Part shown: positions 1 to 64,000 of the stretch, piece by piece
Position numbering within the stretch: position 1 is the stretch's first letter
Layout: every line of letters starts with the position of its first letter
Source of the DNA: Flavobacterium sp.
GTDB taxonomy: Bacteria; Bacteroidota; Bacteroidia; Flavobacteriales; Flavobacteriaceae
Length of the DNA: 64,000 nucleotides
Direction: 5' to 3'
NCBI RefSeq assembly: GCF_025352425.1
Contig: NZ_JANXTI010000103.1
Span: 20,964-84,963, forward strand
Position numbers and translations under genes: made by a program
Notes under the pieces: model-generated
The model's input: the letters and a program-made list of their open reading frames with translations, nothing else
Databases searched by the model: none
What the model was told of the DNA's origin: nothing

Positions 1-1
1 T

Positions 2-376
2 CTATCTTTTCGAGGTATTGAAGCTGAAATCAAACGATTGGCTATTCGTGCCCGTGACGGACAAATCACGGTTGATGAAATGACTGGTGGAACTTTTACC
101 ATTTCAAATGGTGGTGTTTTTGGAAGCATGTTGAGCACGCCAATCATCAATCCGCCACAATCAGGAATTCTTGGAATGCACAATGTTGTAGAAAGAGCAA
201 TTGTAAAAAAGGGTCAAATCGTTATTGCACCAGTAATGTTCGTAGCATTGTCTTATGACCACAGAATCATTGATGGGCGTGAGTCGGTTGGATTCTTAGT
301 GGCTGTGAAGGAAGCGTTAGAAAAACCAGAAGAATTATTAATGGATAACAATGTCAAGAAAGCATTGGAACTTTAA
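2..376 (+). CDS. sucB: dihydrolipoyllysine-residue succinyltransferase (2-oxoglutarate dehydrogenase E2), C-terminal part; 5' end outside window
   Basis: Frame is open from the window edge (tracked ORF 38..376 starts at an internal TTG). Carries the acyltransferase catalytic motif [11 protein letters not shown] and [10 protein letters not shown]. Confidence 0.9.
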
Positions 377-392
377 TAAATAACTATTAAAT

Positions 393-428
393 AAAAAAGC
401 CGTTTAGAATTTCTAAACGGCTTTTTTT
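393..428. terminator. bidirectional rho-independent terminator between sucB and the convergent lipoprotein gene
   Basis: A-run, then stem GCCGTTTAGAA / TTCTAAACGGC, then T-run. Confidence 0.7.
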
Positions 429-445
429 AAGTGTTTAAAATGATA

Positions 446-874
446 TTATGGAGCTGCAGTTACACTAGAAGAAAAAGTACCTTCAGTAATAACTACGTTA
501 GTACCACCAGAGAACGGCTCTAAAGTTCCAGAAAAAGTTCCTTTAACCGAGCTTGCACTATTTTTTGTAACATTTGATGTAAAAGTTACTGGTGAGTAGC
601 TATCTGTAGTGTTGTCATAATAAAATCCAGTGATTTTATCAGCACCAGTACCAGCTTCAACATTAAAATCTACTGATTCAGTTGGAGTGTCAATGTTACC
701 GATATAACCATACACTGATGTTGTTCCAGCAGATGAATACGCTACTGTTTTAAAGCTTTTTTTAACTCCACCAACTTTCATGCTCATTGAGCTTCCGCCA
801 CCGCTATCACTTGAACATGAGTTTAATGACACAGTTAATGCAACTGCAGAAACGAATAAAAATAATTTTTTCAT
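446..874 (-). CDS. small lipoprotein, unknown function
   Basis: Signal peptide ending in lipobox-like LNSC, followed by a Ser/Gly/Thr-rich mature part. Confidence 0.6.
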   Translation of the reverse strand: MKKLFLFVSAVALTVSLNSCSSDSGGGSSMSMKVGGVKKSFKTVAYSSAGTTSVYGYIGNIDTPTESVDFNVEAGTGADKITGFYYDNTTDSYSPVTFTSNVTKNSASSVKGTFSGTLEPFSGGTNVVITEGTFSSSVTAAP

Positions 875-1018
875 AATGTTTTGTTTTTATAATGTTATTG
901 ATTGTGAAAATAAAAATTAACTTTAATAAAGCAAGCATATTCTTAATTATTTGTTGAAGTGATAAACTGCAAAAATCTATTTGTTATTTGTTTTATGTTT
1001 TTTGTATTTTTATGCGCT

Positions 1019-2266
1019 ATGAAGAAAAACCAAAAACAAGCAGCAATCGGATTTATTTTTATCACGATGCTTATCGATATTACAGGTTGGGGAATTATCA
1101 TTCCCGTTATCCCCAAATTAATTGAAGAACTTATTCATGGCGATATCAGTGAAGCCGCAAAATATGGAGGATGGCTTACTTTTGCATATGCCATAACCCA
1201 GTTTGTCTGCGCTCCTTTAATTGGAAATTTGAGTGATAAATATGGACGGCGTCCGATTATTTTGATTTCACTTTTCGCTTTTGCACTGGATTATCTTTTG
1301 TTGGCTTTTTCACCAACTATAGTTTGGCTATTTGTCGGAAGAATTATTGCAGGTTTAACAGGTGCAAGCATTACAACTGCTTCTGCCTATATTGCTGATG
1401 TAAGCACACCTGAAAACAGAGCAAAGAACTTTGGAATGATTGGTGCTGCTTTTGGTTTGGGATTTATTATAGGACCTGTAATTGGCGGATTGCTTGGGCA
1501 ATTTGGGTCAAGAGTTCCGTTTTATGCTGCGGCAATTTTGTGTATGTTGAATTTCCTTTATGGCTATTTTATTTTGCCTGAATCGTTGTCTAAAAAGAAC
1601 AGACGAGAATTTGAATGGAAACGCGCCAATCCTATTACTGCATTCTTAAATCTAAAAAAGTATCCATCATTAATTGGTTTGATTTTGGCAATTTTTCTTT
1701 TGTATGTTGGTTCGCACGCTGTTCACAGCAACTGGAGTTTTTTCACGATGTATCGTTTTAAATGGGATGAAAAAATGGTCGGAATTTCGCTTGGCGTAGT
1801 TGGACTTTTAGTCGGAATTGTGCAGGGCGGATTAATTCGATGGACAAGCCCAAGACTGGGGAATGAAAAAAGTATCTATATCGGTTTGGCTTTATATACG
1901 ATTGGAATGTTGCTTTTTGCTTTTGCTACACAAAGCTGGATGATGTTTGTATTTCTAGTTCCGTATTGCTTAGGAGGCATTGCGGGTCCGGCATTACAGG
2001 CTACCATTTCTGCAAAAGTTCCGGCTAATGAGCAAGGTGAAATTCAGGGAACGTTAGCAAGTTTGATGAGCGCCTCTGCTATTATTGGTCCGCCAATGAT
2101 GACTAATACCTTTTATTTCTTTACCCATAAAGAAGCACCATTTCAATTTGCGGGCGCGCCGTTTTTATTGGGAAGTTTTTTGATGTTGCTGAGTACTATT
2201 ATCGCTATTTACTCTTTGAAGAAACACGCTACTTCAAATACAAACAATGGCTCGAATAATCAATAA
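1019..2266 (+). CDS. MFS transporter (TCR/Tet-like drug:H+ antiporter family)
   Basis: About 12 hydrophobic segments and MFS motif A-like [11 protein letters not shown]. Tracked ORF starts at GTG 959; the first ATG (MKKNQKQ) is at 1019. Confidence 0.85.
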
Positions 2267-2675
2267 TCGCTTTGCCTTCCAATAAAATATCCGCACCAAT
2301 AATGCCGTGAACCGGTTTGGCTTTGTATTGTTGCAACGCCTCATTCACATGCGACAAATCAAAAATGACTAAGTGCAAATCGGCAGTTTTCCATCGACCA
2401 ATCTGCATCGAATTATTTTTTGCCAATTGGGTAAACATTCCTGTTGCTCCTGCACCAGATGCTTTGGTTTTCGATTTGCCGGCTTTTAATTCAAACTTTT
2501 CAATGCCTTCAAAGCCAACACAACTATTGGAAGCACCAGTGTCTAAAATGAAATTTCCGGAAACGCCATTAATGCTTGCCTTAATCAATAAATGCTGTGT
2601 TTTTGAAACCTTGAAATTTATTTTCTTGTATTTTTCTTTTTTTAGAATCTCCTGAAGTTGTTTCATAAAATGCAA
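2229..2675 (-). CDS. retropepsin-like (clan AA) aspartic protease, single domain
   Basis: Single ILDTGAS active-site motif and GIIGADIL flap-like segment in 148 aa. No signal peptide. Confidence 0.7.
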
Positions 2676-2778
2676 AATGATGTCAAATGTAATTCAAAAA
2701 TCAACAGCAAACTTTGACCTGAGGCATTGCCGAACGGATTTTTTTAATAAACTTTGGCACTTTGAATTATATTATCTA

Positions 2779-3549
2779 ATGATTTTTACCGATACACATA
2801 CGCATCTTTATTCTGAAGAATTTGATCAGGACCGAAATGAAATGATTCAGCGCGCGATTGATGCCGGAGTTTCCCGTTTTTTTGTACCCTCCATAGATTC
2901 CAATTATACACAGAAAATGTATGCGTTGGAGAAACAGTTTCCTCAAAACATTTTCCTGATGATGGGTTTGCATCCCTGCTATGTAAAGCCTGAAAGCTAT
3001 AAAGAAGAATTGACACATGTCGAAAACGAATTGGAGAAAAGAAAGTTTTACGCTATTGGCGAAATCGGTATTGATTTATTTTGGGACAAGACCTTTTTGA
3101 AACAGCAGCAACACGCTTTTCAGCACCAAATTCAGTTAGCCAAAAAATATAAATTAGCAATCAATATACACTGCCGTGATGCCTTTGATGAAGTTTTTGA
3201 AGTTTTGGATAGCGAAAAAGCAACTGATTTATTTGGAATTTTTCATTGTTTCGCTGGTGATTTCGGTCAGGCCAAAAAAGCAATCGATTTAAATATGAAA
3301 CTCGGAATTGGCGGTGTTGCTACATTCAAAAACGGAAAGATTGACCAGTTTTTAAACAAAATCGATTTGAAACATATTGTTCTCGAAACCGATTCGCCTT
3401 ATTTAGCGCCGGTTCCATTTCGTGGCAAACGAAACGAAAGCAGTTATACCAAATTGGTAGCCGAAAAATTAGCGTCTGTATACCAATTACCGATTGAAGA
3501 AATTGCCCGAATTACAACTGAAAATTCTAAACAGGTTTTTGGGATTTAA
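2779..3549 (+). CDS. TatD family metal-dependent hydrolase (DNase)
   Basis: N-terminal DTHTHL metal-binding motif, plus internal GEIGID and LETDSPY motifs. Start trimmed to ATG 2779 (MIFTDTHTH). Confidence 0.85.
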   Translation: MIFTDTHTHLYSEEFDQDRNEMIQRAIDAGVSRFFVPSIDSNYTQKMYALEKQFPQNIFLMMGLHPCYVKPESYKEELTHVENELEKRKFYAIGEIGIDLFWDKTFLKQQQHAFQHQIQLAKKYKLAINIHCRDAFDEVFEVLDSEKATDLFGIFHCFAGDFGQAKKAIDLNMKLGIGGVATFKNGKIDQFLNKIDLKHIVLETDSPYLAPVPFRGKRNESSYTKLVAEKLASVYQLPIEEIARITTENSKQVFGI

Positions 3550-3614
3550 CTCAAAAATCTAATAAAAATCGACTTTTTTTTTGTTCATTTGTTCCTGCTA
3601 AATTGTAAGCCAAG

Positions 3615-4751
3615 ATGCAAAAATTTGACCCTATCCGACCGTTTTATGATACCGAAGTCAATGAAGCCATTCAATCTGCCGTAAATCATCCGATGATGAA
3701 GGCGTTGATGAGCTTTACTTTTCCTGACGTGGAAGAAGAAGTTTGGAAAAACCAACTCAAAAAAACGCATTCCATACGTGATTTTCAATGTAATTTCATC
3801 TATCAATCCGTTCAAAAAGTACTCGAAAAGAGTTCAGAAGGATTAACCACTTCAGGTTTTGACAAATTGGAACCAAATGTGTCCTACCTTTTTATTTCCA
3901 ATCACAGAGACATTATTTTAGACACTTCGTTGTTAAACGTAGCATTGTTTGACCATGGATTAGTGATGACTGCATCGGCCATTGGGGATAATTTGGTTAA
4001 AAAATCTTTTTTAAAAACGCTGTCAAAACTCAACAGAAACTTTTTAGTACAACGTGGTTTGTCACCAAGGGAGTTGTTGGAAAGTTCTAAATTGCTGTCG
4101 GAATATATTGGACAATTATTATTGCGTGAAAATCGTTCCGTTTGGATTGCCCAACGTGAAGGCAGAACAAAAGATGGTAATGATGCGACACATTCCGGCG
4201 TATTGAAAATGTTGGCAATGGGCTCAGATGAAGCTAGTTTGATGGCGTATTTTAAGAAAATAAAAATTGTTCCGGTTTCGATTTCATATGAATACGACCC
4301 AACCGATGCCTTAAAAATGCCACAGCTGATTGCCGAAGCCAATGATGAAGTTTACATAAAGGAAAAAAATGAAGATTTCGTCACGCTCTTAAGCGGTATT
4401 ATTGGACAAAAGAAGCACATTCACATTCATGTTGGGGATATATTAGACAAAGAACTTGATGGTATAGCTCAGGAGTTTGATAATAACAATAAGCAGGTTC
4501 AGGCTTTGGCGCAGGCTATTGACGACTCCATTTTGCAGAGTTATAAACTCTGGCCAACAAATTATATTGCTTACGATTTATTGAATAAATCAACTACCTA
4601 CAGCCAGTGCTACACAGAAAACGAAAAGTCGCTGTTTGAACGAAGACTGGAAATGAAAATTGACGAAAATAATCCGCAAATGGTTGAAAGCTTTTTAGCA
4701 ATGTATGCCAATCCTGTGGTGAATAAATCAAAATATTTGAATGCAGACTAA
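3615..4751 (+). CDS. PlsC/LPLAT-superfamily acyltransferase
   Basis: Acyltransferase block ISNHRDIILD and EGRTKDG block. Confidence 0.65.
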   Translation: MQKFDPIRPFYDTEVNEAIQSAVNHPMMKALMSFTFPDVEEEVWKNQLKKTHSIRDFQCNFIYQSVQKVLEKSSEGLTTSGFDKLEPNVSYLFISNHRDIILDTSLLNVALFDHGLVMTASAIGDNLVKKSFLKTLSKLNRNFLVQRGLSPRELLESSKLLSEYIGQLLLRENRSVWIAQREGRTKDGNDATHSGVLKMLAMGSDEASLMAYFKKIKIVPVSISYEYDPTDALKMPQLIAEANDEVYIKEKNEDFVTLLSGIIGQKKHIHIHVGDILDKELDGIAQEFDNNNKQVQALAQAIDDSILQSYKLWPTNYIAYDLLNKSTTYSQCYTENEKSLFERRLEMKIDENNPQMVESFLAMYANPVVNKSKYLNAD

Positions 4752-5769
4752 ACCCAACATACTTTTAATTTATACTGGTGGAACTATTGGTATGATAAAA
4801 GATTTTGAAACTGGTGTTTTAAAAGCATTTAACTTTAAAAAACTGTTGCAAAAAATTCCTGAACTCAAACATTTGGAATGCAATATTGAAACAATTTCCT
4901 TTAAAAAACCTATTGATTCATCGAATATAAATCCGGAAAAATGGGTGGAAATCGCAGAAATTATCGAATGCAATTACGCCAGCTTTGACGGATTTGTTGT
5001 GCTACATGGTTCGGATACGATGTCGTATTCGGCTTCAGCATTGAGTTTTATGCTCGAAAATCTGAATAAACCTGTTGTGTTTACAGGTTCACAATTACCA
5101 ATCGGGGATTTGAGAACAGATGCCAAAGAAAATCTGATAACGGCTATTCAAATTGCATCGTTACAGCAAAAAGGAAAGTCTGTAATTCACGAAGTTTGTT
5201 TGTATTTTGAGTACAAATTATACCGCGGAAACCGCACCACCAAAATAAATGCAGAACATTTTAATGCGTTTGCTTCACCCAATTTTCCACAGTTAGCAGA
5301 ATCAGGTGTTCATTTGAATGTAAATTCCAATTTGGTTTTGTCAAAGCAATCCGCCAAAAAATTAGTGGTTCATAAAAAAATGGACAGCAATGTGGTGATT
5401 GTGAAAATGTTCCCAGGGATTAATGAATCTGTTTTGTCTGCCATAATCGCCATCCCTAATTTAAGAGGAATAATTCTTGAAACCTATGGTTCGGGAAATG
5501 CACCAACAGAAGAATGGTTCATACAAACCTTAAAAAAAGCTTTTAAAAGCGGCTTATATATAATAAATGTTACGCAATGTTCCGGCGGAAGCGTTAACAT
5601 GGGGCAATATGAAACCAGTTCACAATTAAAAAAAATCGGAGTAATTTCCGGAAAGGATATCACTACAGAGGCCGGGATTACAAAATTGATGTACTTGTTA
5701 GGACAAAATGTGGCACCAGCCGTTTTCAAAACTATATTTGAAACATCGTTACGCGGTGAAATGCAGTAA
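4741..5769 (+). CDS. ansA: L-asparaginase, type I (cytoplasmic)
   Basis: LIYTGGTIGM threonine active-site motif and HGSDTM. Overlaps the upstream gene by 11 nt. Confidence 0.85.
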   Translation: MQTKPNILLIYTGGTIGMIKDFETGVLKAFNFKKLLQKIPELKHLECNIETISFKKPIDSSNINPEKWVEIAEIIECNYASFDGFVVLHGSDTMSYSASALSFMLENLNKPVVFTGSQLPIGDLRTDAKENLITAIQIASLQQKGKSVIHEVCLYFEYKLYRGNRTTKINAEHFNAFASPNFPQLAESGVHLNVNSNLVLSKQSAKKLVVHKKMDSNVVIVKMFPGINESVLSAIIAIPNLRGIILETYGSGNAPTEEWFIQTLKKAFKSGLYIINVTQCSGGSVNMGQYETSSQLKKIGVISGKDITTEAGITKLMYLLGQNVAPAVFKTIFETSLRGEMQ

Positions 5770-5827
5770 CTAATTATCGTTCGTGCTTTTTTTAGTCAAA
5801 TTTTTTGCTGTTCTTTGCAACACAATT

Positions 5828-5912
5828 AGAGAGGTGGCCGAGTGGCTGAAGGCGCACGCTTGGAAAGCGTGTTTATGGTAACATAACGAGGGTTCGAATC
5901 CCTTCCTCTCTG
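5828..5912 (+). tRNA. tRNA-Ser (anticodon GGA)
   Basis: 7-bp acceptor stem AGAGAGG/CCTCTCT. Anticodon stem CACGC/GCGTG with loop TTGGAAA. Long variable arm, T-loop GGTTCGAATCC. CCA is not encoded. Confidence 0.9.
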
Positions 5913-5935
5913 CTTTTCTTCTCTAAAATGGTTAT

Positions 5936-6652
5936 ATGAGATTCTATCTTTTCATCCTCACATTTTTTACCACACTAAGCATTTTTGCCCAGGAAAATGG
6001 AGTTAAGAATGATGTTAAGGATGAAATAAATTTTGATGCTGTCGATTCTTTATATCGCGAAGATCAGTTTTATTTAAATATTACTTACAACGCTCTTCAG
6101 CATCGCCCGGATGGACTTACTCAGAACAAACTCTCTCCCGGAATTGCCTTTGGATTTTTAAGGGATATGCCAATTAATAAAAAGCGAACAGTTTCCATAG
6201 CGGCAGGTTTCGGCTATACGTTAGCTATCTACAGTCAGAATTTAGGAATCAGGGAAAGTAATGGAATTAACACTTACCAGATTTTTGATTCTGATGTTTC
6301 CTTTTCAAAAAACAAATTATCACTTCATTTTGTTGATTTACCGATAGAATTCAGATGGCGCGATTCTAAGCCGGAAAGCCATATATTCTGGCGAGTTTAT
6401 ACTGGTGTAAAATTGAGTTATTTGTTTTATGACCAATATAAATCAAAGGCATCTATTGGCGACTTTAAGCAATCCAACAATAAAGATTTGAATCAATTTC
6501 AATATGGAGTTTATGTAGCCGCAGGTTGGAATACGTGGAATTTTTATTTCTATTATGGACTAAATCCTATATTTAAATCTTCAGCCAAAGTGGAAGGTCA
6601 GTCGATTGATATGAAGACTACCAATTTTGGCCTCATGTTTTATATTCTATAG
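5936..6652 (+). CDS. outer-membrane beta-barrel (porin-family) protein
   Basis: Signal peptide, alternating amphipathic strands, C-terminal aromatic residues (MFYIL). Confidence 0.55.
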   Translation: MRFYLFILTFFTTLSIFAQENGVKNDVKDEINFDAVDSLYREDQFYLNITYNALQHRPDGLTQNKLSPGIAFGFLRDMPINKKRTVSIAAGFGYTLAIYSQNLGIRESNGINTYQIFDSDVSFSKNKLSLHFVDLPIEFRWRDSKPESHIFWRVYTGVKLSYLFYDQYKSKASIGDFKQSNNKDLNQFQYGVYVAAGWNTWNFYFYYGLNPIFKSSAKVEGQSIDMKTTNFGLMFYIL

Positions 6653-7252
6653 CCAAAAATAGAGCAATATACTTTGTGGAATTACGCCACACAAAAATCC
6701 AACTAACAATTCTTTATTCGTATGCGCTTTCATGGCTAAGCGTGACGAAGCAACAACACCATTCATTAGTACAAAAAAAGTAACCGTATTTATGGTGTTG
6801 ATTTGATTATGAATACTCAAACCAATTATAAAAATGGTTAGCGAACTGATGCCAATCATGTGAATGCTTGCTTTCAATTTGACATATAGCAACAAAAATG
6901 TAAAAATGGCACTCAGTAATCCTCCGACAAAAAAGAAATATAGACTTGAAAACCGATCAATCGTTATACTTTTTTCAATTAAAACGGCAAATAATATTAT
7001 CTGCAATAACAAAGGAATTTTGCGCTGCGAAATATCCGAAAGCATGACATTCTCTATTTTTCCAAAAGTTCTTAGCAGATAAAAAAAAGCAATTGGCAAT
7101 AGGAAGGTAATGATAATTATCTGCAAAAAAAGAATAACATATTGAGGCAGAGTAAAATACTTGGCTTCGAGCAAAACATAAAAAATAGTTCCTAAAAGCG
7201 GAATGAAAATAGGGTGGAAGAGATACGAAAAAAAAGGGAGGAGTTTTTTCAA
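6647..7252 (-). CDS. integral membrane protein, possibly PAP2-like phosphatase
   Basis: Six hydrophobic segments. SRLAMKAHTNKE resembles PAP2 motif C3 (SRx5Hx3D/E). Lies 6 nt downstream of rpoN. Confidence 0.4.
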   Translation of the reverse strand: MKKLLPFFSYLFHPIFIPLLGTIFYVLLEAKYFTLPQYVILFLQIIIITFLLPIAFFYLLRTFGKIENVMLSDISQRKIPLLLQIILFAVLIEKSITIDRFSSLYFFFVGGLLSAIFTFLLLYVKLKASIHMIGISSLTIFIIGLSIHNQINTINTVTFFVLMNGVVASSRLAMKAHTNKELLVGFLCGVIPQSILLYFWL

Positions 7253-7258
7253 AGTTTT

Positions 7259-8728
7259 TTAAATCTTTTTCCTCATTCTTGCGACAGGAATATCAAGTAA
7301 ATCCCTGTATTTTGCAATGGTTCTTCGCGCAATTGGATAGCCTTTCTCCTTTAGGATTTCGGTTAACCGATCATCAGGCAGAGGTTTGCTTTTGTCTTCT
7401 TCCTCGATAATCGTTTTCAGGATTTTTTTGATTTCAAGCGTAGAAACATCTTCGCCCTGGTCGTTTTTCATTGATTCCGAAAAATATTCTTTTATCAGTT
7501 TCGTACCATATGGCGTTTCAACATATTTACTGTTTGCGACACGGGAAACAGTAGAAATATCAAGCCCAACCATATCGGCGATGTCTTTCAAAATCATTGG
7601 TTTCAATTTAGTTTCTTCGCCATCAAGGAAATATTCCTGCTGGAAATGCATAATGGCATTCATAGTTACATAAAGCGTTTCCTGTCGTTGGCGAATAGCA
7701 TCGATAAACCATTTAGCTGAATCCAGTTTTTGCTTAATAAATTGCACGGCATCCTTTTGCGAATGCGATTTGTCTTTGGAATCTTTATAGGTTTGAAGCA
7801 TTTCCTGATAATCTTTTGAAATATGCAAAGTTGGCGCATTCCTGCCGTTCAAGGTAAGTTCCAGTTCGCCTTCCACTATACGGATAGCAAAATCGGGAAC
7901 AATCTGTTCTACCGATCGGCTATTGACTTCAAAAGCGCCACCTGGTTTTGGATTCAGTTTTTCAATTTCTTCAATCGCTTTTTTAAGTTGGTCTTTCGAA
8001 ATTTCATAAGTCACCATTAATTTTTCATAGTGCTTTTTGGTAAACGCATCAAATTCGTTTTCGATGATGTTGATAGCCAAATCAATGTATTCCGTTGGTG
8101 TTTTGTGTCGAAGTTGCAATAACAAACATTCGTGTAAATCTCTGGCGCCAACTCCGGAAGGCTCTAAATCATGAATGATATGCAGAATTTTTTCAACTGA
8201 TTTTTCATCGGTGTACAGGCCTTGTGTAAAAGCCATATCGTCAACAATATCCTGAACATCCCTTCGCAAATAGCCATCATCGTCAATACTTCCAACGAGG
8301 AACTCGGCAATCTCGCGCTGTTGATCTGTTAATATAAAGGTATTTAACTGATTGATTAAATCCTGGTGAAAGCTCGTGGATGCTGCAAATGGCATTTGTC
8401 GTTCTTCATCGTCATCGCTATAGTTGTTGGCCTGCAGTTTGTAGTCGGGTGTTTCGTCGTTGCTTAAATATTCGTCAATATTGATTTCGTCGGTTTCGAT
8501 GTTTTCGCTGCCTTCATAATCATCATATTCCTCATTGTTGTCAAACTCATCCTTTTCATATAATTCCTGCTCCTCATCCCTGCCCGTTTCCAAAGCCGGA
8601 TTTTCTACCATTTCCTCTTTCAAACGTTGCTCAAATGCCTGCGTAGGCAGTTGTATCAACTTCATCAACTGGATTTGCTGAGGTGATAGTTTTTGTGATA
8701 ATTTTAGATTTAGGAACTGCTTTAACAT
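7259..8728 (-). CDS. rpoN: RNA polymerase sigma-54 factor
   Basis: Acidic region II, HTH, and C-terminal RpoN box ARRTIAKYR. Confidence 0.95.
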   Translation of the reverse strand: MLKQFLNLKLSQKLSPQQIQLMKLIQLPTQAFEQRLKEEMVENPALETGRDEEQELYEKDEFDNNEEYDDYEGSENIETDEINIDEYLSNDETPDYKLQANNYSDDDEERQMPFAASTSFHQDLINQLNTFILTDQQREIAEFLVGSIDDDGYLRRDVQDIVDDMAFTQGLYTDEKSVEKILHIIHDLEPSGVGARDLHECLLLQLRHKTPTEYIDLAINIIENEFDAFTKKHYEKLMVTYEISKDQLKKAIEEIEKLNPKPGGAFEVNSRSVEQIVPDFAIRIVEGELELTLNGRNAPTLHISKDYQEMLQTYKDSKDKSHSQKDAVQFIKQKLDSAKWFIDAIRQRQETLYVTMNAIMHFQQEYFLDGEETKLKPMILKDIADMVGLDISTVSRVANSKYVETPYGTKLIKEYFSESMKNDQGEDVSTLEIKKILKTIIEEEDKSKPLPDDRLTEILKEKGYPIARRTIAKYRDLLDIPVARMRKKI

Positions 8729-8781
8729 TCTATGTTTATTAGGGTATTTATAGATTTGGTTATCTGTAAAGTTAAAAACAA

Positions 8782-8797
8782 ATAACCGAATAACCGA
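8782..8797. repeat. micro-tandem repeat ATAACCGA x2 in the rpoN upstream region
   Basis: Exact 8-mer duplication seen directly. Confidence 0.8.
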
Positions 8798-8812
8798 ATC
8801 AACACATCAACT

Positions 8813-10246
8813 TTAAAACTCGGCGTTTTGTGGCGTTCTTGGAAATGGAATTACGTCGCGGATGTTTGTCATTCCGGTTACAAAAAGTACTAATCTTTCA
8901 AATCCCAGTCCGAATCCTGAATGCACCGCCGAACCAAATCTTCTTGTGTCTAAATACCACCAAAGTTCTTCTTCGTCAATTCCGAGTGCTTTCATTTTTT
9001 CAACTAAAACTTCGTAACGTTCTTCTCTTTGTGAACCGCCGACAATTTCTCCAATTCCCGGGAAAAGAATATCCATAGCGCGGACAGTCTTTCCATCTTC
9101 ATTTAAACGCATGTAAAATGCCTTGATATTAGCCGGATAATCAAACAAAATCACGGGACATTTAAAGTGTTTTTCTACCAAATAACGTTCGTGTTCACTT
9201 TGTAAATCGGCGCCCCATTCGTTGATGATATAGCTAAATTTTTTCTTTTTATTTGGAGTTGAATCTCGTAAAATATTAATAGCTTCAGTGTAAGAAACAC
9301 GCTTAAAATTATTTTCTAACACAAAGTTTAATTTCTCTAACAATGACATTTCGCTTCTTTCAGCTTGTGGCTTTGATTTTTCTTCTTCTGTCAAACGGCT
9401 TTCCAAAAACTTTAAATCGTCCTGGCATTTATCCATCGTATACTTAATTACGTATTGGATAAAATCTTCTGCCAAATCCATATTGTCATTCAAATCATTA
9501 AAGGCAACTTCGGGTTCTATCATCCAAAATTCCGCCAGATGACGTGAAGTATTTGAATTTTCAGCTCTAAATGTTGGTCCAAAGGTATAAATCTGACCCA
9601 AAGCCATGGCGAAAGTTTCACCTTCCAATTGACCGGAAACAGTTAGGTTGGTGTGTTTTCCGAAAAAATCTTTTTTGTAATCGATGTTTCCTTCTTCGTT
9701 TTTGGGAAGATTATCCAATGGCAACGATGTTACCTGAAACATTTCTCCCGCGCCTTCCGCATCGGCACCTGTAATTACAGGCGTGTTTACATAAACAAAA
9801 CCTTTTTCCTGAAAATATTGATGAACCGCAAAAGCCAAAACCGAACGCACTCGCATTATCGCACCAAAAGCATTGGTTCGAACCCGTAAATGCGCATTTT
9901 CACGTAGAAATTCCAACGAATGTTTCTTTGGCTGCATTGGGAATTTCTCTGCGTCGGAATCACCTAAGATTTCTAATTTAGAAACCTGAATTTCATATTT
10001 CTGACCTGCACCTTTGCTTTCTACCAAAGCTCCGGTTACCGAAACAGCTGCTCCTGTTGTGATTCTTTTTAAGGTTTCTTCCGGCGTGTTTTCAAAATCG
10101 ACAACACACTGAATATTATTAATTGTAGAACCATCGTTCAACGCAATAAATTGATTGTTTCTAAAAGTTCTTACCCAACCTTTTGCATTTACGGTTGAAA
10201 GTGTTGTTTCACTGTTTAGTAAGCTTTTAACTTTTGTATGTTTCAT
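8813..10246 (-). CDS. asnS: asparagine--tRNA ligase
   Basis: Class II motif 3 [17 protein letters not shown], and an N-terminal OB fold. Confidence 0.95.
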
Positions 10247-10266
10247 TTTTAATTCTTTTTCTGATG

Positions 10267-10274
10267 CAAATATA
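10267..10274 (-). promoter_or_regulatory. -7 box TATATTTG for asnS
   Basis: Matches the Bacteroidota primary-sigma -7 consensus TAnnTTTG. 20 nt upstream of the start codon. Confidence 0.45.
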
Positions 10275-10276
10275 AA

Positions 10277-12715
10277 TTATTCTTCTTCTGTAATTTCATC
10301 AATACCTTCTTCGTTATTATCACGATAAATATTAATGCTCAGCTCTTCTTCCTTAAGCTCTTTTTTGGTTAGTTTCGTTTTGCCACCCCATTTTTCAGTC
10401 GTTAAAACTAAAGCCGGAAGAACGACCAAATTAGCAAACATCGCAAAGGTTAGCGTTACCGAAATCAATCCACCAAGGGCAATCGTTCCCCCAAAACTTG
10501 ACAACGTAAATATCGCAAAACCAAATATTAAAACCACCGAAGTATAGAATGTACTGACGCCGGTTTCATGTAATGCACTCACAACCGCTTTTTCTATTTT
10601 TCCTTTATTCTGAATTAAATCATGACGGTATTTTGCCATGAACTGAATCGCATTGTCAACAGAGATTCCAAAAGCGATGCTGAAAACCAAAATAGTTGAC
10701 GGTTTCAACGGAATTCCGAAATAACCCATCAACCCGGAAGTAATGCAGAGCGGCAGAATATTGGTCACAACCGAAGCAAAAATCATCTTCCACGAACGGA
10801 ACATATACGCCATTAAACCGGCGATAAGTAAGATGGCAAAAATTAACGACTCGACTAAATTTCCCACTAAATAGGTTGTTCCTTTTTGGAAGACCAAAGC
10901 TTTACCGGTTAAGGTTACTTCGTATCGGTCCTTTGGGAAAATAGTATTGATTTTGGTGTGTAATTTCTTTTCGATTTTTGCCATTTCTTCGGTGCCGATG
11001 TCTTTCATGAATGTTGTGATTCGGGCATATTGTCCCGTTTTATCCACATAACTTTTCATCAAATTGTCTTTGGAACCTTTGGTTGCATTTTTGGCATATG
11101 ACAGAATAAAAGCCTGTTCCTGCGACGTTGGCAAATCGTAATATTCAGGATTACCATTGTAGAATGCCTGCTTCGAATATTTTACCAGGTTCACAATGGA
11201 AACCGGTTTCGAAAGTTCGGGAATACTGTCAATGGTTTTTTGTAATTCATCCATTTTTCGCAAAGTTGACGCTTTCATCACGCCTTTTTTGCGTTTGGTA
11301 TCAATCATTATTTCTAAAGGCATTACACCGTTGAATTCCTTTTCGAAGAATAAAATATCTTTAAAAAACGAAGCGCTTTTTGGCATTTCGCCAATCAAAC
11401 TTCCGGAAACTTTCATTTGCGAAACGCCAATTAAACTGAAAATAAACAACAGTCCGTAGATGCTGTAAATTAGTTTTCGTTTGTATTTCACGTGTCTTTC
11501 CACCCAATTTAAAATAGAAGAAAGATAGTTTTTGCTTAAGTGATTTAAGTGTTTTTCTTTTGGCAAAGGCATAAAACTGTACACAATTGGCACAACCATT
11601 AAAGTCAAAAGATATACTGTTATCACGTTGATTGAAGTTACCAATCCAAACTCATAAAGCAAATCATTACCGGTAATCATAAAAGTCGCAAAACCAATTG
11701 CGGTCGTCAAATTAGTCATCAGTGTTGAAACCCCAATTTTTGAAATCACACGTTGTAAGGCTTTTGCCTGATTACGATGTGTTTTGATTTCCTGCTGGTA
11801 TTTATTGATAAGGAAAATACAATTGGTTATTCCGATTACGATGATTAATGGGGGAATAATTGCGGTTAAGATTGTGATTTTATAATGAAAAAGGCCCAGA
11901 GTTCCAAATGACCACATTACACCAACAATCAGTATACAAATTGAAATAAATGTCGCGCGATGCGAACGGAAAAACAAAAAGAAAATCAAAGAAGTGATGA
12001 ACAAAGCCGCTCCAATAAACAAACCTATTTCACCTTTCATATTCTCGGTGTTAATAGTTCGGATGTATGGCATTCCCGAAACTTTCAAGTCAATTCCGGT
12101 CGTCTTTTCAAATTTTTCAACTTCAGGAACAAGGACATTTATAATGAATTCTTTTCGAACCGGAGAGTTAACAACTTTCTTATTGATGTAAATCGCAGAG
12201 CGAATACTTCCCGTTTTTTTATTAAAAAGCAAGCCTTCATAAAAAGGCAAATCGTTAAAAAGCTGTCTTTTTATTTCTTTTAGATAGACCGGATCAGTAG
12301 TTTTTGTTTGGTCCAATAACGGCACCAATTCAAATTTTTCGAGCGTATCGTTTTTTTGTAATTTCTTTAGATCATTCAACGAAACAACCAATTCTACCTC
12401 TTGGTGTGATTTTAAATTAGTCATCAATTCGTTCCAGGCTTTGTAGGCGCTAGGTGTAAAAAAAGTGTTATCCTTAATTCCGATAACGACCAGATTTCCT
12501 TCTTCGCCAAAAATATTCAGGAACTGCGTATAATCTTTGTTGGCTTTGTGATTTTTTGGCAATAGATTGGCTTCGTTGTAAGTCATGCCAACATTCTTCC
12601 ATTGCATCGCGAGGAAAATTGTAAGCAGGACAATTCCAATACTTATAACTATCCTGTTTCTTAGAATAATTCCAGCTATAAATTCCCAAAATCCTACTTT
12701 TATTTTCTTTTTCAT
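10277..12715 (-). CDS. RND/MMPL-superfamily efflux transporter
   Basis: Two blocks of about 5-6 TM helices separated by large soluble loops. Start trimmed to ATG 12715 (MKKKIKV), which sits 19 nt behind a -7 box. Confidence 0.8.
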   Translation of the reverse strand: MKKKIKVGFWEFIAGIILRNRIVISIGIVLLTIFLAMQWKNVGMTYNEANLLPKNHKANKDYTQFLNIFGEEGNLVVIGIKDNTFFTPSAYKAWNELMTNLKSHQEVELVVSLNDLKKLQKNDTLEKFELVPLLDQTKTTDPVYLKEIKRQLFNDLPFYEGLLFNKKTGSIRSAIYINKKVVNSPVRKEFIINVLVPEVEKFEKTTGIDLKVSGMPYIRTINTENMKGEIGLFIGAALFITSLIFFLFFRSHRATFISICILIVGVMWSFGTLGLFHYKITILTAIIPPLIIVIGITNCIFLINKYQQEIKTHRNQAKALQRVISKIGVSTLMTNLTTAIGFATFMITGNDLLYEFGLVTSINVITVYLLTLMVVPIVYSFMPLPKEKHLNHLSKNYLSSILNWVERHVKYKRKLIYSIYGLLFIFSLIGVSQMKVSGSLIGEMPKSASFFKDILFFEKEFNGVMPLEIMIDTKRKKGVMKASTLRKMDELQKTIDSIPELSKPVSIVNLVKYSKQAFYNGNPEYYDLPTSQEQAFILSYAKNATKGSKDNLMKSYVDKTGQYARITTFMKDIGTEEMAKIEKKLHTKINTIFPKDRYEVTLTGKALVFQKGTTYLVGNLVESLIFAILLIAGLMAYMFRSWKMIFASVVTNILPLCITSGLMGYFGIPLKPSTILVFSIAFGISVDNAIQFMAKYRHDLIQNKGKIEKAVVSALHETGVSTFYTSVVLIFGFAIFTLSSFGGTIALGGLISVTLTFAMFANLVVLPALVLTTEKWGGKTKLTKKELKEEELSINIYRDNNEEGIDEITEEE

Positions 12716-12734
12716 TCCTGCATAAAAACGGTTG

Positions 12735-12742
12735 CAAAGGTA
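12735..12742 (-). promoter_or_regulatory. -7 box TACCTTTG for the RND transporter gene
   Basis: TAnnTTTG match 19 nt upstream of ATG 12715. It lies inside the longer tracked ORF, which argues for the shorter start. Confidence 0.4.
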
Positions 12743-12898
12743 ATTAAAACCGCTAAAAAAGGAAGTGTTTTTAAAAAGATTTCTATTATTTATAACCGAT
12801 TCAAGACCGAACTTTAAATAATTGTTAACTGCCAAAAAAAAAGGGAAAAAATAAATTGTTTTTTAGCATCTTTGTATGCATAACGTCACAATTTCTGA

Positions 12899-15169
12899 AT
12901 GAGAAACTTAAAAAATACTTTATTCTATCTGATCATTATTGGTGGTTTTACTTGGTTAATGTATTGGATTGTCGAACAAGGAAAATTGCTGGAAGTTGGG
13001 AGAACAATTGTTTCTCCATCATCGGCGGACAGCCAATGGGCACAGTTCTTATCTTCGCTCTATCATAATTTACAGCATCCGCTAGCGTTATTACTTTTTC
13101 AGATCATTACCATTGTTTTGGTTGCCCGGATTTTTGGATGGATTTTCAGAAAGATTGGCCAGCCTTCCGTAATTGGTGAAATCATCGCCGGAATTGTACT
13201 CGGGCCATCGCTTTTTGGTTTGTATTTTCCCGACATGAAAGAAGCTTTGTTCCCTGTGGATTCGCTTGGAAATCTTCAATTGCTAAGCCAGATTGGATTA
13301 ATACTTTTTATGTTCGTTATCGGAATGGAGCTTGACTTAAAAGTCTTAAAAAATAAAGCTAACGAAGCTGTAGTAATAAGTCATGCGAGCATTGTAATTC
13401 CCTTTGCGCTGGGAATAGGACTTGCCTATTATATCTACCACGAATTTGCTCCGCCGGGAATAGAATTTTTATCGTTTAGTTTGTTTTTGGGAATCGCCAT
13501 GAGTATCACGGCGTTTCCGGTTTTGGCCCGAATTGTTCAGGAACGAGGTATCCACAAAACCAGATTAGGAACTATTGTAATTACGTGTGCTGCCGCTGAC
13601 GATATTACTGCATGGTGTATTTTAGCAGTGGTTATTGCTATAGTGAAGGCGGGAAGCTTCATTAGTTCCTTATATGTTATTGGGTTAGCGCTGATTTACG
13701 TTTTGGCTATGCTTTTTATTGTTAAGCCATTCTTGAAGCGGGTGGGAGATCTATATGCCAAGAAAAATAACATCAAAAAGTCGGTTGTTGCTATTTTCCT
13801 TTTAACCTTAATCATTTCTTCTTATGTGAGTGAAATTATTGGCATTCATGCTCTATTTGGAGCGTTTATGATGGGAGCAATAATGCCCGACATAACTAAA
13901 TTCAGAAATATATTTATTGAAAAAATAGAGGATGTTTCCGTGATTTTATTATTGCCACTCTTCTTTGTTTTCACGGGATTGCGAACGGAAATTGGCTTAA
14001 TCAATGAGCCTTATTTGTGGAAAATAACGGGATATATTATCCTGGTTGCCGTAGTAGGGAAATTTTTCGGAAGCGCCTTGGCTGCTAAATTTGTGGGACA
14101 AAGTTGGCGCGACAGTTTGACTATTGGCGCCTTAATGAACACGCGCGGTTTAATGGAATTAGTAGTGCTAAACATCGGTTACGAATTAGGTGTGCTTTCG
14201 CCAAAAGTATTTACCATGATGGTAATCATGGCTTTGGTCACTACTTTTATGACTGGACCCGCATTGGATATCATTAATTTTATTTTTAAGACAAAAAATA
14301 CCATTATTCCTGCTGAAGTTAAAAAAAGCTCCGACTTTAATATTCTTATTTCATTTGGTAACAACGAAAAAGGAAAATCATTACTTCGTTTAGCAAACAG
14401 TCTTACCAAGAAACAGCCCGATACCGCCAATGTAACAGCAATGCATTTAACGATAAGTGATGAGATGCATTCCTATAATCTGGAAGAATACGAACGACAA
14501 ACTTTCAAACCTATCCTGGAGGAATCTAAAAAACTCAAACAGGAAATTACGACTATTTTTAAAGCGACCGGTGATATAGAAACCGATATTGCTAATATTG
14601 CCAAACAAGGAAAATATGATTTAGTATTGGTAGGTTTAGGAAAATCTATTTTTGAGGGAACTCTCTTGGGGAAAGTGCTCGGCTTTACTACACGAATTAT
14701 CAACCCAGACAGATTACTGGATAAATTTAAAGGAAAAGAAGGGTTGTTTGAGAATTCACCTTTTGATGATAGGACACGTTTGATTATTTCCAAAACCAAG
14801 ACACCATTGGGAGTTTTCATTGATAAGGACATACACGACATAAAAAAAGTATTTGTTGGGATTTTTAGCGTTGGCGATGTTTTTTTGATTGATTATGCAC
14901 AAAAATTGATTTACAATAACGAATCTCATGTGACGCTTTTGGACAACAACGAACATACCAAAAACAATTTTATCGTAGAAAATGCTTTGTCAGCAGTGCA
15001 ACAAAATTATCAGGATAATATCGAGGTAATTCATCCTGACCAACTCAACAAGCCTTTTTTACTACAGCAGGATTTGATAATTTTTAGCTTAGAAACCTGG
15101 AAAAAACTAATCGAAGATGAAGTTTCGTGGCTAACAGATATTCCTTCGGTCTTGATTATTAAGCCTTAA
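12899..15169 (+). CDS. cation:proton antiporter (CPA2/Kef-type) with large C-terminal cytoplasmic domain
   Basis: N-terminal membrane domain of about 420 aa with Na+/H+ exchanger-like helices. C-terminal soluble region of about 330 aa. Confidence 0.85.
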   Translation: MRNLKNTLFYLIIIGGFTWLMYWIVEQGKLLEVGRTIVSPSSADSQWAQFLSSLYHNLQHPLALLLFQIITIVLVARIFGWIFRKIGQPSVIGEIIAGIVLGPSLFGLYFPDMKEALFPVDSLGNLQLLSQIGLILFMFVIGMELDLKVLKNKANEAVVISHASIVIPFALGIGLAYYIYHEFAPPGIEFLSFSLFLGIAMSITAFPVLARIVQERGIHKTRLGTIVITCAAADDITAWCILAVVIAIVKAGSFISSLYVIGLALIYVLAMLFIVKPFLKRVGDLYAKKNNIKKSVVAIFLLTLIISSYVSEIIGIHALFGAFMMGAIMPDITKFRNIFIEKIEDVSVILLLPLFFVFTGLRTEIGLINEPYLWKITGYIILVAVVGKFFGSALAAKFVGQSWRDSLTIGALMNTRGLMELVVLNIGYELGVLSPKVFTMMVIMALVTTFMTGPALDIINFIFKTKNTIIPAEVKKSSDFNILISFGNNEKGKSLLRLANSLTKKQPDTANVTAMHLTISDEMHSYNLEEYERQTFKPILEESKKLKQEITTIFKATGDIETDIANIAKQGKYDLVLVGLGKSIFEGTLLGKVLGFTTRIINPDRLLDKFKGKEGLFENSPFDDRTRLIISKTKTPLGVFIDKDIHDIKKVFVGIFSVGDVFLIDYAQKLIYNNESHVTLLDNNEHTKNNFIVENALSAVQQNYQDNIEVIHPDQLNKPFLLQQDLIIFSLETWKKLIEDEVSWLTDIPSVLIIKP

Positions 15170-17656
15170 TTAAAACCCTAAATCAAGTACAAAACTCAAT
15201 TTTACAGCTAAATTATCTTCAAATCGAGGCAATTGGTTTGGGCCATATCTGTAAAATCCCGTCAATCCAAAACCTTTATATATTTGATTCAATTCAATAC
15301 CTGATTCAAAAAAACCTTTTACTAAAGTTTTGTATTCAATACCAAGATGTCGCTCGGGATGTTGCAGATTTCCCCAAGCCATCCGCGTGACCAAAACAAG
15401 TGATGGCTTCACTTTTTTGAACAATTCTATTCTTTTAAAACCATGTTTGAATTGTAGCATGACAAATTCGCTCGAAAAGAACTCATTGAAATACATCGTT
15501 TCAAAACTGTTTTTCCCGGCAATAGTGATTCTTTGCAAAAGTTTGTCCTTAGTTAAATTATTGGGAGAAGTATTATACAAATGTGTCAATGGCAATGCAC
15601 CAAAAGCATATCCGGCCTGAAGTAATACTGCCGATTTCTGCCCGTTTAGATATTTTTTTTCATACTCAATCCGGGCATCAACTTTTCCAAAATCAAAATC
15701 ATTAGCAAGGAAATTCGGTAAGGATTTTGTAAACTGAAAAGTGAATTTTGGATACCGTTTTTCAAATTCTATTTTGCCATTTGGCGTTTGCATTAAATCG
15801 CTAAAAGGATTCCATTGTATTGAAAACATAGCGGTTGACATCGTAAAATCACGATACAAATGGCTGTCATAATTGAATGTGTAATTAAACAACGGACTTA
15901 TTTCGCTATGCGAAAATTGCCAAATTGATTCTGTTTTTGGGATGATTTTGGTTTCAATATATCCGCGCCAGGTTTTGTGATTATAAAAAGTACTAATGTT
16001 GATTGGCCTTGGATCATAGAGTTTAAAGATTCTTTTATCCGTAGCAAAACTGGTACTCGCTATTTCCCGCACGTCATCAGTATACGAACCGCCAATCCAC
16101 GTATTGGAGAAATTACCAATCCTAACTGCAGTTCCTAAATTATATTTGATAGTTTGGTCTTTCAAGCCATAGGCAGTATAGCCTTCAAAACGAAGCTTTT
16201 TGGAAAAAGAATCATTGGTAATTCCGCCAATCCCGATGCGAAATCCTTCAAAATTATTATAACTCAAAAGATAACGCAAATCCAAATCAATCGGGCCAAA
16301 CGGCACATAACCATTAATTATTTTTCTTCCATATTTGATTTTTTTCTCGATATTTCTTTTTGTTACGATACTATCCAGAGTTATATAAGTGCGTTCGCTT
16401 CGCCTGTCTAGACTATCGGTTCGGTTTTGTTTCCAAAATGTATCATCTCGTTTGTTGGCATTGTTCTTAACTTCGATGGCAACGAAAGATTTTTTGATTT
16501 TCAGATTGGTGTTTAATGCTAAATCAAAAACATCCATTTCTGATGAAACATAAGTAAAATCAGAGGCAGCCTTTTTTGAATTAGTGTCATCATTTTCGGC
16601 AGCAAACTCAATTCGTCCGCCCAAAATTTTGGTAGGTTCCTTACTTTTTCCTTTAACTATTTTAAAGTTTTTCCGAATAGGGAACCAAATTTTCTCTTCA
16701 GTCAAATAAGTAAATTCGTGAATTCCTGTAATGTCCAAAACACCCCGAATCCGCATCACAGCTTTAGTAATAGCATGATTTTCTTTGTCAATATAAAGCA
16801 ATCCCTCAAGCCCTTTTCTGCTGATTTTATTTTTGAAATAAATCACAATTACATCACGCTTTTCAATGGTAATAGTATCAAGTACCTTATAGCGATATTC
16901 TTTCAATGCATTGTTAGAAATCGGGCTTTTGTATTTGGTTTCAAAAAGTTCGTAGTTATTATCGTAAACCGAAAACGATTGCAGACTTAATCCCAGAAAC
17001 TCATAAATAGGTTCCTTAAAACCTGCCATTTTAGTACCCAAAATAGTTTCTTTCAGAACTGGTTTTTCAAATTGAAATTGGGATACTTTTTCGGTCAGAA
17101 ACAAATGTTGTTTGTCAACAATCTTCTTAAATTTATAATTAGCCGAATCTATTTTCTTGATTTGGACTTTGGTAACCGAATTCACAAACGTGGTGTCAAT
17201 TTTTCCGGAAATAGAATCCGGATTGGCCGTTACGAGTAATTTGGTATACGATTTAAATTGGAAGCTATGCAGTTTTTTTTGTGGATTGTTGTTTTGCTTT
17301 TCTTGAATTACTTTGGTAATAATGGCATTGGCCGGATTAACATTTGAAATGGTTACTTCCTTTAAAGCATCAACTTTGGCCAAAAGATACAATGTAAAAA
17401 AAGTTTTTATTTCAAATAGTGAGATTTTTTTTGATTCATAACCAACATAGGAAACCGTCAAAGACTCAGGTTGAGAAGTCAAAATAAAATTAAATTCCCC
17501 ATCAACATCGGCAATAGTTGAAAGGCCATTTTCGGTAGTAATTGTCGCAAATGGCAGCGCTTTTTTGGTTTGTGAATCTTTTATAATCCCATTGACCTGA
17601 AATTGTGCCTGAAGCGTCAGCGTGAAGAATAAAAACAGTATAAATAATCGCTTCAT
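15170..17656 (-). CDS. carboxypeptidase-regulatory-like domain / DUF5686-type outer membrane protein
   Basis: Signal peptide, then N-terminal GIIKDSQTKKALPFATI CarboxypepD_reg-like fold, then a long beta-rich C-terminus ending in F. Confidence 0.65.
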   Translation of the reverse strand: MKRLFILFLFFTLTLQAQFQVNGIIKDSQTKKALPFATITTENGLSTIADVDGEFNFILTSQPESLTVSYVGYESKKISLFEIKTFFTLYLLAKVDALKEVTISNVNPANAIITKVIQEKQNNNPQKKLHSFQFKSYTKLLVTANPDSISGKIDTTFVNSVTKVQIKKIDSANYKFKKIVDKQHLFLTEKVSQFQFEKPVLKETILGTKMAGFKEPIYEFLGLSLQSFSVYDNNYELFETKYKSPISNNALKEYRYKVLDTITIEKRDVIVIYFKNKISRKGLEGLLYIDKENHAITKAVMRIRGVLDITGIHEFTYLTEEKIWFPIRKNFKIVKGKSKEPTKILGGRIEFAAENDDTNSKKAASDFTYVSSEMDVFDLALNTNLKIKKSFVAIEVKNNANKRDDTFWKQNRTDSLDRRSERTYITLDSIVTKRNIEKKIKYGRKIINGYVPFGPIDLDLRYLLSYNNFEGFRIGIGGITNDSFSKKLRFEGYTAYGLKDQTIKYNLGTAVRIGNFSNTWIGGSYTDDVREIASTSFATDKRIFKLYDPRPINISTFYNHKTWRGYIETKIIPKTESIWQFSHSEISPLFNYTFNYDSHLYRDFTMSTAMFSIQWNPFSDLMQTPNGKIEFEKRYPKFTFQFTKSLPNFLANDFDFGKVDARIEYEKKYLNGQKSAVLLQAGYAFGALPLTHLYNTSPNNLTKDKLLQRITIAGKNSFETMYFNEFFSSEFVMLQFKHGFKRIELFKKVKPSLVLVTRMAWGNLQHPERHLGIEYKTLVKGFFESGIELNQIYKGFGLTGFYRYGPNQLPRFEDNLAVKLSFVLDLGF

Positions 17657-17696
17657 TTGAAAGTAATTGGCACAAAATATTTAACAAAAATAGCAA

Positions 17697-17740
17697 TAAA
17701 AAAATCCGCCTCGTCAAATTTTATTTTAACGTGACGGATT
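17697..17740 (-). terminator. possible terminator after frr
   Basis: Imperfect stem AATCCG...CGGATT followed on the minus strand by a T-run. Weak. Confidence 0.3.
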
Positions 17741-17759
17741 TAATGTTGAATTAACAGCC

Positions 17760-18320
17760 TTACACTTTCATGATTTCTGCTTCTTTGATTGCCAGATGTT
17801 CATCGACCTTCCGGATAAAACCATCTGTTATTTTTTGGATTTCGTCTTCCGCCGTTTTGCAAATATCTTCCGAGGTACCTTCTTTTTCTAATTTCTTGAT
17901 TTCAGTATTGGCATCTTTTCGGGCATTTCTGATACTGATTTTCGCATCTTCCGACTCTGCTTTTGCCTGTTTTGCTAAATCACGTCTTCTTTCTTCTGTC
18001 AAGGCAGGTACATTGATGATAATCATATCCCCATTGTTCATAGGGTTAAAACCAATATTGGCTACCATAATTGCTTTTTCTATGGCTTGTAACAAGCTTT
18101 TTTCATAAGGTTGAATTGTAATCGTTCGCGCATCAGGAATATTCACATTTGACACTTGAGTTAGTGGCGTTTGAGAACCGTAATAATCTACAAATACACT
18201 TCCCAACATTTGTGGTGATGCTTTGCCTGCACGTATATTTAAAAATTCTTTTTCTAAATGTGCAATAGAACCAATCATCGATTCTTTTGTACTGTCTAAA
18301 ATAAATTCAATTTCTTCCAT
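17760..18320 (-). CDS. frr: ribosome recycling factor
   Basis: Full-length RRF-like sequence (NIRAGKASP, LTEERRRDL). Confidence 0.95.
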   Translation of the reverse strand: MEEIEFILDSTKESMIGSIAHLEKEFLNIRAGKASPQMLGSVFVDYYGSQTPLTQVSNVNIPDARTITIQPYEKSLLQAIEKAIMVANIGFNPMNNGDMIIINVPALTEERRRDLAKQAKAESEDAKISIRNARKDANTEIKKLEKEGTSEDICKTAEDEIQKITDGFIRKVDEHLAIKEAEIMKV

Positions 18321-18326
18321 TTTTAA

Positions 18327-19034
18327 TTAGATTTTTACAACCGTTCCGACATTTTCTCCATTGCAGATTTTCAATAGATTTCCTTTTTTATTCATATCAA
18401 AAACTACAATTGGCAAAGCATTTTCCTGACTTAAAGTAAATGCTGTAGAATCCATTACGTTCAATCCTTTTTTAATAACATCATCAAAAGTAATAGTATC
18501 GAATTTTATGGCATTTGCATTTTTTTCAGGATCGGAATCATAAATTCCATCAACGCGAGTCCCTTTCAAAATTACGTCAGCATGCACTTCTACACCACGA
18601 AGAACCGCAGCCGTATCTGTAGTGAAATAAGGGTTTCCGGTTCCGGCACCAAAAATAACGATTCTTCCTTTTTCAAGGTGACGCACCGCTCTCCTTTTGA
18701 TATAAGGTTCTGCAATAGCTTCAATTTTCAAAGCCGTTTGCAGCCTCGTCAACATTCCTTTATCTTCCAGTGCGCCTTGTAAAGCCATTCCGTTGATAAC
18801 CGTTGCCAGCATTCCCATATAATCACCCTGAACTCTGTCCATACCATTACTTGCTCCGGCAATTCCCCTAAAAATATTTCCACCACCAATAACAATGGCA
18901 ATTTCTACACCTTTACTATGAATTTCCTTAATTTCATCAGCATATTCCGCAAGACGTTTTGGGTCAATCCCATATTGTCTTTCGCCCATTAAAGCTTCAC
19001 CGCTAAGTTTTAAAAGAATTCGTTTGTATTTCAT
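18327..19034 (-). CDS. pyrH: UMP kinase
   Basis: [25 protein letters not shown] motifs. Confidence 0.95.
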
Positions 19035-19053
19035 TATGCTATTTTTAGTGATG

Positions 19054-19061
19054 CAAATATA
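19054..19061 (-). promoter_or_regulatory. -7 box TATATTTG for pyrH-frr
   Basis: TAnnTTTG match 19 nt upstream of the start. Shares the extended context GATGCAAATATAAA with the asnS box. Confidence 0.45.
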
Positions 19062-19113
19062 AACATATTCTGTTTTTATTGATAAAAGATAAAAAAGGAT
19101 TTACACATAAGGA

Positions 19114-19668
19114 TTAATGTATCCTGAATGTCAGACCAACACAAAAGCTCCCTATTGTTTCAGCGGTGTTTTTGCTAAAACCGTATTGGCAAAGCTCCAC
19201 ATACAAACCTAAACCAGTATCAGTATCTTCTGCTCCGATGCTTATTTTTTTGAAATAACCTGAATCATTTTTACCAAAAGCAAACGCTCTTCCAAATCCG
19301 GGCTCGATAAAAATGCGCGTATCAGATTCAACTTTTGGACATATTTTAAGTGTTGCAAATACAGGCGCAACTACGAGGCATTTACTTCCCTTCCAATCAA
19401 TTCCGAGATTCGCGCCAATATTGATCCAGTCAAGTGGCTTTACGCCAAAACCAATTCGTGCACTGATTCCGTCAGGTAAAAACCAATATTCTTTTTCACC
19501 CGTGTATGTATCAATTTCACCAGCATGTTGGTTGGCTTTTATGGGAAATGAAAGGTCACACTTTACATAAGTAAGACTTGTTTTTTCTATATCGCCATCT
19601 TTTGGCACTTCCTGAGAATAACCAAAACAACAAAACAACAAGACAGATAACGAAACATTAATTTTCAT
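19114..19668 (-). CDS. secreted/outer-membrane hypothetical protein
   Basis: Start trimmed to MKINVSLSVLLF (signal peptide). Beta-rich. Overlaps the truB 3' end by 11 nt. Confidence 0.5.
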   Translation of the reverse strand: MKINVSLSVLLFCCFGYSQEVPKDGDIEKTSLTYVKCDLSFPIKANQHAGEIDTYTGEKEYWFLPDGISARIGFGVKPLDWINIGANLGIDWKGSKCLVVAPVFATLKICPKVESDTRIFIEPGFGRAFAFGKNDSGYFKKISIGAEDTDTGLGLYVELCQYGFSKNTAETIGSFCVGLTFRIH

Positions 19669-20359
19669 AATTTTGAAACTGTTTCTCAAATTCTTCCGGA
19701 GAAAAGCCATTTTCTACTAAATAATCTCCGATTTTTGTCCGGCGCAGCGCCGATAAATGCGCTCCCGAATTTAGTGCTTTTCCAAAGTCATATGCAAGTG
19801 AACGAATATAAGTTCCCTTGCTGCAAACGACTCTGAATTCAACTTCAGGCAAATCAAATTTAGTGATTTCGAATTCATGTATGGTAGTTTTTCTAAACGC
19901 AATCTCAACTTCTGAACCTTCGCGTGCATGCTCGTACAATCGTTTTCCATCTTTTTTTATGGCTGAAAAAACAGGTGGTTTTTGGTCAATTTCGCCAATG
20001 AATTGTTTTACAGTTTCCTGAATTAATTCTGCTGTAATGTGTTCCGTTGGAAAAGTGGCATCAACTTCTGTTTCTAAATCATACGAAGGCGTTGTAGCAC
20101 CAACTGTAATTGTTCCGGTATATTCTTTGGCCTGACCTTGAATTTCTGTTATTCGTTTGGTGAATTTACCAGTGCATACAATCAACAAACCTGTAGCTAA
20201 TGGATCTAAAGTGCCGGCGTGGCCAATTTTAAATTTTTTGGGAAGATTGTATTGGCGTTTTAAAATGTATTTCAGTTTATTCACTGCCTGAAATGAAGAC
20301 CACTTCAAAGGTTTGTCAACCAAAAGGATTTGACCTTCTAAAAAGTCTTCCGCAGTCAT
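19658..20359 (-). CDS. truB: tRNA pseudouridine(55) synthase
   Basis: GHAGTLDPLATG catalytic Asp motif. Confidence 0.9.
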   Translation of the reverse strand: MTAEDFLEGQILLVDKPLKWSSFQAVNKLKYILKRQYNLPKKFKIGHAGTLDPLATGLLIVCTGKFTKRITEIQGQAKEYTGTITVGATTPSYDLETEVDATFPTEHITAELIQETVKQFIGEIDQKPPVFSAIKKDGKRLYEHAREGSEVEIAFRKTTIHEFEITKFDLPEVEFRVVCSKGTYIRSLAYDFGKALNSGAHLSALRRTKIGDYLVENGFSPEEFEKQFQNYEN

Positions 20360-21156
20360 TAGATTGTCGTTAATTTTAAGATGCAGAAATGGATAATCAG
20401 TATTGCTAATCCCGCGAAAATCCGGTAATAACCAAACATCTTAAAGCCGTGTTTTGATAAATAGCCAATAAACGATTTGATAGCTAACATCGCTACGATA
20501 AAAGCGATAACATTTCCAATAATCAAAAAGTTAATCTGGTCGTGCGATAATACAAATCCATCCTTATAATAATCGTAGCATTTCTTAACCGTAGCACCAA
20601 GCATTGTTGGCACTGCCAGGAAAAATGAAAATTCAGCGGCTGTTTTTCTCGATAATTTTTGAGACATTCCCCCAATGATGCTCGCGCCGCTTCGGGAAAC
20701 TCCGGGAATCATAGCTAAACATTGGAACAAACCAATTTTTAAGGCGGTCAGATAACTTATTTCGTCTGTGGTTTGGGCTTCTTCTTTATTGGTAAACCAA
20801 TCATCGACTTTAAGTAAAATGATTCCGCCTAATACTAATGAAACAGCAACCGTAATTGGATTTTCCAGCAATGCATCAATCTTTTTGCTGAAAAGCAGAC
20901 CAAAAACTACCGCAGGAATAAAGGCAACAATCAATTTGAAGTAAAAATCAAGCGTTTGAAAAAAGCGTTTGAAATACAAAACAACCACCGAAAGTATAGC
21001 ACCAAGCTGAATAACGACAGTAAATAATTTGGTAAAATCCTCATGGGCAATTCCAAAAAAAGACGAAGCAATTATCATGTGGCCTGTTGAAGAAATTGGG
21101 AGAAATTCGGTAATTCCTTCTATGATGGCAAGTACAATAGCCTGTAGATAATCCAT
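20359..21156 (-). CDS. uppP: undecaprenyl-diphosphate phosphatase
   Basis: BacA family membrane protein with [10 protein letters not shown] and GVSRSGASI motifs. Shares 1 nt with truB. Confidence 0.9.
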
Positions 21157-21401
21157 TATTTAGCGTTAGTTTTTTTAAATATCGAATAAATCGTAATCCC
21201 AAAACCAATCAAAACAACCGTTGGTGCCAAACGGATTCTCCTAAAACTGAATAATGTTTCTTCGTTAAAAACCGTTGGGTCATCACTACCGCCGCCACTC
21301 ATCAAAATAAACCCTAAAGCGATAACTGCAATTCCAATAAACAGAAATTTATAGTTTGCCTTTTCAAAAAGAAAATCAGGTTTTTGCTCGTTGTTTTTCA
21401 T
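21156..21401 (-). CDS. small two-TM membrane protein (DUF3098-like)
   Basis: 81 aa with two hydrophobic helices. Occupies the conserved position between ftsX and uppP. Confidence 0.6.
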
Positions 21402-21402
21402 A

Positions 21403-21423
21403 TGTCTATTGTCTATTTCTATT
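21403..21423. repeat. micro-tandem repeat TGTCTAT x2 (+TTCTATT) abutting the DUF3098 start codon
   Basis: Seen directly. Begins 2 nt from the start codon. Confidence 0.75.
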
Positions 21424-21425
21424 TT

Positions 21426-21450
21426 GTCACCCTGAGCGCAGTCGAAGGGC
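21426..21450. repeat. REP-like element, family A (GTCACCCTGAGCGCAGTCGAAGGGC)
   Basis: GC-rich 25-mer in the AT-rich ftsX/DUF3098 spacer. A near-identical copy lies at 24360..24385. Confidence 0.75.
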
Positions 21451-21455
21451 TCTTA

Positions 21456-22331
21456 CTAATACAAATCATCCGTTCTCAAATTCAAAAAGCGCTGTGTAGC
21501 GAAGAAAGTACTTATCCAGGTAATCACAACGCCCAATACCAAAACTCCTAAAAGCACTACCCCTATGGCCAATTTATCTTCTAAAATACCAAGATTTGGA
21601 AACGTGTTCTGGATATAAGCCAATACGATAATCAAAGCAATTATTGCCAATGCTGAACCAATCAACCCCAAAAAAACACTTCGCTGAATAAACGGTTTTC
21701 GGATGAATGACTTAGTGGCACCAACCATTTGCATGGTTTTGATAATAAATCGGTTGGCAAAAATTGATAAACGCAACGAACTATTAATCAACAATACTGA
21801 AACAAAGGCAAAAGCACAGCTGATAATCAAAATCCACATACTAATATTTTTGATATTATCATTGACCAAAGTTACTAACTGCTTGTCATAAACAATGTCG
21901 GCAATCATTTCGTTTTTACGCAGGCGGTTTTCTATTTTTGCAATTCCCTGATTGGTTACATATTCTGCTTTCAGGTGAATATCAAAAGAATTTTGCAACG
22001 GATTAACGCCCAAAAACTGCATAAAATCCTCGCCAATTACTTTCATGTGTTTCTTAGCTGCTGCTTCTTTTGAAACATATTCAAAGGATTTCGCAAATTT
22101 TGCCGTTTTCAATTCGCTTGTAAAAGCTGCAATAGTTGAATCGGCCGCTTCGGTTTTAAAGAAAACGGTCATGGCAATCTCTTCTTTGAAATTATCTGAT
22201 AATCGTTTTGAATTAATTACAAAAAGTCCCAAAATCCCTAATAAAAACAACACTAAAAAGATACTCAACACAACCGAAAAATAGGAGGTAATAACTCTGC
22301 GTTTCTGAAATTTTTCAAATGATGATAACAT
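21456..22331 (-). CDS. ftsX: cell division protein FtsX (permease-like)
   Basis: N-terminal TM, periplasmic domain, and three C-terminal TMs (FtsX fold). Start trimmed to MLSSFEKFQKRR. Confidence 0.85.
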   Translation of the reverse strand: MLSSFEKFQKRRVITSYFSVVLSIFLVLFLLGILGLFVINSKRLSDNFKEEIAMTVFFKTEAADSTIAAFTSELKTAKFAKSFEYVSKEAAAKKHMKVIGEDFMQFLGVNPLQNSFDIHLKAEYVTNQGIAKIENRLRKNEMIADIVYDKQLVTLVNDNIKNISMWILIISCAFAFVSVLLINSSLRLSIFANRFIIKTMQMVGATKSFIRKPFIQRSVFLGLIGSALAIIALIIVLAYIQNTFPNLGILEDKLAIGVVLLGVLVLGVVITWISTFFATQRFLNLRTDDLY

Positions 22332-22440
22332 AAATTGGATTTTGATGTGGTAAAAATAATAAAGAAAATTGTTTTTCTTCTTTATAACGTACAAACTTTT
22401 AACTTTATTATAATAAACGTAAATTTGCCGCTTAAATTTT

Positions 22441-22585
22441 GTAGCAGCGAATGGTTTGTTGTAGTTTCAGCAAACCATTTTCCCGCTGTCCGTTGCAATC
22501 TGTCATTGCGAGGAACGAAGCAAATCTAATCATGATTGTCTTCGCAATGACAGGATTTCCACTACCATCGGGGCTAAAAAAGTAA
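22441..22585. repeat. composite cluster of REP-like elements (families B, C, D) upstream of leuS
   Basis: 9-bp hairpin AATGGTTTG/CAAACCATT (22450..22479). Inverted repeat TGTCATTGCGAGG...CTTCGCAATGACA (22501..22552). GGATTTCCACTACCATC motif. Related copies at 37262.., 52203.., 56470... Confidence 0.7.
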
Positions 22586-22613
22586 ACGAATTGACTATTT
22601 ATAAACACCAGCA

Positions 22614-22637
22614 ACTTTGCGACTTTGCGACTTTGTG
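22614..22637. repeat. micro-tandem repeat ACTTTGCG x3
   Basis: Three consecutive 8-mers (the last is ACTTTGTG), 66 nt upstream of leuS. Confidence 0.8.
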
Positions 22638-22703
22638 TAACTCAAATGACTCGAGCTCGAAGAGCGACAGCATTCGACCGATAAAAAACAATATTAACGA
22701 CGA

Positions 22704-25589
22704 ATGAAATACTTCCACGAAAAAATCGAAGAAAAATGGCAACAGTATTGGGCTGAAAATCAAACTTTTGCTGCCTCTAATGATTCCGATAAACCAAAAT
22801 ATTATGTGCTCGACATGTTTCCATATCCATCAGGTGCCGGCTTACATGTTGGCCATCCATTAGGATATATAGCATCTGATATCGTCGCGCGTTTCAAACG
22901 TCATAAAGGTTTTAATGTGCTGCATCCGCAAGGCTACGACTCTTTTGGGCTTCCCGCAGAGCAATACGCAATTCAAACCGGGCAACATCCGGAAAAAACA
23001 ACTCGTGAAAATATTGCGCGTTACCGGGAGCAATTGGACAAAATTGGTCTTTCATTCGATTGGAGTCGTGAAGTGCGTACATCCAATCCCGATTACTACA
23101 AACATACACAGTGGATTTTCATCCAATTGTTCAATTCTTGGTATAATAAGGAAACCGATAAAGCAGAAGACATTTCAACTTTGATTTCAAATTTTGAAAT
23201 GGGAGGCAATACTAATGTTAATGCGGTTTGTGATGATAATGTTGCAATATTTTTTCCAAACGAATGGAATGCTTTTTCAGAAGAAGAAAAACAAAAAATA
23301 CTACTTCAATACCGATTAACCTACTTGGCCGAAACCGAAGTAAACTGGTGCCCAGCATTGGGAACTGTTTTGGCAAATGACGAGATCATAAACGGCGTTT
23401 CCGAGCGTGGCGGTCACACTGTTATTCGTAAAAAAATGACACAATGGTCGATGCGGATTTCAGCTTATGCCGAAAGATTATTGCAAGGATTGGAGACCAT
23501 CGATTGGAGTGAATCTATAAAAGAATCACAACGCAACTGGATTGGAAAATCTGTTGGCGCAACTGTGAAGTTCACTGTGCCGTCAAAGGATAACCATCCG
23601 CAAGCCACAATCGAAGTTTTCACAACCCGTCCTGATACCATTTTCGGAGTTACGTTTATGACCTTAGCTCCCGAGCACGAATTAGTTTCTCAAATCACAA
23701 CTGACGAACAAAATGCCGCAGTTGAAAGCTATGTAGAAGCTACGACCAAGCGCTCCGAACGCGAAAGAATGGCGGATGTAAAAACCATTTCCGGAGTTTT
23801 CACCGGAGCGTACGCCGAACATCCTTTTACTAAGGCACTAATCCCCATCTGGATTGGCGATTATGTTTTAGCAGGTTACGGAACCGGTGCTGTAATGGCT
23901 GTTCCTGCCGGGGATGAAAGGGATTATGCATTTGCAAACTTCTTCAACGGACAAAACGGAATGCCCGAAATCAAAAACATTTTCAATAAAGATATTTCTG
24001 AAGCTGCTTTTGGGAATAAGGAAGGATTCGAACTTTTAAATTCGGATTTCCTTAACGGGTTAGGCTACAAAGCAGCAACTAAAAAAATCATCGAAGAACT
24101 AGAGAATATCCATCACGGAAAAGGCAAAACCAATTACCGTTTGCGCGATGCTGTTTTCTCCCGACAAAGATATTGGGGCGAACCATTCCCGGTGTATTAT
24201 GTAAACGGAATGCCGCAAATGATTGACTCCAAATATTTACCAATCATCTTACCCGAAGTAGAAAAATACCTTCCAACCGAAGACGGACAACCACCATTAG
24301 GAAACGCGACGGATTGGGCTTGGGATTCTATCAACAACAAAATTGTCTCCAATGAACTTGTCACCCTGAGCGCAGCAGAAGGGCTATCTTCAAACGGAGT
24401 TTACCCATTAGAGTTAAACACAATGCCGGGATGGGCAGGAAGCTCCTGGTACTGGATGCGTTATATGGACGCGCACAACGATGCCGAATTTTCAAGCCAA
24501 GAAGCATTACAATACTGGGAAAGCGTAGATTTATACATTGGCGGAAGCGAGCATGCAACGGGACATTTACTATATTCCCGTTTCTGGAACAAGTTCCTAA
24601 AGGATATGGGTTACGCACCAACCGAAGAACCATTCAAAAAACTGATCAATCAGGGAATGATTTTGGGGATGAGTGCGTTTGTATATCGAAGTGAAGATTC
24701 AAAGAAATTATATTCTAAAGGATTAATTGGCACCGAAAAAGTTCACCCAATTCACGTAGATCTTGCGGTTATAAACGACATCACTAACGAATTAGACATC
24801 GAAGCTTTCAAAAATCATCCATTGTATACTGATTATAAAAATGCCGAATTCATATTAGAAAATGGCAAATACATCGTCGGCCGCGAAGTCGAAAAAATGT
24901 CCAAATCTAAATACAATGTTGTCAATCCTGACGACATCTGTAACAATTACGGTGCCGATACTTTGCGTTTATACGAAATGTTCCTTGGTCCGTTAGAGCA
25001 GGCAAAACCGTGGAATACTGCAGGAATCACAGGAGTTTCAGGCTTCCTGAAAAAACTATGGCGCCTGTATTTTGATGACAACACAGGTCTGAATGTGTCT
25101 GACGATGAACCAACAGCCGAAATGTACAAATCACTACACAAAACCATCAAAAAAGTTACCGAAGACATCGAGAATTTCTCCTTCAACACTTCAGTATCAC
25201 AATTCATGATTTGTGTAAACGAATTGGCAGCACTAAAATGCAACCACAGAAAAATATTGGAACCATTGTCAATCGTTATTTCTCCTTATGCACCACACAT
25301 TGCCGAAGAACTTTGGTCGCAATTAAGCCACGAATCCCGAAGCTTCGGGACGATTTCTACAGTTCCTTTTCCAATTGTAAATGAGAAATATTTAATGGAA
25401 AGCGAAAAAGAATATCCGGTTTCCTTCAACGGGAAAATGCGTTTTACCATCAAACTGCCATTGGATTTATCTCCAAAGCAAATAGAGGAAATCGTAATGG
25501 CAGATGAACGAACCATCAAACAATTAGACGGCAAAACACCGAATAAAGTGATTATCGTTCCCGGAAAAGTAATTAATCTGGTAGGATAA
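22704..25589 (+). CDS. leuS: leucine--tRNA ligase
   Basis: HIGH-type LHVGHP, KMSKS, and a CP1 editing domain. 961 aa. Confidence 0.97.
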   Translation: MKYFHEKIEEKWQQYWAENQTFAASNDSDKPKYYVLDMFPYPSGAGLHVGHPLGYIASDIVARFKRHKGFNVLHPQGYDSFGLPAEQYAIQTGQHPEKTTRENIARYREQLDKIGLSFDWSREVRTSNPDYYKHTQWIFIQLFNSWYNKETDKAEDISTLISNFEMGGNTNVNAVCDDNVAIFFPNEWNAFSEEEKQKILLQYRLTYLAETEVNWCPALGTVLANDEIINGVSERGGHTVIRKKMTQWSMRISAYAERLLQGLETIDWSESIKESQRNWIGKSVGATVKFTVPSKDNHPQATIEVFTTRPDTIFGVTFMTLAPEHELVSQITTDEQNAAVESYVEATTKRSERERMADVKTISGVFTGAYAEHPFTKALIPIWIGDYVLAGYGTGAVMAVPAGDERDYAFANFFNGQNGMPEIKNIFNKDISEAAFGNKEGFELLNSDFLNGLGYKAATKKIIEELENIHHGKGKTNYRLRDAVFSRQRYWGEPFPVYYVNGMPQMIDSKYLPIILPEVEKYLPTEDGQPPLGNATDWAWDSINNKIVSNELVTLSAAEGLSSNGVYPLELNTMPGWAGSSWYWMRYMDAHNDAEFSSQEALQYWESVDLYIGGSEHATGHLLYSRFWNKFLKDMGYAPTEEPFKKLINQGMILGMSAFVYRSEDSKKLYSKGLIGTEKVHPIHVDLAVINDITNELDIEAFKNHPLYTDYKNAEFILENGKYIVGREVEKMSKSKYNVVNPDDICNNYGADTLRLYEMFLGPLEQAKPWNTAGITGVSGFLKKLWRLYFDDNTGLNVSDDEPTAEMYKSLHKTIKKVTEDIENFSFNTSVSQFMICVNELAALKCNHRKILEPLSIVISPYAPHIAEELWSQLSHESRSFGTISTVPFPIVNEKYLMESEKEYPVSFNGKMRFTIKLPLDLSPKQIEEIVMADERTIKQLDGKTPNKVIIVPGKVINLVG
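24360..24385 (+). repeat. REP-like family A sequence embedded in frame in leuS (encodes VTLSAAEG)
   Basis: GTCACCCTGAGCGCAG is identical over 16 nt to the intergenic copy at 21426, followed by the shared GAAGGGCT. Confidence 0.7.
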
Positions 25590-25630
25590 ATAAAAAGCCA
25601 CACTCATTGTACTGGCTTGCGAAGTATTGA

Positions 25631-25661
25631 AGCCCAAATTCCAAAAGAGTTTGGGTTTTTT
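25631..25661 (+). terminator. probable leuS terminator
   Basis: Stem CCCAAA/TTTGGG followed by TTTTTT. Confidence 0.45.
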
Positions 25662-25712
25662 GTTGGCTATCCTAAATAACCCCAAGCATAGTCGAAATTT
25701 TATGCTCTCCAA

Positions 25713-26030
25713 TTAGGGTGGCAGACTAATCAGTTAGGGTGACAGAATAACGAACCGGGGTTTTTCTCCATTCAATAGGGGTGAATGAAGATTTAATAGG
25801 GGTTTCTTTCAATTAGTAGGGGTGATTGAGAATATAATAGGGGTGATTTAGGAGATAGGAGGGGTTTTTCCTTATTAGTTGGGGTTTTTGTCCATCTAAT
25901 AGGGGTGAAAAAGTATTTAACAGGGGTTTTTTGCGAATGATAAGGGGTTTTTTATTATTTGTTGGGGTTATTTGCGGTTAATTGGGGTTTTTATCCAATA
26001 TGTTGCGTTTTTTGTAATTGATAGGGCATT
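25713..26030 (+). repeat. phased array of 14 clear (+2 decayed) 20-21 bp units with core (T)AGGGGT(G/T)
   Basis: The core T falls at 25719, 25740, 25761, 25782, 25803, 25823, 25844, 25865, 25885, 25906, 25927, 25948, 25968 and 25988. Degenerate units lie near 26008 and 26027. The 13-nt inter-core segments are A/T-rich and not conserved. Confidence 0.9.
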
Positions 26031-26164
26031 ATAATGATAAGAAATAACCAATACAATCCAGAAAATACGAATTTCATCGAATGCTTTTAACAATCTATTT
26101 CCCGCAGGCCTCATTATTCGCGAGTTTATTCAAGATATTTAACCCTAAAAGAATAATTTTTTCG

Positions 26165-26172
26165 TAAGTTTG
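26165..26172 (+). promoter_or_regulatory. -7 box TAAGTTTG for ORF 26195
   Basis: TAnnTTTG match 22 nt upstream of the ATG. Confidence 0.4.
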
Positions 26173-26194
26173 AATATCTAAATACCACAAATAG

Positions 26195-26773
26195 ATGATT
26201 ATACTTTATACAAACGAAGAATTTCGGGAAATCGAAACTGATTTTCCATTAAAATTTAGGTACGCTGTTTCCAACAGAGGACGGCTCATAAGTTTTTCTG
26301 AGAACTTAAAAGATGCAAACGAATTAAAAGGATCTTATTCAGATGGCTATAAGACCTTTCGTTACGGAAAGTCGGTGAATGGAAAAAGAAGTTACAAGAC
26401 AGTATTTATATACAAACTGGTAGCACAACTTTTTATACCAAAAACTTCTGAAGAGCAACAATATGTATTGCATTTAGATTATGTTCGGGATAATGACTTG
26501 ATAAAAAATCTAAAATGGGCAACATACGAAGAGAAGCTTGCACACTATAAGAAAAGCCCTCATGTAATTAATTCAATGAGAAATCTAATTGAGCATAACA
26601 TAAAAGCAGATGGGAGAAAATTAACTACTACAAAAGTTATTTATCTAAAAAAGCTGCTGAATAAACCCAATCAAAATACGAGGATGAAGATGTTAGCGAA
26701 ACAATTTGGAATAAGTGAAATGCAGATTAGCCGAATTAAACGCGGCGAAAACTGGGGGCACATTAAAGTTTAA
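26195..26773 (+). CDS. NUMOD4 / HNH(_3)-like endonuclease-family protein with C-terminal HTH
   Basis: NUMOD4-like EEFREIETDFPLKFRYAVSNRGRLISF. HNH-like VLHLDYVRDNDLIKNLKWAT. C-terminal FGISEMQISRIKRGENWGHI. Confidence 0.6.
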   Translation: MIILYTNEEFREIETDFPLKFRYAVSNRGRLISFSENLKDANELKGSYSDGYKTFRYGKSVNGKRSYKTVFIYKLVAQLFIPKTSEEQQYVLHLDYVRDNDLIKNLKWATYEEKLAHYKKSPHVINSMRNLIEHNIKADGRKLTTTKVIYLKKLLNKPNQNTRMKMLAKQFGISEMQISRIKRGENWGHIKV

Positions 26774-27244
26774 TTACAATTGTATCTGTCTTTCAATTTG
26801 TTGCTCAAGTGAAATAAAGGTTTCAGTTCTCGAAACGCCATTAATAGGTTGGATTTTTTTGTTAAGGAGCTGCATCAAATGTTCGTTATCGCGGCAAATC
26901 ATTTTGATTAAGATGCTCCAGTTTCCTGTTGTATAGTGGCATTCCAAAACTTCCGGTATTTTCTTAAGTTCTTTCACCGCCTCCGAATTACTCGATGCTT
27001 TTTCGAGATAAATTCCAATAAATGCCATGGTTTTATAACCTAAAACTTTATTATCTACAATTAGTTTCGAACTGGCAATTACGCCTGCATCTTCAAGCTT
27101 TCGCAAACGTTGGTGAATAGCCGCGCCGGAAATACCAATCTTATTGGCAATCTGCAATATCGGCTTTCGGGCGTCTTCCATTAAATCGCGAAGGATTTCT
27201 TTATCGATGCCGTCAATTTCTATTTGTAGTTGATTTATTTTCAT
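26774..27244 (-). CDS. Lrp/AsnC family transcriptional regulator
   Basis: N-terminal HTH (IDKEILRDLMEDARKPILQIANKIGISGAAIHQRLRKLE) plus a RAM/ACT-like C-terminal domain. Start trimmed to MKINQLQ. Confidence 0.9.
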   Translation of the reverse strand: MKINQLQIEIDGIDKEILRDLMEDARKPILQIANKIGISGAAIHQRLRKLEDAGVIASSKLIVDNKVLGYKTMAFIGIYLEKASSNSEAVKELKKIPEVLECHYTTGNWSILIKMICRDNEHLMQLLNKKIQPINGVSRTETFISLEQQIERQIQL

Positions 27245-27262
27245 TAGATTACATTTGAAAAT

Positions 27263-27270
27263 CAAAAGTA
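27263..27270 (-). promoter_or_regulatory. -7 box TACTTTTG for the Lrp/AsnC gene
   Basis: TAnnTTTG match 18 nt upstream of ATG 27244. Confidence 0.4.
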
Positions 27271-27317
27271 GCATATTACTTCAAATGTTTAACTTAATAT
27301 CATTATAAAGTAAATAA

Positions 27318-27333
27318 TCGCAAATTCGCAAAT
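27318..27333. repeat. micro-tandem repeat TCGCAAAT x2
   Basis: Exact 8-mer duplication in the spacer between the saccharopine dehydrogenase and Lrp genes. Confidence 0.8.
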
Positions 27334-27383
27334 TATTGATTTGTTTAAATTTGGGAATTTGTGGTCAATTTTTTTACGGCCTG

Positions 27384-28757
27384 TTAATTACCTAGCAATT
27401 TATCAGGATTATAACCCACATAAGGCATCTCCGTTTCGTGGAAAACGATGCCATGTGATGCCAACTCTTTCAAGATAGGTTCGTAGACTTCTTTTCTGAT
27501 TGGTAATTGTACGCCGGGCGTTTTAATGTTGCCATTCAGAATCTGCAAGGTTGCTATCGCAACTGGTAAACCCACGGTTTTTGCCATTGCTGTATAAATT
27601 TGGTCATCGCCTATGCAAACCATTTTGCTATCTATTTGTTTGCGTTCGCCATCAAGTTCGTAACCAAATTTATGACACATCACAATCATGTCTTTGTCTT
27701 CAGTTTGTAATGTCCAACTGTCGTTTAAGATGCGTTCTAAAATTTGTGCCGGAGTAGCGTTTCTGAGTCCAACTATCTTCTTTTTGTTAAAGATATCGAG
27801 TTCCATCAATTTGTCCCACATGATGTCGTCTTGTTCAATACCAAGTGACATTCGCGTTTTTAATTCAACCGAATCGGATGCGTGAAACGGTAAAAAGGAA
27901 TTGATAAAATCACGGTAACTCATCGTCTCCGAATTTTCCATCACATAAGAATCGTCAGTCATGCCTAATTGCACAAACATATTCCACGCTTTAGAAAAAC
28001 CAACCCTACGGATTGTTCCCCGATACAGAGTCAGAATATCATCAAGGCCATAAATACTTCTGTATTTTAATGAATCCCGATTGGCATATCCTTCAAATTT
28101 ACCATAACCTTCCACATGGAAAAATTCTGTTCTGCGGAACAATTTGTGATACGGAATATATTTGTATTTTCCTTCCTGAATAAATTTGGCAGCACCACCC
28201 TGACCTGCTAACACCACGTTTCGAGGCGCCCACGTAAATTTGTAATTCCATAGATTATCATCTGATTCAGGAGCTACCAAACCGCCACAAAATGATTCAA
28301 ATAAAATCATTTTACCACCTTTGGCTTCAATTTCATGGATCACTTTCATGGCACTCATGTGGTCAACACCAGGATCGAGCCCAACTTCATTCATAAAAAT
28401 TAGGTTGTTGGCTTTTACTGCTTCATCCAGACTTTGCATTTCGTCCGAAACATACGAGGCAGTTACCATATTTTTCTTGAAAGTAACGCAATCTTTTGCC
28501 ACTTCAATATGCATGTGAGCGGGCAGCATTGAAATAACGATATCTGCTTTCTGAATTTCGGCCTGGCGTTGTTCGACACTATTAATGTCTAATGCAATTG
28601 GGTTGGCATTTGGATGATTATATGTTTTCCTTCTGGCTAATTCAATTGATAAATCTGCTATGGTTACATTTAAGTCTTCCTGGGTAGATTTTCTTAAAAG
28701 ATATTTTATTAGAGAAGACGCTGAACGCCCGGCACCAATGATTAAAATGTTTCTCAT
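27384..28757 (-). CDS. saccharopine dehydrogenase family oxidoreductase
   Basis: N-terminal Rossmann IIGAGRSA. Length and internal blocks (EVGLDPGVDHM) are typical of LYS9-type enzymes. Confidence 0.8.
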   Translation of the reverse strand: MRNILIIGAGRSASSLIKYLLRKSTQEDLNVTIADLSIELARRKTYNHPNANPIALDINSVEQRQAEIQKADIVISMLPAHMHIEVAKDCVTFKKNMVTASYVSDEMQSLDEAVKANNLIFMNEVGLDPGVDHMSAMKVIHEIEAKGGKMILFESFCGGLVAPESDDNLWNYKFTWAPRNVVLAGQGGAAKFIQEGKYKYIPYHKLFRRTEFFHVEGYGKFEGYANRDSLKYRSIYGLDDILTLYRGTIRRVGFSKAWNMFVQLGMTDDSYVMENSETMSYRDFINSFLPFHASDSVELKTRMSLGIEQDDIMWDKLMELDIFNKKKIVGLRNATPAQILERILNDSWTLQTEDKDMIVMCHKFGYELDGERKQIDSKMVCIGDDQIYTAMAKTVGLPVAIATLQILNGNIKTPGVQLPIRKEVYEPILKELASHGIVFHETEMPYVGYNPDKLLGN

Positions 28758-28768
28758 CTTGTTGTTTT

Positions 28769-29095
28769 TTATTCCAAATCCTTTTCTAAATCTTCGAGTT
28801 CTTTTTTTGCTTCTTTCTTGGTTTCAATTTTTTCTTTTTCGAATTTGATATCTTTCACCACTTCGTCTTTCACCAAAAGTGTTTTCCCTAATACAAATAA
28901 GGATGCAAGTACACATAAAAGTAATAAAATATTCGGTAGTTTTTTTTGATTTGTCGGCGATTTTTTAAGCAGTATCAAGCAAAAAATCATAGCCAATCCA
29001 ATTGGTAAAAAAGCAATAGTATCAAGCGGAAATACCGAAAAAATGATTGCTAGTATAGTCAAAACAATTCCTAAAACAACAAGTATCTTTCTCAT
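28769..29095 (-). CDS. small membrane protein with charged C-terminal tail
   Basis: Three hydrophobic helices, then KEKIETKKEAKKELEDLEKDLE. Confidence 0.5.
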   Translation of the reverse strand: MRKILVVLGIVLTILAIIFSVFPLDTIAFLPIGLAMIFCLILLKKSPTNQKKLPNILLLLCVLASLFVLGKTLLVKDEVVKDIKFEKEKIETKKEAKKELEDLEKDLE

Positions 29096-29097
29096 GA

Positions 29098-29859
29098 TTA
29101 AATTCCGCTTGCTGAGGTTAAGGTTAATTGCCCAGTTCCAACCGGAATGCTAAACTTTAGCAAAGCCGGAACTTTTTTTGAGTCGGCGGTAAGCCAGATT
29201 AAATTTTTGTCTTTTCCTTTCAAGGCATCGGTTTTAGCGCCAATTGATAGTTTGTAACATTCTTTGCTGCCTAAATTTCCCGCATTTATGGTTTCTTTTC
29301 CCATATATTTTAATGTAACAGGGATTTGCTTTTCGTCAAAAACAATCATTAAGGCTTGGGTTTGCCCGACTTTGAACTTGTTCAAATCCATGGTTCTGAC
29401 TTTATAAAGTAAAGAAATTACATCTTGTGTTGATGCTCCAATGGTAAATGTTTTTTGAGTTTCTGGCCTGTTTCTTTTCTTCGATGTGCTGTTAACCGTG
29501 TTGCCTTTGAATACATATTTTTCTTTTTTGGTCCAACCACCTTCGTCAATGTTTCGTTTGTATAAACTTGGTTTTAAAGTCGCCGGATTTACATAAGTTT
29601 CATATAAATCCCTGATTTTGAAAAACGAATCCCATTTGCTATACGTTGATAATTCGCAACTCAGGTGTAAATAAGTATTTTTGGCAGTCGTAACATTTTC
29701 GGTAGACATTGTAACTTGCGCCAATTGCGTCATCAAACCACTCATGTTATAAGAACCTGCAAAAACCAGTTTTTCGCCTGATTTTATAGTTTGGCTATAC
29801 ATGGTTGCTAAAGAACAGAAAACAAAAAAGTAACAAAATATAAAAGATATTTTCTTCAT
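29098..29859 (-). CDS. secreted protein, DUF3108-like
   Basis: Signal peptide and a beta-rich sequence. Family assignment is from memory only. Confidence 0.45.
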   Translation of the reverse strand: MKKISFIFCYFFVFCSLATMYSQTIKSGEKLVFAGSYNMSGLMTQLAQVTMSTENVTTAKNTYLHLSCELSTYSKWDSFFKIRDLYETYVNPATLKPSLYKRNIDEGGWTKKEKYVFKGNTVNSTSKKRNRPETQKTFTIGASTQDVISLLYKVRTMDLNKFKVGQTQALMIVFDEKQIPVTLKYMGKETINAGNLGSKECYKLSIGAKTDALKGKDKNLIWLTADSKKVPALLKFSIPVGTGQLTLTSASGI

Positions 29860-29878
29860 GATTGAAAATTGATTGGTG

Positions 29879-29886
29879 CAAATATA
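29879..29886 (-). promoter_or_regulatory. -7 box TATATTTG for the 29859-27384 operon
   Basis: TAnnTTTG match 19 nt upstream of the start. Confidence 0.45.
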
Positions 29887-29996
29887 AAATTTTTAAAATG
29901 TTAGTATGGAAATTTCGAGACAAAAGAAACGTGAAATTTTCTTCAATGGTATTGAGATAACGAATAAATTAGCGCTTTAGTAATAGACTTATAGGA

Positions 29997-30383
29997 ATGG
30001 AAAGAAAAATAACAAGTGTTGGAGCCTTTATGGGAATTTTAGCAATAATTCTAGGCGCTTTTGGAGCTCATGAATTAAAGAAACAGTTATCGGTTGACCA
30101 GCTTAACGCTTTCGAAACCGGAGTAAAATATCAAATGTATCACGCACTGTTTCTATTGTTTTTAGGTCTAAATATTTTGCTTGATGAAAAAGCAAAAAAA
30201 ATCGTTTTTCAATTGGTAATTTTTGGGGTAATTTTCTTCTCTGGTTCCATTTATTTATTGACTACAAAAGCAATAACAGGAGTTGATTTTAAGGTTATTG
30301 GATTGGTTACACCCATTGGCGGCGCCTTATTAATACTGGCTTGGAGCATTCTGTTTTGGAATATTATAAAAGCAAAAAAATAA
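29997..30383 (+). CDS. DUF423 (YgdD-like) membrane protein
   Basis: Four TM helices, GAFGAHEL and YQMYHAL motifs. Confidence 0.7.
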   Translation: MERKITSVGAFMGILAIILGAFGAHELKKQLSVDQLNAFETGVKYQMYHALFLLFLGLNILLDEKAKKIVFQLVIFGVIFFSGSIYLLTTKAITGVDFKVIGLVTPIGGALLILAWSILFWNIIKAKK

Positions 30384-30421
30384 TATTTTAATAAAAAAAA
30401 TAGTTTCTAAATTTTAATTTT

Positions 30422-30429
30422 TACATTTG
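30422..30429 (+). promoter_or_regulatory. -7 box TACATTTG for pckA
   Basis: TAnnTTTG match. 14 nt before ATG 30444 and 35 nt before ATG 30465. Confidence 0.4.
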
Positions 30430-30464
30430 TTACCTAATTGATTATGCAACGCAAACTAATTTCT

Positions 30465-32090
30465 ATGGAGAACTACGCTCAAATAACGAAATCGATTTCG
30501 TTAGAGAAATATGGGATTAAAAATGTCCAAGAAATAATTCACAACCCGTCATTCGAACAGTTATACAATGATGAATTAAATCCAAATTTACAAGGTTTTG
30601 AAAAAGGTCAATTAACAGAACTTGGAGCTGTAAATGTTATGACTGGTGTTTTTACCGGCCGTTCACCAAAGGATAAATATATTGTCAAGGACAGCATTAC
30701 TGAAAACACTATTTGGTGGAATTCAGATAAAGCAGCTAACGATAATAAGCCTATAACCCAAACTACCTGGGAAGCATTAAAGGAAAACACGACCAATCAA
30801 TTATCGGGCAAGAAATTATATGTGGTTGATGCCTTTTGTGGCGCCAATGAGAATACGCGATTAAAAGTGCGTTTTATTATGGAAGTAGCCTGGCAGGCGC
30901 ATTTTGTTATCAATATGTTTATTCGTCCAACAGAAGCTGAACTTGAAAATTTTGGTGAGCCTGATTTTATTGTGATGAATGGTTCTAAAACTTCTTTTAA
31001 AGATTACGCAGCTCATGGATTAAATTCCGAAGTATATGTTGCCTTTAATTTAACTGAAAAAATTCAGATTATTGGTGGTACTTGGTATGGCGGCGAAATG
31101 AAAAAAGGAATGTTTGCCATGATGAATTATTATTTACCATTACAAGGAATTGCTTCGATGCATTGTTCGGCTAATAAAGGTAAAGATGGCGATGTAGCAG
31201 TTTTCTTTGGCCTTTCGGGAACAGGAAAAACAACCTTGTCTACCGACCCAAAACGTGAATTAATTGGTGACGATGAACACGGTTGGGATAGCGAAGGCGT
31301 TTTCAATTTTGAAGGCGGTTGTTATGCTAAAACCATAGATTTGAGCAAGGAGAACGAACCAGATATTTATGGTGCAATCAAAAGAGATGCATTATTAGAA
31401 AATGTTACCGTTAATACAGATGGAACAATTGATTTCAAAGACACTTCAGTAACTCAAAACACGAGGGTTTCCTATCCAATTTATCACATACACAATATAG
31501 TAAAACCAGTTTCAAAAGCGGGTCATGCCAATAAGGTTATTTTCCTTACGGCAGATGCTTTTGGTGTAATGCCTCCGGTTTCAAAATTAACACCGGAACA
31601 AACTAAATATTATTTTCTTTCCGGATTTACAGCTAAATTAGCCGGAACAGAACGTGGAATTACAGAACCAACACCAACATTCTCTGCTTGTTTTGGAAAA
31701 GCATTTTTGACATTGCATCCAACAAAATATGGAGAAGAATTGGTTAAGAAAATGGAGAAAAACCAAGCTAAAGCTTATATGGTTAATACAGGCTGGAACG
31801 GAACAGGAAAACGGATTTCTATAAAGGATACACGCGCTATCATTGATGCTATCTTAGATGGTTCGATTGAAAATGCTGAAACCAAAACAGTTCCGGTTTT
31901 CAATTTAGAAGTCCCAACTTCTTTGCATGATGTGAATTCTTCAATTTTAGATCCTAGAGATACTTACGAAAATGTTACAGATTGGAATAAGAAAGCAAGC
32001 AACTTAGCATCCTTATTTGTTAAAAACTTTGAACAGTATATTGATAATGAAGAAGGCCAAAGTTTAATAAAGGCCGGACCGCAATTATAG
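30465..32090 (+). CDS. pckA: phosphoenolpyruvate carboxykinase (ATP)
   Basis: Kinase-1a GLSGTGKTT, plus GDDEHGW and NTGW motifs. The start could also be ATG 30444; tracked ORF begins at TTG 30438. Confidence 0.93.
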
Positions 32091-32110
32091 ATCAACAAGC
32101 CTAACCAACG

Positions 32111-32145
32111 AAAAAGCCATTCAATTACGTGAATGGCTTTTTTTA
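32111..32145. terminator. bidirectional terminator between pckA and the convergent hemD-like gene
   Basis: A-run, stem AGCCATTCA/TGAATGGCT, T-run. Confidence 0.75.
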
Positions 32146-32161
32146 TACTGTAAATTTATGT

Positions 32162-32920
32162 TTATTTTCCTTTGTTGGCGTCAGCGATATATCTTTCTAA
32201 AGCCATTGTCATTGATGGAGTTTCCGGTGTTGGTGCTAAAATATCAATCCGCAATCCGTGTTCCAAAGCTTCCTTTTGGGTAGTGCTTCCAAAAACAGCA
32301 ATACGGGTATCGTTTTGTTTAAAATCTGGAAAATTTTTGAATAATGATTTAATTCCTGTTGGACTAAAAAATGCCAACACATCATAATACACATCTGCTA
32401 AATCAGACAAGTCACTCATTACGGTTTTATAGAAAGTTGCCTGCGTCCAATCTACTTTTAATGCGTCTAAAGTTTGGGGCACATCATAATTTAATTGATC
32501 AGAAGCGGGTAAAAGAAATTTTTCTTCTTTATATTTTTTGATTAATGGAGATAAGTCCACGAAGTCTTTTTGTCCAACGTAAATTTTACGTTTTCTGTAA
32601 ACCACATACTTTTGCAAATAAAAGGCAATTGCTTCTGATTGGCAGAAATATTTTAAATCTTCGGGAACTTTATAACGCATTTCTTCCGCCACTCTAAAAA
32701 AATGATCCACAGAATTTCGGCTGTTTAAAATGATTGCCGTAAAGTTATTAAGGTCTATTTTCTGAGCTCTGATATCTTTTGCACTTACACCTTCTACGTG
32801 TATGAATTCGCGGAAATCAATTTTTACCTTATGCTTTTGTTGTAATTCAAAATAAGGAGAATTCTCTACTTTTGGCTCTGGCTGTGACACCAAAATTGTT
32901 TTCACTTTCAAATTGGACAT
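32162..32920 (-). CDS. uroporphyrinogen-III synthase family protein
   Basis: HemD-like two-lobe alpha/beta pattern. Conserved pairing with the DUF4271-like gene immediately upstream. Confidence 0.65.
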   Translation of the reverse strand: MSNLKVKTILVSQPEPKVENSPYFELQQKHKVKIDFREFIHVEGVSAKDIRAQKIDLNNFTAIILNSRNSVDHFFRVAEEMRYKVPEDLKYFCQSEAIAFYLQKYVVYRKRKIYVGQKDFVDLSPLIKKYKEEKFLLPASDQLNYDVPQTLDALKVDWTQATFYKTVMSDLSDLADVYYDVLAFFSPTGIKSLFKNFPDFKQNDTRIAVFGSTTQKEALEHGLRIDILAPTPETPSMTMALERYIADANKGK

Positions 32921-32921
32921 T

Positions 32922-33611
32922 CTAATGTGCTAAGTTTTTTGTAATCAAATAATATATAAAATAGTAGGGCGCTATTTCGAGTGCGCAAAGATACAAAATA
33001 AAATAAAACAAGTTGCCTATGAGTAAATTTTGATAAATCTTCAATGAAACTAAATAAGAAAACAAATTAATTATTAAAATCCCAATGATAATACAGTAAA
33101 TCAAAATATTTGATGAAGTATTGTTGTAAAATAGGTAGATGTTTATTGGCAGTAAAATCATTCCAACAAAAGTTCGGTAACTCACTTTCTGCAAATTAAA
33201 TTGCTCCGCAAATTCTTCAATGTTGAAAATGGCGGCAACAATCTTTTCAATCAAAAACTTAGAAAGCACAAATATTCCGAAAAAAGTAAAAATCCGCAGA
33301 AAAATGACCCAATCGGTTTTTTCCATTTTCGACACATAACCAAAATGATAAAGTGCAAGTTGAATAAAAAAAGAAAACGAAATTATTTGAACCAGGAAAA
33401 GTAATATTGTAAAGCCACTCATCAGGTGGGAAGTGTCTTTATATACTTTGACATATTTATCAGAAACTAAAATCCTCAAAAACTCGCTAAACCGTGTTTC
33501 AAAAGCAGTTTTAGTAATTGCAATTAAAATAAACGAAAAAACAAACAGACATGTTGCCCAATCTTTGGGTTCCAAAATTCTGGGCTGTAAAACAATTTCT
33601 ATCATAATCAT
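32922..33611 (-). CDS. polytopic membrane protein (DUF4271-like)
   Basis: Six or more TM helices. Stop lies 1 nt from the hemD-like start. Confidence 0.55.
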   Translation of the reverse strand: MIMIEIVLQPRILEPKDWATCLFVFSFILIAITKTAFETRFSEFLRILVSDKYVKVYKDTSHLMSGFTILLFLVQIISFSFFIQLALYHFGYVSKMEKTDWVIFLRIFTFFGIFVLSKFLIEKIVAAIFNIEEFAEQFNLQKVSYRTFVGMILLPINIYLFYNNTSSNILIYCIIIGILIINLFSYLVSLKIYQNLLIGNLFYFILYLCALEIAPYYFIYYLITKNLAH

Positions 33612-33680
33612 GGCAAAATTACTAATTTTTAGTTGTTAAATTATTATAAAATTATTAAGATACAACACTAATAAAAAGTT

Positions 33681-33688
33681 TATTTTTG
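33681..33688 (+). promoter_or_regulatory. -7 box TATTTTTG for the GT2 gene
   Basis: TAnnTTTG match 24 nt upstream of ATG 33713. Confidence 0.4.
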
Positions 33689-33712
33689 CAACCAAGTTTG
33701 ACTACTGTTAAT

Positions 33713-34438
33713 ATGAACGACGGCATTGTAATTATTCCAACGTATAACGAAATTGAAAACATTGAAAGTATTATTCGTGCTGTGTTTTCGGTACAAAAAC
33801 AGTTTCATGTTTTGATTGTCGATGATAATTCTCCAGATAAAACGGCTGAAAAAGTAAACGAATTGCAAAATGAATTTCAAGGCAAATTATTTTTATCAGT
33901 CAGAAAGAAAAAATCAGGTCTGGGAACAGCTTATGTTCATGGATTTAAATGGGCATTGAAGCATCATTACGAATACATTTTCGAGATGGATGCTGATTTT
34001 TCACATAACCCAAATGATTTAGAAAAACTATATGATGCTTGTCATTCTAATGGTGCAGATTTAGCTATTGGTTCGCGTTATGTTACGGGTGTAAATGTGG
34101 TAAATTGGCCTTTGAGCAGAGTATTACTTTCTTATTTTGCTTCCGTGTATGTTCGAATGATTACCGGAATGAAAATTATGGATGCTACAGCCGGATTCAT
34201 TTGTTATCACAGGGAAGTATTGGAAAAAATAAATTTAGATAAAATAAAATTCATTGGCTACGCTTTTCAAATTGAAATGAAATACAGGGCTTTTGCCAAA
34301 AATTTTAATATACAGGAAGTTCCGGTTATCTTTACTGACAGAACAAAAGGACAATCCAAAATGAGCGGCTCTATTATTAAAGAAGCTATTTTTGGAGTTA
34401 TTTCATTACGGTTTAAGAAGTTTTTAAATCAATTATAA
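33713..34438 (+). CDS. family 2 glycosyltransferase, polyprenol-phosphate mannose synthase-like
   Basis: IIPTYNE, VDDNSPD and DADF (DxD) motifs. Start trimmed to MNDGIVII. Confidence 0.85.
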   Translation: MNDGIVIIPTYNEIENIESIIRAVFSVQKQFHVLIVDDNSPDKTAEKVNELQNEFQGKLFLSVRKKKSGLGTAYVHGFKWALKHHYEYIFEMDADFSHNPNDLEKLYDACHSNGADLAIGSRYVTGVNVVNWPLSRVLLSYFASVYVRMITGMKIMDATAGFICYHREVLEKINLDKIKFIGYAFQIEMKYRAFAKNFNIQEVPVIFTDRTKGQSKMSGSIIKEAIFGVISLRFKKFLNQL

Positions 34439-34439
34439 T

Positions 34440-35780
34440 ATGAATACGGTTTTAATTAAAAATGCCAAAATTGTTAACGAAGGAATTATTTTTGAAGGCG
34501 ATGTTTTGATTGAAAACGAATTTATTGTTGAAATTGCCGAAAGTATTAGCCCAAAAAAATCCAACTGTAAAATAATTGATGCCGAAGGAAGTTATCTTAT
34601 TCCCGGAGCAATTGATGATCAGGTTCATTTTCGCGAACCGGGTTTAACTCACAAAGGCGATATCGTTTCTGAAAGTCGTGCTGCTGTTGCCGGTGGAATT
34701 ACCTCTTTTATAGAACAACCCAATACTATTCCGAATGCGGTTACTCAGGAAATTTTAGAAGAAAAATATCAAATTGCCGCTAAAACATCTTATGCCAATT
34801 ATTCGTTTATGATGGGCGGAACCAACGACAATTTAGGGGAAATCCTAAAAACAAATCCAAAGAATGTTGCCGGAATTAAGCTTTTTCTGGGTTCGTCAAC
34901 AGGAAATATGTTGGTTGATAATCAGGAAGCATTAGAAAAAATATTTTCTTCAACTAAGATGCTGATTGCGGTGCATTGTGAAGATGAAGCAACTATAAAA
35001 AGCAATTTAGAACGATACAAACTACAGTTTGGTGAAGACATTCCGATTGAATTTCATCATTTGATAAGAAGCGCCGAAGCGTGTTATATTTCATCTTCCA
35101 AAGCGATTGCCTTAGCCAAAAAAACGGGTGCTAGATTGCATGTTTTTCACCTTTCTACAGCAAAAGAAATGGAATTGTTTACCAATAAAATTCCGTTAGA
35201 AGAAAAGCAAATTACTGCCGAAGTTTGCGTGCATCATCTTTGGTTTTCAGACGAAGATTATAAAACAAAAGGCAATTTCATCAAATGGAATCCAGCCATA
35301 AAAACTGCTGAAGACAGAACCGCTTTATGGGAAGCGTTACTTGATGACCGAATTGATGTTATTGCGACTGATCATGCGCCACATACATTGGAAGAAAAAC
35401 AGCAAAACTATTTAAAAGCACCTTCTGGCGGACCATTGGTTCAGCATGCTGTGGTTGCTATGTTTGAAGCCAATCATCAAGGAAAGATTTCTGTAGAAAA
35501 AATTGTAGAAAAAATGTGCCACAATCCGGCAAAAATTTTTAAAATTGAAAAACGCGGTTTTATAAAAGAAGGATTTTATGCTGATTTAACCATTGTAAAT
35601 CCAAGTTTGCCATGGAATGTTAAGAAAGAAAATATACTGGCTAAATGTGGCTGGTCGCCATTTGAGGGATATAATTTTAAATCAAGAATTACGCATACCT
35701 TTGTGAACGGCGAGTTGGTTTATCAAAATTTTAAAGTAAAAGATATTCCATTTGGAAAGCGTTTGCTTTTTGACAGATAA
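34440..35780 (+). CDS. pyrC: dihydroorotase (amidohydrolase superfamily)
   Basis: DDQVHFREPG metal-binding HxH-type motif and ATDHAPH motif. Confidence 0.85.
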   Translation: MNTVLIKNAKIVNEGIIFEGDVLIENEFIVEIAESISPKKSNCKIIDAEGSYLIPGAIDDQVHFREPGLTHKGDIVSESRAAVAGGITSFIEQPNTIPNAVTQEILEEKYQIAAKTSYANYSFMMGGTNDNLGEILKTNPKNVAGIKLFLGSSTGNMLVDNQEALEKIFSSTKMLIAVHCEDEATIKSNLERYKLQFGEDIPIEFHHLIRSAEACYISSSKAIALAKKTGARLHVFHLSTAKEMELFTNKIPLEEKQITAEVCVHHLWFSDEDYKTKGNFIKWNPAIKTAEDRTALWEALLDDRIDVIATDHAPHTLEEKQQNYLKAPSGGPLVQHAVVAMFEANHQGKISVEKIVEKMCHNPAKIFKIEKRGFIKEGFYADLTIVNPSLPWNVKKENILAKCGWSPFEGYNFKSRITHTFVNGELVYQNFKVKDIPFGKRLLFDR

Positions 35781-35790
35781 AAAATTTAGT

Positions 35791-36195
35791 ATGAAAAAAA
35801 TTCTTCTTTTAGGTTTATCAGCGCTGTTTTTTGGCTGCAATAGTAATTCAGTTGAAAAGCCCAAAAACCTTATTGCTAAAGATAAAATGGTTGATATTTT
35901 ATATGATATATCTTTATTGGAAGCTATCAAAACGCAAAATATCAATGGTGGCATAACTGTGAAAATGGGGAACGATTATATTTATAAAAAATATAAAATT
36001 GACAGTATTCAATTTGCCAAAAGCAATAAATATTATGCTTCCGATATTGAAGGATACAAAAAAATGTTTGAGAAAGTTAAAGAAAAACTGAATGCAGAAA
36101 CCTTGAAAAATGATGGCAAATTGAAGAAAAATGGTCAAGCTGTTCCGCCAAATCCAAACAGCACTTCAAATTCAGATACGCCACAAGTGCAATAA
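35791..36195 (+). CDS. lipoprotein, DUF4296-like
   Basis: MKKILLLGLSALFFGC lipobox. Start trimmed from 35752. Confidence 0.5.
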   Translation: MKKILLLGLSALFFGCNSNSVEKPKNLIAKDKMVDILYDISLLEAIKTQNINGGITVKMGNDYIYKKYKIDSIQFAKSNKYYASDIEGYKKMFEKVKEKLNAETLKNDGKLKKNGQAVPPNPNSTSNSDTPQVQ

Positions 36196-37191
36196 TTATT
36201 GTTGTAAAGAAATAACTTCTTTAATTAATTTATCAATGCTTTGGAATTCAAAACTCAAAGCATTTTTTATTTTTTCATTGGAGATAAATTCAGAAGAATG
36301 CATTGAATTTGCACTGTATTTTGATAGCTTTCTTTTGGTTCTGAAAATTTTAGAAACAACCCAGTCCAATCGCCAAGCTACAGTTGTCATCCAAGGTTTC
36401 GCTTCAATTTTAGGTTTTTTAGCATTTAGATTTTCAGCAATTTGGGAAATAACGTCTTTGAAAGTCAGGTTTTCAGCAACAACCGTAAACCGTTCACCTG
36501 CAATATTGCTTTTCATTAATTGAATCATGATTTTTACTACATCAGTAACGCCAACATAAGCTGTAGAACCGTTAGTATAAAACGGAAATCCTTTTTTTAC
36601 AGCACTGAAAAATAATCCACTTCCCTGATTCCAGAAACCGCCTCCGAAAATTATTCCCGGGTTTACAATTACCACATCCAAGCCTTCCTGTTGACCACGC
36701 CAAATCTCCATTTCGGCGCCATATTTTGAGATTGCGTAATCGCTGTGAGGGGCTTCGGGATTCCATTCGGTTTCTTCGGTGATTTGATTTTCATGTGAAG
36801 CTGGATTTCCTAATGCTGCTATCGAACTGACGTGGCAGAGTTTTTTGATTTTGTATTCGATGCAGAAATTCACGATGTTGGCTGTGCCTTCTATATTTAC
36901 TTTTCGGAGCGAATCTTCATCATTTGGATCATACGATATTAAACCGGCGCAATGGTAAACGTAATCTACATTTTGGAATGTGATTTCGAGAGAAGGAACA
37001 TCAATGATATCTGCATGAACCCAATCGATTTTGGTGAATAAGTGTTCTTTTTGATAAAGTTTGAATAAGGCTTTTGTCTTTTCGATTGATTTTTGTTCTC
37101 TGTAAATTGCCCGAACAATAGTTTCATTTTGTGCTAAATGCAGCAGCAAATGTGCCCCAACCAAACCTGTTCCGCCTGTGACTAATATCAT
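36196..37191 (-). CDS. NAD-dependent epimerase/dehydratase family protein
   Basis: VTGGTGLVGAHL Rossmann motif and YAISK (YxxxK). Confidence 0.8.
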   Translation of the reverse strand: MILVTGGTGLVGAHLLLHLAQNETIVRAIYREQKSIEKTKALFKLYQKEHLFTKIDWVHADIIDVPSLEITFQNVDYVYHCAGLISYDPNDEDSLRKVNIEGTANIVNFCIEYKIKKLCHVSSIAALGNPASHENQITEETEWNPEAPHSDYAISKYGAEMEIWRGQQEGLDVVIVNPGIIFGGGFWNQGSGLFFSAVKKGFPFYTNGSTAYVGVTDVVKIMIQLMKSNIAGERFTVVAENLTFKDVISQIAENLNAKKPKIEAKPWMTTVAWRLDWVVSKIFRTKRKLSKYSANSMHSSEFISNEKIKNALSFEFQSIDKLIKEVISLQQ

Positions 37192-37199
37192 GGTGCTAA

Positions 37200-37227
37200 A
37201 TTACGAATTACGAATTATCAATTACGA
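37200..37227. repeat. micro-tandem repeat ATTACGA x4 (third unit ATTATCA) 8 nt from the epimerase start codon
   Basis: Seen directly. Confidence 0.85.
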
Positions 37228-37261
37228 TTTTTTTTTAGATTACAAATGAGCTAAAAGTTTT

Positions 37262-37320
37262 TCCTTTAGCCCTGATTGCAGTGGCACGAAGTAGAACGGA
37301 AAGCAGGAAAATGGCTCACC
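37262..37320. repeat. REP-like elements, families C and D (reverse orientation)
   Basis: CCCTGATTGCAGTGG (reverse complement CCACTGCAATCAGGG) and ACGGAAAGCAGGAAAATGGCTC (reverse complement GAGCCATTTTCCTGCTTTCCGT) match copies at 52270, 22475 and 56477. Confidence 0.7.
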
Positions 37321-37363
37321 GATAAATCACGTGCCAATCGCTTCTAAAATTCCTAAATCTGCT

Positions 37364-37371
37364 TATATTTG
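37364..37371 (+). promoter_or_regulatory. -7 box TATATTTG for tyrS
   Basis: TAnnTTTG match 19 nt upstream of ATG 37391. It lies inside the longer tracked ORF. Confidence 0.45.
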
Positions 37372-37390
37372 CGCCAAATCTGATTATACT

Positions 37391-38692
37391 ATGAACAATT
37401 TAGTTGAAGAATTAAAATGGCGTGGATTGTACCACGACAGTATGCCGGGAACCGAAGAACAGTTGCTCAAGGAAACCACGACAGCATATATTGGTTTTGA
37501 TCCGACGGCGGATTCGTTGCATATTGGGAGCATGGTGCAGATTATTTTATTACTTCATTTAAAAAACTTTGGACACAAACCGATTGCTTTGGTTGGTGGT
37601 GCTACGGGAATGATTGGTGATCCTTCGGGAAAATCGGATGAGCGTAATTTGCTTACTGAAGAGCAGTTAGCTAAGAATGTGGCGGGAATTAAAAGTGTGC
37701 TTTCGAGATTTTTGGATTTTAATGAGACAGCTGCAAACGCGCCGATTATGGTGAATAATTATGATTGGATGAAGTCATATTCGTTTATCGATTTTGCGCG
37801 TGAAGTTGGAAAAAGAATCACTGTTAATTATATGATGGCGAAAGATTCGGTTAAGAAACGTTTATCTGGAGAAGCCGGTGATGGGATGTCATTTACGGAG
37901 TTTACGTATCAATTGATTCAGGGTTACGATTTTTATCATTTGCACAAGCATTACAATTGTGTGTTGCAGATGGGAGGTTCTGACCAATGGGGAAATATTA
38001 CGACGGGAACAGAATTGGTTCGTAGAATGAATCCGAATACCGAAGCAAAAGCTTTTGCTTTGACTACGCCATTGATTACGAAAGCGGATGGTTCAAAATT
38101 TGGTAAATCAGAAGGCGGCAATATTTGGTTGGATGCTGATAAGACTTCGGTTTATAAATTCTACCAGTTTTGGTTAAATACTTCGGATGAAGATTCGGAG
38201 AAATACATTAAGATTTTTACATTTTTGGATAAAGATGTTATTGATGCTTTAATTGCGGAACATAAAGAAGCTGCGCATTTACGAGTGTTGCAGAGAAAAT
38301 TGGCAGAAGAAGTGACTATTTTAGTTCACGGTCAAGCCGAATTGGATAAAGCGATTCAGGCTTCGAATATTTTGTTTGGGAATGCTACTGCCGATGATTT
38401 GAAACAATTGGATGAAGCTACTTTTTTAGAAGTTTTTGATGGCGTTCCGCAGGCTGAAATTTCGAGAACAGATATTTCAAACGGAATCAATATTGTTGAT
38501 GTGCTGAATGAAAAATCAGGATTTTTAAAATCAAACGGTGAAGCCAGACGTGCTTTGACAGAGAATTCGATTTCGGTAAACAAAGAAAAAATCACCGAAG
38601 AATTTCAGTTGACTGCAAAAGATTTGATTAACAATCAGTTTGTGTTATTGCAACGCGGAAAGAAAAATTATTTTGTAATGAGGGTTAAATAA
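37391..38692 (+). CDS. tyrS: tyrosine--tRNA ligase
   Basis: HIGH-type LHIGS, KMSKS-type KFGKS, and a C-terminal S4 domain. Confidence 0.95.
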
Positions 38693-39665
38693 CCATCAAA
38701 TTACAACCTCGAATATCAGAATTATCAAAACGTCCCAATACTTCGAAGGAATTGTTGGGATATTTTTTGCCCAAATCCTGTGTAGCTATGAAGGAGCATG
38801 AATTGATGTTTGCTAAATCAATTACATTAATGCCACCTGTTTTGCCATAATCAATGTAAGTCATAGCGTCTTCGGTGTCGCGGGTTAGAATTTGCATCCA
38901 GGCCGGGCACTCAAAAATACCATTACCAGGAGAATAAGCTTGTGATAAGAGTTCGGTCATGCCATATTCAGAATGAATATTTTGGACACCAAAACCATTG
39001 CACAGGATTTCGTGTAATTCTTCGCGTATCATTTCCTTGCGCTTACCTTTCATTCCGCCAGTTTCCATAATAATGGTATTCTTTAGATGGAATTTTTGCT
39101 TCTCTACTAAATCTAATAAAGCGTAAGTTACGCCAATCAGAATTACATTTTGCCCTGAATTATCTAATTCAACAAGCTTTGTAATTAGTTTGTCATAATT
39201 GTGCAAATAAAAACCGCTGTCTTCATTATTGGAAAGCTTAATCAAATCCTCCACCATATAAATCAAAGACGAACCAGAGCGTTCTAAATAGGATGGAAGC
39301 AATGCTAAAACAGCATAATCTTCAATGTTTCCATAAAATTCTGAAAAGGCATTTCGATAGCTTTGCCCGTATAGGGAAATATCTGTCACCAAGTGTTTAC
39401 TGGTAATCATTCCGGTTGTTCCGCTGCTGGTAAATGTTTCCTGAATTACATCAGTATTAGAAACGATATCATGGCTTTTAAAAAACTGAATAGGTAGAAA
39501 CGGAATTTGTTGTAATGATTTTATTTTTTGAACATCAGTATTCATAAAATCACAAAACTCCTTATATACCAAGTTGTTTTCATATTGAAAACGAAAAACT
39601 TTCAGTGCTATTTTTTCAAATTGCTTTTGAGAAGAAATGGTAAATATGTCTTGCGGATTTATCAA
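38685..39665 (-). CDS. LuxE/F390-synthetase-like adenylate-forming acyltransferase family protein
   Basis: [11 protein letters not shown]-binding-like motif. TTG start. Confidence 0.55.
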
Positions 39666-39679
39666 GGAGTAATTTTTGG

Positions 39680-39687
39680 CAAAAGTA
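39680..39687 (-). promoter_or_regulatory. -7 box TACTTTTG for gene 39665
   Basis: TAnnTTTG match 14 nt upstream of the TTG start. Confidence 0.35.
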
Positions 39688-39692
39688 ATGAA

Positions 39693-39727
39693 AATAAAAA
39701 AGCCCTAACTTTCGTTAGAGCTTTTTG
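39693..39727 (-). terminator. terminator after the 581-aa T9SS substrate gene
   Basis: Stem AGCCCTAAC/GTTAGAGCT with a T-run on the minus strand. Confidence 0.65.
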
Positions 39728-39743
39728 ATATATTGGATAGTAA

Positions 39744-41489
39744 TTATCTAATAACCAATTTTCTTGAAGCTGTTTTTCCTTCTTCAGTAATTTGAACGAT
39801 GTAAACACCAGCATTAAGTGCTGCTACATTAACTGCATTGTCATTTGTTGAAGTGCTTAAAACTTTTTTACCTAATACATCAAAAACAACAACTGTTTTT
39901 TGAGCATTTGCAGAAGTTTCGATGAACAATGTTCCGTTAGAAACTGGGTTTGGATACATTCTCAAACCTGCAATAGCGTTGTTTTGGCTAACACCTAATA
40001 GACCGGCAATAGAAGTTGTGATTTTTAATTCATCAACAGTAATTGCTGGAGTTGATGATGCAGCATCCTGTCTTAATAAAAATCCTCCTAATGTAGCAAT
40101 TGCTGCTGCTGGAGTATCTGTTAAGTCAGGTGTAGTTGCATTTGTTAATGTAGCAAGAGTTGGATTAAACCAAGCTTTCAAAGTGTTTGACGCAAAGTCA
40201 TATCCTAAAACTACACATACAACATCACCAACATTAAATAAAGTAGCTGCATAATTTGTAGTGCTAGTTCCGGATGTTAATCCAAGTTGATATTGAGTTC
40301 CAGATTTTTTAAGGAATAATCTAGCCTTAAAGTTAGAAGCTACACCATCAGTCAAAGCTACAAAATAAGTTTGAGTTCCATCTACAGTTACGGTTGAGTA
40401 ATCAGTAATATTCATTAAGAATCTAGCGTATAATCCTCCATCTGCAGATGTTGTAGCAGTAAATGGAGTTTGACATTCAGCGCCAGTACCAACAAAAGAA
40501 ACTGAGTTTCCTGTTGAAGTAACTCCAGTGTAACTTAAATTTCCTGCAACAGCAAGAACACTGTCTCCAGTATTAGCATTTGACCAAGTTTGATTTGCTC
40601 CCAAAGCAGTTCCAGGAGTATATGGAAATTTTTCTTCATAAGGCAATGCATTGGCTGGTTTACAATCTACAGTAGCAACAGCATTAGCATCATATGTACA
40701 AGTTCCTTTAGCTATGTGCAAAGTAAATCCTGTTCCTTCAGTAACACCACTAACCACTATGTTTCCTGCTGCAAGGGTAGCTGGATTATCTCCTCCAACT
40801 GTTCCTGACGAAGGCGTGAAAGTGTATGCTCCTGATGTTCCACCAGTATAAGGGATTGTAACAGTATAGGTATCAGTTCCAAATGTAACTGCATCACAGG
40901 CAGTAGTTGGGGTTGCAAGTGATAAAGTACATGAAGCATTAAAATTGTATACTTTAACATCATCAATTCTCATTTGAGCCATAACCGTAGGCTGAGAAAA
41001 ACGCAACGATAATGTTGTAGATGATGGAATTACACCAGTAGGTATAGTAATTAATTGCCATCCAGCTACATTTGTATAGGTAATTGCAGTCCATGTTGGT
41101 GTTGCTGCTGATGCATTCGTGCTGAATTCAACAATTGGTTGCACAGTTGCTGTGGCATTTAACCCAAATGACAATTGCAAATTGGTTGCAGGAAAAGCAG
41201 ATGTATTAATACCATCTATTTGAAAATATTTTCCAGCAGTATTTGTTATAAATATATTCCCACCACCCGAAGCTCCACTATAACCACTAGATGCACTAGA
41301 GATTCTTACATCAGCCGTTCCAGAATAAGCAATAGGTGTTGAATTTTGGAAAGTAGCAGGAGCAGTACCAGTTGCGTACGTTGCAATTACGGTAGTTCCA
41401 GTTGGAGTTCCAAAGTTTTCAGTGTAGATAGTTTGCCCAAAAGAGGCATAACTAACTACCAGTAATAGTAAAGAGTAGATTTTTTTCAT
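39744..41489 (-). CDS. T9SS-secreted protein of unknown function (type A C-terminal sorting domain)
   Basis: Signal peptide, a Thr/Ser/Ala/Gly-rich body, and a C-terminal YPNPVSNG...FDVLGKKVL...GVYIVQI...RKLVIR sorting domain. Confidence 0.8.
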   Translation of the reverse strand: MKKIYSLLLLVVSYASFGQTIYTENFGTPTGTTVIATYATGTAPATFQNSTPIAYSGTADVRISSASSGYSGASGGGNIFITNTAGKYFQIDGINTSAFPATNLQLSFGLNATATVQPIVEFSTNASAATPTWTAITYTNVAGWQLITIPTGVIPSSTTLSLRFSQPTVMAQMRIDDVKVYNFNASCTLSLATPTTACDAVTFGTDTYTVTIPYTGGTSGAYTFTPSSGTVGGDNPATLAAGNIVVSGVTEGTGFTLHIAKGTCTYDANAVATVDCKPANALPYEEKFPYTPGTALGANQTWSNANTGDSVLAVAGNLSYTGVTSTGNSVSFVGTGAECQTPFTATTSADGGLYARFLMNITDYSTVTVDGTQTYFVALTDGVASNFKARLFLKKSGTQYQLGLTSGTSTTNYAATLFNVGDVVCVVLGYDFASNTLKAWFNPTLATLTNATTPDLTDTPAAAIATLGGFLLRQDAASSTPAITVDELKITTSIAGLLGVSQNNAIAGLRMYPNPVSNGTLFIETSANAQKTVVVFDVLGKKVLSTSTNDNAVNVAALNAGVYIVQITEEGKTASRKLVIR

Positions 41490-41513
41490 TTTTTTTTAAA
41501 TTTAATTAGCCTA

Positions 41514-41521
41514 CAAATATA
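41514..41521 (-). promoter_or_regulatory. -7 box TATATTTG for gene 41489
   Basis: TAnnTTTG match 24 nt upstream. Confidence 0.45.
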
Positions 41522-41595
41522 AGGACAAATTTGATTTATAAAAAAAAAGAATGTAAAAAAATGATTAAAAAATGATTAATTTTCAGAAAGTACAA

Positions 41596-41904
41596 CTATC
41601 TGACAATTAGTTTTCTAGTAGCGGTAGTATCGCCTTCAGTAATTTTAATGATATAAACACCTGGTGGAATAGAAGTAATATTTAACTCGCGGGATGAAAT
41701 AGTGGTTTGTAATACTTTTTTCCCCAAAACATCAAATATCAATATTTCTTTATCTAAAGAAGTTTTTGAAGTAATGTATATTTTACCATTACTAACTGGA
41801 TTTGGATAAAAACCTAAGCCTTCAGTAGGCTGCTTTCCTTCTTGTGAAAAACTCACTAGAGAAAACAAAAGAAACGCGATTATTATAAAGTATTTTTTTT
41901 TCAT
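41596..41904 (-). CDS. mini-protein: signal peptide + T9SS type A sorting domain only
   Basis: MKKKYFIIIAFLLFSLVSFSQ, then an approximately 12-aa linker, then YPNPVSNGKIYI...FDVLGKKVL...GVYIIKI...RKLIVR. Start trimmed from 41970. Confidence 0.7.
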   Translation of the reverse strand: MKKKYFIIIAFLLFSLVSFSQEGKQPTEGLGFYPNPVSNGKIYITSKTSLDKEILIFDVLGKKVLQTTISSRELNITSIPPGVYIIKITEGDTTATRKLIVR

Positions 41905-41923
41905 GACTTCAATTTGGTTAAAA

Positions 41924-41931
41924 CAAATATA
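41924..41931 (-). promoter_or_regulatory. -7 box TATATTTG for the mini-CTD gene
   Basis: TAnnTTTG match 19 nt upstream of ATG 41904. Confidence 0.45.
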
Positions 41932-41958
41932 CAAAAAATATATTTCAAATAACGTACC

Positions 41959-41988
41959 AAAAAAAAACATCCCTATATTTAGGGATGT
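41959..41988 (-). terminator. terminator of the TonB receptor-lipoprotein operon
   Basis: Stem ACATCCCTA/TAGGGATGT with a 4-nt loop, followed by an 8-nt T-run on the minus strand. Confidence 0.75.
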
Positions 41989-42012
41989 TTTAACACTTAT
42001 TGGATTTACTTT

Positions 42013-43209
42013 TTATTGAATAAGATTTACACTACCCACAGTTGCCCATGCTCCTGTAGTTAACATAGCTCCTGTGGCTGATGTACCTGTAGTAAATTGT
42101 CCACTTGGGAAACTAATGGTGAAGGTAGCGTTCAATGGAGCTCCGATTTGATTGTCGGTATTGGTGTAGGTTACGTTTGTTAATTTTATTTTAGAACCGT
42201 TAACTTGATTATTGTTGGTGGTTGCATCTTGAATTTTTACAACATTGGCTGGATAAGTTATACTTCCTTCGGTATAATTTTTATAACCGTCAATAATAAT
42301 GTTGCTAAAATCACCATTGCCTTCTTTTTTAAATTGAAAGGCATCCACTTGCACATCACCTACCACTTCGGGAGTGCAACCTGTAGCTCTTTTTAGTGTT
42401 ATATTCGTAACTTTTGGCCAATAATTATTATTTTGCCCTGATGATTCTATTTCCATACCATAATTTCCTTTTGTTACTTGATATCCATACCAATTGGAAT
42501 TATTTTGTCCTTGCCATCCATCTTGCCAATCAAAAGCATCATCGTAATTTCCGTACGAAATAGCATTGGTCATACTCACTGTTCCACCAAAAAACTCATA
42601 TCCATCATCGGCACCCTTGTAAGAAACCAAGTGATCTAATATGGTTCCTGAACCACAAGAATAAAAAGTAAAACCATTATTTTCTTTTTGCCCGTCAGCT
42701 AATTTTGCACCCGCATACTCCACTCTTACATAATTTAAAGAACCGCCATTATGAGCAGGATTTGTTCCGCCATAATATAATGAGTTTCCATCTTCAGAAA
42801 GTATAGAGGTTAAACCACCTGCGCCATGAATAGGAGCATCACCATACATAATGATTCCACCCCAAGAACCCGGTACGCCTGATAATTCTGTAAAAATTAC
42901 GGGTTGTGATGAATTTCCATTAATAATTAATTTTCCACCATTTAATACCACAAGAGCATTGTCTCCTGTTGCTTTATTACAGGTAATGGTTGAGCCTGCA
43001 TCAAATGTTAAGGTTGTTCCTGCCGCAATTTTCACGATACCTCTTAAGGTGTAGTTTCCAAAAGAGAACGTTTGGTCAGCGGTATATGTTCCGGTAATTT
43101 CACCTGTAACAGGTTGAACACTAGTTACAGTTTCATTATCATTTATGGTGCAACTTGTAAAAAAAGCACTTATAAAAAATAGACTTAATACAATTTTTTT
43201 CATTTTCAT
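42013..43209 (-). CDS. surface lipoprotein, unknown function (beta-helix-like repeats)
   Basis: Lipobox FFTSC. Repeated G-rich turns (VVLNGGKLIINGNSSQPVIFT, GGIIMYGDAPI, FFGGTVSMTNAI). Lies 38 nt downstream of the TonB receptor gene. Confidence 0.55.
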   Translation of the reverse strand: MKMKKIVLSLFFISAFFTSCTINDNETVTSVQPVTGEITGTYTADQTFSFGNYTLRGIVKIAAGTTLTFDAGSTITCNKATGDNALVVLNGGKLIINGNSSQPVIFTELSGVPGSWGGIIMYGDAPIHGAGGLTSILSEDGNSLYYGGTNPAHNGGSLNYVRVEYAGAKLADGQKENNGFTFYSCGSGTILDHLVSYKGADDGYEFFGGTVSMTNAISYGNYDDAFDWQDGWQGQNNSNWYGYQVTKGNYGMEIESSGQNNNYWPKVTNITLKRATGCTPEVVGDVQVDAFQFKKEGNGDFSNIIIDGYKNYTEGSITYPANVVKIQDATTNNNQVNGSKIKLTNVTYTNTDNQIGAPLNATFTISFPSGQFTTGTSATGAMLTTGAWATVGSVNLIQ

Positions 43210-43247
43210 TTTTTATTAATGTTATTATTTTATTTATAATTTAAGTT

Positions 43248-46031
43248 TTAAAAAGTGTAGGTAAAATTTAGAGAGAAACCCACTCCTTTTTTATATTCCT
43301 GAATGGTTCTTGAATTGGCAATAAAGTTTACTAAAGAAGAGTCATTATCTTTTCCGATTTCATATTTCCTAACCGGATTTAAAAGGTTATTTACACCAAA
43401 CTTTAAAGCATATTTCTCTGAGATTTTGCTATTCCAAACAAAATCTAATTGTTGAAATGGTAATTCATAAATATGATCTAAACCTAATGAACCCACACTA
43501 TAAATTCGTTTTCCAAAAACACCATAAACTAATGAAACGGTGTTACTCCACTTGCTATTTAAATCAAATTGGTATTTTACATCAGAATTAATTAACCATT
43601 TTGATGCCCCTTGTAATTCTCTGTTTTGATGTGTTTCAGCTGATGGAATAGTGTTTCCGGTTGGAATGTCAATAGTTGTTGGGCTTACGACTACTTTACT
43701 ATGCATTAAAGAAGTATTAAATCCAAGAGAAAAATTAGTTAAGCTTTTGGATAAACGTGCTAAATCTAAAATCCCCTCTATTTCTACACCATATAAATCT
43801 GCTTTGTCAGAATTCAAAAAGGTAGTAATATTTCCCCCTGCTTCACCTCTAAAAGTTCTTTCAATAGGATTGTCAATATGTTTTGCAAAAGCACCAATTA
43901 CAAAAAGTTCTTTGTTGGTTGGGAATAATTCATACTTTAAATCTATGTTGATATTGTCACTATTTTCAAGATAAGGATTTCCTTGAATACTTGTCCCGTC
44001 ACCATTGATATAGGAAATAGGGATTATTTCCATCGTTACAGGTTTAGTATAATTTTTTGAAGCAGCAAAACGGATGTTAGCTTTTTCAGTCACTGCATAC
44101 TTAACGTTTAGAGACGGCATTAGGTAATTTTTATCAAAAGCTTTCTTTTTATAAGGGTCTGTAAACGAACCATTAAATCTGTAACGGATGTCACGGTTGA
44201 ATTTTTCAAATCGTAATCCACCGGTAACTTCCCACTTCTCACCAAATTTCAGCAATAATGAACTATAAGTAGCATTAGTATTTTCTACCATTTTCACTTT
44301 ATAACTTGAATTTGAATTTTCCTGATAATTGAAAACACCATTAACTAAATCTTCATTTAACTGAGCATCCAATTCGTTAAGAGGTTGCGTAAAGTTTTCA
44401 CTGCCATTTGTTTTGACAAATCGGTAGGATGTTTTGGTATAACCACCGTTTCCGTTATAACCAATAGATAATTTGTTTTCTTTTCCCCCAAATTTCAAAT
44501 TATATTCTAAAAAACCTGATGCAAATACATCTCCGGCAACATCAAGATACTGCCTGATAAAATTGTTTCCGCCATAACTTACTGTTACATCTTCATTTTG
44601 CAATGAACCTCTGAAAAACTTTCTGTCCGGCTGCTCATACGAAGTTTTTGCCATAGAAATACCTCCTTTAAGAGTTTGCGATTTGTCTTCTTTGATATTG
44701 TATTCCCCCAAAAGTTGAGAATCTATATAATTTGATTGATCAAGTTGATTGGTTCTTACAATCACATTTTTATTATCTAGATTGTTATCAAAAGCTCCAA
44801 CCTGATCCTGAATCAAATTATCAGTAGAACGCAAGTAGAATGTGTTTGAAGTAAAATTAAATCGCTTAGCTTTATAATACAAGCTTAAAAGTGAAGCTGC
44901 CGAAGTTTTATAATGACTTTCCGTTTTAGAAGTTTTGTTATTAAAATCACCATTAATACTAAAAGTGTTCTCGGCACCCTTAGTTTGGGTGTAGCTATTG
45001 TCGGCATTCAAAGACAATAAGTACGAAAATGTGTCGTCATTTTTTAATTTGAACTTTTCTGAATGTAAAAATCCAATACTAGTATTTAATGGGCTTTTGG
45101 TTTCATCAACATCCCATCCTGATTTAAACGACTTTTGTGCCTCAGCCGTCGTAAGTTGATGATTGGTTGGGACACCACCTAAAACGCTTGGCAACTCTCT
45201 ATCGCTTCCGGTTAAACCAAAAAAACCTTTTGTCGTATTGGCATCTTTAGCAATCGAAAAAGAATGTATATTATTGTCGGTTGTATAGCCTACTCCAAGA
45301 CTTAACTTAGTTTGGCTATTGGAATTTTTGGTCGTCGCAATATTAAAGGTTGCCCCTGCGAAATCACCTGAAATGTTAGCATTAAACGTTTTGTAAACAT
45401 CAATAGCACTAACAATATCAGTAGAAAACATATCTAAAGGAATAATTTTTCTATAAGGATTGTTAGAAGGAACAGCCAATTCATTCACTAATAAATTATT
45501 GTATCGGTCTTCTAAACCTCTGACAAATAATCCTCTTGACCCAACCTTGCTGATTCCGGTTATTTTTGTTAAACCCTGTTCAACGTTACTTACACCTTTT
45601 CTGGCCATTTCCTGTGCGCCGATACTTTGTTTGATTTCGACAGCTTTTTTCTGTTCCATTAACAAAGTGGTTTCTTTTTCCCGGCTTCCGGTATTTTGAA
45701 TAACCACATCTTTCAACTGATAGCTCCCGGAGCCAAGAGCTTTGTTAAGCGTTACGGTTTCCCCGGTCTTTACTTCAACTTTTTCTTCTAAAGTTTCATA
45801 ACCTAAAAAACTAAATTGAATCGTATAACTTCCGGGATCAACACTAATAGAATATTTCCCCGTTTCGTCTGTAGTTACTCCAATGCTTGTTCCTTTTATT
45901 ACTACATTGGCAAAAGGAAGTGTCTCATTATTTAAATCTTTATCTGTTAAGGTTCCGGTAATAATTCCTTTGTTTTGGGCAAAACCAAGAACAGTTATAA
46001 GCAAAAATGTAACAATTAATTTAAATTTCAT
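43248..46031 (-). CDS. TonB-dependent receptor with N-terminal carboxypeptidase-regulatory-like domain
   Basis: Signal peptide, GIITGTLTDKDLNNETLPFANV domain, plug domain, long beta-barrel, and a C-terminal FTYTF. Confidence 0.9.
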   Translation of the reverse strand: MKFKLIVTFLLITVLGFAQNKGIITGTLTDKDLNNETLPFANVVIKGTSIGVTTDETGKYSISVDPGSYTIQFSFLGYETLEEKVEVKTGETVTLNKALGSGSYQLKDVVIQNTGSREKETTLLMEQKKAVEIKQSIGAQEMARKGVSNVEQGLTKITGISKVGSRGLFVRGLEDRYNNLLVNELAVPSNNPYRKIIPLDMFSTDIVSAIDVYKTFNANISGDFAGATFNIATTKNSNSQTKLSLGVGYTTDNNIHSFSIAKDANTTKGFFGLTGSDRELPSVLGGVPTNHQLTTAEAQKSFKSGWDVDETKSPLNTSIGFLHSEKFKLKNDDTFSYLLSLNADNSYTQTKGAENTFSINGDFNNKTSKTESHYKTSAASLLSLYYKAKRFNFTSNTFYLRSTDNLIQDQVGAFDNNLDNKNVIVRTNQLDQSNYIDSQLLGEYNIKEDKSQTLKGGISMAKTSYEQPDRKFFRGSLQNEDVTVSYGGNNFIRQYLDVAGDVFASGFLEYNLKFGGKENKLSIGYNGNGGYTKTSYRFVKTNGSENFTQPLNELDAQLNEDLVNGVFNYQENSNSSYKVKMVENTNATYSSLLLKFGEKWEVTGGLRFEKFNRDIRYRFNGSFTDPYKKKAFDKNYLMPSLNVKYAVTEKANIRFAASKNYTKPVTMEIIPISYINGDGTSIQGNPYLENSDNINIDLKYELFPTNKELFVIGAFAKHIDNPIERTFRGEAGGNITTFLNSDKADLYGVEIEGILDLARLSKSLTNFSLGFNTSLMHSKVVVSPTTIDIPTGNTIPSAETHQNRELQGASKWLINSDVKYQFDLNSKWSNTVSLVYGVFGKRIYSVGSLGLDHIYELPFQQLDFVWNSKISEKYALKFGVNNLLNPVRKYEIGKDNDSSLVNFIANSRTIQEYKKGVGFSLNFTYTF

Positions 46032-46053
46032 TTCGTGGTGTTTAAATCTGATG

Positions 46054-46061
46054 CAAAGAAA
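46054..46061 (-). promoter_or_regulatory. degenerate -7 box TTTCTTTG for the TonB receptor operon
   Basis: Lies 22 nt upstream of the start in the same GATGCAAA context as the strong boxes, but lacks the TA. Confidence 0.3.
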
Positions 46062-46093
46062 CTACCGCAATGTAAAGGTCGTGTTACTCCAGC

Positions 46094-46146
46094 ATTACCA
46101 TTTTGTTCTTTAACCATTACCAAATTGTTAAGAGATTAAATTACCG
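46094..46146. promoter_or_regulatory. three phased direct repeats ATTACC(A/G) in the divergent promoter region
   Basis: ATTACCATTTTGTT at 46094, ATTACCAAATTGTT at 46116 and ATTACCG at 46140. Spacings are 22 and 24 bp. Confidence 0.4.
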
Positions 46147-46221
46147 TTAACTCCGGTTTCAAATATCAATTCATTTTGTATTATCTTTACATTTACATCC
46201 ACAAAACAATTGTGTCCACTT

Positions 46222-46905
46222 ATGAAAAAAAAAGACATTAAGATTTTATTGGTAGATGATGAGCAGGATATCCTTGAGATTGTTGGATATAATTTATCCC
46301 AGGAAGGTTACCAAATTGTAACCGCTACTAATGGGAAAGAGGCAATAACCAAAGCCAAAAAAGAATTGCCCCAACTTATCATTATGGATGTGATGATGCC
46401 AGAAATGGATGGGATGGAAGCTTGTGAAAACATTCGGAAAATTCCGGAATTAAGCAACGTAATCATTACTTTTTTAACAGCACGAAGCGAAGACTATTCA
46501 CAAGTTGCCGGATTTGATGCCGGTGCAGATGATTATATTACAAAACCAATTAAACCAAAATTACTGGTGAGCAAAGTCAAAGCACTGCTTCGTCGTTTGA
46601 AAAGCGACGAACACGCTTCAGAAACTCTCAATGTTGGTGGCATCGAAATCAATAGAGAAGAATATAAAATCATCAAAGAAGGAAGAGAAATTGTGTTGCC
46701 ACGAAAAGAGTTTGAATTATTTTATCTCTTGGCATCCAAACCAGGGAAAGTATTCAAACGCGAAGAAATACTGGATAAAGTTTGGGGAAATGAAGTCATC
46801 GTTGGCGGAAGAACTATTGACGTTCATATTAGAAAACTTCGCGAAAAAATTGGTGAAGATTTATTTAAAACCATTAAAGGTGTTGGCTATAAATTAGAAG
46901 TGTAA
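46222..46905 (+). CDS. OmpR/PhoB-family response regulator
   Basis: Receiver domain (LLVDDE, IIMDVMMP, KP) plus a winged-helix output domain (RTIDVHIRKLREK...GVGYKL). Confidence 0.9.
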   Translation: MKKKDIKILLVDDEQDILEIVGYNLSQEGYQIVTATNGKEAITKAKKELPQLIIMDVMMPEMDGMEACENIRKIPELSNVIITFLTARSEDYSQVAGFDAGADDYITKPIKPKLLVSKVKALLRRLKSDEHASETLNVGGIEINREEYKIIKEGREIVLPRKEFELFYLLASKPGKVFKREEILDKVWGNEVIVGGRTIDVHIRKLREKIGEDLFKTIKGVGYKLEV

Positions 46906-47949
46906 ATGAAAATTAAATTCAAGAAAACCTATACGTTTGCTTTAGTTTCAACGTCTTATATTACCACTTTTTCTACAGGTTTTCTTGCGGTTTTATTATG
47001 GTTTTTCCATGAATTTTCACTTCCAATCCTCTTATTTTTTGCCGTTTCAATTAGCACATTTTCCTTTTTTGTTATCCAATATCGTGTCGAGCGGTTTATC
47101 TACCGAAGAGTTAAGAAAATCTATGACGACGTTTCGCTTTTAGAGTCTACGTCATTTCGCAGTCAGCCTATCACAACCGATATGGAAACCCTGACCAAAC
47201 AGGTTAAAAAATTCGCTACCGATAAAAAACTAGAAATCGAAATGTTGAAAGTGCGTGAGGAATACCGAAGAGAATTTCTGGGAAATGTTTCTCATGAGCT
47301 TAAAACGCCATTGTTTACTGTGCAGGGCTATTTGTCTACTTTGATTGACGGCGCAATAGATGATAAAAAAGTGCGAAAAAAATATCTGGAACGTGCCGAA
47401 AAAGGAGTAGAGAGATTGGTCTATATCGTTGAAGATTTAGATATGATATCCAAACTTGAAATGGGCGATGTAAATCTGGAATTGTCAAAGTTTAATATTG
47501 TTGATTTAGTGCAGAGTGTTTTTGATTTACTCGAAATGACCGCGGATAAAAAGAACATCATTCTTATGTTTGACAGAAAATATAACAAGGCAATAAATGT
47601 TTTCGCGGATCAGGAAAAAATCCAACAAGTGCTTTCAAATCTGATAATGAATTCGATAAAATACGGAAAAGACAATGGTACTACAGAAGTTACCATTGAA
47701 GATCTGGTAAACGAAAAAATAATTGTTCGTGTTCGCGATAACGGCGAAGGAATTGAAAAACAATATATTCCAAGATTGTTTGAACGTTTTTTCAGAGTAG
47801 ATAAAAGTGGCGCGAGAAGCGAAGGCGGTTCAGGTCTTGGACTTTCAATCGTAAAACATATTATTGAAGCCCAAGGCGAAAAAATTTATGTAGAAAGCGA
47901 GTTTGGCAAAGGTTCTGAATTTTCATTCACGCTCGAAAAGCACCAGTAA
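46906..47949 (+). CDS. sensor histidine kinase (two N-terminal TM helices, HisKA + HATPase_c)
   Basis: H-box VSHELKTPL, N-box, and G2 box GGSGLGLSI. Start codon immediately follows the regulator's stop codon. Confidence 0.9.
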   Translation: MKIKFKKTYTFALVSTSYITTFSTGFLAVLLWFFHEFSLPILLFFAVSISTFSFFVIQYRVERFIYRRVKKIYDDVSLLESTSFRSQPITTDMETLTKQVKKFATDKKLEIEMLKVREEYRREFLGNVSHELKTPLFTVQGYLSTLIDGAIDDKKVRKKYLERAEKGVERLVYIVEDLDMISKLEMGDVNLELSKFNIVDLVQSVFDLLEMTADKKNIILMFDRKYNKAINVFADQEKIQQVLSNLIMNSIKYGKDNGTTEVTIEDLVNEKIIVRVRDNGEGIEKQYIPRLFERFFRVDKSGARSEGGSGLGLSIVKHIIEAQGEKIYVESEFGKGSEFSFTLEKHQ

Positions 47950-48987
47950 CTGTTTCCAGTCAACTTCCTTTTTAAGTTGCGGCAAACCTGCATATAGCGA
48001 GATTTTTAATAAATTTTCTATCTTAAAATCATCTTGTTTGGCATAAGGAATGAAGCCATTTCTTTTCAATCTTTTTGCTAAATATTCTTGCTCAAATTGC
48101 CCTGGAGTTGGTATAAAAAAAGCTTTTTTCTGGAGTTTTGCCAAATCCATAACGGTGGTATAACCAGATCGACAAAGTACTATTTCACTTTGGTTAAAAG
48201 CAGCTTCAATTGCTGACGAAGTCATGAAATTATAGTAGGTCACGTTTTCTTCTTGCTCTATTTTTTGTTCGGATTCAATTATTCCTTTGATGAAAAGTAC
48301 GTTTCCGGAAAAAAGACGGACTTCATTTTTTAATTTCTGTTCCAAAAAAGTACGCTGCGGTTCAGGTCCGGAAAGTACAACCATCAAATCATATTTAATC
48401 GGTAATTCTTGTATCTCTAATCGGCTTAACGGACCAAGGTATTTCAGATTTAGCGTGTTATTCATCAAGTGACCAAGTTTCCCGGACAGATTAGGTCTTT
48501 CCTGTATATCCGGAATCCAACATTCTGTAAATTTTTTAATAAAATGTTGGTGCAGTTTACTCGAAATCCAAGTGGTTTTTCCGGACAAAACATTCAGTTG
48601 ATGTGTCATGAAAACGCTTGGTATTTTTTTGCTGTAAACGCCCAACCGATTGTCCGAAATAATGCCTTGCAGATTAAATTCAGCTATCCATTTTTTGACG
48701 ATTTTCTTTTCAGCAAAGATGGCCTCAATCATTTTTGGACTATTAGTAATAAATTTCCATTTGAAATCGGCGCCGTTTTTGGCATATTCAATTCCATAAG
48801 AAGGCAATTCCAAGGATTGTAAATACGGGAATTCTTTTTGAAGCAGTTGCAAAGCCGCACCATCCGAAGCCAGAATAGGAGTAAATCCATTTTTTTCCAA
48901 CTCTCGAATTATTGGAATACAGCGCGCAGCGTGACCTAAACCCCAATTTAAGGGAGCAACCAAAATATTTTTTTTTGAATTTTCCAC
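47923..48987 (-). CDS. MurG-like (GT28/GT1-fold) glycosyltransferase
   Basis: N-terminal NWGLGHAARCIPI motif typical of GT-B UDP-sugar transferases. Confidence 0.7.
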   Translation of the reverse strand: MENSKKNILVAPLNWGLGHAARCIPIIRELEKNGFTPILASDGAALQLLQKEFPYLQSLELPSYGIEYAKNGADFKWKFITNSPKMIEAIFAEKKIVKKWIAEFNLQGIISDNRLGVYSKKIPSVFMTHQLNVLSGKTTWISSKLHQHFIKKFTECWIPDIQERPNLSGKLGHLMNNTLNLKYLGPLSRLEIQELPIKYDLMVVLSGPEPQRTFLEQKLKNEVRLFSGNVLFIKGIIESEQKIEQEENVTYYNFMTSSAIEAAFNQSEIVLCRSGYTTVMDLAKLQKKAFFIPTPGQFEQEYLAKRLKRNGFIPYAKQDDFKIENLLKISLYAGLPQLKKEVDWKQLLVLFERE

Positions 48988-49073
48988 GTAGTGAAATTAC
49001 GGTTTTACCATTGCAAAGTAAAAAAGATTTCGGATAGTTTATATTTCCTTAATTTTACCAAAAAATTAAGTTT

Positions 49074-49748
49074 GTGGGAAGTAAGAATAAATTAAAGCGG
49101 TTTAAGGAAAACGAAACTTTTGAAAACGTTTTTCAACCAACAAGGGAAGAGGTTGTGAGCGAAGAATTTCTGCTAAAAGGAAAGTGGAATTCGGTTTTTT
49201 TCAAAAATGACAATCCAATAATTATTGAACTAGGTTGTGGCAAAGGCGAATATTCTGTAGGCCTGGCGGAGCGTTATCCGGATAAAAATTTTGTTGGTAT
49301 TGATATAAAAGGCGCACGATTTTGGCGTGGCGCGAAAACAGCTGTTGATAGCGGAATGTTCAATGTGGCTTTTGTCCGAACGCAAATTGAGTTAATCGAT
49401 TTTATTTTTGCCGAAAATGAAGTAGACGAAATCTGGATTACTTTCCCGGATCCGCAAATCAAATACAAACGCACCAAACACCGAATGACCAACTCGGAAT
49501 TTTTGCAGTTGTATAAAAAAATCCTGAAACCAAACGGCGTGGTAAATCTTAAAACCGACAGCGAATTCATGCACGGTTATACACTTGGATTATTACATGG
49601 TGAAGGTCACGAAGTCTTGTATGCCAACCACAATGTGTATAAAAATGAAGGCGCACCGGAAGTGGTAACGGCTATTCAGACTTTTTACGAAAATCAATAT
49701 TTGGAAATCAACAAAGCAATTACGTATATTCGTTTCAAAATCAAATAA
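49074..49748 (+). CDS. trmB: tRNA (guanine46-N7)-methyltransferase
   Basis: SAM-binding ELGCGKGEY and FPDPQ motifs. GTG start. Confidence 0.85.
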   Translation: MGSKNKLKRFKENETFENVFQPTREEVVSEEFLLKGKWNSVFFKNDNPIIIELGCGKGEYSVGLAERYPDKNFVGIDIKGARFWRGAKTAVDSGMFNVAFVRTQIELIDFIFAENEVDEIWITFPDPQIKYKRTKHRMTNSEFLQLYKKILKPNGVVNLKTDSEFMHGYTLGLLHGEGHEVLYANHNVYKNEGAPEVVTAIQTFYENQYLEINKAITYIRFKIK

Positions 49749-50375
49749 ATGCTATTTTTTTTGCCACTTGTTTTAGGTTTTTGCATTGCTTTTTTGGCGG
49801 TTATTCTTCCGGGTTTAATCAATATGACAGCAGCAAAAATCAGTTTGCAGGAAGGAAAAAATGAAGCATTAAGTTTTGCGCTTGGCGCTTCTGTCATTAT
49901 TTTTTTTCAAACCTTTATTGCCGTACTATTCGCCCGATTTATAAGCAATCATCGGGAAATTGTTTCCACGCTTCAGGAAATTGGCATTTTAGTTTTCTCA
50001 TTACTAAGCATCTATTTTTTCTGGATTGCCAAAAAACCAAAGAAAATCAAAGCACATAGCAAAGTCAAAGGAAAATCCAACCGTTTCTTTTTAGGCATGT
50101 TGCTGTCAACACTAAATTTATTACCCGTTCCATTCTATGTTTTTGCGAGCATGAGTTTGGTAGCTTCGGGTTACTTCAGTTTTGATAAAATACCAGTTTC
50201 TTCTTTTGTAATTGGTGTAGTCTGCGGTTCGTTTACCGTTTTTTACATCTACATCGTAGCGTTTAAAAAAATTGAAAAGAAAACCGAATTCCTAATGAGA
50301 AACATAAATACCATTATTGGTTCGGTAACCACTTTTATGGCGGTTGTAACACTTTTCAAATTGCTTTATAAATAA
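49749..50375 (+). CDS. LysE-type translocator-like membrane protein
   Basis: Six TM helices. Weak family assignment. Confidence 0.5.
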   Translation: MLFFLPLVLGFCIAFLAVILPGLINMTAAKISLQEGKNEALSFALGASVIIFFQTFIAVLFARFISNHREIVSTLQEIGILVFSLLSIYFFWIAKKPKKIKAHSKVKGKSNRFFLGMLLSTLNLLPVPFYVFASMSLVASGYFSFDKIPVSSFVIGVVCGSFTVFYIYIVAFKKIEKKTEFLMRNINTIIGSVTTFMAVVTLFKLLYK

Positions 50376-50698
50376 TGGAAGCTAACTTTTTTGAACGGGT
50401 TTATGCCATCGCGCGTCAAATTCCGGAAGGAAAAGTGACATCTTATGGCGCCATTGCCAAAGCTTTAGGCACCGCACGCTCCGCCCGAATGGTAGGTTGG
50501 GCAATGAATGCCTGTCATAATATGGATGATGTTCCGGCACACAGAGTCGTAAACAGAGTAGGATTGCTTTCCGGAAAACACCATTTTGACGGGACCAATT
50601 TAATGCAGCAATTACTCGAAAACGAAGGCATTACAGTCGTAAATAATCAGGTTGTCGATTTTGAAAAGCATTTTTGGCAACCTGCAATCCAGAAATAA
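50375..50698 (+). CDS. alkyltransferase-like (ATL) protein, MGMT DNA-binding domain without active-site Cys
   Basis: PAHRVV replaces the MGMT PCHRV motif (Ala55, codon 50537..50539). Only 107 aa. Confidence 0.8.
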   Translation: MEANFFERVYAIARQIPEGKVTSYGAIAKALGTARSARMVGWAMNACHNMDDVPAHRVVNRVGLLSGKHHFDGTNLMQQLLENEGITVVNNQVVDFEKHFWQPAIQK

Positions 50699-50770
50699 TT
50701 TTACAGGAACTTCTTTATATTCCGATAAACATTTTCAATTCTTTGACGATAGTTTCAACACAATTCGTAT

Positions 50771-50778
50771 TATCTTTG
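50771..50778 (+). promoter_or_regulatory. -7 box TATCTTTG for mrp-nifU
   Basis: TAnnTTTG match 49 nt upstream of ATG 50828. Confidence 0.35.
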
Positions 50779-50827
50779 CAATCTGTATTCAGTCTTAATA
50801 AAAGGCTGTAAACCATTAATTAAAGAA

Positions 50828-51964
50828 ATGAAATTAGATAGAAAAGAAATCCTTTCAGCATTGGAAACCATTACCATTGCCGGCGAAGGGAAGAATATGG
50901 TTGAAAGCGGTGCAGTAAAGAACGTACTGATTTTTGGCAACGAAGTAACTATAGATTTACTGATTGCAACACCGGCAATGCATATTAAAAAACGTGCTGA
51001 AGATGATATCAAAAAATTAATCCATGAAAAATTTTCAACGGAAGCTATTGTGAAGGTGAACATCAAAGTGGAAACGCCGACCCAAAATCCTAATGAAATA
51101 AAAGGAAAAGCAATTCCGGGAATCAGCAATATTATTGCGGTAGCTTCAGGAAAAGGCGGCGTTGGAAAATCTACAGTAACAGCAAATTTAGCCGTGACTT
51201 TAGCAAAAATGGGTTTCAAAGTGGGTGTTTTGGATGCTGATATTTACGGGCCAAGCATGCCAATCATGTTTGATGTTGAAAATGAAAAACCGATTTCGGT
51301 TGAGGTTGATGGCAAATCCAAAATGAAACCTGTAGAAAGCTATGAGATAAAAATCCTTTCCATCGGATTCTTTACAGCGCCAAGTCAGGCTGTTATCTGG
51401 CGAGGACCAATGGCTTCGAAAGCATTGAACCAGATGATTTTTGACGCTGATTGGGGACCATTGGATTTCATGCTAATCGATTTACCGCCAGGAACCGGCG
51501 ATATCCATTTGTCAATCATGCAATCATTGCCAATCACGGGTGCAGTTATTGTGAGTACACCACAAGCTGTAGCTTTGGCTGATGCCAAAAAAGGAGTTTC
51601 GATGTTTTTATCAGACAGCATCAATGTTCCTGTTTTGGGAATTATAGAAAACATGGCGTACTTCACTCCGGAAGAATTACCAAATAACAAATATTACATC
51701 TTCGGAAAAGAAGGTGCCAAAAACCTTGCGGAAGATTTGCAGGTTCCATTTTTAGGCGAAGTTCCACTAGTGCAAAGCATCCGCGAAGCCGGAGATTACG
51801 GTCGTCCTGCAGCATTGCAAACAGCATCAGTAATCGAAAAAGTTTTTGAGAAAATCACCAGAAATGTAGTTCAGGAAACGGTAAACAGGAACCAAAGTTT
51901 ACCGCCAACAGAAGCAATCAAAATAACAACTATGGCTGGTTGCTCAGCCGTTAAAGGAAAATAA
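50828..51964 (+). CDS. Mrp/NBP35 (ApbC) family Fe-S cluster carrier ATPase
   Basis: N-terminal DUF59-like domain and deviant Walker A SGKGGVGKST. Confidence 0.9.
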   Translation: MKLDRKEILSALETITIAGEGKNMVESGAVKNVLIFGNEVTIDLLIATPAMHIKKRAEDDIKKLIHEKFSTEAIVKVNIKVETPTQNPNEIKGKAIPGISNIIAVASGKGGVGKSTVTANLAVTLAKMGFKVGVLDADIYGPSMPIMFDVENEKPISVEVDGKSKMKPVESYEIKILSIGFFTAPSQAVIWRGPMASKALNQMIFDADWGPLDFMLIDLPPGTGDIHLSIMQSLPITGAVIVSTPQAVALADAKKGVSMFLSDSINVPVLGIIENMAYFTPEELPNNKYYIFGKEGAKNLAEDLQVPFLGEVPLVQSIREAGDYGRPAALQTASVIEKVFEKITRNVVQETVNRNQSLPPTEAIKITTMAGCSAVKGK

Positions 51965-51965
51965 G

Positions 51966-52205
51966 ATGAACACAGAAGAATTAACGTTAAACATTGAAAA
52001 AGCCTTAAACGAAATCCGCCCTTTTCTGAATTCAGATGGTGGTGATATCAAACTGGTTTCCATTGAAGATGAAAAACATGTTAAAGTGCGTCTTGAGGGC
52101 GCGTGCACATGCTGTAGTTTGAGCATGAGTACGATGAGAGCCGGTGTGGAAACTACGATTAAAAAGTATGCGCCACAAATAGAAACAGTTATAAATATTG
52201 CATAA
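51966..52205 (+). CDS. NifU-like (C-terminal domain) Fe-S scaffold protein
   Basis: GACTCCSLS CxxC motif in 79 aa. Confidence 0.8.
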   Translation: MNTEELTLNIEKALNEIRPFLNSDGGDIKLVSIEDEKHVKVRLEGACTCCSLSMSTMRAGVETTIKKYAPQIETVINIA

Positions 52206-52300
52206 TGGGCGTTTCCCGCCGCGGCGGGTCGGGCTTTCCGTTACAATCTTTTTTTCGTTCCTCAAAAAAGGATTTCCACTGCAATCCCTAACGCGGTCAA
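52203..52300. repeat. REP-like cluster (14-bp GC palindrome + two family C units)
   Basis: CCCGCCGCGGCGGG (52215..52228), GGGCTTTCCGTTACAATC (52231..52248) and GGATTTCCACTGCAATCCC (52270..52288). Confidence 0.75.
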
Positions 52301-52348
52301 ATGATTTATAGAAATAAATTTTAAACTCATTAACTAAGCTACATAGTA

Positions 52349-52364
52349 ACTCAGCCACTCAGAA
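52349..52364. repeat. micro-tandem ACTCAGCC/ACTCAGAA ending 1 nt before the start codon
   Basis: Seen directly. Confidence 0.6.
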
Positions 52365-52365
52365 A

Positions 52366-53418
52366 ATGATTGAAACAGATATACTGATAATCGGAGCCGG
52401 ACCCACCGGACTTTTTGCTGTTTTTGAAGCAGGATTATTAAAACTTAAATGCCACATTATTGATGCCTTGCCACAAATTGGCGGACAGCTATCTGAACTA
52501 TACCCAAAGAAACCCATTTATGATATTCCGGGTTTCCCGGAAGTTCTGGCGGGCGATTTGGTTCAGAACTTAATGGAGCAAATCAAACAATTCCAACCGG
52601 GTTTTACTTTAAACGAAAATGCTGAAACCATTGATAAATTAGACGACGGAACTTTTATTGTAACTACCAATAAAGGCACAAAGCATCATGCCAAAGCGGT
52701 TGCCATTGCCGGTGGTTTGGGAAGTTTCGAGCCCAGAAAACCAATCATTGATGATATTTCCTTTTACGAAGATAAAGGCATAGAATATTTTGTAAAAGAT
52801 CCTGAATTATTCCGTGATAAGAAAATAGTTATTGCCGGTGGCGGTGATTCTGCTTTGGATTGGAGTATTTTCCTCGCTGATGTCGCATCAGAAGTTACGC
52901 TAATTCACAGAAGGAATGAATTTCGTGGTGCGTTGGATTCGGTTGAAAAACTACAGGAATACAAAAAAGCAGGAAAGGTTCATCTAATAACTCCCGCAGA
53001 AGTTATAGGACTTAATGGTGCAGAACATTTAGAGTCTATTGATATTGATGAAAATGGCGCCCATAGGAACATCAAAACCGATTATTTTATTCCGCTTTTC
53101 GGATTGACACCTAAACTTGGGGCAATTGCTAACTGGGGATTGGAAATAGAAAAAAATGCCATCAAAGTCAACAACGCTTTAGATTATCAAACCAACATTG
53201 ACGGTATTTATGCCATTGGTGATGTAAATACCTATCCCGGAAAATTAAAACTGATTTTATGTGGTTTTCACGAAGCGACTTTAATGTGCCAAAGCGTCTA
53301 TCAGCGATTAAATCCGGGTAAAAAATATGTACTGAAATACACCACGGTTTCAGGAATTGACGGTTTTGATGGAACGAGAAAAGAAGCTGAAAAAGCGGTA
53401 GTAAAATCAATTGAATAA
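52366..53418 (+). CDS. thioredoxin-reductase-like ferredoxin--NADP+ reductase
   Basis: GAGPTG FAD motif and GGGDSALDW NADPH motif. No CxxC redox pair. Confidence 0.85.
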   Translation: MIETDILIIGAGPTGLFAVFEAGLLKLKCHIIDALPQIGGQLSELYPKKPIYDIPGFPEVLAGDLVQNLMEQIKQFQPGFTLNENAETIDKLDDGTFIVTTNKGTKHHAKAVAIAGGLGSFEPRKPIIDDISFYEDKGIEYFVKDPELFRDKKIVIAGGGDSALDWSIFLADVASEVTLIHRRNEFRGALDSVEKLQEYKKAGKVHLITPAEVIGLNGAEHLESIDIDENGAHRNIKTDYFIPLFGLTPKLGAIANWGLEIEKNAIKVNNALDYQTNIDGIYAIGDVNTYPGKLKLILCGFHEATLMCQSVYQRLNPGKKYVLKYTTVSGIDGFDGTRKEAEKAVVKSIE

Positions 53419-53982
53419 ATGCAACTTAACCATCCTGAATTAGTAGATCTTTTAAAGAAAGCCTATTCCGCCGAGAAGGCTGCTTCTTTTGCTTATCAGG
53501 GACACGCGGGCTCTGTTAAAGATGCAATTCAGAAAGCAGCCATCAGACAAATCGAACTCGACGAATGGAATCATCGTGCTGGCGTTTTACAAATCATGAA
53601 CGACTTTGATATTCCAATTTCCAAATGGTATGAAATCAAGTTTCATATTATCGGTAAAGTAATCTCAGGAAGCTGCTATGTTATAGGTTGGTTTATGCCA
53701 TTCTATTTTGCAGGAAGATTAGAAAGCGGAAATGTGTGCGAATATTTCAGAATGAAACACTTTTTTAATTCACTTGGAATTTCAAAATATGATGAGGTGC
53801 TATATGAAATGGGAATAAAGGAAAAAGAACATGAAGTGTATTTTTTGGAGCGGATAAAAGACAATAAAATGCTTCCTTTCTTCGAGAAGCTGTTTTCCTG
53901 GGGAACCAGTCAGGGATTCAATAATATAGATTTGGATAAAAAATATCCTGTAGAAAATTCCAGCCATTATTGTAAAAAATAA
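53419..53982 (+). CDS. ferritin-like di-iron carboxylate protein, unknown function
   Basis: Two ExxH motifs (DEWNH, EKEH), each preceded by a candidate Glu helix. Central hydrophobic segment VISGSCYVIGWFMPFYFAG. Confidence 0.5.
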   Translation: MQLNHPELVDLLKKAYSAEKAASFAYQGHAGSVKDAIQKAAIRQIELDEWNHRAGVLQIMNDFDIPISKWYEIKFHIIGKVISGSCYVIGWFMPFYFAGRLESGNVCEYFRMKHFFNSLGISKYDEVLYEMGIKEKEHEVYFLERIKDNKMLPFFEKLFSWGTSQGFNNIDLDKKYPVENSSHYCKK

Positions 53983-53985
53983 ACA

Positions 53986-54318
53986 ATGTCAAAAGACGTT
54001 ACCATCAAAATAACCGACCGCGAAGGTGTTACTCACGAAGTACAGGCTCCAACCGACATGAATATGAACATAATGGAGGTAATCCGCGCCTATGAACTTG
54101 CCGAAGAAGGAACTATCGGAATTTGTGGCGGAATGGCAATGTGTGCTTCGTGTCAGTGTTATGTTTTAAATGATGTTATTTCATTAGAACGGAATCCGGA
54201 TGAAGAAGCGATGCTTTGGGAAGCTTATCATGTAAAGGAGAACAGCCGTCTGGGTTGTCAGATTCCAATCACTTCCGAAATAGATGGTTTGGCATTGGAA
54301 ATTGCACCGGAGCAATAA
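53986..54318 (+). CDS. 2Fe-2S ferredoxin, adrenodoxin/putidaredoxin type
   Basis: CGGMAMCASC (Cx5Cx2C) plus a distal Cys in LGCQI. Confidence 0.85.
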   Translation: MSKDVTIKITDREGVTHEVQAPTDMNMNIMEVIRAYELAEEGTIGICGGMAMCASCQCYVLNDVISLERNPDEEAMLWEAYHVKENSRLGCQIPITSEIDGLALEIAPEQ

Positions 54319-54350
54319 TGTATCAATAAAATTTATTTTCACTTTATCAG

Positions 54351-55046
54351 TTAATCTGCGATTTTGCTTTTAGCTTTCGGCAGAATCCTTTCGACAAATT
54401 TTGTATAAGCTGTCGCTGAAGGATGCAGTCCGTCAGAGGCGACAAATTCGGGTTGGGCTAATCCCAATCTTGTTATATCAGTAATATTGACGAAGGTTAT
54501 ATTATTCGCATTGCAATAGTTTTCAGCGAAATTATTGTATTGGTCAATCTCTGCAGAAACCACTGCGTTTCCGTTTCCAAAAGGCGTGAAGGCATAGTCA
54601 GGTATGGAAACTACAATAACATTGTTTTTATCGCCTTTGGCTTTTTGGATGGCAGAAATTACAAGTTCCGGAAATTCCTGTTCATACAAACTAAAAGGTT
54701 TGTGCTGGTATTGATTGTTGACGCCAATTAAAAGTGTAACCAAATCGTAATCATTACCTGTAACATCAGCCACAAGCGCACTTTTTAAGTTGGTAGTCGT
54801 CCATCCGGTAACGGCGATTATTTTAACCTGAAACGTATCATTCGGATTCAGATATTTGGAGATGCTGTCTTTCAATTGAAATGGAAACCGACAAGTGGCA
54901 CAAACACTTTCGCCAATGGTATAGCTATCGCCGAGCGCTAAATATTTGTAGTTTTTGGGTGTCGTCGTCACTGCACGATCTGTGCTGCAGCTATTGAGAA
55001 ATAACATCACAGCCAGAAGAACGATTATGTTGTTTTTTAATTTCAT
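54351..55046 (-). CDS. SGNH/GDSL hydrolase family lipoprotein
   Basis: Lipobox LNSC, block I ALGDSYT, and C-terminal DGLHP. Confidence 0.75.
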   Translation of the reverse strand: MKLKNNIIVLLAVMLFLNSCSTDRAVTTTPKNYKYLALGDSYTIGESVCATCRFPFQLKDSISKYLNPNDTFQVKIIAVTGWTTTNLKSALVADVTGNDYDLVTLLIGVNNQYQHKPFSLYEQEFPELVISAIQKAKGDKNNVIVVSIPDYAFTPFGNGNAVVSAEIDQYNNFAENYCNANNITFVNITDITRLGLAQPEFVASDGLHPSATAYTKFVERILPKAKSKIAD

Positions 55047-55166
55047 TTGTTTAACTTTTTAGTATTAAAAGTTACGAAAGTAATGAAGTGTTGGTTTGGC
55101 AGAAGTAAAAATACAAAATGCCCCCATTTACAGGAAGCATTTTATGTTAACCTTATGTTTTTAGGC

Positions 55167-56345
55167 TTATTTAAAAGCGGGAATTCCCGTAATATCAGCT
55201 CCGGTAATTAACAAATGAATATCATGCGTACCTTCATAAGTAATTACGGATTCCAAATTCATACTATGACGCATAATTGAATATTCTCCTGTAATCCCCA
55301 TTCCGCCTAATATTTGACGGGCTTCACGGGCAATGTGAATTGCCATGTCTACGTTATTTCTTTTTGCCATCGAAATTTGCGCAGTCGTCGCTTTACCTTC
55401 ATTTCTCAAAACACCCAATCTCCATGTCAATAATTGCGCTTTGGTGATTTCGGTAATCATCTCGGCTAGTTTCTTTTGTTGTAATTGAAAGGAAGCAATT
55501 GGTTTGCCAAACTGAATTCTTTCTTTGGCATAACGCAAAGCCGTATCATAACAGTCCATTGCTGCTCCGATTGCACCCCAAGCAATTCCGTAACGGGCAG
55601 AATCCAAACACTGCATTGGTGCGCCAAGTCCTGATTTTCCAGGCATGAGGTTTTCTTTTGGCACTTTTACATTATCAAAAATTAATTCACCTGTTGCCGA
55701 CGCACGAAGTGACCATTTATTATGTGTTTCCGGCGTTGTAAATCCTTCCATACCGCGTTCTACAATCAAACCGTGAATTCTTCCTTCTTCATTTTTGGCC
55801 CAAACTACAGCAACATCTGCAAACGGTGAGTTCGAAATCCACATTTTAGCGCCATTCAATAAGTAATGGTCGCCCATGTCTTTGAAGTTGGTAGTCATGC
55901 CACTCGGATTCGAACCGTGATCGGGTTCGGTCAAGCCAAAACAACCCATGAATTCTCCTGTCGCTAATTTTGGCAAGTATTTTTGACGTTGCTCTTCTGT
56001 TCCAAACTTCCAAATAGGATACATCACCAACGATGATTGTACCGATGAAGTGGAACGAACACCTGAGTCGCCTCTTTCAATTTCCTGCATAATCAAGCCA
56101 TACGAAATTTGGTCTAAACCGGCACCGCCGTATTCTTCCGGAATATATGGACCAAAACCACCAATTTCGCCCAAACCTTTAATGATTTGCTTTGGAAATT
56201 CTGCTTTTTGGGCATACTCTTCAATGATGGGAGAAACTTCACGTTTTACCCACGCGCGAGCTGAATCACGAACTAATTTGTGTTCTTCAGTTAGCAAATC
56301 ATCTAAATTGTAATAATCCGGAGCTTGAAATAAATCTGGTTTCAT
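55167..56345 (-). CDS. gcdH: acyl-CoA dehydrogenase, glutaryl-CoA dehydrogenase-like
   Basis: ACAD fold motifs (GLTEPDHGSNP, YEGTHDIH). Start trimmed to MKPDLFQAPDYY. Confidence 0.8.
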   Translation of the reverse strand: MKPDLFQAPDYYNLDDLLTEEHKLVRDSARAWVKREVSPIIEEYAQKAEFPKQIIKGLGEIGGFGPYIPEEYGGAGLDQISYGLIMQEIERGDSGVRSTSSVQSSLVMYPIWKFGTEEQRQKYLPKLATGEFMGCFGLTEPDHGSNPSGMTTNFKDMGDHYLLNGAKMWISNSPFADVAVVWAKNEEGRIHGLIVERGMEGFTTPETHNKWSLRASATGELIFDNVKVPKENLMPGKSGLGAPMQCLDSARYGIAWGAIGAAMDCYDTALRYAKERIQFGKPIASFQLQQKKLAEMITEITKAQLLTWRLGVLRNEGKATTAQISMAKRNNVDMAIHIAREARQILGGMGITGEYSIMRHSMNLESVITYEGTHDIHLLITGADITGIPAFK

Positions 56346-56359
56346 GTGTCTTGTGTCTT
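56346..56359. repeat. micro-tandem GTGTCTT x2 abutting the gcdH start codon
   Basis: Seen directly. Confidence 0.7.
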
Positions 56360-56469
56360 GTTTTTCATTGGTCACATGCAATAGCCTATAGCTATGTCAT
56401 TTGAATATCTTTTACGAAAACGTTTGCAAAGCTAAAGAATCTTAACCGAAATTCCCAAGAATTAATATA

Positions 56470-56575
56470 ATTTTGGGAGCTATTTCCCGCTGTTCACTAT
56501 ATCTTTTCCTTTTAGATTGCTTCGTCCCTCGCAATGACAAAAAGAAAAAGGATGCCGTTCCCATCCGGGCTAGGG
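56470..56575. repeat. REP-like cluster (families D, B reverse, C-like)
   Basis: GAGCTATTTCCCGCTGTTC (56477..56495), GATTGCTTCGTCCCTCGCAATGACA (56515..56539) and GGATGCCGTTCCCATCCGGGCTAGGG. Confidence 0.7.
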
Positions 56576-57316
56576 TTACATCTTTAAATAGAAATCCTTC
56601 GTCAAAGCAATGTAATCTGCTGTATATTGATGACGGGAAGTTTCAATAATAAGTTCGTTTTGCTCGATTTCTTCTTTTTTGCTAAACGAAAAAGCTAATA
56701 AACTTCTTTTGATTTGCTTCGCCTGTTCGCTAGCGCTCGGGTCAATGATTGGTGTTCCTTTTACACGCGTAATTTTAAAAGGGAATAAGTTGCATTCTTT
56801 GGCTAAGCCAATAAATTTTGCCTCTTCTTTATAAGGAATAATCACAGAGAAAATGCCTTTTTCGGATAAAAGCGTCGAAGCAGCTTCTAATAATTCTTCA
56901 AAAGGCAACGCATCCTGAAAACGTGCCAAATCTCTTTGCTCATTTTTGGTTTTATAATCTTCACTATAAAATGGTGGATTGCAAATAATAATGTCATACT
57001 CGTCTTCGGGTTCATCCATAAATTCATCCAAACCGGCGTGAAAACAAAACAATCTGTTGCTCCAGGGCGAAGTTTCAAAGTTCTCGACGCATTGTTCAAA
57101 TGCATTTTCGTCAATTTCGATGGCGTCAATCTGTTCAGCGTTGCTTCTTTGGGCGAGCATTAAGGATAGAATTCCAGTTCCAGAACCAATGTCCAAAACG
57201 GAGAAAGGATTGTTTTCTATTGGGCACCATGCACCAAGTAAAACAGCATCAGTGCCAATTTTCATGGCACATCGGTCTTGGTTAACTGTAAATTTTTTGA
57301 ATTTGAAAGTTGACAA
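56576..57316 (-). CDS. SAM-dependent methyltransferase, tRNA1(Val) m6A37 methyltransferase-like
   Basis: LDIGSGTG SAM motif and the ICNPPFY N6-adenine methyltransferase motif. Confidence 0.7.
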   Translation of the reverse strand: MSTFKFKKFTVNQDRCAMKIGTDAVLLGAWCPIENNPFSVLDIGSGTGILSLMLAQRSNAEQIDAIEIDENAFEQCVENFETSPWSNRLFCFHAGLDEFMDEPEDEYDIIICNPPFYSEDYKTKNEQRDLARFQDALPFEELLEAASTLLSEKGIFSVIIPYKEEAKFIGLAKECNLFPFKITRVKGTPIIDPSASEQAKQIKRSLLAFSFSKKEEIEQNELIIETSRHQYTADYIALTKDFYLKM

Positions 57317-57402
57317 AACAATAGTTTTAAAATATAAGCCAATAAGACATTAAGTAAATAAGACTTAATGAATCTTAATTTCTTAATGGTTCAAAAAAAA
57401 GA

Positions 57403-57927
57403 TTAAAGGTACATTTCAACTAAACCTTCTGGCAAATCCATGATAACCTTTTTATTTTCCCGGTCAATTTTTATCAGGAATTGGTCAATCATTGGAACCA
57501 GAATTTCGACATTTCCGTTTATAACTTCAAATAAAGGTTGGGCAGAAGAATCATTTATGGATACAATTTTGCCGAAAATACCTAAGCGTTTGTCTTCAAT
57601 TTCAAAACCAATCACTTCATGAAAATAAAATTTATTGCCCGAAAGTTTTGGCAACATGCTAAGCGGAAGATAAACTTCACAGTTGAGGATACTATCGGCT
57701 TCTTCTTCTGAATCGACATCTTCAAATTGCACACGAAGAAAATCATTTTTGTGCAGTGAACTGTTTTGAATAAAAAATGGAACCAGATTTTTGTTGAATT
57801 CAACAAATACTGATTCCATATTCTCATATAATTCGGGTTCATCTGTATCCAAATAGATTAAAACTTCCCCTTTGAAACTAAATTTTTTAGCGATTTTGCC
57901 TAGATAGAAACAATCTTCTTTACGCAT
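57403..57927 (-). CDS. rimM: 16S rRNA processing protein RimM
   Basis: RimM N-terminal beta-barrel plus a PRC barrel. Lies directly downstream of rpsP. Confidence 0.85.
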   Translation of the reverse strand: MRKEDCFYLGKIAKKFSFKGEVLIYLDTDEPELYENMESVFVEFNKNLVPFFIQNSSLHKNDFLRVQFEDVDSEEEADSILNCEVYLPLSMLPKLSGNKFYFHEVIGFEIEDKRLGIFGKIVSINDSSAQPLFEVINGNVEILVPMIDQFLIKIDRENKKVIMDLPEGLVEMYL

Positions 57928-57939
57928 TATCGCAAGGAA

Positions 57940-58665
57940 TTAAGCTTCTGTCTCTTCGCTTGCTTCTTCAGCAGCAGGAGTTTCCTCAACAGCAGGAGCT
58001 TCTTCTGTTTCAACTTCAGCAACTTCAGCAACAACATCTTCGGCAGCAGGAGTTTCCTCAACAGCAACTTCAGCAGCAGTTTCTTCAACAACAGCAGTTT
58101 CTTCAACAGCAACTTCAGTTACAGCTTCAGGAGCATCATCAGCGATAGCTTCAGTTTGCTGCGCCACTTCGCTTTCGCTCGGGTCCTCAACAGCAACTTC
58201 TTCCACTACTTTTGCAGCTTCAACAGCGGCAGCAGCACGTTTGTCATTAGCAATTTTTTCAGCTTTCAATGCTTTCGCTTTAGCAGCTTCTTGTGCTTTT
58301 GATAAACCTTCTTTTTTAGTGTCAACTTTTCCAGCTTTTTCTTCCAACCATGTAGCTAATTTAGCATCAGCTTGCTCTTGTGTTAAAGCTCCTTTACGAA
58401 CGCCACCATCAAGGTGATGTTTCATTAAGGCACCTTTGTAAGAAAGGATAGCTCTTGCAGTATCAGTCGGTTGTGCGCCATTGTGTAACCATTGAACCGC
58501 TTGGTCAAGGTTTAAATCAATTGTTGCAGGATTGGTGTTTGGATTGTAAGTTCCTAATTTTTCAAGGTATCTACCATCTCTTTTTGATCTAGCATCAGCT
58601 GCTACGATCCAGTAAAAAGGTCTTTGTTTTTTACCGTGTCTTTGTAATCTAATTTTTACTGACAT
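57940..58665 (-). CDS. rpsP: 30S ribosomal protein S16 with long C-terminal low-complexity extension
   Basis: MSVKIRLQRHGKKQRPFYWIV S16 core. Start trimmed from 58788. The tail is Lys/Ala-rich, then Ala/Glu/Val/Thr-rich. Confidence 0.9.
   Translation of the reverse strand: MSVKIRLQRHGKKQRPFYWIVAADARSKRDGRYLEKLGTYNPNTNPATIDLNLDQAVQWLHNGAQPTDTARAILSYKGALMKHHLDGGVRKGALTQEQADAKLATWLEEKAGKVDTKKEGLSKAQEAAKAKALKAEKIANDKRAAAAVEAAKVVEEVAVEDPSESEVAQQTEAIADDAPEAVTEVAVEETAVVEETAAEVAVEETPAAEDVVAEVAEVETEEAPAVEETPAAEEASEETEA
57971..58066. repeat. 72-bp-spaced duplication inside the rpsP tail
   Basis: GCAGCAGGAGTTTCCTCAACAGCA occurs at 57971..57994 and again at 58043..58066 (encodes VEETPAAE twice). Confidence 0.85.
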
Positions 58666-58714
58666 AATCTTTTTGATTAATTTGAGGTACTCGACCTCGA
58701 TTATTTTAAGGGTG

Positions 58715-58722
58715 CAAAGATA
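58715..58722 (-). promoter_or_regulatory. -7 box TATCTTTG for rpsP-rimM
   Basis: TAnnTTTG match 49 nt upstream of ATG 58665. Confidence 0.4.
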
Positions 58723-58865
58723 GTTTTTTTTTGAAAACAAACTAATTGAATCACTTCTTTTTAAATATAAGTAGCTTTCACCATTCACTTTAACATTAAT
58801 TTTTTAAAATTTAGTTAGCACTTTTGCATTAAAAAGTTATTTTTGTGGAGAAATACATCGAAAAA

Positions 58866-59582
58866 ATGAAAAGATTATTGCCCCTTTTGATAATTGCTTT
58901 AACTATTTCTTCCTGCCAGGAAGATGTGAAGTTTAATAATCCTGGTTTTCAGGGGTTAAAAGATGATGTTTTTTGGAGAGCTGATGATGCAAGAGCTTAT
59001 GTTGATGCATCAGGTAAGTTAAGGATTGAAGCGCGTACACAATACGAAATCGTTACTTTAAATACTAGTAGTGCTAACGCCGGAACCTATGTTTTAGGTA
59101 CTACAAATGTTAATAATTCGGCGACCTATTCCTCAAATTTTAATGGTACTGAATTAGAATATGCTACCATTGCAGTTCCTGGTCCGACAGAAAGTGTAGG
59201 TTTGGTTAATGGCGGAACAGGTTACAGCAGCGGCACGTCGGTTGCTACAACTGGCGGAACGGGAAGCGGGCTGACCGTTAATATTATTGCCAATTCTTCA
59301 GGAGTTGTAACCAGCGTAACGGTTTCTTCCCGTGGCAGCGGCTATTTAGCAGGAGATTTAGTTACAGTTGCCGGTGGAAATGTCAATTGCAAAGTTCGTG
59401 TTACAAATGTTCAAAACAGCAATGGCGAAATTATAATTAAAGAATATGACAACGTGAACCATACGATTTCAGGTAAATTTAAATTTAATGCTGCCAATTC
59501 AAACGGAAGTCCTTTTGGCGGACCGATTTTGAATTTTCAGTATGGAGAATTCTATAAAATCCTGATTTATCCATCGATATAA
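58866..59582 (+). CDS. lipoprotein with internal Gly-rich GGxGY module
   Basis: Lipobox LTISSC. Start trimmed from GTG 58845. Module GGTGYSSGTSVATTGGTGSGLTVN...RGSGYLAGDLVTVAGG. Confidence 0.55.
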   Translation: MKRLLPLLIIALTISSCQEDVKFNNPGFQGLKDDVFWRADDARAYVDASGKLRIEARTQYEIVTLNTSSANAGTYVLGTTNVNNSATYSSNFNGTELEYATIAVPGPTESVGLVNGGTGYSSGTSVATTGGTGSGLTVNIIANSSGVVTSVTVSSRGSGYLAGDLVTVAGGNVNCKVRVTNVQNSNGEIIIKEYDNVNHTISGKFKFNAANSNGSPFGGPILNFQYGEFYKILIYPSI

Positions 59583-59602
59583 TTCTGAATATAAAATAAT
59601 TG

Positions 59603-59628
59603 AAACCATCCTCGCGATGGTTTTTTTG
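59603..59628 (+). terminator. rho-independent terminator
   Basis: Stem AAACCATC/GATGGTTT, loop CTCGC, T-run. Confidence 0.75.
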
Positions 59629-59680
59629 TTAATTAAATAATAAAGTACAAATTAATAACGGTTTACATTTTTTTTAAACA

Positions 59681-59688
59681 TACATTTG
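59681..59688 (+). promoter_or_regulatory. -7 box TACATTTG for the RRM protein gene
   Basis: TAnnTTTG match 23 nt upstream of the ATG. Confidence 0.45.
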
Positions 59689-59711
59689 TATTCAATTTTT
59701 AAATAAATTTT

Positions 59712-60056
59712 ATGAATATTTTTGTTGGAAGTCTTCCGTTCAGTATTGACGAAGCAGATTTAAGAGAGTCTTTTGAGGCTTATGGAACAGTTGACTCTGT
59801 TAAAATTATTACCGATAAATTTACTGGAAGAAGTAAAGGATTTGGTTTTGTTGAAATGTCTAATGATGAAGAAGCTCAAAAAGCTATCGACGAATTAAAC
59901 GGTGCAACAGTAGAAGGGCGTACGATTGTAGTTAACAAATCGGAGCCAAAACCAGAAGGAGAAAGAAAATCATTTAACAACAACCGTTCAGGCGGTGGTG
60001 GTGGTTATGGTGGTGGCGGAAACTCTCGTGGTGGTGGAGACAGAGGAAGATACTAG
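59712..60056 (+). CDS. RRM-domain RNA-binding protein with Gly/Arg-rich tail
   Basis: RNP2 IFVGSL and RNP1 KGFGFVEM. C-terminal GGGGGYGGGGNSRGGGDRGRY. Confidence 0.85.
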   Translation: MNIFVGSLPFSIDEADLRESFEAYGTVDSVKIITDKFTGRSKGFGFVEMSNDEEAQKAIDELNGATVEGRTIVVNKSEPKPEGERKSFNNNRSGGGGGYGGGGNSRGGGDRGRY

Positions 60057-60079
60057 TTTACACTCTATAATAATACTTA

Positions 60080-60108
60080 AAGCCATCTCAATTGAGGTGG
60101 CTTTTTTA
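60080..60108 (+). terminator. rho-independent terminator
   Basis: Stem AGCCATCTC/GAGGTGGCT (one G-U pair), loop AATT, T-run. Confidence 0.75.
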
Positions 60109-60150
60109 TTTTTGTTGATAACTAAAATTGATTTCTTGGTCGCTAAAATG

Positions 60151-60158
60151 TATTTTTG
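60151..60158 (+). promoter_or_regulatory. -7 box TATTTTTG for dnaE
   Basis: TAnnTTTG match 31 nt upstream of ATG 60190. Confidence 0.4.
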
Positions 60159-60189
60159 AAACATTACTTTTCAAAATCCTAACCTCAAT

Positions 60190-63100
60190 ATGTATTTAAT
60201 TTTCGATACCGAAACAACGGGATTGCCAAGAAATTGGTCAGCGCCAATTACAGATACTGGCAATTGGCCTAGATGCATTCAGATTGCCTGGCAATTGCAT
60301 GACGAGTTGGGAAATCTTATTGAACATCAGGATTATTTAGTAAAACCTGAAGGCTTTAATATTCCTTTTGATGCTGAAAGAATACATGGAATTTCCACGG
60401 AATTAGCCGAAGCGAATGGAATAGGATTACAGGAAGTTCTCGAAAAATTCAATATAGCTTTATCGAAATCTAAATTTATTGTTGGACAAAATGTTGGCTT
60501 TGATGTAAATATTATTGGTTGCGAATTTCACAGAATGGGAATGCAATCAACAATGGGTTCAATGCCTATTCTGGATACTTGTACCGAAGTTACCGCGTCG
60601 CTTTTGAGATTGCCTGGTGGTCGTGGCGGAAAATTCAAATTACCAACCTTAACCGAATTACATCAGTATCTTTTTGGGGTTCCATTCTCGGATGCGCATA
60701 ACGCTACTGCCGATGTGGAAGCAACGACACGTTGTTTTTTAGAATTGATAAAGCGACAGGTTTTCACCAAAGAAGAATTAGATGTTGCCGCTGATTATTT
60801 CGATCGATTTAATAAAAACAATCCTCAGGAAATTCAGCTTATCGGATTGAAACACATCAATCTTAAACAGGCTTCCGAAGAAATCCGCAAACAGTTTCAA
60901 AAGAAAGAAGAAGTTACTCCTGACCAGAAAGAGAAACAAGTTCATCACACCTTAGCGGATGTTGATTTTGTTCACTTGCACAATCACACACAATTTTCAG
61001 TATTACAATCCACAATTAGTGTAGCGGATTTGGTAAAAGCAGCGGTTGAAAATAAAATGCCTGCGGTTGCCATGACTGATCACGCGAATTTGATGGGAGC
61101 GTTCCATTTTGTACGTGATATTTTATACCATAATAAATCCGCTCAGGCCAAAAATAAGTTAGCCGCCGAAAACGGAGAAAATCCAACAGAAACTATTATC
61201 AAACCTATTGTAGGTTGTGAGTTTTACGTCTGTGATGATTTAAAAGACAAGTCCAGAAAAGACAATGGCTACCAAATCGTCTTCTTAGCCAAAACCAAAA
61301 AAGGCTATCATAATCTGGCGAAATTATCTTCCATTGCTTATACCGAAGGATTTTATTATGTCCCAAGGATTGACAGAAAAGCCATTCAGGAATACAAAGA
61401 AGATCTCATTGTGTTGTCAGGAAATTTATATGGCGAAATTCCGAGCAAAATTTTAAACATTGGTGAAAACCAAGCCGAAGAAGCCTTGCTCTGGTGGAAA
61501 CAGGAATTTAAAGATGATTTCTACCTCGAATTAACGCGCCATAATCAGGAAGATGAAAACCGCGTGAACGATTCGTTAATAACTTTGGCAAAAAAGCATA
61601 AGGTGAAAACGGTTGCCACAAATAATGTTTTTTATATCAATAAAGAAGATTCAAATGCCCATGATATTCTATTGTGTGTTCGTGATGGTGAAAAACAATC
61701 TACTCCAATTGGCCGAGGCCGAGGCTTTCGATACGGTTTAGCCAATCAGGAATATTATTTCAAGTCGGCTGAAGAAATGAAAAAGGTCTTTCATGATTTA
61801 CCTGAAGCGATTACCAATACGGAAGAAATCGTCAATAAAATTGAAATATACGATTTGTCCCGTGATGTTTTATTGCCCAAATTTGATATTCCCAGTGAAT
61901 TTTTAATTGCCGAAGATGAAGCAGATAAAGGCAAACGTGGCGAAAATAAATACTTACATCATTTAACTTATGAAGGCGCTAAAAAAAGATACCCAGAAAT
62001 CACTCTAGAAATTCAGCAGCGTATCGACTTTGAGTTATTAACGATTGAAAATTCAGGCTATCCGGGTTATTTCCTAATCGTTCAGGATTTCATTGCTGAA
62101 GCCAGAAGAATGGATGTTTCTGTTGGACCTGGCCGTGGTTCAGCTGCGGGTTCGGTTGTGGCTTATTGTCTCGGAATTACCAACATCGATCCGCTGATGT
62201 ACAATCTGCTTTTTGAGCGATTCCTAAATCCGGACAGGGTTTCACTTCCCGATATTGATATCGATTTTGATGATGAAGGACGTAGCAAAGTAATGGATTA
62301 TGTAATTCAGAAATACGGTTCCAAACAAGTGGCGCAAATCATTACTTACGGAACGATGGCAACCAAATCGAGTATTCGTGACACTGCGAGAGTTATGGAT
62401 TTACCACTTTTTGAAGCTGATAAAGTTGCTAAATTAATTCCGGGATTAATGCCTTCAAAATGGAATTTGGCCCGACTCTTATCCGAAGATGAAGCAACAA
62501 TTAAAAAGGTATTACGACCGGAAGAGTTTGACAGAGTAAAAGAATTAATTTCACTTTCCAAAGTAGGGAATTTATGTTCCGATACTATAAACCAGGCAAA
62601 ATTTCTGGAAGGAAACCTAAGAAACACTGGAATTCACGCATGCGGAGTTATCATCACGCCAAGCGATATTACCAATTTTGTTCCTGTAGCAACTGCAAAA
62701 GATTCGGATTTGTATGTTACCCAATTTGATAACTCTGTCGTAGAAAGCGCCGGATTATTAAAGATGGATTTCTTGGGATTGAAGACTCTAACGTTAATAA
62801 AAGATACTGTAAAACTGGTAAAATATAGAACAGGAAAAGATTTAAATCCAGATGAATTTCCGATTGACGATGTTAAGACCTATGAGCTTTTTCAACGTGG
62901 TGAAACAGTTGGGATTTTCCAGTATGAAAGTGCCGGAATGCAAAAGTATATGAAGGAATTGAAGCCAACAGTTTTTGGAGATTTAATTGCCATGAATGCG
63001 TTGTATCGTCCCGGGCCAATTGCTTATATCCCAAGTTTTATCAAACGAAAAAATGGAGAAGAAGATATCACTTACGATATTGAAGCATGCGAGGAATTGC

Positions 63101-64000
63101 TGAAAGAAACTTACGGGATTACTGTTTACCAAGAACAGGTAATGCTTTTGTCTCAAAAGTTGGCCGATTTCTCAAAAGGAGATGCCGATGTTTTGCGTAA
63201 GGCAATGGGAAAAAAGCAGAAAGATGTTTTGGATAAAATGAAACCAAAATTTATCTCACAAGCAGAAGCCAAAGGACATTCAGCCGAAAAGTTGGAAAAA
63301 ATATGGAAAGACTGGGAAGCATTTGCCGAATATGCCTTCAATAAATCACACTCGACTTGCTATGCTTGGATTGCGTATCAAACGGCCTATTTAAAAGCCA
63401 ATTATCCGGCGGAATACATGGCGGCGGTTTTATCCAATAACATGAGTGACATCAAGCAGGTTTCGTTCTTTATGGAAGAATGCAAGCGAATGGGATTGGA
63501 AGTTCTTGGTCCTGATGTCAACGAATCGTTTTATAAATTTACGGTAAACGATAACTATGCCGTTCGTTTCGGAATGGGAGCAGTCAAAGGTGTTGGAGCC
63601 AATGCTGTGGATACGATTGTTCAAAGCAGAAAAGATGAACCTTATAAATCAATATTTGATTTAGCAAAGAAGATTGATTTGCGTGCTGCCAATAAAAAAG
63701 CATTCGAAAGTCTGGCACTTGCTGGTGGATTTGATTGTTTTCAAAATACACATCGTGCGCAATATTTCCACATTGAAGGCGAAGGGGTTACGTTTCTTGA
63801 AAAAGCAGTACGTTATGGTTCCAAATTTCAGGAGAATGAAAATTCGTCACAGGTAAGTTTATTTGGAGATGCCAGCGAAGTTCAGATTGCAGAACCTATT
63901 GTTCCACCATGCGATGAATGGAGTACGATGGAAAAATTAGCCAAAGAAAAAGAAGTAGTTGGAATTTATATTTCGGGTCATCCGTTAGACGATTACCGTT
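60190..64000 (+). CDS. dnaE: DNA polymerase III alpha subunit with fused N-terminal DEDDh 3'-5' exonuclease domain; 3' end outside window
   Basis: My own translation of frame 1, which stays open to the window edge and is therefore missing from the ORF track. Motifs: MYLIFDTETTGL (Exo I), VGQNVGFDVNI (Exo II), HNATADVEAT (Exo III), PHP domain VHLHNHTQFS, polymerase core GPGRGSAAGS...LPDIDIDF, and FNKSHS. Confidence 0.93.
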   Translation, partial: MYLIFDTETTGLPRNWSAPITDTGNWPRCIQIAWQLHDELGNLIEHQDYLVKPEGFNIPFDAERIHGISTELAEANGIGLQEVLEKFNIALSKSKFIVGQNVGFDVNIIGCEFHRMGMQSTMGSMPILDTCTEVTASLLRLPGGRGGKFKLPTLTELHQYLFGVPFSDAHNATADVEATTRCFLELIKRQVFTKEELDVAADYFDRFNKNNPQEIQLIGLKHINLKQASEEIRKQFQKKEEVTPDQKEKQVHHTLADVDFVHLHNHTQFSVLQSTISVADLVKAAVENKMPAVAMTDHANLMGAFHFVRDILYHNKSAQAKNKLAAENGENPTETIIKPIVGCEFYVCDDLKDKSRKDNGYQIVFLAKTKKGYHNLAKLSSIAYTEGFYYVPRIDRKAIQEYKEDLIVLSGNLYGEIPSKILNIGENQAEEALLWWKQEFKDDFYLELTRHNQEDENRVNDSLITLAKKHKVKTVATNNVFYINKEDSNAHDILLCVRDGEKQSTPIGRGRGFRYGLANQEYYFKSAEEMKKVFHDLPEAITNTEEIVNKIEIYDLSRDVLLPKFDIPSEFLIAEDEADKGKRGENKYLHHLTYEGAKKRYPEITLEIQQRIDFELLTIENSGYPGYFLIVQDFIAEARRMDVSVGPGRGSAAGSVVAYCLGITNIDPLMYNLLFERFLNPDRVSLPDIDIDFDDEGRSKVMDYVIQKYGSKQVAQIITYGTMATKSSIRDTARVMDLPLFEADKVAKLIPGLMPSKWNLARLLSEDEATIKKVLRPEEFDRVKELISLSKVGNLCSDTINQAKFLEGNLRNTGIHACGVIITPSDITNFVPVATAKDSDLYVTQFDNSVVESAGLLKMDFLGLKTLTLIKDTVKLVKYRTGKDLNPDEFPIDDVKTYELFQRGETVGIFQYESAGMQKYMKELKPTVFGDLIAMNALYRPGPIAYIPSFIKRKNGEEDITYDIEACEELLKETYGITVYQEQVMLLSQKLADFSKGDADVLRKAMGKKQKDVLDKMKPKFISQAEAKGHSAEKLEKIWKDWEAFAEYAFNKSHSTCYAWIAYQTAYLKANYPAEYMAAVLSNNMSDIKQVSFFMEECKRMGLEVLGPDVNESFYKFTVNDNYAVRFGMGAVKGVGANAVDTIVQSRKDEPYKSIFDLAKKIDLRAANKKAFESLALAGGFDCFQNTHRAQYFHIEGEGVTFLEKAVRYGSKFQENENSSQVSLFGDASEVQIAEPIVPPCDEWSTMEKLAKEKEVVGIYISGHPLDDYR

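Follow-up and report, generated by a model that had tools for sequence, protein, structure and literature searches.

Type Ib and type II partition centromeres, such as parC of R1 or pSK41 and parH of TP228, are composed of phased short cores that are separated by partly variable, AT-rich spacers and assemble into a wrapped nucleoprotein complex. Iterons, in turn, are tandem direct repeats of approximately 17–22 bp which adjoin a rep gene and are conserved over the entire unit, while CRISPR arrays alternate repeats of 23–55 bp with unique spacers of comparable length and are accompanied by cas genes. In sponge RNAs of the CsrB/RsmZ type, GGA motifs are displayed in the conserved hairpin loops of a defined transcript and follow each other at irregular spacing. 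LytTR-type operators, recognized by AgrA, ComE or SilA, combine a 9–10-bp direct repeat with an 11–12-bp AT-rich spacer into a 21-bp period, such that the protomers are placed on one face of the DNA (PMC2766830). Two further intergenic repeat families have to be considered, namely BrickBuilt of Porphyromonas gingivalis, a MITE with an internal 23-nt minisatellite (PMC4596501), and the TAACTGA direct repeats found just upstream of start codons (PMC4679880).

The array described here lies in a 64-kb stretch of DNA, in the following called the window, which is chromosomal DNA of a Flavobacterium sp.; the LeuS encoded in it equals a Flavobacterium sp. protein in NCBI, and it contains four Flavo-1 RNAs. 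The array spans approximately 280 bp 3' of the leucyl-tRNA synthetase gene leuS, and limited checks of the literature yielded no description of it. With iterons it shares ~20-bp tandem direct repeats in one orientation, its repeats of 20 or 21 bp falling within the iteron range. However, only half of each unit is conserved, compared to the entire unit in iterons: spacer identity between units is 0.39–0.46 in these arrays, but mostly 0.86–1.0 in the iteron-type arrays recovered in the same scans. Furthermore, its flanks are leuS, a Zn peptidase, an HNH-like ORF and AsnC rather than a rep gene. The original prediction had named a plasmid iteron as one option, which does not agree with the chromosomal location of the locus (an orthologue resides in the 3.35-Mb record CP109999), the missing rep gene and units that are not near-identical. 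A comparison of the array, and of the protein p226 encoded at a second array locus (see below), with 72,556 plasmids and 50,697 phages gave no match. The phased short cores and partly variable AT-rich spacers also recall partition centromeres, another of the options proposed, but here parA, parM, parR or parG are not adjacent, the array is found between housekeeping genes, and close relatives lack it. No rep gene and no par gene, be it for a partition ATPase or a centromere-binding protein, was found beside any of the six arrays analysed in this study, which argues against an iteron as well as a partition site.

In its geometry, with a motif from -8 to +2 and an A/T-rich remainder, the array unit is LytTR-operator-like, and most positions of what we take to be the LytTR consensus would accommodate its A-R-T-W-G-G-G part, a lead only. 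LytTR operators, however, comprise two, rarely three, repeats near -60 of a promoter, whereas 10–14 repeats are spread over 200–280 bp in the arrays. These lie 75 to ~480 bp upstream of start codons, in contrast to the LytTR pairs just upstream of a promoter, and their best-conserved bases are GGGT instead of the GTT of LytTR sites. Like the CsrB/RsmZ sponge RNAs and the TAACTGA repeats, the array presents many copies of a short motif on one strand with variable sequence between them; it differs from the sponge RNAs in its strict spacing and in that no conserved fold or transcript signals were found. A CRISPR array was considered and rejected, as the conserved part measures 11 bp, the spacer ~10 bp, and cas genes are missing. 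Reading through the array, we saw no cluster of DnaA boxes.

Architecture of the array in the window

The array and the elements surrounding it are arranged as follows.

22704–25589: leuS
25633–25661, + strand: leuS intrinsic terminator, read from the sequence (CCCAAA at 25633–25638, 11-nt loop, TTTGGG at 25650–25655, T-run)
25656–25663, no strand: left one of two direct repeats of 8 bp, TTTTTTGT, on either side of the inserted segment
25664–25710, + strand: leader of 47 nt, ~80% identical to the leader in the relative L122 and different in L242
25674–25685: inverted unit-like copy AAATAACCCCAA inside the leader, equal in 12 of 14 bases to the reverse complement of unit 13; decayed in L122
25711–25995, + strand: array of 14 units, motif A(-8) R t w R-GGG-T(0) K, mean step 20.69 bp
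25719, 25740, 25761, 25782, 25803, 25823, 25844, 25865, 25885, 25906, 25927, 25948, 25968 and 25988, + strand: the T positions of the 14 cores
25996–26007, + strand: tail, including most of a decayed 15th unit, TTGCGT (26003–26008)
26008–26015, no strand: right copy of TTTTTTGT
26195–26773, + strand: next ORF, 192 aa

When we re-read the sequence, all 14 T positions of the GGG(G)T cores given in the original prediction proved exact, as did the steps between them (21, 21, 21, 21, 20, 21, 21, 20, 21, 21, 21, 20 and 20 bp). The distances of ~50 nt from the terminator T-run to the array and of ~135 nt from 26030 to the TAAGTTTG -7 box (26165–26172) were likewise right. No ORF of at least 50 aa covers the array, which occupies the longest non-coding gap of the window (25590–26194, 605 bp). 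An apparent gap of 2.3 kb at 60057–62345 is not non-coding, because a long ORF begins there (60190–64000, + strand; start MYLIFDTETTG, exonuclease-like N-terminus), which is missing from the ORF listing because it runs off the window end.

On the + strand, 12 of the 17 GGGGT occurrences in the 64-kb window fall inside the array, while the - strand of the array has none. A chain of 14 GGGT at steps of 19–22 bp occurs once, the longest chain in 200 shuffles being 3, and TRF assigns periods of 21, 41, 62 and 83 to the array. The base composition had been estimated at ~80 G and ~12 C; we counted 93 G and 25 C in 25713–26030. The strand asymmetry itself is present, with a GC skew of up to 0.67 over 200 bp, but a C-poverty of the whole array is not, since the cores alone cause the skew: the non-core positions of the 72 units in the six arrays contain 173 C and 133 G. 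Of two decayed units proposed beyond the last core, the one near 26008 (TTGCGT) is plausible; it lies one 20-bp step past the last core, extends by one base into the right repeat and is kept in L122, as is CATTGCGTTTTTT in the tail. The other, near 26027, falls outside the inserted segment and is unsupported. At the opposite end, the terminator 3' arm AGTTTGGGT resembles the array motif, its T at 25656 being located 63 bp (3 x 21) before the first core, and the left repeat overlaps the terminator T-run.

The motif common to both array loci, derived from 72 units in six arrays, reads A-R-t-w-R-GGG-T-K. A occupies -8 in 66 of the 72 units, followed by R at -7, a T-rich position at -6, W at -5 and R at -4 (56 G, 16 A), then GGG, T at 0 and K at +1. 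Conservation is highest at GGG, T and A(-8) and not in the A/T tracts; AGGG accounts for 22% of the cores. According to the original prediction only the core is conserved and the intervals differ from unit to unit, which has to be revised, for the conserved unit exceeds the core and the spacers fall into three recurring classes, each present at both locus types. Class a is T-type, 20 bp long, and has the 3' end AAGTT; class b is T-type, 21 bp, with the 3' end C.CTCAATW; class c is G-type, 21 bp, with the sequence GAAAGA.AATTCARTW. They follow each other in these orders:

window (13 spacers): ccbcaccabcbaa
L122: ccbbcacbcbaa
L242: ccbcabcabcaa
L276 and L337: abcabcabcb
L339: acabcabca

These orders identify a b-c-a trimer of 62 bp as the building block, in agreement with the TRF period of 62. 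All 66 steps in the six arrays measure 20 or 21 bp, and the period fitted to the individual arrays is 20.62–20.79 bp. The proposal that the cores lie on one face of the helix was borne out, the phase coherence R being at least 0.95 at 10.3–10.4 bp per turn in every array. The order of 20- and 21-bp steps was not significantly more even than in permutations, and the common mean period could partly be a product of the shared ancestry of the 62-bp unit. Outside the arrays the motif is almost absent: a PWM built from it has one match elsewhere in the 64-kb window, and we obtained three isolated matches on both strands of ~150 kb of Flavobacterium DNA, where no isolated single or paired sites marking a regulon were seen. 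By this measure the motif appears to be dedicated to the arrays.

The leuS locus in related Flavobacterium genomes

Two relatives carry an array at the same place. L122, a Flavobacterium MAG found by a genome pattern scan, has it after the same leuS terminator. L242 is Flavobacterium sp. N1994 (CP109999), whose LeuS is 90% identical and whose array of 13 units runs in steps of 21, 21, 21, 21, 20, 21, 21, 20, 21, 21, 20 and 20 bp, the pattern of the window. L242 and the loci L337 and L339 are unbiased examples, because they were located via protein homologue look-ups and not by a DNA pattern. When the window is compared with N1994, identity at third codon positions has dropped to 0.49 in the neighbouring ORF and non-core array positions are 59% identical, yet all 13 colinear cores, the position-specific 20/21 pattern and every spacer length are kept. 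The preservation of cores and spacing despite such heavy divergence therefore indicates purifying selection on both.

The array is hence dispensable, since it is missing from an otherwise unchanged gene order in F. cheonhonense, F. sangjuense and three metagenomic relatives. The original prediction had taken absence or loss of phasing in close relatives with the same flanking genes as evidence against it, and the outcome is mixed: the array is absent at five of eight loci, but conserved and phased wherever it is present. It is real, under selection and confined to a narrow set of Flavobacterium lineages.

A comparison with the array-less relative L311, which shares the leuS terminator hairpin with L122 and L242, delineates the segment in question. 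In L311 the terminator is directly followed by GTAACCAATT, and the empty site reads TTTGGGATTTTTTGTAACCAATT, with one copy of the repeat. The filled site of the window corresponds to a 344-bp segment (25664–26007) with TTTTTTGT on each side; in L122, GTAACCAATTG comes after the right repeat, just as it comes immediately after the terminator in the empty site. An empty site together with an 8-bp flanking repeat keeps open some form of mobility. However, because the repeat includes the T-run, it is accounted for no less well by slippage or by a deletion between repeats. Judged by the 192-aa ORF, the window has a nearer relative in L311 (82% identity) than in N1994 (77%), which bears the array, so that the segment was either lost precisely or gained more than once.

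The original prediction had also linked the array to ORF 26195. This link did not hold up, as genes intervene between the two in relatives (a 61-aa gene and a Zn-peptidase gene in L122, the Zn-peptidase gene only in N1994) and the ORF is present in four relatives without the array. Similarly, the AsnC/Lrp gene and the HNH-like ORF also occur where the array is missing. The array thus goes with the leuS flank and not with ORF 26195.

Several other features of this region deserve mention. Comparing window positions 26016–26194 with L122 340–1525, the 61-aa gene and the Zn_peptidase_2 gene have been lost from the window, with the junction just after AATTGA. The 192-aa ORF itself (26195–26773, + strand) is homing-endonuclease-like, combining a NUMOD4/HNH region with an HTH at its C-terminus (phrog_59, E = 6.7e-22; PADLOC HEase, E = 1.6e-8), and looks domesticated, because its position is kept across Flavobacterium species, including array-less ones. 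Flavo-1 RNA (RF01705) has four copies in the 64 kb, at 22475–22579 (- strand), 37264–37314 (+ strand), 52223–52302 (- strand) and 56479–56575 (- strand), a density more like that of a dispersed repeat than of a single sRNA gene. One copy lies just upstream of leuS and is kept there in N1994 (L242 2821–2880, - strand).

Arrays upstream of the p226 gene

Arrays of the same kind exist at a second, unrelated locus. A metagenome scan recovered the Flavobacterium locus L276 with 11 units of the leuS-locus kind, and homologues of the 226-aa protein p226 at 91% and 67% identity are accompanied by arrays of 11 and 10 units, respectively. In these three lineages the array is placed 170–190 bp upstream of the p226 gene and its G strand reads away from that gene, while the other flank varies between the 3' end of an O-methyltransferase gene and the start of an epimerase gene. 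Motif, period and the unit classes a, b and c are common to the p226 and leuS arrays. The orientation relative to transcription is not: the G strand has the same sense as its neighbours at the leuS locus, and as the epimerase gene in L339, but is antisense to both neighbours in L276 and L337. Every array lies within ~75–200 bp upstream of at least one gene start, as would suit a regulatory site.

Among the matches, homologues of p226, of which there are at least 166, occur only in Flavobacterium, mostly on short contigs. The protein is predicted to be all-helical (pLDDT 87); searches of Pfam, NCBIfam, PADLOC, PHROG, PDB sequences and PDB folds returned no match, and its predicted structure shows no recognisable DNA-binding fold. 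Kinship between p226 and the 192-aa ORF was rejected for want of meaningful similarity (E = 0.01, single comparison).

At L276 2407–2423, compared with L332 3126–3142, similarity to the closest relatives ends 16 nt before the stop codon of the O-methyltransferase gene, and the last five codons of this gene encode unchanged residues with different codons. Beyond this junction follow the array and the 226-aa gene, which are missing there in the closest relatives. On this sequence comparison, the junction bears the signature of a recombination or integration that rebuilt the end of the gene; it may also stem from a chimeric assembly. Downstream of p226 (L341 1717–3617; L276 3700–3932), genes are found for a 483-aa protein with a weak DUF4329 match, a DUF6705 protein and a secreted repeat protein, which would fit a variable region of the toxin/immunity type.

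Candidate explanations and further repeat families

The original prediction listed a cooperative multi-site protein-binding array among its options, and this is the reading that fits the data best, with protein binding and cooperativity being what we infer from the sequences. As motif and spacing are kept at two unrelated Flavobacterium loci, the array would most likely be a docking array for a DNA-binding protein. More specifically, our leading, if still tentative, explanation is that it acts at the DNA level and offers 10–14 putative sites, helically phased, to one sequence-specific DNA-binding protein or complex. Each unit would consist of an 11-bp recognition motif, A-R-t-w-R-GGG-T-K-w, and ~10 bp of A/T-rich spacer. 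The unit repeat of 20 or 21 bp, on average 20.7 bp, corresponds to two turns at ~10.35 bp per turn, and the sites therefore all lie on the same side of the helix; the three unit classes combine into a b-c-a super-unit that extends over 62 bp, or six turns. Protomers, once bound, might then contact each other along one face, or wrap the DNA into a large nucleoprotein complex. Sitting in an intergenic region upstream of promoters, such a complex could serve as an upstream regulatory scaffold, as an insulator or as a titration pad.

How far could the sequence features be explained without a bound protein at the DNA level? One rival assumes that the G strand is transcribed, by read-through from leuS or from an unrecognised promoter, and that the RNA, acting like CsrB/RsmZ or a TRAP-binding leader, shows 10–14 single-stranded (A)RUWGGGGU motifs at fixed pitch and thereby sequesters an RNA-binding protein, an sRNA or the anti-Shine-Dalgarno region. 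All cores are indeed on one strand, and read-through is plausible because the leuS terminator is weak (6-bp stem, 11-nt loop). Two window units fold into good hairpins with AUAGGGG in a 7-nt loop, adjacent spacers on the + strand pair slightly better than non-adjacent ones (p = 0.016, with units that are not independent), and c-class units retain UCA-N7-UGA. These hairpins do not recur as a conserved structure, though: RNAalifold on ten 62-nt super-units gave -0.01 kcal/mol without covariation or compensatory pairs, a position-pair test detected no covariation beyond the fixed TCA..TGA of the c units, pairing beyond 3 bp is no better than the shuffled expectation, and the MFE of the whole-array + strand has a z-score of 0.08 against shuffles. 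Rfam has no match in or near any array, and motif scans, which cannot prove that transcription is absent, did not locate a consistently placed Bacteroidetes -33/-7 promoter (TTG/TAnnTTTG) or intrinsic terminator. Moreover, the spacers are not C-poor, the strict 20/21 spacing is not expected of a sponge, and the arrays are oriented differently towards the flanking transcription units at the two loci. The sponge put forward by the original prediction, which had built on C-poverty, thus finds neither a promoter and terminator nor a conserved hairpin or covariation, C being depleted in the cores only and the orientation varying; we regard an RNA-level function, which would leave an unstructured decoy transcript displaying GGGGU motifs, as improbable. 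Flavo-1 RNA was rejected as a pairing partner of such a transcript, its CCCC being located inside a stem.

It is also unlikely, at a similar level, that the array is a non-autonomous mobile minisatellite comparable to BrickBuilt, the cores of which bind the protein that moves or maintains it without gain for the host. The parallels are considerable. Both belong to the same phylum, are intergenic, comprise leader, minisatellite and tail, and have units with a conserved and a variable half; the flanking duplications of BrickBuilt are variable, and one of its copies also adjoins leuS (PMC4596501). The leuS-locus segment is discrete, with 344 bp between 8-bp TTTTTTGT flanks, its leader, array and tail parts are as in BrickBuilt (PMC4596501), and L311 offers a clean empty site; L311 being nearer to the window than N1994 points to precise loss or independent gain. 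The same unit classes at two unrelated loci, and the short p226 contigs, which are expected near repeats, fit mobility as well. On the other hand, IS5-like terminal inverted repeats, leaders and tails that are homologous from copy to copy, and a number of ~19 copies per genome are seen in BrickBuilt only. In the array, no terminal inverted repeats were found apart from the internal inverted unit copy (12/14, decayed in L122), leader and tail share no homology between the two locus types, and a transposase or integrase is not nearby. The 64-kb window has one array, only three isolated motif matches were obtained outside arrays in ~150 kb of Flavobacterium DNA, and position and step pattern have been stably inherited over deep divergence. 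A strict BrickBuilt-type MITE was accordingly rejected, the array having neither terminal inverted repeats nor a common leader and tail, and a dispersed REP element is not what the array is.

For a purely structural role, in the absence of a specific binder, two variants come into question: intrinsic curvature, caused by runs of T4-6 or A4-5 that follow the cores in helical phase, or a propensity to form G-quadruplexes or R-loops, with effects on transcription or replication nearby. T-runs or GAAA runs are found directly 3' of the cores and for this reason share their 10.35-bp phase, and the GC skew of up to 0.67 over 200 bp likewise favours a structural role. However, the strongest conservation falls on GGG, T and A(-8) rather than on the A/T tracts, and the varying orientation relative to transcription argues against a directional R-loop role. 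A canonical quadruplex forms from four G-runs with loops of ~1–7 nt. The G-runs of the array are 16–17 nt apart, far beyond such a loop, and the AGGG cores, 22% of the total, further weaken the G-quadruplex tract that the original prediction had given as an alternative. Overall, we consider a structural role very unlikely. Least probable of all, and barely credible, is a functionless tandem repeat (VNTR) that drifts neutrally. While units have visibly been gained and lost between the window, L122 and L242, and five relatives have no array, neutral decay is incompatible with the retention of all 13 cores out of 13, of A(-8) and of all spacer lengths when other array positions are 39–59% and synonymous sites 49% identical. 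Concerted evolution would homogenise entire units and not the cores alone, and the conservation of cores and spacing already contradicts neutrality.

Returning to the phased protein-binding array, it may be worth spelling out a more specific, though doubtful, version. The arrays would represent a hitherto unrecognised, Flavobacterium-specific kind of chromosomal landing pad, whose tripartite 62-bp b-c-a units either wind around a dedicated protein or nucleate its assembly into a filament, this protein maybe being the co-inherited fold-orphan p226; the resulting large nucleoprotein body would insulate or switch the promoters beside it, and such a pad could relocate from one intergenic position to another. 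Gene regulation and chromosome organisation in Bacteroidota are poorly charted, and 10–14 sites in strict helical register, under purifying selection, at two unrelated loci and with a dedicated motif point to an undescribed, dedicated DNA-binding factor. If the partner were the p226 family, a hypothetical protein that is widespread in the genus would thereby be assigned a function. With Flavobacterium sp. N1994, an array-bearing strain with a complete genome is available in culture.

The pattern scans that contributed to the set of arrays mainly returned other repeat families. In the genome-contig scan, strict 20-bp repeats and G-rich simple sequence far outnumbered everything else and L122 was the one true relative, and a stricter pattern applied to metagenomes gave 65 loci, L276 being the only family member. 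A 4-core scan of viral contigs mostly retrieved strict 21-bp coding repeats, and a motif-based viral scan only arrays of near-identical units that belong to other families. The loci L124, L129, L131, L153 and L200, together with L269 and ~13 metagenome loci like it, are low-GC Bacillota/Tenericutes contigs, in which four or five 20-bp units, each made up of AGGGGTGCGTAA and 8 variable nt, are followed by TTGTATCAAAATAGGTCA; the AGGGGTGCGTAA units look like a set of iterons conserved at the replication origin of a plasmid or phage family. In the viral contigs L036 (4551–4678, - strand) and L030 (2410–2498, - strand), 5–7 units of TTGGGGTAAAAT(T)AAGACAAA are located directly upstream of a gene starting with MPRKYVDYSKT, and these units are a different GGGGT iteron family.
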